Part shown: positions 1 through 64,000 of the stretch, in pieces
Numbering within the stretch: position 1 is the first letter of the stretch
Layout of the letters: every line of letters begins with the position of its first letter
Sequence record: NZ_CP023785.1
Strand: one strand, 5' to 3'
Length of the DNA: 64,000 nt
Source: a plasmid
Program-made: the position numbers and the translations under genes
Notes under the pieces: model-generated
What the model was told of the DNA's origin: nothing
The model's database searches: none
Seen by the model: the letters and a program-made list of their open reading frames with translations, nothing else

Positions 1-18635: not shown

Positions 18636-18647
18636 TAGATTTTAAAG

Positions 18648-18706
18648 ATAAAAAACCATTCTCTAAATGCTAATTATTCAGCAAATATGAGAATGGTTTT
18701 TTTATT
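18648..18706 (+). terminator. rho-independent terminator of the PTS operon (aaaaccattctc...gagaatggttttttt)
   Basis: A 12-bp stem plus T-run was read directly. Confidence 0.65.
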
Positions 18707-18806
18707 TGATTAGACATAACTTAATAATTCGTAAGCGCCCCATAGAACAGTACCTGTACGTCAAATAACCCGACCTATAGAATAGAATCGGGAATGTTTG
18801 GCGTTT

Positions 18807-20354
18807 TTAGTTACGAGAAAAATGTTGTTGTACATCCTTGTTCCAAGGCAACAGTTGATCTAAAGTTTCTGCTGAAAGTACGGGAAGATTTGGTATCTTA
18901 TCAAATAGAAACTCTAGATACTTTACAGGATTCAATCCGTTAAGTTCTGCTGTTTTATATACACTCAGAATGATTCCTGAAGTTCGTGCTCCTTCAAGAC
19001 TTGTGGAATGCAACCAATTTTTCCGTCCTATCACCAGCTCTTTGATATTTCGCTCCGCACGATTATTTGTGAGTTCTAAACGACCATCTTCAAAAATAGG
19101 TTCAAAACCACTTCGTAGTTTACACGCATATTGAACGGCTGCATCCAACTTGGATTTTGCAACAGGATCTATCGTTGCCATCCACTCATAAAAAGCAATA
19201 AATAATGGACGCAGTTCTTGTTGCCGACAGCTTAATCGCTTCTCAGGAGAAAAGTCTTTCCATTTCTTTTCTAGGACAAACCATTTATCCAATTGTTTGA
19301 CTGCTTGAGCTGCGGGAATATCCGTGTTTTTCTTTCCTTTTGGAATTGCTTCGAAAAATTTCCGCCGAACATGCGCGAAACAATAGACAAGTCGTACACT
19401 TTCCACGGCATTATACCCGCTATAGCCGTCACAGTGTAAATACCCTGTAAACTCCTTGAGAAAAGTTTTCGGAACATCTCCAGCACGACTTTCGTCGTGG
19501 TGATAATAAACGATGGGATGCTGACTGTCTTTTCCTGTACAAAACTGCCAGTAATAGGTATCTGTTTTGGCACTTTCAATCACACGATAACTTGTTTCAT
19601 CCCCGTGTAGAATCTCTTCTTGATTAAGATAGACTCTTAATCGTTCTCCTAAAGGGTCTAACGCGTTTTGCACTGCTTTAATATGCCAATTGGTGATATT
19701 ATCTCTCGAAATATCCAACCCATGTGTTTGTTTCCAATAGTTCTCTTGCCGATAGGCAGGAACTTTCTGACCAAATTTCATCCGGATCGTTTCCGCCACT
19801 AAACTATTGGAACCTAAGCTATTAGAAATCAAAGGTTTAGGAACGATCGCTTTTTTAAAAGAAGAAAGTCCTTCTTTTTCGCAGCTTTTACAACAATAGG
19901 TATGTTGATAATGGGTGAGACAATCCAACATAGCCTGATGGAAACGAATTTCTTCTCGTACTTTTGTCCGTCCGATATCTTTCATCTGTGAACCGCAATG
20001 TTCACAAAATTGTTCTTCCAAAGGAAGGAGATGTTCTTTCTCTGTTATAGGTAAGTGTTTGATTTTGTCTGCTTTCGTTCCTACAACTCGTTGATGTCCT
20101 TTTACTGGAATAATGGTGGCAGCTGCTTCTGGAACACTTACAGAAATTTCTTCATCACTAAAAAGATTCAATTGCCCATTCGTTTCCTCAAAGAGAGTCT
20201 CTTTAGAGCGTCCAAATAATTTGTTGGTTAAATAATTGACCTTTTCATTCAATAGTTGGATTTCAGTTGTAAGATTCTGAATGGTTTGTTGTTGTGTTTG
20301 ATTGGTTTTATGGGCTTCTTGAAGCAACTGAAGCAACGTATCTGTAGTTTCCAA
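18807..20354 (-). CDS. IS66-family transposase TnpC (515 aa)
   Basis: It has an N-terminal leucine zipper, CxxC zinc-finger motifs and a DDE core. Confidence 0.9.
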   Translation of the reverse strand: METTDTLLQLLQEAHKTNQTQQQTIQNLTTEIQLLNEKVNYLTNKLFGRSKETLFEETNGQLNLFSDEEISVSVPEAAATIIPVKGHQRVVGTKADKIKHLPITEKEHLLPLEEQFCEHCGSQMKDIGRTKVREEIRFHQAMLDCLTHYQHTYCCKSCEKEGLSSFKKAIVPKPLISNSLGSNSLVAETIRMKFGQKVPAYRQENYWKQTHGLDISRDNITNWHIKAVQNALDPLGERLRVYLNQEEILHGDETSYRVIESAKTDTYYWQFCTGKDSQHPIVYYHHDESRAGDVPKTFLKEFTGYLHCDGYSGYNAVESVRLVYCFAHVRRKFFEAIPKGKKNTDIPAAQAVKQLDKWFVLEKKWKDFSPEKRLSCRQQELRPLFIAFYEWMATIDPVAKSKLDAAVQYACKLRSGFEPIFEDGRLELTNNRAERNIKELVIGRKNWLHSTSLEGARTSGIILSVYKTAELNGLNPVKYLEFLFDKIPNLPVLSAETLDQLLPWNKDVQQHFSRN

Positions 20355-20455
20355 AATTTTTCACCACCTTGAATCGAACTGATTTTGTTACAGAATACCA
20401 CAAGAAACGCACAAGAAATAGGGGTTCAACACATTTTTTGTGTTAACCCCCCAGC

Positions 20456-20809
20456 TTAAAAAACTCCTTTTTTTCCTGGCAAAATAGCTCGAGGTTGATC
20501 GATACTTAATCCTTCTAACAACCATCGAACCTGTTGGTTCGTTAAGGTTCGAACTTCGTCTTTCGTCCGAGGCCATTTTAACTTGCCGTTTTCTATCCGC
20601 TTATAACAGAGAAGAAAACCATCACCGTCCCAATAGAGAAGTTTGAAACGGTCTTGACGGTTCCCGCAAAATAAAAAAACGGCATCTTCGTAAAGCTCGA
20701 GTTGATACTCTTGTTGAATAAGACTGGCAAGACCATCAATTCCTTTTCGCAAATCTGTTTTTCCGCACACAATATAAATATGTTTGGTTTGAAGTAAATC
20801 ATAAAGCAT
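20456..20809 (-). CDS. IS66 Orf2/TnpB (117 aa)
   Basis: IYIVCGKTDLRKGIDGLA...LLYWDGDGF is the conserved TnpB family pattern. Confidence 0.85.
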   Translation of the reverse strand: MLYDLLQTKHIYIVCGKTDLRKGIDGLASLIQQEYQLELYEDAVFLFCGNRQDRFKLLYWDGDGFLLCYKRIENGKLKWPRTKDEVRTLTNQQVRWLLEGLSIDQPRAILPGKKGVF

Positions 20810-20993
20810 TGGACAACAGTTCTTTCAAAATAGCTTGAAGAATATAATTGTTAATACCGTTATAGATCAAAACTTCAGAACCATTCTCTCTTTTGATGCG
20901 CATCGCTAACTTGGCAGCCGCGGGTTTACCTTTTTCTGGTGCACTCTTTTCGTTTCCTAATTGGACAGGAACAATCTCATTTAATTTATACAT
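20799..20993 (-). CDS. IS66-family accessory protein TnpA (start uncertain)
   Basis: It is the first small ORF of the element inside the IR. An internal Met start was chosen. Confidence 0.5.
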   Translation of the reverse strand: MYKLNEIVPVQLGNEKSAPEKGKPAAAKLAMRIKRENGSEVLIYNGINNYILQAILKELLSNAL

Positions 20994-21174
20994 AGAAAAC
21001 CTCCAGACTTCTTGATAGCTCAAGTATATCTTGAGGTGCATTTGTTAGTAAGGTACTGTTCTATGGGGCGCTTACAATAATTCAGTAGTTTTGAGCGTAA
21101 GCGTGTCATAGAATGGTACCTAAACACAAATAGCCCGATTTGATACACTCAAATCAGGTTATTTGTGGCTTATA

Positions 21175-22695
21175 TTATTTACAGATTTCTTGTATCTGCT
21201 GATTCCATGGCAAATAAGCGCGTAGCGCTTCAGGTGTCATCGAAGACAGATTGGGAATCTCTGTAAAAAGATGATTTAAATATTTGCGGATGTTTAACCC
21301 ATTCGCAACAGCTGTCTGGATAATACTCAATATAATTCCATTTGATCTAGCGCCTTTTAAGCTTTTAGAAAATAGCCAGTTTTTTCGACCGATCACTAAC
21401 TCTTTGATGGCACGCTCTGCTCGGTTATTTGAAAGTTCCAAGCGTCCATCAAGCAACACAATCTGAAGTCCGTCTTTATGATTGACTGCGTATTGAACCG
21501 CCTTTCCAAGCTGCGATTTTGGCAAATAAGCAAAACTCTCACACCAATGAAAAAATTCAGTCATCACAGGCTGCAACGTTTCCTTCCTCGCTACAAACCT
21601 TTCTTCTGCGCTAAGCTTATTAAAGGTCCGTTCGATTCGAAACATCTTGTCACAGAAGTCTAATCCTATTTTGGCATGACTTTTTGGGGACGGTTGTTTA
21701 CCCAATGCTTCAAAAAACTTTCTGCGAACATGCGCCCAACAATAAACATTGTTTACCGGCAGCTTTCCATAGGCCGCGTAACCATCAGTATGCAAGAAAC
21801 CGCTAAATGATTCTAAAAAACTTTTTGGCTCATCAACGGAACGCGAATTTGCGTGCTCGTAGAGCACAACTTGTTTTTCTTCGCTTTTACCTGAAGCATA
21901 TAACCAGTAAAAGGTCTTTTCTTTATGAGTATTCAATACCCGATAGCTTGTCTCATCCGCGTGTAAGACCTCCTGATTGCTTAATTCTTGATGAAGGCAA
22001 TTGTAGATTGGCTCTAAAACCATTTCACTTACCTTGATATGCCAATTAGTGATTTTTTTACGATCAAGAGGGAAACCAAGTGCATGCCATTCTTTTTCTT
22101 GTCGATATGCCGGCACCTTTTTAACAAATTTTTCCCAAATACTCTGTGTCACAATTGAAGAGGAACCTAGACTATTATTGATCAACGGTTTAGGAACAGG
22201 CGCTTTTTTGATTTTTGTTTCTCCTAATGCTTCACATTCTCTGCAATGATAGGCATGTTGGTAGATGACTTGTTTTTCTATATGGGCAGGAACATACAAT
22301 GGCTCTTCTCTAAGCCTTGTCGCACCGATATCATGTAAAGTATGACCACAGTCTTCACACAAACAATCGGCACCTTTTAATTCATAATGAATAGGAACTT
22401 CAGGCAGACCTTCTAATGAAAGTGCTTTGAGTCCCTTGCGTTTTCTGCGTTTAAAAGAAGATACCGTAATGGGTTCCTGGCTTTCTTGTCCAGTGTGCTC
22501 TGGTTCATTAAAAGTTGAGTCGTCTAATAAATCGATTTGCCCATCTACGGGTGGTGTTTCTTTTTTTCGTCCAAACAAGCGTCGATTCATTTCAGCAATT
22601 TGTTCTCTAAGAAGAGTATTTTCCTGTTGCTGGATTTCAAGCAACTGTGTTAATTGCTTGATTTGTACAAGAAGTTCAGATTCCATTTTTGTCAT
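21175..22695 (-). CDS. IS66-family transposase TnpC (506 aa)
   Basis: It has the same architecture as 18807..20354, at ~45% identity by eye. Confidence 0.9.
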   Translation of the reverse strand: MTKMESELLVQIKQLTQLLEIQQQENTLLREQIAEMNRRLFGRKKETPPVDGQIDLLDDSTFNEPEHTGQESQEPITVSSFKRRKRKGLKALSLEGLPEVPIHYELKGADCLCEDCGHTLHDIGATRLREEPLYVPAHIEKQVIYQHAYHCRECEALGETKIKKAPVPKPLINNSLGSSSIVTQSIWEKFVKKVPAYRQEKEWHALGFPLDRKKITNWHIKVSEMVLEPIYNCLHQELSNQEVLHADETSYRVLNTHKEKTFYWLYASGKSEEKQVVLYEHANSRSVDEPKSFLESFSGFLHTDGYAAYGKLPVNNVYCWAHVRRKFFEALGKQPSPKSHAKIGLDFCDKMFRIERTFNKLSAEERFVARKETLQPVMTEFFHWCESFAYLPKSQLGKAVQYAVNHKDGLQIVLLDGRLELSNNRAERAIKELVIGRKNWLFSKSLKGARSNGIILSIIQTAVANGLNIRKYLNHLFTEIPNLSSMTPEALRAYLPWNQQIQEICK

Positions 22696-22787
22696 TTTTA
22701 CACCACCATTCTAGCGATTTTCTTACATCTATTATACCATTTTATGACAACGAAAAACAGACAAAATCCTTGATTTAACAAGGTTTT

Positions 22788-23123
22788 CGTCTAATATATC
22801 GCACCTTTTTTCGTTTCTTTTAGCGTACATTTTTCTTCGATTGAAAGGCCAGTCAGTAAGACTTCTTTTCTGGAACGCGGCCATTGAAGGTACCCACTTT
22901 CAAATCTTTTGTACATTAATACAAATCCATTTTGATCCTAGTAAAGAGCCTTGAAGCGATCTTTCTTCGTACCGCAAAATAAGAAAAGCGCTTGATCGTA
23001 AACATCAAGGTCATATTCTTCTATAACGAAAGCTGCTAGTCCATCAATTCCTTTTCGAAGATCTGTTTTTCCACAAACGATAAAAATATGTTTCAATGCA
23101 GTTGCATCAATGAGCATTGGCAT
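22788..23123 (-). pseudogene. IS66 TnpB with in-frame TAG replacing the conserved Trp (..FKALY-TAG-DQNGFVLMYKRF..)
   Basis: Hand translation continues in frame past the stop with a TnpB-like sequence. The homologous position in copy #1 is LLYWDGDGF. Confidence 0.7.
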
Positions 23124-23289
23124 TCAACTCTTTTAACAAGGTATACAAAAGATATTTATCCATTCCATTATAAATAAATATTTCCTTATCTTCCGATTTG
23201 ATTCTGCAAGCTAGTTTTGGCTTGGTGTCAATTTGCGATTTTTGAGCCGCACTTGAAAATTGAACTGGTACAATATCTTTTTTATTCAT
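23107..23289 (-). CDS. IS66-family TnpA-like small ORF (60 aa)
   Basis: Its position inside IS66 #2 and its similarity to the TnpA of #1 (IVPVQ..., ...LLKELN/LKELL...) support the call. Confidence 0.5.
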   Translation of the reverse strand: MNKKDIVPVQFSSAAQKSQIDTKPKLACRIKSEDKEIFIYNGMDKYLLYTLLKELNANAH

Positions 23290-23524
23290 TCGTTTTTCTC
23301 CTTCTATATTTGATAGTTTAATTATAGAAGAAAGATAATCGGCGTACGAGATACTATCCTATGACACGCTTACATTTAATTTAATATTTTGCCTCAAATT
23401 AGCCACACTTTTTATAGAACTAAGAGGAAAAATGAAGTTTTCTTCCTATTAATATAGTTGTTTGAAATCTTAAATATAGCGTTTTACGATGTAATGGGAA
23501 GTATGGTGAATAAATCAACTATGT

Positions 23525-23800
23525 TCGTACGAAGCATTTACTCAACTAATTTAATCGAATCTTTCAATAAACAAATCAAGAAATACAGCCACCGCAAGGA
23601 ACAGTTCCAAAATGAAGAGTCGATGGAACGTTTCTTAGTCTCGTCTTTTGATACTTACAACCAAAAATTCCTAGGTCGCAGTCATAAAGGTTTCCAACAG
23701 GCCGAAGGCGAGCTCGAACAAATGCTGAGTCAACCGATGGAGAATTAGAAACAATCTACAGTAGGGAAGAACCATTGACACAAAATTATTGACGCTCCCA
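23525..23800 (+). pseudogene. 3-prime remnant (~275 bp) of an IS256-family element incl. transposase C-terminus and right end TTGACGCTCCC
   Basis: Residues ...RSIYSTNLIESFNKQIKKYSHRKEQFQNEES... align to the tnp C-terminus. It ends with the same right-terminal sequence as copies A and B. Confidence 0.7.
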
Positions 23801-24242
23801 ACTAAAAGTGTCAAAATAATGATGAAATCATTTAGTTCTTATAAATTAGAAAAGAGAAAATAAATATTCCATATCTACTTTATTGGATCCGTAACATGAC
23901 TAAATTCTGAATACTTTTTAAAGCTTATCATTTGGTAAAACTGAATATAAGTTAATTATATAGACTGAAAATTTTGAATTTTCAGAATAGAATAACTTAA
24001 AAGTACTGACAAAATTTTTTAAAGGGGCAATATTAATGTTCTGAGATAATCAAATCCTACCGAAAATATCAAAAATCCAATGTGACACAATCAGATTGTG
24101 TCTCATTCGAGGGAATCACACAATCCCACGTGGCTCTAGGCAGAATTGAATTTTTGCTTGGGGCTTTTTCCTTATATTGATTTTGAATGAGACTTATTAT
24201 ATGTTATAATGCAATTAAGTATCATTGGAGAGGGCGAAGAAA

Positions 24243-24842
24243 ATGAAGACGGTAGAACCTATTCGAGACAAAAAAAAGATCGATGCGATGAAGGCAATCT
24301 TGGCTTCGGGAAAATATGGCCAACGAAATTTGGTTCTTTTTTCGATTGGGATCAACACCGCCTATCGCATTTCTGATTTGCGTCAATTGAAGCTGGCCGA
24401 CGTGCTGGAAATTTCACGCGGTCGCGTGGTGGTCAAAGATCGATTAGCGATGAAGGAACAAAAAACAGCTAAACATAATTCGGTCTATATTTCCAACAAA
24501 TTGCGAAAAACGATTTTGGAGTACGTTCAACAGGAATTTCCTGATCAACTCCTTCAGCAAGATTTTGACGGTTATTTGTTCCCTAGTCGAAAAGGGACGA
24601 ATGAACCGCTCAACCGCCAAAGTCTGTGGCGAATCATTCATGATGCTGGCACGGCAATCGGATTGAAAGACATTGGCCCACATTCCATGCGAAAAACGTT
24701 CGGTTACTTTCTCTATAAACAGGGGACCAAAACAGAAATCATTCAGTCCTTGTTGAACCATTCTTCTCAGCGCGAAACATTGCGGTATATTGGTATTACA
24801 CAAGAAGACAAAGATACAGCTGTAAAAAGCTTAGATTTATAA
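24243..24842 (+). CDS. small tyrosine site-specific recombinase (~200 aa, phage-integrase family)
   Basis: The catalytic-domain motifs HSMRKTF, LLNHSS and RETLRYIG with the nucleophile Tyr are present. Its size is typical of plasmid multimer-resolution recombinases. Confidence 0.75.
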   Translation: MKTVEPIRDKKKIDAMKAILASGKYGQRNLVLFSIGINTAYRISDLRQLKLADVLEISRGRVVVKDRLAMKEQKTAKHNSVYISNKLRKTILEYVQQEFPDQLLQQDFDGYLFPSRKGTNEPLNRQSLWRIIHDAGTAIGLKDIGPHSMRKTFGYFLYKQGTKTEIIQSLLNHSSQRETLRYIGITQEDKDTAVKSLDL

Positions 24843-24905
24843 TATAAAAGTTAAGTTTAAACATGGATAGTTTTAAATTAGTAGATTGAGTGTTGGGAGG
24901 AAAGA

Positions 24906-25479
24906 ATGAGTACATTATATATTATAGGAAACGGTTTTGATTTAAGTCATGGTTTAAAAACTAGATACACTGATTTTTCAAAATGGGTTGAAAAAAGTCA
25001 TAGTGAAATATTCGATAAAATAGACACAATGATAAATGAAAATAATGAGGTGAGAAGTACAGCTGATGATAAGATAGGTTGGTTTAATTTTGAAAGTAGT
25101 TTGCATGAGTTAATTCAAAGTCCAGTCTTTGAAGATTATGTAGAAGAGTCTAAGGATTATCTCATAGGTTATGGACATGAAGATTGGTCAGATTCTGCCC
25201 ATCATGATTTTCAAAATATGGTTTATGATTATGTTGTTTCTCTAGAAGAATTACAACAACTTTTCAAGGAATGGATACGCAAAGAAATACAGCCGACAAT
25301 AGAACATAAAATTCCAAAATACCAATTTTCGTCCGATGTACTATTCTTTACATTCAATTATACAGATGTTTTGGAAATTCTATACAAGCAACCGAAAGAA
25401 AACATATATCATATTCATGGCAGTTATGACGATATAATAATCGGCCACTCCGAGAATTTTGACAACTTTATAGGAGATC
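24906..25479 (+). pseudogene. AbiH-family abortive-infection gene, truncated at ~codon 191 by IS1216-like insertion
   Basis: The N-terminus YIIGNGFDLSHGL matches the AbiH signature. The reading frame runs into the IS left IR GGTTCTGTTGCAAAGTTTTAAA, which supplies the last codons and stop. Intact AbiH proteins are ~340 aa. Confidence 0.6.
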
Positions 25480-26260
25480 CGGTTCTGTTGCAAAGTTTTA
25501 AATAAAGAATAAAATCCCTTACGGTATCTATGATTTAAGCTGGGATTCCCAATAATACCTTGATTTCAGTACAGACCGAAAACCCGAAGAGAGTGCCTTC
25601 TTTTCGGGTTTTCTTATATAATCCTCGAATGGCTTCCATGCCTTTAATCGTGGTAGAGGCAGTGCGTAAACTTCGATAGAATTTATTGCGTCTCTTTACT
25701 GGACGATGGTCTTGTTCAATCAAATTATTCAGGTATTTAATGGTACGATGTTCTGTCCCTTGATAAAAGCCGCCGTATTCTTTTAGTTTCTTAAAGGCAC
25801 TTGTAATAGAGGGGGCTTTATCTGTGACTACAACCTTCGGTTCATCAAACTGCTTCACTAACCGCTTAAGAAAAGCATACGCTGCTTGTGTCTCCCGTTT
25901 TTTACGTAACCAAATATCCAAGGTTAAACCATCTGCATCGATGGCTCGATACAAATAATGCCATTTTCCATGAATAAAAGGATTTTTTATTTTTCTTTTT
26001 CCAAATTTGATAGAGTAGTTTGCCATATTCTTGCACCCAACGATAAATCGTCGTATGAGAAACGTTAATGCCACGATCATATAAGATTTCTTGAACTTCA
26101 CGATAGCTAAGGTTATAACGAAGATAGTAGCCCACGGCTACAATAATCACATCCTGCTGAAATTGCTTTCCTTTAAAATGATTCATCGTCATTCCTCCTG
26201 CTATCTTTTTCTATTATTCTACCTTATTTGATAGTAGATTTAAAACTTTGCAACAGAACC
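25480..26260 (-). mobile_element. IS1216-like (IS6-family) element, ~781 bp, IRs GGTTCTGTTGCAAAGTTTTAAAT at both ends; transposase disrupted by internal ~32-bp deletion
   Basis: The IRs were read at both ends. The tnp is split into 96-aa and 188-aa ORFs. Confidence 0.85.
25535..26192 (-). pseudogene. IS6-family (IS1216-type) transposase, frameshifted
   Basis: The N-part MTMNHFKGKQFQQDVIIVAVGYY...SWKM then shifts frame into ...GKWHYLYRAIDADG.... The junction tggaaaatgg|cattatttg lies at a short direct repeat, consistent with deletion of the DETYIKIKG segment. Confidence 0.75.
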
Positions 26261-26520
26261 GGAAGAAGCAAAGATATATTTGTTAAAAAGGTCCAAAAAA
26301 ATATCCGCACCCCCTTTTTTTTGTAAAAAACTATTGCACAATACAAGTGGCCTACGGCTATCGAAATTTCCATAACTTTCGAGCAAGAATTTATCTCATT
26401 CAAGGCTTGATCTTCCAAGTAAAACAAAAACCAGTTAAGCACTCTGCCTAACTGGTTATGACTAAATTTTCAGTTGTATCTTTCTCTACCAACACTAAAT
26501 GTCGAAGAGCCTTTTTTCGT

Positions 26521-27399
26521 TTATGAATGTAAGACCGCTTCTCGAGCCAATGCCAAACAACCGAGCGTTCCAGCGTTGTCTTCTAATGCTGGGGTCACGA
26601 TATATTTGCTTAACTCAGGTGTTTCGACATACCCATTGACCAATTTTGCAAATGCGTCGTGGACGTTTTGCAGCATATGGCGTTGTTTCATCACACCACC
26701 GCCAAAAATGATCACATCTGGAGAAAACATCAAGGTTGTATTGTAGGCACATTGAGCAATATAGGAGGCTTCGATTTCCCAATAAGGATCATCTTCTGCA
26801 ACCTCTTGTCCTTTTTTCCCTAAGCGGTTTTCGATGGCGGGTCCAGCGGCCATCCCTTCTAAACAGTTGCCATGAAATGGACAGCTGCCAGCAAAGTCAT
26901 CTTTTGGATGAGGGACGACGAGCATATGCCCCATTTCTGGATGACTAAACCCTTCGATAAAGCGCCCTTCTTGTAAGGCACCGCCGCCAACACCCGTACC
27001 GATCGTATAGTAAACGACACTGCTCAATCCTTTGCCACTGCCGAAGACATACTCACCATAGGCAGCCGCATTGACATCTGTTGTCCAAGAAATCGGGATC
27101 GGAAATTCTTTTTTCATGGTACCGATGAAATCAAAATTTTGCCATGCCAATTTCGGGGTCGAGGTAATGTACCCATAAGTGGCGGAATCGCGATGGATAT
27201 CGATAGGCCCAAATGAGCCAATCCCAATCCCTGCTAAATCTGCTTGGTATTGTTTGAAGAAGTCAATGACTAAAGGCATTGTTTCCTCAGGTGTCGTTGT
27301 CGGAAAGCTCACTCTTTCCTTGATCGTCATTTCTTCATCGCCAATGGCACACACAAATTTTGTGCCGCCTGCTTCAATTGCACCGTATAGCATAGACAT
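26521..27399 (-). CDS. scrK: ROK-family fructokinase
   Basis: It has the ROK signature and the Zn-binding CxxHGNC motif (CPFHGNCLEG). It lies next to scrA and is followed by a hairpin terminator at ~26430-26475. Confidence 0.85.
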   Translation of the reverse strand: MSMLYGAIEAGGTKFVCAIGDEEMTIKERVSFPTTTPEETMPLVIDFFKQYQADLAGIGIGSFGPIDIHRDSATYGYITSTPKLAWQNFDFIGTMKKEFPIPISWTTDVNAAAYGEYVFGSGKGLSSVVYYTIGTGVGGGALQEGRFIEGFSHPEMGHMLVVPHPKDDFAGSCPFHGNCLEGMAAGPAIENRLGKKGQEVAEDDPYWEIEASYIAQCAYNTTLMFSPDVIIFGGGVMKQRHMLQNVHDAFAKLVNGYVETPELSKYIVTPALEDNAGTLGCLALAREAVLHS

Positions 27400-27656
27400 T
27401 TCTCCCTTTATTTTAGAATGAAATCACTAAATAAATGACTATATATCATATTTAAATTATTTTTTTATTTAGTAACATGACAAGTAAATAACTACTATTT
27501 TTTCTTTTTGAATTTTTATCATTTTTTAAAATTCTAATAATTTTTCATACAATTGATATATGAAAAGATTAAATAAAATGTTATTCTCAAATATTTGATT
27601 AATCTATATTATTTGATTTTGGAAAGAAAATTCCATCTTTACTCAGGGAAATATAT

Positions 27657-29603
27657 TTATTTGATTTCAAGTAAATCAGTACCCTCAGTGACTGTATTTT
27701 CAGCTACTATATTTACTTCTGAATAATCCGAAGTATTGGTCACAATAATCATTGTTGTATCATCAAGACCTTCTTTCTCAATCATTGAACGGTCAAATGC
27801 TCCAAGAATATCGCCTTTTCTAACTTTTTGATTAGTAGTAACTTTTTGTGTAAATCCTTTTCCTCCCATTGATACAGTATCAATACCAATATGAATTAGA
27901 ACTTCAGCACCATTATTTGATTTAATACCATAAGCATGTCCAGTTTCAAACGTGAGTTGAATAGTACCATCTACTGGAGAATGGACCGTGTTTCCATTTG
28001 GTTTAATGGCAATCCCTTTTCCCATAGCTTCTGATGAAAAGACTGGATCATTTACTGAAGAAAGACTAATCACTTTACCAGAAATGGGACTAACAATTGT
28101 TTCTGATGAAACTTTTGTTTGTGTTGATTCAACATCAGTAGATATTGGATCTGTTGTTGCTACTTTTGAAGAATTAACTGGTGTTTGTTCAGCAATTTCT
28201 TCTGCTTTAAAGATACCAGCAGCTTTTGTTTTACCGTAGAAGTAAGTAATTGCAAAAGCAACTACAAAGCTAATCAATTCACACAATACGTAAAATGGAA
28301 TAGATGTTGCATTAATTGAAAGAAATCCCAAGAAACCTGCTGAACCAAGTGAAACAGCAACTACTTTAAGTAATCCTGCTACTGCTGTAGCAATTCCTGA
28401 ACCAATTAAAGCACAAAAGAATGGAAAGCGGTATTTTAAGTTAACTCCGAACAAGGCAGGCTCTGTAATTCCAAGAAGTGCTGAGACACCCGCAGAGGAA
28501 GCAAGACTTTTTGTCTTAGAATTTTTAGTTAAGAACCAAATGGCAAATGTTGCAGCACCTTGAGCAACGTTTGCCATAGATGCAACTACAAAGATAAAGT
28601 CTCCATGTCCGATACCATTTGTCCACGCTGAAAGTAATTGAGTTTCAATAGCTGGAAATGATTGATGTAAACCAGTCATGACTATAAGTGAATATGTTCC
28701 TCCAAAAATACCCATTCCAATAAATCCAGTAGTGTTATATAGCCAAACAATAATGTCTGTAATTCCATTAGACAACAATAACATTACAGGGCCAATAACT
28801 GTGAAAGTCAAAAATCCAGTAATCATTACTGATAATAATGGCGTGAATGTAAAGTCAATAGATGATGGCAATTTTTTATGAAAGAATTTTTCTAATATAG
28901 ATAATATCCAAACAGCTGCTAAAACTGGAATAACTTGATAAGCATAGTTTGTTTGTGAAACATGATAACCAAAAATATTCCAATATTCAGTTGAGCCACC
29001 AAGATCTGGTGTTGTCATGATCATACCAATTGCAGCACCAAGAAATTGGTTTGCTCCAAAACGTTTAGCAGCTGAAATACCTACTAAAATTGGTAAGAAC
29101 ATGAATGGTGCAGCGGACATCAGTTGGATCATTGAGGAAATACCTTCAATCGCAGGATACATTTCTTCAATTGATTTTGGTCCAAAAAGTCCAGCAGCTG
29201 TTAAAAAGTTTTGTAATGCCATTAATAAACCACCTGCAACAAGGGCAGGTATAATTGGAACAAAAATATCTGATAATAATTTAATTAATGCCATAATGGG
29301 GTTGAATTTTTTATCTTTACTAGCAATTTGTTTTAAATCATCTGTTGAAATTTCCGAAAGTCCAGTTTTTTTGATAAGTTCGTCATAAACGAAATTAACA
29401 TCACCTGCACCGATAATCACTTGATATTGTCCATTAATTTTAAATGTGCTTTTCACATCTGGATTTTCGTCTAAAGCTTTTTGATTCACTTTCGTGTCAT
29501 CTTTTAGTACGAGACGAAGACGTGTAGCGCAGTGTGCAGCTGCAATAAGGTTATCTTTTCCGACCGCTTGTATTACGTCGGAAGCTACTTTACTGTAATT
29601 CAT
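27657..29603 (-). CDS. scrA: PTS sucrose-specific EIIBCA
   Basis: The EIIB Cys motif CATRLRL, the glucose-family EIIC, and the C-terminal EIIA-Glc ([19 protein letters not shown]) are present. The start is taken at the internal ATG, which has an AAAGGAGTG RBS. Confidence 0.85.
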
Positions 29604-29679
29604 TCGAATCACTCCTTTTTTATTTTTACGTGAAAACGGTTCACTGAAATGCAAATTTATTTTAGCATATCTTAAAAAT

Positions 29680-29760
29680 ATGTCAAACGTTTGTCATATA
29701 GTTTATTTTTTTAAATGAAATGATTGATTTTTCAACGGAAAACGTTTACCATACTAGTTG
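29680..29760. promoter_or_regulatory. divergent scrA/scrB control region with two LacI-type operator-like palindromes (tatgtcaaacgtttgtcata; ggaaaacgtttacc)
   Basis: Both have an AAACGTTT core and lie between divergently transcribed scrA and scrB with scrR downstream. They resemble ScrR/CcpA cre-type half sites. Confidence 0.4.
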
Positions 29761-29787
29761 TAAAAAGATAAATTGAAGGAGTAAAAT

Positions 29788-31227
29788 ATGAACTTACCTC
29801 GAGAAATACGATATCGTGCTTATTCTGATTGGACTAAAGATGAGATGGATAAAATTAAGGATAATGTAAAACGATCACCTTGGCGTGCTAGCTATCATAT
29901 CGAACCTAAAACAGGATTGTTAAACGATCCTAATGGTTTTTCTTTTTTTAACGGAAAATATACGCTTTTTTATCAAAATTGGCCATTTGGAGCTGCTCAT
30001 GGGTTGAAAGAATGGGTACACAATGAATCAGATGATTTAGTTCATTTTCATGTAACAGGAGCAGAACTTCTTCCAGACACAAAACGAGATAGCCACGGCG
30101 CTTATTCCGGTTCTGCATATGAAATAGAGGGGAATCTATTCTTACTCTATACAGGAAACGTTCGAAATGAAAATTGGGAACGTGATACACTTCAAATCGG
30201 AGCATGGATGGATAAAGACTACAACATTACGAAAGGTGAGAATGTTCTTATTCATAAACCTGCTGATGTAACTGATCATTTTCGTGATCCACAAATGTTT
30301 AATTATGAAGGACAATTGTATGCGATTGTTGGAGCACAAAATTTAGAAAAATCAGGCTTTATCAAACTTTACAAAGCGGATGACAATAACGTGGAAACAT
30401 GGGAGGAAGTTGGCAACCTTGATTTTGGCGGCACTGGTTCAGAATACATGATTGAGTGTCCAAATCTAGTATTTGTAGACAAAAAACCTGTTCTCATTTA
30501 TTGTCCTCAAGGGTTGGATAAATCTGAGCTAAATTATGGGAATATCTATCCGAATACTTTTAAGATCTGTCAATCGCTTGACATAGAAAAAGTAAAACTT
30601 GTGGGCGCTTCAGAAATTCAAAATCTTGATTATGGATTTGAAGCGTATGCGACTCAAGGATTCAATACTCCTGATGGTCGTGCTCTGATTGTCAGTTGGA
30701 TTGGACTACCTGATATCGATTATCCAACTGATAAGTATGATTATCAGGGAGCAATGAGTCTTGTAAAAGAACTTTCAATAAAAGATGGTAAACTTTACCA
30801 ATATCCAGTAGAAGCTATTACATCATTACGTGCTAGTTCTGAACAATTTACAGCAAAAGCAGAAACAAATAATACTTATGAGCTTGAACTAACTTTTCCT
30901 CCAAATCAGAAATCGGAGTTACTTCTTTTCTCTGATAGTAAAGGAAATGGACTTAGCTTGATTGTAGATACCAAAGAAGGAAAAATTATTTTAGATCGCA
31001 GCAAAGCAGGCATTCAATATGCCACTGACTTTGGTACGATTCGTGAATGCTCAATTGATACTAAAGAAACAACTGCTAACATTTTTGTAGATAACTCAAT
31101 CATTGAGATTTTTATTAATAAAGGAGAAAAAGTGTTTACTAGTCGTGTATTCCCTGAAAATCACCAAAATGGTATTCAAATCAAATCAGGCGAACCTACT
31201 GGAAAATACTTTGAATTAAAATATTAA
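29788..31227 (+). CDS. scrB: sucrose-6-phosphate hydrolase (GH32)
   Basis: The NDPNG catalytic motif, RDP and EC motifs of GH32 are present in a 479-aa product. Confidence 0.9.
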   Translation: MNLPREIRYRAYSDWTKDEMDKIKDNVKRSPWRASYHIEPKTGLLNDPNGFSFFNGKYTLFYQNWPFGAAHGLKEWVHNESDDLVHFHVTGAELLPDTKRDSHGAYSGSAYEIEGNLFLLYTGNVRNENWERDTLQIGAWMDKDYNITKGENVLIHKPADVTDHFRDPQMFNYEGQLYAIVGAQNLEKSGFIKLYKADDNNVETWEEVGNLDFGGTGSEYMIECPNLVFVDKKPVLIYCPQGLDKSELNYGNIYPNTFKICQSLDIEKVKLVGASEIQNLDYGFEAYATQGFNTPDGRALIVSWIGLPDIDYPTDKYDYQGAMSLVKELSIKDGKLYQYPVEAITSLRASSEQFTAKAETNNTYELELTFPPNQKSELLLFSDSKGNGLSLIVDTKEGKIILDRSKAGIQYATDFGTIRECSIDTKETTANIFVDNSIIEIFINKGEKVFTSRVFPENHQNGIQIKSGEPTGKYFELKY

Positions 31228-31228
31228 A

Positions 31229-32191
31229 ATGGTAGCAAAATTAACTGATGTCGCTGAATTAGCTGGAGTTAGCCCAACAACCGTTTCACGCGTCATTAAT
31301 AATAAGGGATATTTATCAGAAAAAACAAAACAAAAAGTTCATGAAGCTATGAAAACTCTTGGTTATAAACCAAATAATTTAGCACGTGGACTTCAAGGAA
31401 AGTCACCTCAGCTTATTGGTCTTATTTTTCCTAATATTAGTAATATCTTTTACTCTGAACTCATTGAGTATCTCGAAATAGAGTTATTTAAACATGGATA
31501 TAAAACGATTATTTGCAATAGTCAAAATGATCCTGCTAAAGAGAGAGAATACATTGAAATGCTTGAAGCCAACCAAGTTGATGGCATAATCTCATCAAGC
31601 CATAATCTTGGAATTGCTGATTATGAGCGTGTGAGAGCACCTATTGTTGCTTTTGATAGAAATTTAGCTCCTAATGTTTCCATTGTTTCTTCAGATAACT
31701 TTGAAGGGGGAAAACTTGCAGCTAAGACTTTACAAAAAAATGGTTGTCAAAATACCATTATGATTACAGGAAATGATAACACGGATTCTCCCACAGAATT
31801 ACGTGCACTAGGTTTTTCTTTTCAAAATCCAAATGGAAAAATTTTCAAAATTCCTAATAATCTGTCTACTATCCGTCGTGAAATGGAAATAAAGTCAACT
31901 ATTATAAATCACAAACCAGATGGTATTTTTGTTTCTGATGATTTAACAGCCATTCTCACTATGAAAATTGCTCATCAACTTAAACTTAATATCCCAGAAG
32001 ATTTAAAAATTATTGGATACGATGGTACCTCTTTTATTGAGAAATTTTTCCCACAATTGACAACAATAAGACAACCAATTGATGAAATTGCAAGTCTTAT
32101 TGTTGATATTCTTCTGAAAAAAATTAAAGGCGAAAAGACAAATAAGGATTATATTTTACCAATCTCAATACTTTCTGGAGGAAGTATTTAA
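31229..32191 (+). CDS. scrR: LacI-family sucrose operon repressor
   Basis: The N-terminal HTH LTDVAELAGVSPTTVSRVIN is followed by a periplasmic-binding-like sugar domain. Confidence 0.85.
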   Translation: MVAKLTDVAELAGVSPTTVSRVINNKGYLSEKTKQKVHEAMKTLGYKPNNLARGLQGKSPQLIGLIFPNISNIFYSELIEYLEIELFKHGYKTIICNSQNDPAKEREYIEMLEANQVDGIISSSHNLGIADYERVRAPIVAFDRNLAPNVSIVSSDNFEGGKLAAKTLQKNGCQNTIMITGNDNTDSPTELRALGFSFQNPNGKIFKIPNNLSTIRREMEIKSTIINHKPDGIFVSDDLTAILTMKIAHQLKLNIPEDLKIIGYDGTSFIEKFFPQLTTIRQPIDEIASLIVDILLKKIKGEKTNKDYILPISILSGGSI

Positions 32192-32360
32192 CGTTAAATT
32201 AATTTTTTAATGTCTATAAAATTCGTTAGAAAATACAATTTGTAGATATCCAATTGATTTGTAAACAAAAAGGAGTTGTCAACTTGTAGTGACCCCCAAA
32301 AGTTAGACTTTTTTGGAGTGGAGAAATCCACTCCTTTTTTCATGCTCTAAAATGATATTT

Positions 32361-33164
32361 TTACACAACTGTTACGGTTGTTTTACGAAATTGGACGGGA
32401 CTTTGCCAGTTTAATTTCTGTTTTATCCGTTCATTATTGTAGTAATAGATATAGCTATCGATGGCTGATTTTAATTCCTCGAAACAGTTATAAACTTTCC
32501 CGTGAAAAATCTCTTGTTTTAATAAGCCAAAAAAATTCTCCATAAGTGAATTATCTAAGCAGTTCCCTTTCCGAGACATGCTTTGAAAGATTTTGTACTC
32601 CTTCAATTTGTTTCTATAAGCTTTCATTTGATACGCCCAACCTTGATCTGAGTGAAACGTACGACGATAGGGACAATCGTTAGTGGTCTGGATAGCTTCC
32701 TCCAAACCTTCCATTACCGCTAATGCATTGGGCTTTTCAGAGATACGATAGGATAAAATCTCACTATTGAACATATCCATAAAAGGATCTAGATACAATT
32801 TCTTTTGACGGATAATGCCTTTGGCATCCACTTCATGGTATTTAAATTCAGTTGTATCCGTCGTGATTTTCTGATGGCAGATACTGGTGTAGAAACGACG
32901 ATGGATCCGATTTTTGGCTACTGCTCCGACTTGTCCTCGATAAGAATTGTAGCGCCGTGATTTACGTGTGTATGTCGTTACTTTTATTCCTAGCTTCTTG
33001 ATCAGGCGCTGAACTTTCTTTTTATTGATAGAGAAACCGCGGTTTCTTAGTTCATTGGTCATCCGTAAACAGCCATAATCCTTGTGCTTCTCCCGAACTT
33101 TAAGCATTTCCGCTTCAATCTCTTGATCTGGATTTTTACGGTCCAATCGTTTTTGCCAGTACAT
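32361..33164 (-). CDS. IS3-family transposase OrfB (DDE integrase core, 267 aa)
   Basis: It has an rve-domain motif pattern and lies downstream of orfA in the -1 frame. Confidence 0.85.
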   Translation of the reverse strand: MYWQKRLDRKNPDQEIEAEMLKVREKHKDYGCLRMTNELRNRGFSINKKKVQRLIKKLGIKVTTYTRKSRRYNSYRGQVGAVAKNRIHRRFYTSICHQKITTDTTEFKYHEVDAKGIIRQKKLYLDPFMDMFNSEILSYRISEKPNALAVMEGLEEAIQTTNDCPYRRTFHSDQGWAYQMKAYRNKLKEYKIFQSMSRKGNCLDNSLMENFFGLLKQEIFHGKVYNCFEELKSAIDSYIYYYNNERIKQKLNWQSPVQFRKTTVTVV

Positions 33165-33205
33165 AAAGATTGCCTTAGGGAACTTTAAAGTTTCTAGAAG
33201 CTCAA

Positions 33206-33787
33206 CTAATTTAAACGGTCCTCGGAGGCTTGCGATGATTCGTGCGATTGCTTCATTCGTCGTTGTTGGGCTTCCTGTTTTCGCAGCTTCCTCAATTCTT
33301 TTAAAAAGGCATTTTCAATTTGAAGGGAACGGACTCGTTTCTCCAACTCCTCGATGCGTTCACGTTCTTTAGACGTTGCTTTAGTTGTAGATTTTTTCTT
33401 ATTTTTGGGTTCATTTTTCTTAGACAAGATAGGTGGACATCCTTTCGTTTTTGAGAGTCCATCGATCCCACCCTCACGGAATTGACGCATCCAACTAGCG
33501 ATCAAATTAGGGTTGTTCATGTTAAGTGTGTTGGCAACTTCACGATAGGACAGCTCACTTGTTAGATATAACTCTATCGCATCCAGCTTAAATTGAACAG
33601 AATATTTTTTCTTTTGTCGCTTTCTTACTAGACCCTCTTCACCAAATTCTTGATAGGCATTGATCCAGCGCTTCACTTGTGATGGAGCCTTAATGGAATA
33701 TTTCTTTGCCAGATAATCACTTCCGCCTTTACCATCCAAGTAATCATGAACGATCTTTAATTTAAGTTCAAAAGTATACTTAGCCAT
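33206..33787 (-). CDS. IS3-family transposase OrfA (HTH + leucine zipper), extended 193-aa frame
   Basis: An N-terminal HTH and a coiled-coil RIEELEKRVRSLQIENAFLKEL are present. Confidence 0.8.
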   Translation of the reverse strand: MAKYTFELKLKIVHDYLDGKGGSDYLAKKYSIKAPSQVKRWINAYQEFGEEGLVRKRQKKKYSVQFKLDAIELYLTSELSYREVANTLNMNNPNLIASWMRQFREGGIDGLSKTKGCPPILSKKNEPKNKKKSTTKATSKERERIEELEKRVRSLQIENAFLKELRKLRKQEAQQRRMKQSHESSQASEDRLN

Positions 33788-33859
33788 AAAAAATACCGAC
33801 CTCCAAAAGTTAGATTTTTTGGTCTAACTTTTGGGGGTCGGTACAAAACTTAAAAGTTT

Positions 33860-34620
33860 TAGACCCTTTTATTTTCTTAATGACTTCAGTCAGTTTTGTG
33901 CGTAAAGCGTGCGAAACAAGAAAACCGCGCGTTTCTACGCGTGGAAGAAGTATCTTTAGCGATAAAAACTCCTTTCGATATACTAGTGAGTGGCTACCAA
34001 CCGCTCATCAGATCGAAAGGAGTTTTTTCATGTCAAATGACGATAAAAGTTTAGCATATACTCGTTGGAATTGTAAGTATCATATTATTTTTACACCAAA
34101 ATATCAACGAAAAGTAATCTATGGGCAATTACGAAAAGATCTTGGAAAAATACTTAGGAAGTTGTGCGAAATGAAAGATGTGGAAATCATAGAAGCACAT
34201 GCAATGCTAGATCATATTCACATGCTTGTTCGAGTACCACCAAAAATATGTATATCCAGTTTTATGGGGTATCTGAAAGGTCGTAGTGCGGTACTAATCC
34301 ACGAGCAGCACGCAAATCTCAAATATAAATACGGAAACAAATCCTTTTGGTCGAAGAGATACTATGTGAGTACAGTCGGATTGAATCAAAAGACAAATGA
34401 AAAATACATCCGTGAACAAGAAGCTGATGATCGCATTCGATATATTATAAGTAAAAGAGAGTACGTAGAACCATTTAAAAAATAAAGAGAAGTAAGTGAG
34501 TGAAGATGAGCAGTTGGCGGTCTTTTAAAAATCCCCTTTTAAGGGGCAGCGAGTGTCGACCCCTTCTAGGGGGATTAAAAATACACCCGTCCTCACGGGT
34601 GTATGGGTTACTGATAGACT
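33860..34620 (+). mobile_element. IS200/IS605-family element (boundaries approximate) with 5-prime and 3-prime hairpins
   Basis: The Y1 HUH transposase gene is flanked by the stem-loop aaaactcctttcgat...atcgaaaggagtttttt upstream and the hairpins acacccgtcctcacgggtgt / cccc...gggg downstream. Confidence 0.7.
34030..34485 (+). CDS. tnpA: IS200-type transposase TnpA (Y1 HUH, ~152 aa)
   Basis: The HIH motif in LDHIHMLVRVPP and the catalytic Y in KRYYVSTVG are present. The start is taken at the internal ATG. Confidence 0.85.
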   Translation: MSNDDKSLAYTRWNCKYHIIFTPKYQRKVIYGQLRKDLGKILRKLCEMKDVEIIEAHAMLDHIHMLVRVPPKICISSFMGYLKGRSAVLIHEQHANLKYKYGNKSFWSKRYYVSTVGLNQKTNEKYIREQEADDRIRYIISKREYVEPFKK

Positions 34621-34645
34621 TGATTTTAACTGGTGTCAGAAACTT

Positions 34646-34780
34646 ATGTCCAGAAAGGGTGATGAAATTTTGGCAATTTACGGCTATTCAAGAATTAGCA
34701 CAAGCAACCAAGATTACAAAACACAAATTCAAACATTAGAAAATGCTGGCGCAGAAATAATCTTCCTAGAAAATCACTGG
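34646..34780 (+). pseudogene. N-terminal fragment (~45 aa) of a serine recombinase/resolvase
   Basis: AIYGYSRISTSNQDYKTQIQTLENAGAEIIF matches the resolvase catalytic N-terminus (YARVST.DQ). Homology ends abruptly. Confidence 0.55.
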
Positions 34781-35530
34781 ATTATCGAACACCTTTGGAA
34801 GTATTTTTGAGTTACGTAAGTATTGATGATCTGTCTAACTTAATTTGACAATTAAGAGTATATTTACTTCAGATGGTAAGGCAACAAAATAAAATACAAT
34901 AGGCAGATGAACTAATAAATAAAATCTGTATTAAATACAGATAAATTAATATAAAAATCAAAAGGATCATAAACTTTTAACAAGTGATGAAATGGGTGGA
35001 AATTGATTCTTATAGACAGTTTGTCTCATAACATTGAAGTATTTTGCAATTTTAGCATTGAAACACTTTTTTAATCTTCAACGTTGTTCTTATAAACAAG
35101 ATGATTGGGAATCTTTTGAATTAACACTGTATAGCTTAGAACACCCTTTATAGAAAACATTCGCTTAGCAATCTTAATAATTCCTTGTGCCCGATGTCGT
35201 TTAGATTCAGTAGGTTCCTGCTCATCGATCATGGAAAAAATTTGAAGGATCAGATCCTTAATAAATTTATTTAAGAGAGGATGATCCATTGCTTCATCCA
35301 TACTCGATAAACTAGTGATAATGAGCTACACGTTTTTCTTTCAAGTTGATCAATAGCTTCCACGATAAAAATATCTTTAGATAAAATCAAGAACCGTAGG
35401 AACTACAGGGATATTTGGTCAATAAGAGCCACCGCTATTAGTAAAAAATAAGCTATCAAGTATGCTCTCATCCCAAGAATTGCCTACTTCAATCGTTAAA
35501 AACCGTTAGGTTTAGCTAAGTGGGGGTAGT

Positions 35531-36349
35531 TCACTCAATACTTTTATCAATAATAGAGCGCAAAACTTTTTCTCTTAATTCAACTGAATCAATATTATTG
35601 TTTTGTTCATAACCATGAACTAATAGATCACAAATATAAAGTTGTGATATTTTTCCAGCTAAAGATCCACCATTAAGAAATTCTTCAATGGCTGTTTGTA
35701 AAACTAAGTCTGCAGACTTTCCTATAGGTGAATGAATATAGTTAGTTATAGCAATAATTTTTGCGCCATTTTTTTTAGCTATTTTCAATGAATCATAAGT
35801 ATCTTTCGTTTTCCCAGATAAAGAAAAAATGATTACTAAATCATTAACTGTTAATAAAGAAGCGACTTGGGCTTGAAAATGAGGGTCTAGTACAGCTTTT
35901 GCTTGAACTCCTACGCGAAGAAACATATTTTCTAAATCAAGACTAGTATTTCCACTAGATCCCACTCCAAATATATATATGTTTTTTGATTGAGTGATCA
36001 TTTTAATGGCTTCATTCAATTTTTCTTCGTCTAAAAGCCTAATAGTGGAATAGAGAGCTTCTGTTAAACTATTAGCAATTTCATCATAGTACTTTACACT
36101 AGTCGGATGTTCTTTTTTTTGACTAAAGTCTTCCTTTGCAATTTCAATTTTTAAATCAGAAAAACCAGAAAAACCAATTTTTTGACAAAAGCGAATAATA
36201 GTAGCATCGCCAACTTTTGTGTTTTTCTTAATATCACTCATCGTACTATAAATAATAGTTTTCCCAGAATTTAAAATAAAATCAGCGACTTTTTTTTCAG
36301 ACTTCGTTAAAAATGGATAATTTTCTTTAATTAAATAGATATAACTCAT
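35531..36349 (-). CDS. RpiR/MurR-family transcriptional regulator (HTH + SIS)
   Basis: 272 aa with an N-terminal HTH_6 and a C-terminal SIS domain. Confidence 0.8.
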   Translation of the reverse strand: MSYIYLIKENYPFLTKSEKKVADFILNSGKTIIYSTMSDIKKNTKVGDATIIRFCQKIGFSGFSDLKIEIAKEDFSQKKEHPTSVKYYDEIANSLTEALYSTIRLLDEEKLNEAIKMITQSKNIYIFGVGSSGNTSLDLENMFLRVGVQAKAVLDPHFQAQVASLLTVNDLVIIFSLSGKTKDTYDSLKIAKKNGAKIIAITNYIHSPIGKSADLVLQTAIEEFLNGGSLAGKISQLYICDLLVHGYEQNNNIDSVELREKVLRSIIDKSIE

Positions 36350-36509
36350 ACAAACTCCTCTACAATTTCAACTTTTCTCCATTATACTCCAAAATAATAA
36401 AAAAAACTCCTAAATACTCCATTTTTATCTTTACTTTTATGAAAGCGGATGCTATATTGTTTTTGGAGTTGTTATCCAAAAATAATAAAAAATTGGAGTG
36501 TTTAGGATA

Positions 36510-37199
36510 ATGGATAAAAAGAGGTTTTTAGATCTTATTTCAAAAGGTTTGATTGTTTCCTGTCAAGCATTACCTGGTGAACCATTTTACAAAGAGGAAG
36601 AAAGTTTAATGCCTTATTTTGCTTTGGCTGCTCAAAGGGCTGGAGCAGTTGGTATACGTGCAAATTCTGTTCGAGATATTATTGAAATTAGAAAGTGTGT
36701 ATCATTACCAATGATTGGAATTATTAAAAGAGATTATCCACCAGAATCTCCATTCATTACTGCCACTATGAGAGAAGTAGATGAATTAGTAGAAACCGGT
36801 GTTGAGGTAATCGCTCTTGATTGCACTCTTAGAAATCGACATGATGGACTATCTATAAATTCTTTTATTACTAAAATAAAAGAAAAATATCCTCATCAGT
36901 TATTTATGGCAGATATTTCTACATTTGAAGAAGGCAAAAATGCATATAAAGCAGGAATAGATTTTGTAGGAACTACTTTAAGTGGATATACTGAGGAAAG
37001 TAAAAAACAAGATGGGCCAGATATAGATTTGATTAAAAAATTGGTAGAAGAAGGGATTTGTGTAATTGCTGAGGGAAGGATTCATACTCCAGAACAAGCA
37101 AAAGAGATAAAAAAAATAGGAGTTGCAGGTATTGTTGTGGGTGGTGCTATTACTCGACCACAGGAAATTGCATCAAGATTTGTTAAAGCATTAAGTTAG
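36510..37199 (+). CDS. nanE: N-acetylmannosamine-6-phosphate 2-epimerase
   Basis: [12 protein letters not shown]...GAVGIRAN...IGIIKRDY is a NanE-family signature. The internal ATG start has a GGAG RBS. Confidence 0.8.
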
Positions 37200-37212
37200 G
37201 GGGAGAAATAAA

Positions 37213-38715
37213 ATGTTTAAAAAATTTTCACAATTAGGACGCGCTTTCATGTTACCAATTGCTATATTACCAGTAGCCGGATTACTATTGGGACTGGGAG
37301 GAGCGTTAACAAATGAGAGTGCTATAAATGCTTATCCATTTTTAGATCAACCGTGGTTGCATACAATTTTAAGTATTATGAGTTATGCTGGAAATGCAGT
37401 TTTTGCAAACCTAGCACTAATTTTTGCAATTGGTATTGCTGTAGGACTTGCAAATGGAGATAAAGGAACAGCTGGTTTAGCTGGTGGAGTAGCTTATCTA
37501 GTATATACTGCAACTATTAGTGGGTTTCTTGAACTTTTTTCAGCAAAAGATGCAACACTAGATACAGGTGTAGTGGGATCAATTGTTGTTGGTGGTACTG
37601 TTGCATTTTTACACAATCGTTATAGAAAAATTGAATTACCACAATTCTTAGGTTTTTTTGGAGGATCAAGATTTATTCCGATTGTTTCTAGTTTAGCTGC
37701 AATCATTATTGGTTCTTTCTTTTATTTAATTTGGCCACCAATTCAAAATGGTTTAGTAGTTGCTGGTGAACAAATTGCCCAAATGGGTAGTTTAGGAACT
37801 TTTTTATATGGTTTTTTATTGCGTTTAACAGGTGCTGTTGGACTACACCACACCATTTACCCTTTGTTCTGGTATACATCTTTAGGTGGTACCGAAACTG
37901 TAGCTGGATCAACAATTGCTGGAGCCCAAAATATTTTCTTTGCCCAACTAGCTGATCCAAACCACACTGGTCTGTTTACTTATGGTACTAGATTTTTTGC
38001 AGGAAGATTTGCAACAATGATGTTTGGATTACCAGCAGCATGTTATGCAATGTATCGTGCAATTCCTAAGAAAAATCGTAAAAAGAATGGTGGGCTTTAT
38101 TTTAGCGGGGCCCTTACATCATTTTTAACTGGAATTACTGAACCAGTTGAATATATGTTTTTATTTGTTGCTCCTTGGCTTTATGTGATTCATGCATTCT
38201 TAGATGGATTATCTTTTTATTTTGCTGATATCTTAAATATTCGTGTAGGGAATTCCTTTTCAGGTGGTTTGATCGACTTTTTATTATTCGGTGTACTTCA
38301 AGGGAATGACAAAACTAATTGGTTAAAATTAATTCCTTTTGGTATTGCATGGGCATTTATATATTTCTTTGTTTTTACATTCTTTATCAAAAAATTTAAG
38401 GTAGCTATTCCTGGAATGGAAGAAGAATCAGAAGTTCATTCTGAAAAAGTAATAAACAAAAATACATCATTACATGAAGAGTCTCTTATCATTATTGAAG
38501 CTCTTGGTGGAAAAGAAAATATTGAGTCTGTTGAAGCTTGTGCAACTCGTTTGCGTGTTGCTGTTACGAATGGGGAGATTATTCAAAAACAAACAATAAA
38601 AGACACTGGTGCAACTGCTGTCTTCGAAGTGAAGGGTGGCATCCAAGCTGTTTTTGGAGGGAAAGCTGACTTATTAAGTCAAGAAATCAATCAAATATTA
38701 GGAAAAGATAATTAG
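37213..38715 (+). CDS. PTS glucose/GlcNAc-family EIICB permease (500 aa)
   Basis: An EIIC membrane domain is followed by a C-terminal EIIB with the CATRLRV motif. Confidence 0.85.
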   Translation: MFKKFSQLGRAFMLPIAILPVAGLLLGLGGALTNESAINAYPFLDQPWLHTILSIMSYAGNAVFANLALIFAIGIAVGLANGDKGTAGLAGGVAYLVYTATISGFLELFSAKDATLDTGVVGSIVVGGTVAFLHNRYRKIELPQFLGFFGGSRFIPIVSSLAAIIIGSFFYLIWPPIQNGLVVAGEQIAQMGSLGTFLYGFLLRLTGAVGLHHTIYPLFWYTSLGGTETVAGSTIAGAQNIFFAQLADPNHTGLFTYGTRFFAGRFATMMFGLPAACYAMYRAIPKKNRKKNGGLYFSGALTSFLTGITEPVEYMFLFVAPWLYVIHAFLDGLSFYFADILNIRVGNSFSGGLIDFLLFGVLQGNDKTNWLKLIPFGIAWAFIYFFVFTFFIKKFKVAIPGMEEESEVHSEKVINKNTSLHEESLIIIEALGGKENIESVEACATRLRVAVTNGEIIQKQTIKDTGATAVFEVKGGIQAVFGGKADLLSQEINQILGKDN

Positions 38716-38727
38716 GAGGTTTTTAAT

Positions 38728-39204
38728 ATGTTTGAAATTTTCAAAAAGAAAAAACAAGAAACTTTTTATGCACCTTGTTCCGGAAAAATCATTTCCATCA
38801 CAGAAGTAAATGATCCTGTCTTTTCACAAAAATTACTAGGTGATGGTTTTGCCGTCATACCTGATGGTTCAAAAATTTATGCTCCATTGGCTGGTCGAGT
38901 AACAAATATATTTCCTACTAAACATGCTATTAATATAAAAAGCAACTCAGGCATTGATTATTTGATTCATATTGGAATTGATACAGTTGAATTACAAGGA
39001 GAGCCTTTTTCGATTTGTGTTCAAGAAAATGATGAGGTTACTCCTGAAACCTCGTTGGTTGATGTGGATTTTGACAAAATAATAAAATCTGGTAAAGATA
39101 CTTCTGTTATAGTTGTTTTTCCGGAGAAAAATCAGTTCAATGATTTAATAATAGATAATGGTCGAATTGCTCATGGGAATTCATGTGGAAAAATCACTTT
39201 TTAA
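38728..39204 (+). CDS. PTS EIIA-Glc component (Crr-like)
   Basis: The HIGIDTVELQGEPF active-site region is present in a 158-aa product. Confidence 0.85.
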   Translation: MFEIFKKKKQETFYAPCSGKIISITEVNDPVFSQKLLGDGFAVIPDGSKIYAPLAGRVTNIFPTKHAINIKSNSGIDYLIHIGIDTVELQGEPFSICVQENDEVTPETSLVDVDFDKIIKSGKDTSVIVVFPEKNQFNDLIIDNGRIAHGNSCGKITF

Positions 39205-39701
39205 AAAAGTGTATATAAAAAGCTATAAAATAAGCTAAATAGGATATTTGTCAAATGAAGTTGGTGAACAGAAAGAACTGTTTTCTTTCTGTTCATTTTT
39301 TTATTTTATTAGTAATGATTCCCCATGCCAAATCATGATCCGTAATTTAAAGTTATAAAAGCTTCGAAATCCATTGGCATTTCGTTGGAATACCTTGATA
39401 TGATTATTCAAATATAAAATATAGAGAGAAGAGAGAGAGGGAAGATATTTATAAAGGGCAAAGTTATGTTTACTCAACTTAGGAAATAGAAATAGATCAA
39501 TTTATATTCTCTTGTCAATCGAATATGAACCTTAGCACTATATACCAAATATAGTAAAATGCTGAAAGATGTATGGAATGGCAACAGTTTTTTTGACAAA
39601 TTTTATAAGGTGCAGAACTTCTTTCCGTATGCTATTCCGATTGTCCTTGACAATGAGCCTCCTCGGATGTGACGATCTTCGGCAGGAGCTAACAGTTAAA
39701 G

Positions 39702-40538
39702 TTAGACTGCCTCGCTAGCGTTAGCACATCCGAGCTCATTATCAAGGATTCGCTGCGCCAATCTCTGGTTACGGTAACCAACCGGTGTCTCGTAGCCAAG
39801 TGTACCGTGCAACCGAAGGTGGTTCCACCAATTGACATAGTCAAATAACTCCAAATCCAATTGTTGTAAGGTTTCAAATGTGTATTGATAGACAAATTCT
39901 ACTTTCAACGACTTATAAGTTGATTCAGCTACGGCATTATCAAAAGGACAGCCTTTATGACTCAATGATCGATTGATGTCAAAAGTTGTTAATAATTCAT
40001 CAATAGCTTGGTTATCAAACTCTTTTCCACGATCAGTATGAAAAATCTCAACCTCTGTCAGAGGTTGTTTGATACGGCTAAATGCTTTTTTTACTAGAAC
40101 GGCATCTTTATGTTCTCCACAAGAATAGCCGAGAATTTCTCGATTGAACAGATCCAAAATGAAACAGACATAATTCCATTTTTTCCCGACTCGTACATAA
40201 GTCAAGTCTGTTACGATCGCTTCTAATGGGTTGTCTCTTAAGAATTTACGATTCAATACGTTTGTCGTTTTGGCTTCATTGCAAGTAGAATGATGTACTT
40301 TAAAATAAGCAACAGTATAGCTCGATTTTAATCCTCTATTTTTCATGATTCTACTAATTTTTCGTCGGCTGATCTGAATGCCTCGTTTTGATAAGGCTTT
40401 TTTTATTTTTCTTGAGCCGTAGGCCTTTCGGCTGCGGATAAATTCTTCAGCGACTACTTCTTCAAGTTCTGATTCGTCTTTCTTTGGTTTTGATTGATAA
40501 TAATAGGACTGACGTGATAGACCTAATATTCTGCACAT
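39702..40538 (-). CDS. IS3-family transposase OrfB (278 aa)
   Basis: DDE rve core with HTDRGKEFDNQ. Confidence 0.9.
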   Translation of the reverse strand: MCRILGLSRQSYYYQSKPKKDESELEEVVAEEFIRSRKAYGSRKIKKALSKRGIQISRRKISRIMKNRGLKSSYTVAYFKVHHSTCNEAKTTNVLNRKFLRDNPLEAIVTDLTYVRVGKKWNYVCFILDLFNREILGYSCGEHKDAVLVKKAFSRIKQPLTEVEIFHTDRGKEFDNQAIDELLTTFDINRSLSHKGCPFDNAVAESTYKSLKVEFVYQYTFETLQQLDLELFDYVNWWNHLRLHGTLGYETPVGYRNQRLAQRILDNELGCANASEAV

Positions 40539-40573
40539 CGCTGATATAGGGTAAAGATGCTTATTCGCATCGA

Positions 40574-40903
40574 TTACTTGTCTCTTCGTCCGAATATCAG
40601 CGCTGCTTGCTTTAAAATATCATTTTCCATTTCTAATTGCTGGTTTCTTTTACGTAGTTCTAACAATTCTTTTTGTTCAGGCGTAAGATTATCTTTTTCT
40701 TTGAATGAACCACTCGTTTTAGATTGCTTTACCCATTTGTCAAATGCTGAAGCCGTTAGTTCATATTCTCGAATGATTTCTACACGTGGCTTTCCAGCTA
40801 AGTAAAGATTGACGATTTGTTGCTTGAATTCTTGTGAAAAAGTTCTTCGTGTTCTCTTAGACATAAAAATTCCTCCTGGTATGTTTTCTTCTAGTCTACA
40901 CAC
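40574..40903 (-). CDS. IS3-family transposase OrfA (109 aa)
   Basis: HTH plus the leucine zipper LTPEQKELLELRKRNQQLEMENDILKQAALI. Confidence 0.9.
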   Translation of the reverse strand: MCRLEENIPGGIFMSKRTRRTFSQEFKQQIVNLYLAGKPRVEIIREYELTASAFDKWVKQSKTSGSFKEKDNLTPEQKELLELRKRNQQLEMENDILKQAALIFGRRDK

Positions 40904-41129
40904 CTTAATTTTTCTGTCTAGTTAATTGTAGCCTATCCAAGCTAAGTGGGGGTAGTTCACTAAAACATATAAGTTGAAATGAGCAGCATTTTTGATAAAA
41001 TAGTACTCGTAAACGTCCATACTATAGACTTTTTAGGTACTGTCCGTTAGTGAAGTTTCAGAATAAGAAAGTCATAAAAATCGACACCGTGTCAACCAAC
41101 TTAACAGAGTATCGGTTTTCTATAATTGT

Positions 41130-41640
41130 TTAAAAAGAAGTTATTTTTTTGCCAACCTTAAACAATCTATAACACCAGCTTGATCCCTTAATTTTGGAAA
41201 AAAATTTCGGAAGATTAACATAATTATTCATAATTTTAGTAAATTCGCGGTGAATTTTCTTTTGCAAGTGTATCTGTTTCATTACACCGCACCCTAGAAG
41301 AATATCTGGTGAAAACATCATTGTAGTATTATAAATGCATTGTGCAACATAAAAAGCTTCAATTTCCTAAAAAGGATGATCTTCAGGTAAATCTTGACCT
41401 TTAATAGTTCGTCGAGCGAGGCGTGAATATGGCAATCGCTTTTTTAGAATTAAATTTTCTTCGAGTTGATCATTTCGTTTTTGTAGCTGTTTCATCTGAT
41501 GAGCCGTAAGGAACGTGTCATCGTCAATTTTTACTTCATAATATTTTTTACCCAACGCGCAATCGAAGAAAGAGCGATGCTGTAATCCTATATAAAGCAT
41601 TTTGAGTTTTACCACTTTCGTGAAGTTTAACAATGGATTT
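41130..41640 (-). pseudogene. degenerate remnants: ROK fructokinase C-terminal fragment fused to an IS3 orfA-like fragment
   Basis: ...MMFSPDILLGCGVMKQIHLQ... parallels the scrK C-terminus (LMFSPDVIIFGGGVMKQRHML). The upstream part, LTAHQMKQLQKRNDQLEENLILKK, parallels the IS3 OrfA zipper. Frames are broken. Confidence 0.5.
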
Positions 41641-41981
41641 TGTGAACTATCCTCACTTAACTAAACTTAACAGTTCTTAACGCTTAAAGTGGTAGTTTTT
41701 ATTAGTAATTGATAGTAGTTAACATGATTTTGATATTTACGAAGAAAATGATATGCAAACCAGTCCGATTTTACTACAAAAGAAATATATTCGTATTTTT
41801 TAGCTCCTTGCTGACGATCAACATTTCTTTAGATGAGACGTTGGGATATTTTATAAATCATTCACATATGAGTTAGACAGTCAATGCATATCAGATATGC
41901 ATTGTAGAACGGATTAAAATATCGTGGATGAAATTATAGATGAATTAAAGGAGACAATTAGGAATTTATGGAGGTAATATA

Positions 41982-42500
41982 ATGAGAACATATAAAAATA
42001 AAGAAGAATTAAAAAAAGAAATAAATAGGACTTATACTAAATATATTTTAGAATTTGAAACTATTCCTGAAGAATTGAAGGATAAAAGAGTTGAGGAAGT
42101 GGATAGAACACCTGCTGAAAATTTAGCATATCAAGTTGGTTGGACGAATTTAATTCTAAAATGGGAAAATGATGAAAGAAATGGATTATCTGTTAAAACG
42201 CCTTCTGATCAATTTAAATGGAATCAGTTAGGAGAGTTATATAAGTGGTTTACAAATACCTATGCACATCTACCATTGAAAGAATTAGAGGAAATTCTCA
42301 ATCGTAATATTGATGATATTAACATGATGATTGATTCAATGAGTGATGAAGATCTATTCACTGCACACAAAAGAAAATGGGCAGACGAGGCAACCAAAAC
42401 GGCTGTATGGGAAGTATATAAATTTATTCATGTAAATACAGTTGCTCCATTTGGGACTTTTAGAACAAAGATAAGAAAATGGAAGAGATTAGCTTTGTAA
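41982..42500 (+). CDS. ClbS/DfsB-family four-helix-bundle protein (DUF1706)
   Basis: 172 aa. The pattern VGW..L.LKWE...G..V..P...FKWN.LG.LY..F...Y....L.EL...L......M........LF......W...TK....W......NTVAPF...R.KIRKW matches the family by recall. Confidence 0.6.
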   Translation: MRTYKNKEELKKEINRTYTKYILEFETIPEELKDKRVEEVDRTPAENLAYQVGWTNLILKWENDERNGLSVKTPSDQFKWNQLGELYKWFTNTYAHLPLKELEEILNRNIDDINMMIDSMSDEDLFTAHKRKWADEATKTAVWEVYKFIHVNTVAPFGTFRTKIRKWKRLAL

Positions 42501-43507
42501 ATTCCCGTTTACTGCTAAGCAATTGTGGAAAGGAGACCTCTTGTATGTTAACAGTAAGAACATACGACTACATAAGTTCTTTGCTAACTGCCGGTTTTTA
42601 TTGGGTGAATGCAAGTGCACTCCCCTAGAATGCCGTAGAGGGTGCATCGTTAGATTGTATCAATTTTGGTTGGCCAACAGATAAACCATGACTCACTTCG
42701 ATAAAATGAGATTATGGTGCCATATCCGCTACAAAGGGACTTAGGAGACTAGCAGGGGAAAGATTTTTTTATTTTTGGGATGTTTTTCAGACCGCCGATA
42801 GTACCGACAATTCCCTTTAAATATGGAATCTCAACAACCCACATGAAGGGTAAGGCAAGTCCGGTAATTATATCTTCTGACTTTGGGTTAGGAAGAATTG
42901 AAATTGTTAAGAACGATTCAACGCTTATGGTTTATAATTTGGAGATAGCCTTTGTTAATATGCTAAAGCCAACATACGATACAGATTTTGAGCAGTTTAT
43001 TCTAACCATCAAAGGGTATGTGGCCTATCGCCTATCCTATTACTGATACTGAAGAGATCTTAAATAAATTCTATACGGGATTTGAAGATCCTGAAGGTGA
43101 AATCGTCATTTATCAGAATAAATAAATCAAATAGTAGAAGTTCAAAGAATGAGGGGAACATTAGTTTTTATTGCTTAGTTTAATCCCAGTACCGATTTCT
43201 GCAAGATGTAAAAGGTCTTTCATTTCATAAGTTTTCAGAAGCAAGTTCATACGCACTAACTCACTTTCGATTGAGTAGCAATCGTCAACAAACTTTACTA
43301 TCAGCTGTTATTTTTATTCTTTCGTGTTATCTAAATACCATCAATTTATAAGTTGTAGGTGTATTTAATAAAAGAACAAATAACTTTAGTATTTTTATTA
43401 ATCTAACTTACAAACTAGTAGTATAGGGGTAAATTTGCGATTATTCATAAATATACCAAGTAAAAGTATAGGGTATAGTAAAAATATGATAAAATAAATA
43501 GTCGTTA

Positions 43508-43552
43508 TCTTAATCCAACTATATAGAAAATTTACGTTTTCTATATAGTTGG
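43508..43552. repeat. perfect 18-bp inverted repeat atccaactatatagaaaa-ttacg-ttttctatatagttggat
   Basis: Read directly. It shares the core TATATAGAAA with a second IR at ~44322-44363 (aattatatagaaag-attgtt-ctttctatataatt). Confidence 0.5.
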
Positions 43553-43725
43553 ATGTTTACAAGTTATATCTGGTTTAATAAGTTTTTTTCTGTTAGTCAT
43601 GGCATGTTTTATTGTGCTGGTTCATCAATATATTGAAATGTACTAAAATGAAATTTTCAGTTATGGTATAATATTTATGCTGTCTGCTACCCCGGCCTAT
43701 TATGGCAAGGGGAGGAGGTTGTATT

Positions 43726-43842
43726 ATGAATTACCTTTTCGATATGTTTTTTGCAATCTTAGCAGAAGTATCCGCGCATTACATCTGTAAATGGCTTGAT
43801 TGCAAAATTATTGCCAAAAAAGACAGTAAGCCTACCCGTTAA
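43726..43842 (+). CDS. Fst/Ldr-like type I toxin peptide (38 aa, MNYLFDMFFAILAEVSAHYICKWLDCKIIAKKDSKPTR)
   Basis: It has a strong GGGGAGGAGG RBS and an upstream TGgTATAAT extended -10 with a structured 5-prime UTR. A hydrophobic helix is followed by a WLD motif and a charged tail, resembling Fst-family toxins. Confidence 0.5.
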   Translation: MNYLFDMFFAILAEVSAHYICKWLDCKIIAKKDSKPTR

Positions 43843-43861
43843 TCTGAATAGAACGTAAAAG

Positions 43862-43892
43862 AAAACCACTAGCCCGCCAGCTAGTGGTTTTT
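43862..43892. terminator. bidirectional rho-independent terminator (aaaaccactagc-ccgcc-agctagtggtttttgg) with T/A runs on both strands
   Basis: Read directly. It sits between the toxin ORF and the convergent antisense promoter. Confidence 0.6.
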
Positions 43893-43925
43893 GGTGTATC
43901 ATGAATTACCTTTTCGTTAAAACAA
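43893..43925 (-). ncRNA. candidate RNA II-type antitoxin sRNA (convergent to toxin mRNA; contains complement of the toxin start region via direct repeat atgaattaccttttcg at 43901-43916)
   Basis: The minus-strand promoter is TTGTAT-16-TGgTATAAT (forward coords ~43925-43952). The transcript would run through the direct-repeat copy into the shared terminator. Confidence 0.4.
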
Positions 43926-44575
43926 TTATACCATATTTCCTAAAAAATACAATTAATAGACGAATTATCATTACCACTTTGATGAAAAAAGCTGACATAA
44001 ATTTTTCTTTTATTTTTATAATGAATAAACATTTATCAATAAGCTTTTGAAAGGCAGGATCGTACTTTGTTGATGATTGAGATATTGCTACATCAATCTC
44101 AGCAGTTAAGATTTTTTTGAATTGTTGCTTGAATTTTTTCTTTATCTAAAAAAATTGTATCTCCAGGATGCAACCCATTTTCTTTAAGAAATTCCTTTTA
44201 AATTGTTAATACTACTGAGTGCCCCACTTCTCTGAATTTTCTTTAACTTCTCCCTCCCCTTTTTTATTTGTATATACATTCATATACGCTTGTTAATATC
44301 AAATCAACCGTAGTCTCTCTTATGTCTAATTATATAGAAAGATTGTTCTTTCTATATAATTTAGACAATTTAAAAAATTAAGATTGCCTCCTTCTGTTTC
44401 CTTTCCTATTCATGTATACCATTTATTTTAAATTATTAAATCTATACCTATTTATCTGCTTTTTTGAAATAAATTAATAAATTTCAGAGTATACCAATTG
44501 ACAAAACACTCTATAATTGGTATAGTCCAATTATAGAGATACTCCTCTCCCCTACTTATCGAAAGGATGAATAAC

Positions 44576-45661
44576 ATGAAAAATACAGAAATATATCAAA
44601 AAATAGATACAATCATACTTCATATGCCCGATTATATAAAAGATTTTGTTCAAGATCGTGAGGATAAAGATCAATCACCTCGAACTACTTTAGAATATCT
44701 AAAAAATTATAAGCTCTTTTATGAATGGCTTCTGAGTGAGTCTATCGTTCCCGATACTTCAATCACCTCGATAAGACAGTTAACTGCCTATGATCTAAAC
44801 TTGTACAAATCTCATTTGAAACGTCGCACAAAGGAAAATGTAAAAAAAGAGACAACAAAAACTAAGCTCAAAGATAATAATAACTTAGGTCTATCTACTT
44901 CTACTATCAATAGAAATATCACAGCATTAAAGGTTCTATTTAAATATCTTTCGAAAAGTTCCAATAATCCTTTAGGAAAACCATACTTAGAAAATAATCC
45001 TATGGATCAAGTAGCAACTATCACAGATAAAACTACGTTAGCTGCCCGTGCAAACGCAATCGAGAAAAAATTATTTCTAGACGAAGATACACAAAATTAT
45101 CTAGATTATATTGCCAATGAATATAAAAAAACTTTGAGCAAACGAGCTTTGATCTATTATCAACGAGATGTAGAAAGAGACCTGGCGATCAATGCATTGA
45201 TTTTAGGATCTGGATTAAGACTCTCCGAGGTTGTAAATATTAATTTAGAGGACCTATCTTTAGAAAAGAATAATGTGGTAGTAACTAGAAAAGGAAATAA
45301 GAGAGACGCAGTAAATATAGCAGCATTTGCAATGGAATATTTAGCTAATTATCTAGCTATTCGGAAAGAACGATACAAAGTAACAGAAAACGAAAAAGCT
45401 TTATTTCTAGCAATTTATCAAGGAGAAGCCAAGCGTATATCCGGTATTGCAATCGAACGGATGGTAGCAAAATATTCAAAAGGATTCAGAGTCCAAGTCA
45501 GTCCACATAAATTACGTCATACTTTGGCTACTAGACTCTATCAACAGACAAATTCATTGGTATTAACTGCCCAACAATTGGGACATACAAGTACAAATAC
45601 AACAACTTTATATACTCATATAGACAATGCAGCTACAATTGATGCTTTGAACGCTTTGTAA
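44576..45661 (+). CDS. tyrosine recombinase (XerC/XerD-like, ~362 aa)
   Basis: The C-terminal catalytic motifs LRHTLATRLYQQT, LGHTSTNTTTLYTH with R-H-R-Y are present. The internal ATG start has an AAAGGA RBS. Confidence 0.8.
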   Translation: MKNTEIYQKIDTIILHMPDYIKDFVQDREDKDQSPRTTLEYLKNYKLFYEWLLSESIVPDTSITSIRQLTAYDLNLYKSHLKRRTKENVKKETTKTKLKDNNNLGLSTSTINRNITALKVLFKYLSKSSNNPLGKPYLENNPMDQVATITDKTTLAARANAIEKKLFLDEDTQNYLDYIANEYKKTLSKRALIYYQRDVERDLAINALILGSGLRLSEVVNINLEDLSLEKNNVVVTRKGNKRDAVNIAAFAMEYLANYLAIRKERYKVTENEKALFLAIYQGEAKRISGIAIERMVAKYSKGFRVQVSPHKLRHTLATRLYQQTNSLVLTAQQLGHTSTNTTTLYTHIDNAATIDALNAL

Positions 45662-45756
45662 ATGTAGTAAAAAATAGTATAATAATGAAGCCTGTCTCTA
45701 AAATTAGATAAAAGCCCAACTTTAAAGGCAAGCTTCATTATCATTTTTATATTATA

Positions 45757-46825
45757 TTATTTGTCAAATTAAGCGAGACAAAACTTTCCATTTACGTAAC
45801 TCAAAAAAACTTCTAATGGTGTTTGGTAATTTAGTGATTTTCTAGGGATATGGTTTCTTTTGGACGCAACGGATGAGATGAATCCTTGATTGACTTGGTT
45901 GAATTCCATTTCTTTTGGTAGTCCATCTTTTCGGAGGAGTCCGTTTGAATGTTCATTTAATCCCCGTTGGGAAGGCGTTCCTGGGTCTGCGAAATAAATA
46001 TCAATATCATTCGTATTACTAATACTTTTCCAATTAGAGAATTCTTTTCCACAATCAAAGGTAATTGATTTGAAAAGATTTTTGGGTACGGATTGAAGCC
46101 ATTCATTAATCGAATTTTCAATATCAACTGCCTTACGGCCTTCTGGTTTCAAGGCGATAATGGCTTTTGAAAGTCGCTCAACGAGTGTGATGACGGCACT
46201 TTTATGGTGGATGCCGACAATCGTATCACCCTCTAAATGTCCAAATTCTTCTTCGAAAACGACATAATCTTTTTTACGTTCAGAAATATTTCTTTTGAAT
46301 GCCTGTTTTCCACGTTTTTCCTTATAACCATTTGGTTTTCGTTTTCCTTGCATCGGTAAATGTAAAACATTGAATTCTCCCGTCTTAAACCGGCGATAGA
46401 GGGTACTTACTGAACAAGAGAAGGTTCGCTCTGCACGGCCAATAATGACGTCTGGGGTCCAACCTTCAGTTGATCTTTTTTCAATGTATTCTTTTTCCTC
46501 AGCAGGAAAAATGATTTCGGTTCTCCCACAACGTCGCTTATTTTCTTTGTATTGTTCAAAGTATTCAAGTGCTGTTCCACCACATTTGAGAAAGTTATAG
46601 ACATTGTAAATTGTTTGGCGTCCACGTTTAAGCTGCTTCGCAACGATAGCAACCGGAGTTTCTTGATGAAAATATGCTTCTATCATTACAAGCTCGTTTG
46701 GTGTAAGATGGGTATAAGTCATTTATGTTCACTCTCCTTGTATGCTTTAGCGGGTATTACAATTTGAGTGTAACATAAATGGCTTTTTTATTTGTCTCGC
46801 TTAATTATACAAACGGCGATACTTA
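45757..46825 (-). mobile_element. IS30-family insertion sequence, copy 2 (identical to copy 1)
   Basis: It has the same IRs and the same transposase (45769..46722). Confidence 0.85.
45769..46722 (-). CDS. IS30-family transposase (317 aa)
   Basis: Identical to 8474..9427. Confidence 0.9.
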   Translation of the reverse strand: MTYTHLTPNELVMIEAYFHQETPVAIVAKQLKRGRQTIYNVYNFLKCGGTALEYFEQYKENKRRCGRTEIIFPAEEKEYIEKRSTEGWTPDVIIGRAERTFSCSVSTLYRRFKTGEFNVLHLPMQGKRKPNGYKEKRGKQAFKRNISERKKDYVVFEEEFGHLEGDTIVGIHHKSAVITLVERLSKAIIALKPEGRKAVDIENSINEWLQSVPKNLFKSITFDCGKEFSNWKSISNTNDIDIYFADPGTPSQRGLNEHSNGLLRKDGLPKEMEFNQVNQGFISSVASKRNHIPRKSLNYQTPLEVFLSYVNGKFCLA

Positions 46826-46852
46826 ACTACAGTTAGAAACATATAGGTAGTT

Positions 46853-47648
46853 CTAATCATTTTTTTCGCTTTTTAGCTTGGCATTATCATCTAATTTAAA
46901 GAATGGATAGTATATCAAAACATTTATTGCAATTGTTATTACTTGAATCACTGCACCACTTATTCGTCCACCAGAAGCTAAAAATCCGGCAATTATCGGT
47001 GGAGTTGTCCATGGGATTGTTGCTCCTACAGGTTTTGCAACTAATCCCATACTCATTGAAAAATAAGTAATTAATGTTGTTACTACTGGTGCAGTTACAA
47101 ATGGAATTAACATTTTTATATTTAATATAGTTGGAAACCCAAATAGAAGGGGCTCTGCTACTTGAAAACTTACTGGAGCGATTGATAACTTACCTAAAGT
47201 TTTATTTTCCTGACTCTTTGAAAAGAAAAATGTTAAAATGGCAAGTGCAAATAAACAACCTGCACCACCAGAAAAAACAAAGTTATATAAGAATTCATAA
47301 GTTATAATGTTAGGAAGTTCTTTTCCAGCTTGATAAGCAATTCTATTTACATCAGAGTTTTGCAATAATAACGGTTCAATTATTGGCCCCGTTACCTGTG
47401 CACCATGAATACCAAACATCCAAAAGAAACATTGAATAAGTATAACCAATATAATTCCTGGTAAAGTTTTCGTCAGTAAAGATAGTGGTTTTGCGAGTGT
47501 ATCTGCAATAAGAGCATGAACATTTTCAATTCCAAGTTTATAACAAATTACAACAACAATAAACCATAGTAGAACGACAAAAAAGCCAGGAATAATAGCA
47601 ACGAAAGCTCGGCTTACATTTGGTGGAACGCTTGCCGGCATTTTAATT
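46853..47648 (-). pseudogene. PTS lactose/cellobiose-family EIIC, C-terminal part (gene split by IS1380-family insertion)
   Basis: The genuine sequence resumes at ...IKMPASVPPNVSRAFVAIIPG... and upstream residues are IS-derived. The N-terminal part is at 49327..49787. Confidence 0.75.
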
Positions 47649-49326
47649 CCTGAATAATTCATACTTTTAATTAAAACCATGTGAAACTGCCTCACGGCAG
47701 CTTACAATTACTTTTTCATCTTCACCCGTTAAGTGATGAAAAAAGAACCCCTTTCTGCTATGGTTAAAGTGACTAAACCAACCAAAAGAAAGGAGTTCTT
47801 TTCATGACTAGCTTACACAAAAACCAAGTAAAATTCAATTCAAATATCACTATTTCTCATACAGGTGGTCAATTATCGAGTGATTCGGGTCTCGTCCTAG
47901 TGAAAGAGCTGATGAACATCTTTGGTTTTTCTGAACTGGCTAAGCAACACATTCACATTGAAGACAAACGAGCGTATTTTACTCATGACAACTTATCCAT
48001 ACTTGAGCAGTTCATTATGCAATTAATTGCTGGTTACTCAGCTGATTCTGCAGCTAATCTCCTGAGACAAGATCCTGTGTTTAAAGCTGTTTTAGATAGG
48101 AAAGAACTCGCTTCTCAATCTTCACTTTCCCGATTTTTAGATCGACTATCTGAGGAGAATATCCATGAACTTCAAGCTTTGAACCAAGAACTTATCGATA
48201 AAGCACGCCTCATCCGTAATGATACGGAATTAATCATTGATTTAGATTCGACCCATTCAGATACATTTGGTCACCAAGAACAAACGAATTATAATACACA
48301 CTACCAAACCTATGGTTACCATCCATTGGTAGCTTTTGACGGATTGACTGGTGACTTCTTAAAAGCTGAACTACGTTCAGGAAATCAATATACATCAAAA
48401 GGCGTAAAGGAGTTTCTCACACCTTTATTAGAGCACTATAATCACTCTCTACCAAACACTGACATCTTGGTTCGTGGAGACAGCGGGTTCGCTACACCTG
48501 GTGTGTATGATTCGTGTGAATCAAAAAAGAGTCATTATGTTATTCGACTGAAGAATAATCGTAGACTAGGTCAAATAGCTGAGAAATCAGTACTTTATGG
48601 CGATAATCAAAAGTGGGAAGAACGAGAAGTTCAGTACTTCTCGACCACTTATCAAGCACAATCCTGGTCACAAAGTCGTCGCGTGTGTATACGCTCAACA
48701 CGTGAAGCGGGCGAACTACTCTTTCGACATGAATTTATCGTGACGAATCTATCAGAAAATGTTTCTCCTGATACCATCTTTTCTATCTATGCCAAACGTG
48801 GCACAATGGAGAACTTCATTAAAGAAGCGAAAGCTGGCTTTTACTTTGACAAAACAGACAGTCCTCGCTTTTTGGAGAATCATGTCCGAATGATGCTCAG
48901 CTTGATAGCTTACAACTTAGTCAACTTCTTAAGAACGATTGGCTTTGAAGAAGTCCAAAAGGGAATGACCATTCATTCTATTCGATTGAAGTTTCTGAAA
49001 GTTGCTGGGAAATTAGTCCAAACGGGTAGACGAGTCTATCTCAAATTATCTAGTTATCATGTGTATCAGAATGAATTCTACAGGGTCTTTGCTCGCCTGA
49101 GGCGAGCCAGTCAATGGATCTAATCCAACAATCTAACGATTTTTTTACTGGGAAGTTATCCAGGGAGAAGTATGCTCAAAATGCCTTACACCCAAAATTT
49201 ATTCCTCAATATTTTTGAACAGTGAATGTTTGAAGTAACTTTTTAGTCAAAATCAGTTGATAGGGATATTAGTGATACATATTTCAATAAAATGTGCCAA
49301 AGAATTAAAGCTATGAATTATTCAGG
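47649..49326 (+). mobile_element. IS1380-family insertion sequence (1.68 kb) with perfect 15-bp IRs CCTGAATAATTCATA and flanking direct repeat TTAATT
   Basis: The IRs and duplication were read directly. It interrupts the PTS EIIC gene between ...KNITI and KMPAS.... Confidence 0.8.
47804..49123 (+). CDS. IS1380-family transposase (439 aa)
   Basis: Size and DDE-domain pattern fit the family. It lies between the perfect IRs. Confidence 0.7.
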   Translation: MTSLHKNQVKFNSNITISHTGGQLSSDSGLVLVKELMNIFGFSELAKQHIHIEDKRAYFTHDNLSILEQFIMQLIAGYSADSAANLLRQDPVFKAVLDRKELASQSSLSRFLDRLSEENIHELQALNQELIDKARLIRNDTELIIDLDSTHSDTFGHQEQTNYNTHYQTYGYHPLVAFDGLTGDFLKAELRSGNQYTSKGVKEFLTPLLEHYNHSLPNTDILVRGDSGFATPGVYDSCESKKSHYVIRLKNNRRLGQIAEKSVLYGDNQKWEEREVQYFSTTYQAQSWSQSRRVCIRSTREAGELLFRHEFIVTNLSENVSPDTIFSIYAKRGTMENFIKEAKAGFYFDKTDSPRFLENHVRMMLSLIAYNLVNFLRTIGFEEVQKGMTIHSIRLKFLKVAGKLVQTGRRVYLKLSSYHVYQNEFYRVFARLRRASQWI

Positions 49327-49787
49327 TTAATTGTAATATTTTTAAGTACAAACCACCGGAAAATTTCTGTAGATACAAGTGCTACAATAATACCAACAAA
49401 AAGACCCGAGGTACCAAAGTATTTTGTTGGAAATCCTATAGAACCATCTGCATCCAATAAAGGTGTAAGTAAAACATATCCACTCAAAGATAATAATCCT
49501 GCTGATAATGAGTCTACACCATAAGTCTTTGCTAGATTGTGTCCCAAAGAGTAGGTAACAGCTAATCCAATAATACCAAATGTTGAATCTGATGCTTTGT
49601 TCAAAAAGGATTGTACTCCAATTTCAGATAACCATTTTGTAAATCCTTCTATCGGGAAATTTGCTAATAACATAAAAAAGGAACCAATAATGATTAATGG
49701 CATAACTGCAGCCATGCTGTCTCTTAAAGCTAGTAGATGTCTTTGATTACTAATTTTTGCAGCTATTTTTTGAACTTTGTCGATCAT
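49327..49787 (-). pseudogene. PTS lactose/cellobiose-family EIIC, N-terminal part
   Basis: MIDKVQKIAAKISNQRHLLALRDSMAAVMPLIIIGSFF... is the N-terminus of this EIIC family. It ends at ...FRWFVLKNITI and then reads into the IS. Confidence 0.75.
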
Positions 49788-49805
49788 CTTTCATTTCCTC
49801 CTTAA

Positions 49806-50292
49806 TTAACGATAATTAGATTTTCCTAACATAATAATTTGATGACGATATCCCCGAATTGCTTGACCCAAAGCAAAAATATTTTCTGGAAGACAAATAC
49901 CATTTAAAGAATCCCCTATGTGTTGAATATCAGCTCCACATGCTTTTGATGCTAATGCAATTTTTTTAATAGTTTCTTGGTCAGAAGAGTCTTGGCTTGT
50001 TCCATTAGCCGTTAGTACTAGAACTTTTTCCTCAATAGATTTATTTCTATTAAAATCTTTTATATAATCAACGATTCCTCGCAAATCACTTTCCATGAAA
50101 TACGGAACAGTGTATGGAGCAGGAACTAATAAAATATCTACACCTGTTTTAATAAATCTTTTTGCTATATCTAAGTTCATAATTGGTTCATCAACACCAG
50201 CACCATGCATTTTTCCAGCGATAATTAATCCATTAAAAATTGATTTGGATAATGTTATTGCTTTCTCAATAGTTCTATTAGATACTCCTGTG
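49806..50292 (-). pseudogene. C-terminal part of a ~310-aa sugar-metabolism gene (family uncertain; possibly BtpA/SgcQ-like TIM barrel) split by IS256-family copy B
   Basis: The ORF reads from the IS left end into the gene and pairs with the N-terminal part at 51617..52065. I could not confidently assign a family. Confidence 0.45.
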
Positions 50293-51616
50293 AGAGTGTA
50301 AAATATTTTGTGTAAATAGAAAAAAGGAAGTCCCTTCTGTAGAATAGAGTTACCACAACACATTCACAGAAAAGAGGACTTCCATATGAACGATTTTACT
50401 ACAGAAATTCTAAAGACTCTAGCGAACAAAGGCGATTTGAATGAATTATTCCGTGTCCATTTGGAAAAAGCTGTCAATACGCTTCTCAAAACGGAGTTAA
50501 CGGCTTTCCTCGATTACGAAAAGTACGATCGCATTGGTTTTAACACGGGTAATTCTCGTAACGGCTCCTATGACCGTACGGTCAAGACCGAGTACGGGGA
50601 ACTTCATCTCCAGATTCCGCGCGACCGCAACGGCGAGTTCAAGCAACAGACTGTTCCTGCTTATAGACGGACGAATGATACCTTAGAGGAGACCGTCATT
50701 CACCTCTTCCGAAAAGGTATTACCATGTCGGAAATCGCAGACTTGATTGAGAAAATGTATGGGCATCACTACACGCCCCAAACCATGTCCAACATGACTA
50801 AAGTGCTGACTGAAGAAGTAAATGCATTTAAAGTTAGAACTCTAAATGATAAGTATGTCGCTATTTTCATGGATGCTACTTATATTCCTTTAAAACGGCA
50901 AACCGTCTCCAAAGAAGCAATCTATATTGCCATTGGTATACGAGAAGACGGCACTAAAGAAGTACTAAGTTATGCGATTGCCCCGACTGAATCGACCTAC
51001 GTTTGGAATGAGTTGTTACAGGACATTTACTCCAGAGGGGTTCATGATGTCTTACTGTTTATTACCGATGGCTTAAAAGGCATGAAAGATACGATTCACC
51101 AGATTTATCCTAAAGCTAAATACCAACATTGCTGTGTTCACGTTTCCCGTAATATTGCTCATAAAGTACGTGTCAAAGATCGAAAAGAAATCTGTGATGA
51201 TTTTAAGGCTGTTTATCAAGCTAGCTCAAAGGAAGAGGCAAATACCTTTTTAGGGAGTATGATTGAGAAGTGGCAGAAAACTTATCCTAAAGTGACGCAG
51301 TCACTGATAAAAAATCAAGATTTATTGACTTTTTATGAGTTTCCGCCTGGTATCCGCCGAAGCATTTACTCAACTAATTTAATCGAATCTTTCAATAAAC
51401 AAATCAAGAAATACAGCCGCAGAAAAGAGCAGTTTCAAAATGAAGAATCACTAGAGCGTTTCCTAGTATCCATCTTTGATACATACAATCAAAAATTCTT
51501 AAATAGAAGCCATAAAGGCTTCCAACAAGTGACGGATACATTAGCTTCAATGTTTACTGAGTAACCCATTATTTTGCAGAAGGACGAGTTATTTACACAA
51601 AATTATTGACGCTCCC
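50293..51616 (+). mobile_element. IS256-family insertion sequence, copy B (~90% identical variant) with 8-bp target site duplication ACTCCTGT
   Basis: The IRL GAGAGTGTAAAATATTTTGTGTAAAT, the right end ...TATTGACGCTCCC, and the 8-bp TSD were read on both flanks. The transposase is at 50386..51564. Confidence 0.85.
50386..51564 (+). CDS. IS256-family transposase (392 aa, variant)
   Basis: About 90% aa identity to copies A and C. Confidence 0.9.
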   Translation: MNDFTTEILKTLANKGDLNELFRVHLEKAVNTLLKTELTAFLDYEKYDRIGFNTGNSRNGSYDRTVKTEYGELHLQIPRDRNGEFKQQTVPAYRRTNDTLEETVIHLFRKGITMSEIADLIEKMYGHHYTPQTMSNMTKVLTEEVNAFKVRTLNDKYVAIFMDATYIPLKRQTVSKEAIYIAIGIREDGTKEVLSYAIAPTESTYVWNELLQDIYSRGVHDVLLFITDGLKGMKDTIHQIYPKAKYQHCCVHVSRNIAHKVRVKDRKEICDDFKAVYQASSKEEANTFLGSMIEKWQKTYPKVTQSLIKNQDLLTFYEFPPGIRRSIYSTNLIESFNKQIKKYSRRKEQFQNEESLERFLVSIFDTYNQKFLNRSHKGFQQVTDTLASMFTE

Positions 51617-52065
51617 ACTCCTGTTCCTGGATTTCCAGTTAAACAAATAAAATTAAAGCCTAATTCATTTGCCTTTTTTAAAGTCTCAGGAGAAACGATT
51701 CTACCACTTGAAATTTCAGTTCGATTTTCACTCATCAAAACTTCTTTGTCTACAGGTTCTAAATTTACACCAATAGCTCTTCCTAAAGCTTTTTTAATCC
51801 AGATTATTGGATTCTCTTTTAGAGTTAAAGGTACACCTGAAATTTGAGGATTAAAAAGATCTAGTGCATTAAACAAAATTAAATCAGCTCCAGCAGCTCT
51901 CTCCAATTCTGCATTTGTCACTGATTTTCCCATGTAAGGACAGCTACTTGGCACATTTTCTGCCATAATTGTTCTACCTTCAGAAGCCAAAATTGCCTGC
52001 TTTAATTCCATCGGCTTAGCTTTCAAAAAATCTGAAGCTGAATAATCTAACAATCTTTTATTCAT
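51617..52065 (-). pseudogene. N-terminal part of the gene split by IS256 copy B
   Basis: MNKRLLDYSASDFLKAKPMELKQAILASEGRTIMAEN... is followed by IS-derived tail codons. Confidence 0.45.
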
Positions 52066-52143
52066 ATAAAATATCCTCCCAGTTTCAATAATGATAAATT
52101 ATAATCACACATATCTCTTATCACTACTAATATATTAGAAACA

Positions 52144-53139
52144 TTAACAAGTGCTTTCACTTACTTTCTCATACCATGGGATGGCAGTTTCTCTTATCAC
52201 TTCATTCAATTGACGAATGTTTTGTGTCCCTTGTTCTGTCAGCCATTCTAAAGTTGCCGCTTCTCCTTTTTCAACGAAAGGAGCGACTGCATCTTTCCAA
52301 GTTGCTCTGCCACAGAGTACACCGTTGAATCGTGCCCCAGCATGTTTGGCAAAACGCAATGTCTCCATGAATAATGCCGCTGATACCCCAGCACTTAAGA
52401 AGATATACGGCAAATCTGTTGCATCGCTTTGTTCTTTAAAATAAGCGGCAGCTTCTTGACGTGTATAGGCGATCTCCCCTGTTGCATTTCCTTCAACAAA
52501 TGACATGTTTACTGGTACTTCAACCTTTAAGACATCTACTTTATACTGGGTTTTCGAGAATTCTTTCATCATTTCGATCACTTTGCGCGGTTTTGCTTTG
52601 GCATAGGAAAGCGATTTCGTATCTACATTTTTAGCATCATATGACAATAACTCTAAATAAAATGGCAGTCCTTCAGCCATGCATTCGCTTCCAATTCGTT
52701 CAACAAAAACTTGCTTTTGCCGATTGATTTCCTCTGCTTCTTCATAATCGTAATACAGTAAAAATTTCACCGCATCCGCACCTAACTCTTTCAATCGCAG
52801 AACTGAACAGTCCGACAGCAGATCCGGCAAGCGGCCGGGTACGGTTTGATCATAACCAGTTTTTTCATATGCCAACAGCAGACCGCTCGCTGCTGCACGC
52901 TTCTGTGCAGCAGGCAGTCCGTATTCAGGATCCAATAAAATTGCTGAGGCATAAGGAGTCAATTCTTGGGAAATTAGTGTTTTAAACTGCTCAATTTTTT
53001 CCTTTGTCGCTTCCATCCCTAAAGCCGACATCATTTTCTTCAGCGCGCCTCGCTGATCGATCGCCAAAGCGGTAATAATGCCTTCTGGCGTCGATAGACG
53101 TTCCATTGCTTGTCTTTTATTTTCCGACCATTCTAACAT
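52144..53139 (-). CDS. lacD: tagatose-1,6-bisphosphate aldolase (LacD family)
   Basis: 331 aa. [23 protein letters not shown], ...LELLSYD... and the overall pattern fit a LacD class I aldolase. Confidence 0.75.
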
Positions 53140-53154
53140 GCTTCACACTCTTTC

Positions 53155-54324
53155 CTATTTTTCATATGGATAAATCGTTACGCCTTTGACCACACGATTG
53201 ACTGTTCCACTTGGCGATGGTGTATCTGGTGTATTACCAACCTTCACCGAACAAAGTAATGCGATCGTTTGGGCTACCATGATATCTGCTAAAGCAAGAT
53301 AGCCATCCGGCAGTAACGAATCTGCAACTAATTCAAAGGAATCACCACTAAACAATGAACCCTTTTGACCAATTCCAACAACGCGTTGGGCAATACCGTC
53401 ATTTTTGATTTCTTCCAGCATGTCTACATCGTATTTCTGCGTATATGAGTCATTGCTGACAAACAGGAAAACCAATGTTTGCTCATTGACAAAAGATTTG
53501 GGACCATGTCTGAATCCTAAAGATGTATCAAATACGGTTGCGATTTTTCCAGCAGTTAACTCGAGAACTTTTAATTGCGCTTCTCTAGTCAATCCGCCTA
53601 AGCTTCCCGAACCTAAGTAAATGATGCGATGAAAGTCTGATGCCAGATACCCTTGGATCTCTGATTCTCGTTGGATGACTTCTTCTCCTAGTCGGCTTAA
53701 TTGATGAACATATCTTTCTTTTTGCTGATTGCTTGCTTGATCAAAAATAAGTAGCGCAGTCAGCGTCATACAGCTGAAACTGCTTGTCATAGCAAAACCA
53801 GCGTCATTGGCTTTGTTTGGCATTAGTAAAACTAGATTTTCTTTTTTTGTAGGCATTTGTGTAGCCAATAATCCGTCTGGTGCACAGGTGATCACGATAT
53901 GATAGATCTTGTTGACCAGCTGATTGGCCATCTTAACTGCGGCTAGACTTTCTGGACTATTTCCACTACGGGCAAATGAGACCAAGATCGTTGTCTCATC
54001 AGGAATCAGGTATTCTTTTGGCGTAGCAACGATATCGGTCGAACCAATACTTTGAAAAATAAACTGGTTCGTATTTCCTTGACTAGTAAGAAACGGAATT
54101 AGTGTATCTCCCACATATTGCGAGGTTCCGGCCCCTGTAAAAATGACTCGGATTGGTCGCTCTCCAGCATGTTGTTTCGCATCCGTAAACAAACGATCTA
54201 AATCTGCAACTGTTTCTTGATAACGGTCAAACGTCTCATGCCACAGTTCCGGTTGCTGTCGAATTTCTCGGGTAGTATTTTCTGCTCCTAGCTTTCGTAG
54301 TTCTTCTTTTGAGAACATAAACAT
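53155..54324 (-). CDS. SIS-domain sugar isomerase/deaminase (AgaS/GlmS-C-like, two SIS domains)
   Basis: 389 aa. A first SIS domain (VIFTGAGTSQYVG) is followed by a second one. Confidence 0.75.
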   Translation of the reverse strand: MFMFSKEELRKLGAENTTREIRQQPELWHETFDRYQETVADLDRLFTDAKQHAGERPIRVIFTGAGTSQYVGDTLIPFLTSQGNTNQFIFQSIGSTDIVATPKEYLIPDETTILVSFARSGNSPESLAAVKMANQLVNKIYHIVITCAPDGLLATQMPTKKENLVLLMPNKANDAGFAMTSSFSCMTLTALLIFDQASNQQKERYVHQLSRLGEEVIQRESEIQGYLASDFHRIIYLGSGSLGGLTREAQLKVLELTAGKIATVFDTSLGFRHGPKSFVNEQTLVFLFVSNDSYTQKYDVDMLEEIKNDGIAQRVVGIGQKGSLFSGDSFELVADSLLPDGYLALADIMVAQTIALLCSVKVGNTPDTPSPSGTVNRVVKGVTIYPYEK

Positions 54325-54339
54325 TTTCTTTCCTCCAAT

Positions 54340-55074
54340 TCAGTTAGTGGAACGCAGATGCCTGATCTTATAATGAAATTTATCAGCCCGCGCTACACTT
54401 AATGTAAATTCAATCACTTCGTTCTCGAGATTATAGGTTGAGCGAACTAAATGGAGCACTGGTGATCCTTCTGGAATATTTAGCAACTCACTATCTTCTT
54501 TCTGGACAATGCTGGCATAAAATTCCTCGTCAGCCAACCGTACGATTTGATTGAAATTCTCTGAAAACAAATTATATAAAGGTTTCAGAAATAGAATTTC
54601 TTGAGAAAGGGACATAAATAGCTTCACTGGCAAATAGGATTTCTCGATCATCATTGGCAAATCATCAGCTAAGCGCAATCGGTCTAATTGAAATAAAGGC
54701 TCACCTAGTTGAACATTCAGATGACTCGCTAAATATTTAGTTGCTTCAATCTTCTTGAAGGCCAATATCTTGGTTTCAGGATGTTTGCCCATTGCCCGCA
54801 TTTGTTCGGTAAAACTATATGCGCCAGCTAGATCAGTCGCATTTGTCCTTAATTCCGAAACAAAGGTTCCTTTTCCATGTTGTCGATAAATGTAGCCCAT
54901 TTTTTCCAGTTCTTGCAATGCTAGTCGCACCGTCGTGCGACTAACGCCATAAAAACTGGTCAACTCTCTTTCTGATGGCAGCTTGTCATGAGCGACCATA
55001 CTGTTTTCGATTCGTTGTTTCAATATTTCTACCAGCTGATAATAAAGTGATTTTGATTGAAAGGTATTTTGCAT
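54340..55074 (-). CDS. GntR/HutC-family transcriptional regulator
   Basis: An N-terminal wHTH (LPSERELTSFYGVSRTTVRLALQEL) is followed by a UTRA effector domain. Confidence 0.8.
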   Translation of the reverse strand: MQNTFQSKSLYYQLVEILKQRIENSMVAHDKLPSERELTSFYGVSRTTVRLALQELEKMGYIYRQHGKGTFVSELRTNATDLAGAYSFTEQMRAMGKHPETKILAFKKIEATKYLASHLNVQLGEPLFQLDRLRLADDLPMMIEKSYLPVKLFMSLSQEILFLKPLYNLFSENFNQIVRLADEEFYASIVQKEDSELLNIPEGSPVLHLVRSTYNLENEVIEFTLSVARADKFHYKIRHLRSTN

Positions 55075-55844
55075 CGATGTCTCTCCTAACTGGCTATAAC
55101 CACAATGTAAGTATAGTAGTGGTATTTTTTATGAGTCAATACTAAGAACAATCTTTTTTTTATTTTCATTTTTAGTCTTGTTAATATGATTGACATCACT
55201 GACTTTAATAGGAATAAAAGGAAATGAAAAATAATTTTCCAACTTTTTTCATTCAAGAACACCCTCTATTTTTTTCTTTTTCTCTCTTCAACTGGTATCT
55301 TTTTTTAGCTCCTACCCTTCATCAATCAACAATTTGCCTCAAACTATCAAATGACTACTTACCAGTGAATTGAACGATTTTCGGAAGACGGAGGAAAAGT
55401 GCAACGCATTTGCTTTGGTTTCAAATCATTTATGAACATGAAAATTAAAGTTGAAACGTATTCAAAAGGGAGTCTATGAGAATAAATTCCTCTAATACTA
55501 GCTCGTGTATCAAGTTGCTGGCTTTGTCCTTTCGTTCTCTCTTAAGAGGAATTTATGTTGTTTCTTATCCCTTTTAAAGGTCTCTGTATTCTCCAGTTTA
55601 TCTGAATTCGTATCATAATTTTTCTTATTCTTGAATAACTTTTTTTATTATCACTTCGTTTAGTCAACCGTGCTTATATAATATCCTTCTACCTCGAAAT
55701 AGCATTTTTCAAACTTTGGAATGGCAACAGTTTTTTTGACAAATTTTATAAGGTGCAGAACTTCTTTCCGTATGCTATTCCGATTGTCCTTGACAATGAG
55801 CCTCCTCGGATGTGACGATCTTCGGCAGGAGCTAACAGTTAAAG

Positions 55845-56681
55845 TTAGACTGCCTCGCTAGCGTTAGCACATCCGAGCTCATTATCAAGGATTCGCTGCG
55901 CCAATTTCTGGTTACGGTAACCAACCGGTGTCTCGTAGCCAAGTGTACCGTGCAACCGAAGGTGGTTCCACCAATTGACATAGTCAAATAACTCCAAATC
56001 CAATTGTTGTAAGGTTTCAAATGTGTATTGATAGACAAATTCTACTTTCAACGACTTATAAGTTGATTCAGCTACGGCATTATCAAAAGGACAGCCTTTA
56101 TGACTCAATGATCGATTGATGTCAAAAGTTGTTAATAATTCATCAATAGCTTGGTTATCAAACTCTTTTCCACGATCAGTATGAAAAATCTCAACCTCTG
56201 TCAGAGGTTGTTTGATACGGCTAAATGCTTTTTTTACTAGAACGGCATCTTTATGTTCTCCACAAGAATAGCCGAGAATTTCTCGATTGAACAGATCCAA
56301 AATGAAACAGACATAATTCCATTTTTTCCCGACTCGTACATAAGTCAAGTCTGTTACGATCGCTTCTAATGGGTTGTCTCTTAAGAATTTACGATTCAAT
56401 ACGTTTGTCGTTTTGGCTTCATTGCAAGTAGAATGATGTACTTTAAAATAAGCAACAGTATAGCTCGATTTTAATCCTCTATTTTTCATGATTCTACTAA
56501 TTTTTCGTCGGCTGATCTGAATGCCTCGTTTTGATAAGGCTTTTTTTATTTTTCTTGAGCCGTAGGCCTTTCGGCTGCGGATAAATTCTTCAGCGACTAC
56601 TTCTTCAAGTTCTGATTCGTCTTTCTTTGGTTTTGATTGATAATAATAGGACTGACGTGATAGACCTAATATTCTGCACAT
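55845..56681 (-). CDS. IS3-family transposase OrfB
   Basis: It differs from 39702..40538 by two residues. Confidence 0.9.
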   Translation of the reverse strand: MCRILGLSRQSYYYQSKPKKDESELEEVVAEEFIRSRKAYGSRKIKKALSKRGIQISRRKISRIMKNRGLKSSYTVAYFKVHHSTCNEAKTTNVLNRKFLRDNPLEAIVTDLTYVRVGKKWNYVCFILDLFNREILGYSCGEHKDAVLVKKAFSRIKQPLTEVEIFHTDRGKEFDNQAIDELLTTFDINRSLSHKGCPFDNAVAESTYKSLKVEFVYQYTFETLQQLDLELFDYVNWWNHLRLHGTLGYETPVGYRNQKLAQRILDNELGCANASEAV

Positions 56682-56716
56682 CGCTGATATAGGGTAAAGA
56701 TGCTTATTCGCATCGA

Positions 56717-57046
56717 TTACTTGTCTCTTCGTCCGAATATCAGCGCTGCTTGCTTTAAAATATCATTTTCCATTTCTAATTGCTGGTTTCTTTTACGTAG
56801 TTCTAACAATTCTTTTTGTTCAGGCGTAAGATTATCTTTTTCTTTGAATGAACCACTCGTTTTAGATTGCTTTACCCATTTGTCAAATGCTGAAGCCGTT
56901 AGTTCATATTCTCGAATGATTTCTACACGTGGCTTTCCAGCTAAGTAAAGATTGACGATTTGTTGCTTGAATTCTTGTGAAAAAGTTCTTCGTGTTCTCT
57001 TAGACATAAAAATTCCTCCTGGTATGTTTTCTTCTAGTCTACACAC
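56717..57046 (-). CDS. IS3-family transposase OrfA
   Basis: Identical to 40574..40903. Confidence 0.9.
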   Translation of the reverse strand: MCRLEENIPGGIFMSKRTRRTFSQEFKQQIVNLYLAGKPRVEIIREYELTASAFDKWVKQSKTSGSFKEKDNLTPEQKELLELRKRNQQLEMENDILKQAALIFGRRDK

Positions 57047-57575
57047 CTTAATTTTTCTGTCTAGTTAATTGTAGCCTATCCACTTATATTATAAATTCAC
57101 ATGATTATCGAATTTTATTAAGTTAGTTTTTCTTGTAAATCTCTGTTCCCAATGAAACTCGAGACACTTATTTTAAAGAGGAAACAATGTGGTATTTAAA
57201 TAGCCCTCTTGTATGGGCTACTCTGTGATACTTATTAGCCATTAAACTATTTTACCCACATAGCATATATTTTGAAATCGTTCATTCCGTAAATTCAACT
57301 AAATATGCCTAAAAAAATAAAAAATCTAAGATAGAATAAGATTTATTCAGTCTTAGATGGATTTATAGCAACTTTTTCGTAACAACTTTAAAAAATACGA
57401 AAAGAAAGAGCTGTTTTACTCTGACTACGTTGCTAAATTGTCGTTTAATCATTCATTTAAACCAAATCTTTTTTTATAGAATTCGTTTTAATCCTCCTGA
57501 ATCCAAAAACTATGAAAACCGTAATTAAATAGTTAAGAGTTTTTAACCACCATAATTCTCTCGGCTATTTTGAAA

Positions 57576-58868
57576 TCAGATAAATTTTGATCGGACACAT
57601 AGTTGAATAAACCTACCGTTGTTACGGAAGGTAAATCGCATACTTTTCATTCTAGAGGAGAAGGTCTCGTTGATCATTAACTGATTAAGCACCATAGCCC
57701 AGTTTTGAATTCGACCACCTGACCACTTCGCGTGTAATTCTTTCGTGCGTAAATAAAGTAGTTTTAGGAGTGCATTCTCATTAGAGAACGCTCCTTTTTT
57801 TGTGACTTTTCTGAAGCTGGAGTGGACACTTTCAACCGCATTGGTAGTGTACATAATTTTTCGAATGGCACTACCATAATCAAATAGTTGTTCAACATGT
57901 GCAAAGTTCCGTTTCCAGACATCTACAGCACCAGAATAATGAGACCACCGATTTTGAAAACTGTCAAAAGCAGCATGTGCAGCGTTTAGAGAAGAAGCAC
58001 CGTAGAACTTTTTCATATCTCGGCAGACTTCCTTATAGTCCTTACTTGGAATATAGCGCAATGCATTTCGAACAAGATGAACAATACAGCGCTGAACAAT
58101 TACCGATGGAAAGATCGCTTTTGCGCCTTCTTCGAGGCCAGAAACACCGTCCATCGAAATGAAAAAGACATCTTCGACACCACGTGCTTTCAGTTCATCA
58201 AATACTTGCATCCAGCGATTTTTAGATTCTGTTTGATTTAACCATAATCCTAAAATCTCCTTATTTCCTTTGAGATCATAGCCAAGAATGGTGTATACAG
58301 CATATTCTTTGGCTTCATAATTTTCTCGTAAAGTAACATACATACAATCAACGAATAGAAAGGCATAACACTTTGCTAGGGGGCGGGCTTGCCATTCTTC
58401 CAATTCAGGAAGGACAGCGTCAGTGATATCTGAAATCATTTCATGGGAAATATCAAAGCCATAAATAGCTTCGACGGTTGCGGCAATATCTCGTTGACTC
58501 ATTCCTCGTGCATACATGGAAAGAACCTTCCCTTCGATGTCGGAGACATCTCGTTTTCTCTTAGGAATTAACTCTGGTTCAAAGGAAGCTTCCCGGTCTC
58601 TAGGAACATCAATAGCTACTTCACCAAAACTGGTTTTAAGCGTTTTAGTTCCATAGCCATTTCGACGGTTATCGTGTTCCTTAGGCTCTTTAGAATGGGC
58701 ATCATAACCTAAATGATTATTCAATTCTCCTTGAAGCATTTTTTCAAAAAGGGGCCCAAACACATCTTTCAAAGCATCTTGCATGTCATCGACAGATTCA
58801 GGTTGATAGGCATTCAGAATGGATTCAGCTAACTTTTCGGCATCAGGATTTCTTTTCTTTCTAGCCAT
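57576..58868 (-). CDS. IS256-family transposase, second distinct family member (~430 aa from MARKKRNPDAEK...)
   Basis: DDE Mutator-type motifs are present. It is unrelated at nucleotide level to the other IS256-family copies. Element ends were not confidently resolved (approx. 57540..58967). Confidence 0.8.
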   Translation of the reverse strand: MARKKRNPDAEKLAESILNAYQPESVDDMQDALKDVFGPLFEKMLQGELNNHLGYDAHSKEPKEHDNRRNGYGTKTLKTSFGEVAIDVPRDREASFEPELIPKRKRDVSDIEGKVLSMYARGMSQRDIAATVEAIYGFDISHEMISDITDAVLPELEEWQARPLAKCYAFLFVDCMYVTLRENYEAKEYAVYTILGYDLKGNKEILGLWLNQTESKNRWMQVFDELKARGVEDVFFISMDGVSGLEEGAKAIFPSVIVQRCIVHLVRNALRYIPSKDYKEVCRDMKKFYGASSLNAAHAAFDSFQNRWSHYSGAVDVWKRNFAHVEQLFDYGSAIRKIMYTTNAVESVHSSFRKVTKKGAFSNENALLKLLYLRTKELHAKWSGGRIQNWAMVLNQLMINETFSSRMKSMRFTFRNNGRFIQLCVRSKFI

Positions 58869-59141
58869 CGTGTAATCACCTCTTGATCTTATTGTAGAAA
58901 AAGAAAAACCGCGAAGCAACCACCTGCCTAGGATTAATGGTTACTTACACGGTTTATATTACACTCTCATCATTAAAAAAGTATCTTTCGATATTACTAA
59001 ACAATGAAATTATCTATTTGAAATTTAAATCTGATAATATATTGAGTGTTCCAATGAGGGCTTTGATCCTATTATCCATATCTTTTTCAGTTTTAATATT
59101 GATACACATTATAAGAAAAAGAAACTTTTGGTTAATTTATT

Positions 59142-59402
59142 TCATCCCAGTGCAAAATATAAAAAAGTAAAATAGACCATAGGCAATAGATTAACAATTA
59201 ATATAATACAAGCAAATATTCTATTCATTGTATTTCTGCTTTCAAAAAGTTCTAATATTGAAAGTATAATTCCACAAATGCCTATAATAAGTATGGGAAT
59301 AAGATTAGAAAATAACACCCCGAGCCAATCTGTGAAAATTACTATATTTACTAATATCCCTATTAACATACCTATCATATTTATTAAATCAATTTTTTTC
59401 AT
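59142..59402 (-). CDS. small hydrophobic membrane protein (86 aa), AT-rich
   Basis: Track ORF with three predicted TM helices and no homolog recognised. Confidence 0.3.
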   Translation of the reverse strand: MKKIDLINMIGMLIGILVNIVIFTDWLGVLFSNLIPILIIGICGIILSILELFESRNTMNRIFACIILIVNLLPMVYFTFLYFALG

Positions 59403-59545
59403 TAGATATTTCTCCTTTATTAAATCTGAAGTACTTATATTAAAATAATTCTAAACTATTTACCTCAAAAAGTGCAATAAATTATTTCTGAACAATAAAA
59501 TGATAGTCAAAACAAAAAAATATTGTTAATCGTTCAGAGCCATCC

Positions 59546-64000: not shown

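Follow-up and report, generated by a model that had tools for sequence, protein, structure and literature searches.

The ClbS-like gene and its signals

A gene of the ClbS/DfsB family (DUF1706) was located at 41982-42500 of the stretch of plasmid DNA analysed here (record NZ_CP023785.1, 64,000 nucleotides; hereafter the window). It occurred as a single copy within the 64-kb window and was the sole intact gene between an IS3 element and xerS. The features of the locus are listed below.

41370-41660, minus strand: IS3-family transposase relic, annotated as an 82-aa hypothetical protein, of which residues 38-77 are 58-75% identical to annotated IS3 transposases (tblastn)
41882-41904, no strand: perfect 23-bp palindrome CAATGCATATC-A-GATATGCATTG, 78 bp upstream of the ATG
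41970-41974, plus strand: Shine-Dalgarno sequence GGAGG, 7 nt 5' of the ATG, read directly from the sequence
41982-42500, plus strand: ClbS/DfsB-family (DUF1706) gene, a 172-aa open reading frame with ATG start, corresponding to RefSeq WP_002287870.1
42129-42131, plus strand: codon of Tyr50, aligned with the catalytic Tyr55 of E. coli ClbS
42372-42497, plus strand: C-terminal segment (residues 131-172), net charge +7, 7 aromatic residues
42765-43022, plus strand: AbiEi antitoxin relic, a truncated, out-of-context middle portion of the gene (36% identity, E = 2e-15)
44129-44242, minus strand: 'addiction module antitoxin' relic containing an in-frame stop

The product was computed as a hydrophilic protein of 20.7 kDa (pI 6.9), and RefSeq already names the gene of WP_002287870.1 as ClbS/DfsB family. 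Sequence analysis detected neither a signal peptide nor a transmembrane segment in it (Kyte-Doolittle maximum over 19 aa of 0.62; average of -1.30 over the first 30 N-terminal residues). Residues 131-172 were nearly invariant within the clade of the window protein, and the AlphaFold (AF2) model placed the last helix at residues 146-171; this segment corresponds to the strongly conserved cationic and aromatic C-terminal helix of DfsB (PMC4773401).

The palindrome at 41882-41904 could be an operator or a hairpin of the 5' untranslated region. When the DNA upstream of the gene was aligned with that of its S. agalactiae and M. gnavus orthologues, no conservation was seen, palindrome included, so that the palindrome cannot be called a conserved operator. 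Promoter and terminator scores around the gene did not exceed the shuffle background, and no terminator was found. A search for LexA (Cheo) boxes yielded no site upstream of the gene and a count across the window equal to chance, and SOS regulation of the gene is therefore without evidence.

Plasmid setting and decayed flanks

A 9-kb query around the gene was 100% identical to E. faecium megaplasmids of 134-234 kb (e.g., NZ_CP011282.1) from clinical, bovine and other isolates. Enterococcus plasmid records with the gene numbered 214; in 206 of them it was intact, at 99% identity or more. The exact protein was indexed in 13,640 blocks of an assembly collection, some of them on contigs of 2.7-2.9 Mb, and the identical allele also occurred in E. 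faecium with a different downstream context. A second E. faecium plasmid allele, 87% identical in protein, was likewise intact.

The window itself was a mosaic of PTS and sugar-utilisation modules, AbiE/AbiH and toxin-antitoxin systems, a circular bacteriocin, XerS and insertion sequences of types IS3, IS30, IS256, IS66 and IS982. No PKS/NRPS or clb genes were found in the window or in the matching plasmid records. Pfam scanning of ten stop-to-stop flank fragments returned no significant match, a ROK-like trace of 17 bits scoring highest, and the relics of the flanks were identified by tblastn. The AbiEi relic covers residues 78-164 of WP_139896894.1, the middle third of the gene, and no match to the AbiEii toxin was found beside it. 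In other contexts within E. faecium, the antitoxin decayed at 44129-44242 is complete and has a Fic/Doc toxin as its partner.

The earlier note had described a stand-alone gene on an accessory region, flanked by degenerate fragments and with no genotoxin cluster nearby. Each part of this description agreed with the data, namely the single copy in the window and the lack of PKS/NRPS genes in matching records, the 9 kb shared at 100% with E. faecium megaplasmids, and the IS3 transposase, AbiEi and addiction-module antitoxin relics around the gene.

Family, fold and catalytic tyrosine

Residues 1-169 of the window protein matched positions 1-166 of the 166-position Pfam profile PF08020 (DUF1706; E = 3.1e-53). 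The score of 180.6 bits, compared with a gathering cut-off of 24.2 bits, places this match far beyond chance. NCBIfam and PADLOC scans of the protein gave zero matches to any model, which leaves it with neither a curated protein-naming model nor a defence-system assignment.

Solved structures matched the window protein over a wide range, from 4n6c (S. pneumoniae B1RZQ2, E = 3e-90), 5com (C. difficile 630 'Tn1549-like CTn5-Orf2', E = 4e-88) and 5cqv (S. agalactiae, E = 6e-81) through 5cog (yeast IRC4, E = 2.5e-52) and 5civ (P. dendritiformis DfsB, E = 3.7e-43) to 5cof (E. coli UTI89 EcDfsB, E = 2e-15) and 6anr (ClbS, E = 5.5e-12). Identity was 71-77% to the solved streptococcal and C. difficile structures and 24-26% to E. 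coli ClbS. The AlphaFold model (pLDDT 73, pTM 0.76) was aligned by Foldseek with 4n6c (TM 0.88), 5com (0.87), 5cog (0.86) and 5civ (0.84), and with ClbS 6anr at TM 0.81 (rmsd 2.9 A), while metal-dependent DinB proteins reached only a TM of about 0.6 with E > 0.05. The predicted fold is thus a DinB-like four-helix bundle with extra short helices.

Tyr50 of the window protein fell in the same column as ClbS Tyr55, within a conserved Y-x-x-GW motif (BLASTP, MAFFT), and the FKWN-x-LG and NT-x-x-P motifs were also common to both proteins. Tyr55 was reported critical for ClbS activity, the Y55F protein losing protection (bioRxiv 10.1101/431098). Tyr50 was invariant in the clade of the window protein; since some distant DUF1706 members carry R, F or I at this position (MAFFT), its retention is informative. 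The ClbS/DfsB assignment proposed earlier from the sequence therefore held on the three counts suggested for checking it: the DUF1706 match, whose absence had been named as refuting, was full-length at 180.6 bits, the model resembled the ClbS fold at TM 0.81 to 6anr, and the catalytic tyrosine was kept, Tyr50 aligning with Tyr55.

Spread, mobility and constraint

Scanning one genome per species recovered relatives of the window protein in 316 species. The best 80 of these 316 species' relatives were 74-79% identical to the window protein, and their loci spanned Clostridia, Tissierellia, Bacilli, Collinsella, Leptotrichiaceae, Pasteurella bettyae and one Odoribacter MAG. The nearest copy in these data was only 79% identical; because a 100% copy would rank first, the species representative of E. 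faecium presumably lacks the allele, and the gene is accessory in this species.

All open reading frames within 4 kb of the gene in the 80 closest loci were clustered, and recurrent clusters were named by Pfam. A large serine recombinase was the most frequent neighbour (24 of 80 loci), often 61 bp upstream on the same strand. It was followed by a Peptidase_S51 protein (dipeptidase E-like; 15 loci, upstream on the same strand and 55 bp away in 13), an XRE regulator and a MobA/MobL relaxase (12 loci each), DUF3847 (10 loci) and TnpV (9 loci). At least one mobile-element hallmark lay within 4 kb in 30 of the 80 closest loci. Copies in M. gnavus adjoined a type IV secretion coupling protein, those in S. 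agalactiae lay in a variable chromosomal island, and the family matched phrog_4809 (E = 3.6e-74), with copies also in phage records. Peptidase_S51 looked like an operon partner in some Lachnospiraceae-type contexts. Across the 80 loci no conserved functional partner was found, only mobile-element genes, the XRE regulator and Peptidase_S51 being recurrent, and none of these recurrent neighbours of the relatives was present in the window, where the gene is surrounded by IS3, IS30, XerS and toxin-antitoxin relics. As neither upstream DNA nor partner genes were conserved, the gene is a self-contained cargo of integrative, mobilizable and prophage elements.

Compared with 65 orthologues, pN was 0.14 and pS 0.75 (synonymous sites saturated), dN/dS was at most 0.06 where computable, and 88 of 172 positions were invariant among 27 clade members. 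These values indicate a window protein that is strongly constrained and functional, and more than recently spread. Conservation across the 80 closest copies and several phyla, despite a pS of 0.75, was unusual for a small accessory gene. The 52% identity to yeast IRC4 points to inter-kingdom transfer and to a heavily constrained surface.

Relation to characterised family members

E. coli ClbS (6ANR, 7MTL) resembled the window protein in Pfam family, fold (TM 0.81), cytoplasmic character and length (170 versus 172 aa), and shared with it Tyr55/Tyr50 and the Y-x-x-GW, FKWN-x-LG and NT-x-x-P motifs. It differed by its low identity (24-26%) and by its place in the other main clade of the family, which contains EcDfsB 5cof; it is encoded in the pks island downstream of clbQ, and the window gene was linked to neither. 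ClbS in the strict sense is defined by location in the pks island and by high identity or a match to the naming model, and the window protein had none of these.

The Gram-positive DfsB homologues 4N6C, 5COM and 5CQV were closest to the window protein (71-77% identical, E = 1e-81 to 1e-90) and are single-domain proteins of 172 aa like it. 5COM is named as a gene of a conjugative transposon (Tn1549-like CTn5), matching the mobile-cargo pattern of the relatives. In contrast to ClbS, these three proteins were deposited without assigned function; the depositors of the DfsB homologue structures held the family to be non-enzymatic (PMC4773401), a view later overtaken by the work on ClbS.

On pUTI89-like plasmids of multidrug-resistant E. 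coli, EcDfsB (5COF) is likewise an orphan DUF1706 gene beside transposases, in hospital-successful pks-negative lineages, and such plasmid clbS-like genes were proposed as a fitness determinant conferring colibactin resistance (Maklin et al. 2025, bioRxiv 10.1101/2025.11.17.686825). EcDfsB differed from the window protein by its Gram-negative clade (27% identity) and by its ISL3 context, compared with IS3, IS30 and XerS in the window. The DfsB of P. dendritiformis (sibling lethal factor) shared 47% identity, the fold and the cationic C-terminal helix with the window protein; it reportedly leaves the cell and is cut by subtilisin, which yields a lethal C-terminal peptide of 12 kDa, whereas the window protein had no secretion signal. 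IRC4 of S. cerevisiae (5COG; 52% identical, TM 0.86) has a genome-integrity phenotype and differs in being eukaryotic and chromosomal.

The most direct functional information came from orphan ClbS-like proteins. Colibactin is inactivated by ClbS, a cyclopropane hydrolase of the cytoplasm. In the work of Silpe et al. 2022 (Nature, PMC8907063), ten orphan ClbS-like proteins with 25-80% identity to ClbS were expressed, and each of them shielded E. coli from the DNA damage and lambda induction caused by colibactin. The most divergent of them, WP_193641739 of Bifidobacterium longum subsp. infantis (26.8% identical to ClbS), protected as strongly as ClbS when expressed heterologously, with lambda titres of 10^2.56 PFU/ml for the B. 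longum protein, 10^2.28 for ClbS and 10^6.18 for the vector (PMC8907063, source data). Protection by ClbS was reported to be intracellular and not shared via supernatant (PMC8907063), which fits the absence of a signal peptide or transmembrane segment in the window protein.

The B. longum gene-block text was an error-laden machine reading, and a frameshift-tolerant protein-to-DNA alignment was used. The full-length window protein aligned to the block with a score of 394 (83 for ClbS) and at least 64.5% identity at legible codons. No near-identical copy was found by blastn of the block against the fetched loci. A protein database search with the legible residues recovered two 179-aa proteins, P0270 and P0271, which shared the N-terminal extension of the block and were at least 87-88% identical to it at legible codons. 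P0270, at least 88% identical to the block, aligned gap-free with the window protein at 70% identity and 87% similarity, figures that belong to a database stand-in matched to the error-laden block and not to the exact WP_193641739. The stand-in and block alignments place the colibactin-protective B. longum protein in the clade of the window protein. Both are orphans of this same tight clade, the B. longum gene coming from a pks-negative Gram-positive gut bacterium; the B. longum protein differs by its length (179 aa, with a 7-residue N-terminal extension), its GC-rich gene and its host.

Proposed function and alternative explanations

Belonging to the ClbS/DfsB family, with its fold and catalytic tyrosine, cytoplasmic in character, under purifying selection and carried as mobile cargo, the window protein would act as a hydrolase of the colibactin warhead in the cytoplasm and provide orphan, single-gene immunity on an E. 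faecium megaplasmid, a reading to which we give a probability of roughly 0.55. Colibactin neutralisation is the most likely activity because a relative of about 70% identity was shown to perform it, and the earlier idea of protection from the colibactin-like alkylators of neighbours is accordingly the best-supported reading. Colibactin, or a colibactin-like cyclopropane electrophile, released by neighbouring pks+ Enterobacteriaceae would enter the cell and be bound by the window protein, where Tyr50, by analogy with ClbS, would promote the hydrolytic opening of the cyclopropane warhead. With the warhead opened, DNA would be neither alkylated nor cross-linked, and the SOS response and prophage induction would be avoided. 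Since colibactin induced a prophage of E. faecium (strain E1007; PMC8907063), the species is a relevant target. The persistence of an intact gene in 206 Enterococcus plasmid records (at least 99% identity) while its neighbours decayed was also counted for immunity. For the E. faecium protein itself, the activity shown by the B. longum protein, its expression and selection by colibactin are all inferred.

Several observations were counted against a role in colibactin resistance. Identity to ClbS was only 24-26% and the NCBIfam scan was null; the searches for a promoter, a terminator and a LexA box gave nothing convincing; the family includes the P. dendritiformis DfsB, reported as a bacteriocin precursor; and the clade is also present in taxa with no obvious exposure to colibactin (Streptococcus agalactiae, Granulicatella, Pasteurella bettyae). 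In addition, the 52%-identical IRC4 has an effect on spontaneous Rad52 foci that requires no colibactin, and the 88 invariant positions out of 172 suggest a more general role.

Such a role could be a general protection of the genome, either by DNA binding through a cationic surface or by detoxification of a widespread electrophile of endogenous, dietary or microbial origin, selected in the Gram-positive/IRC4 clade and leaving colibactin hydrolysis as a side activity. Deletion of yeast IRC4, whose product is close to the window protein in sequence and fold (52% identity, TM 0.86), increases spontaneous Rad52 foci without colibactin, an effect complemented by the open reading frame, and impairs sister-chromatid recombination (PMC2134942, PMC3554610). 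ClbS itself is described with structures 7mtl/7mtt as binding DNA and shielding it from nucleases. The protein was strongly constrained despite saturated synonymous sites, and its clade was recovered from 316 species-level genomes of several phyla, including Granulicatella, S. agalactiae and Pasteurella bettyae, a conservation and host range exceeding what exposure to colibactin obviously explains; DUF1706 was also reported in about 95% of healthy gut metagenomes (2026 preprint). ClbS, however, gave no protection from mitomycin C in the assays of Silpe et al. (PMC8907063), hence its protection is agent-specific, and the gene is accessory and on mobile elements instead of being core. General genome protection is considered possible, at clearly less than even odds.

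The gene could also be a silent passenger, hitch-hiking on a successful plasmid lineage and either unexpressed or of no benefit in E. faecium. Promoter and terminator scores at background level, an upstream region unrelated to that of the orthologues and the relic genes all around would be expected of such a passenger, and the near-identity among plasmids reflects recent clonal spread and not long-term selection in the host. This explanation is nevertheless unlikely, as the open reading frame is intact and preceded by a strong ribosome-binding site among immediate neighbours that are all truncated or stop-bearing, the allele is also retained in another downstream context and on contigs of 2.7-2.9 Mb, and the second plasmid allele (87% protein identity) is intact too. 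A DfsB/Slf-type bacteriocin precursor, which would be released and yield, on cleavage by an extracellular protease, a cationic C-terminal peptide lethal to siblings or relatives, is very improbable in spite of the 47% identity (TM 0.84) to P. dendritiformis DfsB and of the resemblance of residues 131-172 (net charge +7, 7 aromatics) to the proposed Slf peptide (PMC4773401), given that the window protein has no signal peptide or hydrophobic segment, that Slf activity was reported within Paenibacillus only and its subtilisin cleavage site is unconserved in the family (PMC4773401), that immunity, export and protease genes are absent nearby, and that the B. longum protein of the same clade works intracellularly in protection against colibactin.

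Significance of a proposed orphan colibactin immunity gene in E. faecium

The gene is annotated under its family name in hundreds of RefSeq records, and structures of close homologues are solved. Immunity by orphan ClbS proteins is also published, with experiments in 2022 (PMC8907063), for plasmids of multidrug-resistant E. coli in a 2025 preprint (bioRxiv 10.1101/2025.11.17.686825) and for gut metagenomes in a 2026 preprint. The literature searched did not mention a DfsB/ClbS copy on E. faecium megaplasmids or an enterococcal test. The sole addition made here is that the validated B. longum protein, as judged from the alignments, shares a tight and widely mobile clade with the E. faecium gene.

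If the window protein is active in E. faecium, the megaplasmid of many clinical isolates would bear a ready-made colibactin immunity gene, with consequences for prophage stability and for the way in which E. faecium competes with pks+ Enterobacteriaceae in the gut. The presence of the protective B. longum protein in a clade of 74-79% identity suggests that much of the gut DUF1706 pool may encode colibactin immunity. More tentatively, the gene might be a colonisation determinant of hospital-adapted E. faecium, or else the whole Gram-positive/IRC4 clade might detoxify a widespread DNA-reactive metabolite. As a colonisation determinant, it would render strains and their prophages immune to colibactin from gut pks+ E. 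coli or Klebsiella, and would parallel, among Gram-positive bacteria, the plasmid clbS-like genes that were proposed to have helped E. coli ST131 and ST69 to expand. Were the clade directed at a widespread metabolite, colibactin would be merely one example among its DNA-reactive targets.

Other elements of the window

Several further elements were noticed in the window. The region 43688-43919 matched the Rfam model SpF66_sRNA at 42.1 bits (gathering score 42) but is in fact a small mRNA. Inside this match, an open reading frame with a Shine-Dalgarno sequence (43726-43842) encoded a 38-aa peptide, hydrophobic then basic (MNYLFDMFFAILAEVSAHYICKWLDCKIIAKKDSKPTR), which had no Pfam or PHROG match. 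A GC-rich hairpin followed by a T-run (about 43865-43893) came after it and reads as an intrinsic terminator, and immediately after it the toxin start region was directly repeated over 25 nt (43720-43744 versus 43895-43919, 92%). These parts are laid out as in type I toxin-antitoxin modules of the par/Fst-like kind.

The palindrome TATATAGAAA-N8-TTTCTATATA occurred in two copies only in the 64 kb, with 0 expected by chance, at 43514-43553 and 44325-44361 (cores 43520-43547 and 44331-44358), upstream of xerS (44567-45661). Its 10-bp arms and 8-bp spacer have the shape of the core sites of Xer-type recombinases. In E. faecium variants (L094, L095, L097 and L098), identity to the window was 99-100% as far as 43554, where the first palindrome ends. 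Beyond this point an intact Fic/Doc and antitoxin pair replaced the module resembling a type I toxin, and homology to the window restarted at 44019, at only 91%. The palindromes may mark a dif-like site of the plasmid or, by analogy with pdif modules, a point of cassette exchange.

Rfam matches to the RatA antitoxin RNA (4460-4548, plus strand, 51.5 bits) and to rli28 (4611-4793, minus strand, 105.7 bits) fell in a region, 4460-4793, annotated as 'putative holin-like toxin' through an offset of about 1.3 kb to a matching record; it would be a second type I toxin-antitoxin module on the plasmid, of the txpA/ratA type. With the help of the annotation of a matching record, an intact AbiEi/AbiEii pair was inferred at 2078-2740 (220 aa) and 2753-3652 (299 aa), in contrast to the AbiEi relic beside the ClbS-like gene. 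The plasmid bears several redundant or decaying stability and defence modules. Finally, an 87-aa open reading frame at 9548-9811 (plus strand), beside an IS30 copy, corresponded to a precursor of a circular bacteriocin of the uberolysin/carnocyclin family according to the annotation of the matching record.

Follow-up and report, generated by a model that had tools for sequence, protein, structure and literature searches.

Among the closest known systems to the locus analyzed here is the par system of E. faecalis plasmid pAD1, whose architecture has been defined together with the Fst/Ldr signature (PMC7472228 [Weaver 2020], PMC8147318). It is plasmid-borne, with convergent promoters that share a common bidirectional terminator, and produces a toxin mRNA (RNA I) of ~210–220 nt and an antisense RNA (RNA II) of ~60–70 nt. 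Through a direct repeat, the antitoxin RNA is complementary at its 5′ end to the translation initiation region of the toxin, and both the Shine-Dalgarno (SD) sequence and the 5′ end of the mRNA are sequestered intramolecularly. The toxin is a small peptide that forms one helix and ends in a charged tail. In Streptococcus pneumoniae, Fst-A and Fst-B are encoded between fcsR and adcA, and both toxicity and an antisense sRNA were demonstrated there (Fozo et al. 2010). A third point of comparison is a pair of RNAs from plasmid p1 of E. faecium AUS0004, sRNA_127 and sRNA_128, which Michaux et al. (2020) listed as intergenic sRNAs with predicted trans targets.

The stretch of DNA that we analyzed (64,000 nt of NZ_CP023785.1, hereafter the window) belongs to an Enterococcus faecium pLG1-type megaplasmid. 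At positions 43664–43952, it carries an unannotated, compact cassette of ~290 bp that shares the pAD1 par traits listed above, with the burial of the SD and of the 5′ end predicted from folding. We conclude that this cassette is very probably a par/Fst-like type I toxin-antitoxin module. An earlier sequence-only reading had proposed such a module, and every element it named was found at its coordinates by sequence inspection, the ORF list, and scans for terminators and repeats. The mechanism is already known (it is of the pAD1 par kind), and the cassette is an additional member of this family. The assignment is directly supported by the anatomy of the cassette, the conservation and co-variation of its pairing elements, the protein-level selection on its ORF, and the transcription of both RNAs from a paralog.

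On the plus strand, the toxin mRNA is preceded by the extended -10 promoter TGGTATAAT at 43664–43672, where the earlier reading had placed it. This promoter lacks a good -35 element and depends on the extended -10, and TG-n-TATAAT is retained in all paralogs with a variable n. An identical 11-mer, TATGGTATAAT, is common to this promoter and that of the minus strand. The RNA I-like transcript is ~217 nt long (43679–43895, plus strand), with its ends projected from sRNA_128 of AUS0004 p1. The claimed strong ribosome-binding site is present as the SD GGGGAGGAGG (43709–43718), 7 nt upstream of the ATG of an entry in the ORF list that spans 43726–43842 on the plus strand, stop codon included, and encodes the 38-residue toxin candidate MNYLFDMFFAILAEVSAHYICKWLDCKIIAKKDSKPTR.

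The SD was paired in the predicted fold of the full-length mRNA as well as in that of the 5′ UTR. When the 5′ UTR was folded in isolation, a hairpin CCCCGGCC...GGCAAGGGG formed at 43690–43712 with the 5′ part of the SD paired at its base, and this anti-SD hairpin was predicted in 17 of 17 folded homolog 5′ UTRs, with differing inner-stem sequences. The proposal that a GC-rich upstream segment sequesters the ribosome-binding site is therefore borne out by prediction, the upstream pyrimidine tract being the partner of the SD, and this predicted stem-loop corresponds to that of par. The MFE fold contains an alternative pairing, between 43712–43719 and the downstream codons at 43733–43740, for which comparative support is weak. 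The same fold joins the 5′ end of the mRNA (GCUGUCU, 43679–43685) to the segment AGACAGU (43821–43827). This long-range helix corresponds to the upstream helix that sequesters the RNA I 5′ end in par. It was paired in 77% of cells, versus 17–49% in slid controls, with compensatory changes at five of its seven pairs, and in one homolog (L046), where the 3′ arm segment lies after the stop codon, its nucleotide sequence is still conserved. A further internal helix, UUUUGCAAUC/GAUUGCAAAA (43749–43807, inverted repeat I8), encloses a nested hairpin and shows compensatory changes in the RNAalifold consensus.

Downstream of the stop codon, an intrinsic terminator at 43862–43891 serves both RNAs. As the sequence-only reading had described, it is a perfect hairpin with an A-run before and a T-run after it; the 12-bp stem (43862–43873 and 43880–43891) encloses a 6-nt loop. 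No other terminator-like site was found in a 1-kb scan (0.3 expected), the stem has undergone compensatory changes across homologs, and RNA-seq supports the position of the paralog terminator between both transcripts, as in the shared terminator of par. Unlike in pAD1 par, the RNA I terminator loop, CCGCCA, contains no U and no YUNR U-turn motif. This motif is not universal among family homologs (PMC7472228 / PMC8147318).

The two copies of the direct repeat lie on either side of the terminator. Copy 1 (43720–43744, plus strand) covers the spacer, the start codon, and codons 2–7, and is the predicted target of RNA II. Copy 2 (43895–43919), found by the repeat search, is transcribed from the minus strand as the 5′ part of RNA II and is complementary to copy 1. 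A repeat at the start codon had been noted before with a length of 16 nt; the repeat itself is confirmed, but it extends over 25 nt with 23 of 25 positions identical (self-BLAST E=1.5e-4). As in par, the two copies are transcribed in opposite directions, which gives complementarity over the translation initiation region of the toxin. However, pAD1 par has two repeats (DRa and DRb), whereas the window cassette has a single 25-nt repeat with two mismatches.

The RNA II-like antisense antitoxin RNA is ~60–70 nt long and occupies 43850–43918 on the minus strand, with its ends inferred by projection from sRNA_127 of AUS0004 p1. Its promoter at 43925–43952 (minus strand), the TTGTAT-16-TGGTATAAT element of the earlier reading, combines a -35 element TTGTAT (43952–43947) and a 16-nt spacer with TG-n-TATAAT (43933–43925). 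TTG[C/T]AT-16-TGnTATAAT is retained in the paralogs, and the convergent promoter arrangement of par is conserved in them. Two ORFs that overlap RNA II were considered and rejected as genes: a 49-aa ORF (43901–44050, plus strand) has no SD, and a 47-aa ORF (43759–43902, minus strand) has lost its start codon in L002-class paralogs. Both are unannotated in the records listed.

The window contains the sequence TGNTATAAT 10 times versus 5.1 times expected, a ~twofold enrichment, so the promoters by themselves are weak evidence; 4 of the 10 occurrences belong to the two type I toxin-antitoxin modules of the window. Together with a generic promoter scan that flagged neither of the cassette promoters, this modest enrichment would fit promoter-like, hairpin, and repeat sequences that had come together by chance in AT-rich intergenic DNA. 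We regard such a coincidence as hardly conceivable, because comparison across plasmids and genomes refutes it. Copies of the cassette, counting paralogs, are found in ~440 complete enterococcal plasmids (PLSDB), mostly from clinical E. faecium, and the cassette is conserved as a unit, with co-variation, in these plasmid records and in distant genomes, so the arrangement exceeds chance. The exact copy of the window is carried, for example, by Aus0085 p1 and by pTT39_p1 of K60-39. Both RNAs of a paralog have also been detected.

The co-variation concerns above all the repeat. Three enterococcal repeat classes and one from Lactococcus were distinguished, each matching its own repeat. Co-folding of the two RNAs, which had been suggested as a check, gave predicted duplexes of −30 to −34 kcal/mol for cognate pairs versus −11 to −26 kcal/mol for non-cognate pairs. 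For the distant relatives, 33 of the 50 loci found were examined, and the repeat after the hairpin scored at least 12 in 20 of these 33, versus 5–7 in shuffles. These comparisons of sequence support the view that the downstream repeat and the start-codon region change together across the specificity classes and in the majority of the distant loci that were examined.

Transcription was likewise followed through a paralog. The AUS0004 p1 cassette is ~80% identical to that of the window and has the same layout, and the RNAs were mapped experimentally there: dRNA-seq shows two abundant convergent transcripts with a common terminator. The longer, sRNA_128 (224 nt, a match to SpF66), has its transcription start site (TSS) at 42035 and its 3′ end at 41816; its start projects to 43679 of the window. 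The shorter, sRNA_127 (73 nt, with a terminator), has its TSS at 41793, which projects to 43918. Both TSSs lie 7 nt downstream of their -10 boxes, in agreement with the prediction from these boxes, and sRNA_128 and sRNA_127 are among the predicted sRNAs with the highest coverage (ranks 13 and 15). The two short convergent transcripts that the earlier reading suggested looking for in RNA-seq data were thus found, in a paralog of another specificity class. This paralog differs from the window cassette in its repeat class (TTGAAAATTCTTTTTG) and its TTG start codon, is located on a 56-kb plasmid beside ssb and AbiE, and was catalogued as two sRNAs; the main text of Michaux et al. (2020) does not discuss them as a toxin-antitoxin system. 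Elsewhere, paralogs neighbor repA with RelE/ParE. Overall, the RNA family, paralog transcription, repeat co-variation, and RNA structure back the par-like RNA I/RNA II logic that had been proposed.

The cataloguing of sRNA_127 and sRNA_128 as intergenic sRNAs, along with the Rfam type of RF02442 (Gene; sRNA), would suit two non-coding, trans-acting sRNAs with a fortuitous ORF. We consider this very improbable, given that a strong SD precedes the ORF at optimal spacing and that the repeat covers exactly the translation initiation region. Moreover, the peptide motif has been kept through many synonymous changes and over phyla-level distances at which the nucleotides have diverged. In the HYICKWLD codons, 1552 synonymous differences were counted versus 141 non-synonymous ones (31 distinct sequences, from loci selected by that motif). 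The validated toxic peptide encoded by the homologous pneumococcal locus (Fozo et al. 2010) also argues for a toxin mRNA and its antisense RNA.

The link to the pneumococcal locus runs through Rfam. The toxin mRNA matched RF02442 (SpF66) at 43688–43903 over the full model length with 42.1 bits, which places it in the family at the threshold (gathering score 42). The paralogs and streptococcal relatives scored 47–115 bits, with about 49–56 for the paralogs and 70–115 for the streptococcal relatives, which are plasmid-borne. SpF66 is F66 of strain TIGR4 (also srn502) and lies between SP2168 and SP2169. We take these two genes to be fcsR and adcA, and on this assumption SpF66 would be the fst-A/fst-B locus. 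The window cassette has in common with that locus the Rfam family of the toxin mRNA, a 3′-convergent antisense RNA, and the CKWLD core of the peptide, since the translated Rfam consensus, an approximate translation, ends in ...CKWLDGKE. In S. pneumoniae, by contrast, tandem copies lie on the chromosome between fcsR and adcA, and the peptide translated from the consensus has a DXXXG motif and a short tail.

The assignment of the peptide to the Fst family by the sequence-only reading stands in part. The peptide was modeled as a single helix (residues 3–33, pLDDT 72.5); W23 follows the predicted hydrophobic helix, and the charged tail is DCKIIAKKDSKPTR, as in the Fst/Ldr superfamily signature (PMC7472228 / PMC8147318). 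Other characteristics of the family are missing. The P/D/S/T-XXX-G motif was not found in the peptide, which has A10-I-L-A-E14 at the aligned positions, where pAD1 Fst has PXXXG. The Pro and Gly of this motif are essential in Fst of pAD1 (PMC7472228 / PMC8147318). Some relatives of the window peptide have S/T-XXX-G. The window peptide also has a Trp where Fst has a Val, and a basic tail where that of Fst is acidic. No HMM similarity to pAD1 Fst was detected; in hhalign comparisons with Fst and PepA1 (P ~4e-4, probability 34–38%), the peptide aligned in register and W23 was aligned to the PepA1 Trp and to V24 of Fst. The suggested search with PF13955 gave no match to the window peptide at E≤10, and the same holds for PF13940 (Ldr_toxin) and NF033608. 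Among 31 relatives, three matched NF033608 (best 5.5e-5), three Ldr_toxin, and one Fst_toxin, and the approximate translated SpF66 consensus scored 18.9 bits against NF033608 (cut-off 26).

Scans of the peptide against Pfam, NCBIfam, PHROGs, and PADLOC gave nothing above threshold. Neither the single peptide nor the family profile found a match in the PDB, and a full-text literature search for 'CKWLD' returned one unrelated paper only. In the plasmid records inspected, the peptide is unnamed, and in one it is a "hypothetical protein". The C. difficile type I toxins (NF047374) are likewise small hydrophobic peptides and resemble the family weakly in sequence; they differ in length (~50 aa) and in their antitoxin arrangements. 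The window peptide reached 15.3 bits (E=0.02) against the NF047374 cut-off of 60, and 12 of 31 family members matched this model at E<1 (best 8e-4) with scores far under the cut-off (15 vs 60 bits).

At E≤1e-3, the peptide was matched by 70 cluster representatives. The family of which it is a member, "YICKWLD", is widespread and unnamed. Peptides of the form A-x-V-x-A-[H/Y/N]-Y-I-C-K-W-L-D were found in Lactobacillales, Clostridia, and Negativicutes and are covered by no curated model. The Cys, Lys, Trp, and Asp residues are near-invariant and the His is frequent, which suggests a specific target or an oligomer rather than generic membrane damage. These peptides could form a toxin family in its own right rather than a divergent branch of Fst, although we put this forward only tentatively and think it rather doubtful. 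On this reading, the family has also split on E. faecium megaplasmids into at least three mutually orthogonal RNA II classes, so that two or three cassettes would work independently of each other on a single replicon as stacked addiction.

For the window cassette, we propose the following mechanism. The constitutive extended -10 promoter would produce a compact and stable mRNA of ~217 nt that encodes the membrane peptide of 38 residues and a single helix. As long as this mRNA is free, the SD would be buried by pairing either with the upstream pyrimidine tract in the 5′ hairpin or with codons 3–5, and the long-range helix would tie the 5′ end to the ORF near its 3′ end. The convergent promoter, with its -35 element and extended -10, is expected to be stronger and to produce the antitoxin RNA of ~60–70 nt. 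The 3′ half of this RNA would be the complement of the shared terminator, and, since a second copy of the start-codon region lies beyond the terminator, its 5′ 25 nt would be complementary to that region of the mRNA. With both sites paired, ribosome loading would be blocked. After plasmid loss, the antitoxin RNA would not be replaced, and the persisting mRNA would be translated and the cell harmed (post-segregational killing). Here, we infer toxicity, the relative half-lives of the RNAs, and plasmid stabilization from the parallel to pAD1 par and to fst of S. pneumoniae.

With its RNA I/RNA II regulation unchanged, the cassette might instead encode an antisense-regulated small membrane peptide that modulates a membrane or stress function, with no addiction and no stabilization of the plasmid by killing. 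Chromosomal Fst loci are thought to have such non-addiction roles (PMC7472228 / PMC8147318), and relatives of the window cassette are found on chromosomes or large contigs, for example in E. mundtii. The peptide, without PXXXG and with D6, E14, and H18 in its hydrophobic segment, is also unusually polar for an Fst-type transmembrane helix. Furthermore, one natural plasmid, pR39-1-A (L011), survives with an intact toxin promoter and ORF although both the terminator and the gene for RNA II are gone. Such a loss would be surprising if the toxin were lethal, except where the truncated mRNA is unstable or another replicon provides RNA II in trans. However, nearly all enterococcal copies are plasmid-borne and lie beside replication or leading-region genes and other toxin-antitoxin systems, and the presence of several orthogonal copies on the same plasmid is in keeping with addiction. 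In E. mundtii, the chromosomal copy has promoter-down mutations along with a changed C-terminus, as a toxin gene in decay would be expected to have, and the related Fst-B of S. pneumoniae was reported to be toxic (Fozo et al. 2010). A role outside addiction is therefore unlikely, and a par-like module that would stabilize its plasmid is the reading we prefer.

Recognition of the cassette as a par-like type I toxin-antitoxin module would add a maintenance function to resistance-carrying pLG1-type megaplasmids and pRUM-like plasmids. The two abundant 'sRNAs' of AUS0004 would be reinterpreted as a toxin mRNA and its antitoxin, and Rfam SpF66 would be a toxin mRNA family that extends well past Streptococcus. 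With the peptide family defined, a profile model becomes possible, so that annotation pipelines would stop missing such peptides. The co-varying repeat classes lend themselves naturally to testing how specifically antisense RNAs recognize their targets.

Elsewhere in the window, positions 37373–37416 were considered as a second copy of the cassette and rejected, because the weak similarity there falls within a PTS EIIC gene and is due to chance. PF16935 (TxpA / Hol_Tox), which does not match the 38-aa peptide, recognizes a second small toxin in the window at ~4577–4678.

The locus was inspected at window positions 43664-43952, and all elements listed by the sequence-only reading (ORF, Shine-Dalgarno (SD) sequence, both promoters, terminator, and direct repeat) were present. 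This observation was confirmed, and its interpretation as a par/Fst-like type I toxin-antitoxin (TA) module was supported, with toxicity and plasmid stabilisation as putative functions. The candidate toxin ORF of 38 codons, assigned by sequence reading, spans 43726-43842 on the plus strand, including the stop codon. The SD sequence GGGGAGGAGG (43709-43718, plus strand) is located 7 nt ahead of the ATG, and the toxin mRNA promoter TGGTATAAT (43664-43672, plus strand) is without a good -35 box. The terminator, a perfect 12-bp hairpin with a 6-nt loop (arms at 43862-43873 and 43880-43891) and A-run and T-run flanks, was the only terminator-like site in a 1-kb scan, where 0.3 were expected. The U-turn motif is absent from the RNA I terminator loop. 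The RNA II promoter on the minus strand consists of TTGTAT (43952-43947), a 16-nt spacer, and TGGTATAAT (43933-43925), and an identical 11-mer is common to both promoters. Because TGNTATAAT was found 10 times in the window versus 5.1 expected, which is only about twofold over chance, we placed weight on conservation and not on motif matching. The direct repeat (43720-43744 and 43895-43919; self-BLAST E=1.5e-4) had been noticed before but proved longer, with 23 identical positions over 25 nt.

A 431-base segment around the cassette is 100% identical to many E. faecium megaplasmids of 130-260 kb, such as pTT39_p1 (NZ_CP023424.1) and Aus0085 p1. In total, it matches 429-444 plasmid records, Enterococcus almost throughout, and among the records listed none has an annotation beneath it. 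The cassette is a new, unannotated locus of the known par/Fst-like type I TA kind, on a clinically important plasmid family. It is flanked by a ClbS/DfsB gene upstream and by xerS and IS30 downstream; the XerS-type tyrosine recombinase gene (44567-45661) lies directly 3' of the cassette, followed by the IS30 transposase (45769-46722). Paralogs are 78-81% identical, and the alignment begins at the toxin -10 box and does not extend past the RNA II -35 box. Judged by these alignment limits, the cassette is a conserved unit. The paralogs on enterococcal plasmids have two fixed contexts. The ssb-class paralogs (L002-L004) lie immediately 5' of ssb, with AbiEii/AbiEi next in order, a context that looks like a conjugative leading region. 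The repA-class paralogs (L005-L010) are located between a RelE/ParE-AbrB type II TA and repA. The window class was found in ~150 records (≥99% identity), the repA-adjacent class in ~350 (≥95% identity), and the ssb-adjacent class in 174 (≥99% identity); therefore, two or three cassettes of different repeat classes are present together on many plasmids. Two short wastewater contigs, L013 (OR847552.1) and OR849365.1, were deposited as 'Listeria phage' (UNVERIFIED_ORG). L013 is nearly identical to the repA-adjacent paralogs L006 and L007 over the aligned cassette, and is probably an enterococcal plasmid fragment, not phage DNA.

The downstream repeat of every class agrees with the start-codon region of that same class. 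The window class has the repeat ATGAATTACCTTTTCG, the ssb class TTGAAAATTCTTTTTG, and the repA class ATGAAATACCT[T/C]TT[T/C]G, and a fourth repeat pair, TGCAAATCATAG, was found on a Lactococcus raffinolactis plasmid. When the start region of the mRNA was paired with the 5' end of the antisense RNA, predicted duplex energies were -30 to -34 kcal/mol for cognate versus -11 to -26 kcal/mol for non-cognate pairs. More distant loci were surveyed by a peptide-pattern search with one genome per species. This yielded 50 further loci in Enterococcus, small Streptococcus plasmids, Granulicatella, Vagococcus, Clostridia, Lachnospiraceae, Oscillospiraceae, and Selenomonas. The layout was inspected at 33 loci (the window and 32 of these 50). 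A hairpin 3' of the ORF was present in all but one, and in 20 of the 33 the start region was directly repeated 3-25 nt past the hairpin (score ≥12), compared to 5-7 ± 1 in shuffled controls. These repeat data are the strongest in silico sign that an antisense RNA across the downstream copy would have to pair with the translation initiation region.

Two short convergent transcripts, as predicted from sequence, have been mapped in an ssb-adjacent paralog, although these data do not come from the exact window copy. On E. faecium AUS0004 plasmid 1, sRNA_128 (41816-42040, minus strand, TSS 42035 and 42040, 224 nt) was flagged as an Rfam SpF66 match (Michaux et al. 2020, PMC7724050 supplementary tables). 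On the plus strand, sRNA_127 (41793-41866, TSS 41793, 73 nt) has its terminator at 41820-41851, and by coverage both are near the top of the predicted sRNAs (ranks 13 and 15; PMC7724050). The main text of that paper neither discusses them nor labels them as a TA pair. Sequence comparison confirmed that this AUS0004 region (L068) is an ssb-adjacent paralog. Projected to the window, the start sites fall at 43679 and 43918, each 7 nt past a -10 box, and the 3' ends at ~43895 and ~43850.

The Rfam search returned one relevant family, RF02442 (SpF66_sRNA), over the full model length at 43688-43903. The window copy scored 42.1 bits at a gathering score of 42, and the assignment is sound because enterococcal paralogs (49-56 bits) and streptococcal relatives (70-115 bits) score higher. 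SpF66 is sRNA F66/srn502 of S. pneumoniae TIGR4 (2086087-2086325), between SP2168 and SP2169. We take these two genes to be fcsR and adcA. The tandem genes Fst-A and Fst-B lie between fcsR and adcA in S. pneumoniae, and toxicity and an antisense sRNA were reported for Fst-B (Fozo et al. 2010). The adjoining srn503/F67 was annotated as an Fst-family type I toxin in a 2025 study. By architecture and RNA family, the locus can be filed as par/Fst-like. Two metagenomic relatives of the peptide, P0007 and P0009, were called as fusions of tandemly duplicated YICKWLD peptides, which indicates cassette tandem arrays in some Firmicutes, comparable to pneumococcal fst-A/fst-B.

RNAalifold, applied to 17 diverse toxin-mRNA homologs, gave a consensus with the terminator and an internal helix (43749-43758/43798-43807) enclosing a nested hairpin, both with many compensatory changes. 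GCUGUCU at the mRNA 5' end (43679-43685) forms a long-range helix with AGACAGU (43821-43827), in which 77% of cells are paired versus 17-49% in slid controls, with both-side changes at 5/7 pairs. In the homologous locus L046, the segment equivalent to AGACAGU lies past the stop codon and is still conserved, which argues for RNA-level constraint on this 3' segment. Sequestration of the SD by CCCCGGCC...GGCAAGGGG, proposed earlier, was borne out by prediction: all 17 isolated 5' UTRs folded into a hairpin with the upstream pyrimidine tract paired to the SD at its base and an inner stem that varies among homologs. In the full-length MFE fold, the SD paired with codons 3-5 instead, with weak comparative support. 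The SD is predicted to be buried in either fold. The long-range helix and SD hairpin are the counterparts of the upstream helix and the 5' stem-loop described for pAD1 RNA I (PMC7472228).

In public databases, the exact 38-aa sequence is labelled solely 'uncharacterized protein' or 'hypothetical protein'. When 1.8 billion cluster representatives were searched with a profile, 70 matched at E≤1e-3. Nearly all are 25-40 aa peptides or read-through/tandem versions that share the core A-x-V-x-A-[H/Y/N]-Y-I-C-K-W-L-D and end in a short polar tail. Codon differences in HYICKWLD among 31 distinct nucleotide versions (1552 synonymous, 141 non-synonymous, a ratio inflated by choosing loci with a pattern containing that motif) show conservation at the peptide level. 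AlphaFold predicted a single helix (residues 3-33, mean pLDDT 72.5). The peptide is not recognised by any curated model: Pfam gave no match at E≤10, and the single other hit, to NF047374 (C. difficile type I toxin), scored 15 bits, below the cut-off of 60. Sub-threshold matches among 31 relatives were to NF047374 (12/31), NF033608 Fst (3/31, best 5.5e-5), Ldr_toxin (3), and Fst_toxin (1). The peptide bears the Fst/Ldr signature in the wording of Fozo and Weaver; it lacks the PXXXG motif and was not recognised in the HMM tests. With hhalign, the profile aligned to the PDB-verified sequences of Fst (2KV5) and PepA1 (4B19) in consistent register (P ~4e-4, probability 34-38%), placing W23 at the Trp position conserved in the family and A10...E14 at PXXXG. 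Homology to Fst is plausible. The peptide subfamily is without any curated model, and the finding is useful for annotation.

Two variant copies and the missing U-turn motif stand against this interpretation or are unexplained by it. The repA-adjacent paralog L011 (NZ_CP116518.1, pR39-1-A, ~1700-1730) has lost the terminator and the RNA II gene with its promoter through a natural ~95-bp deletion that lies between two A-runs and leaves the toxin promoter and ORF intact. This is the only cassette copy found in the pR39-1-A plasmid record. Another copy, L015 on the E. mundtii QU25 chromosome (AP013036.1, 2430-2720), is nearly identical to the window cassette. Its toxin promoter is changed from TGGTATAAT to GGGTATGAT and its RNA II -10 box from TATAAT to TATAGT, both down-mutations, and a 2-nt deletion alters the peptide C-terminus. 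These changes are suggestive of a decaying toxin-gene copy.

An unrelated second type I TA is located at 4455-4793. Its 34-aa ORF MSAYETIQTILGFGMFTIALISLIVNMLKNDKKK (~4577-4678, minus strand) matches Pfam Hol_Tox (PF16935, 55.4 bits), and the corresponding mRNA matches Rfam rli28 (4611-4793, 105.7 bits). Convergent to it is a RatA antitoxin RNA (RF01776, 4460-4548), and TGCTATAAT promoters are found at 4455 (plus strand) and 4786 (minus strand).
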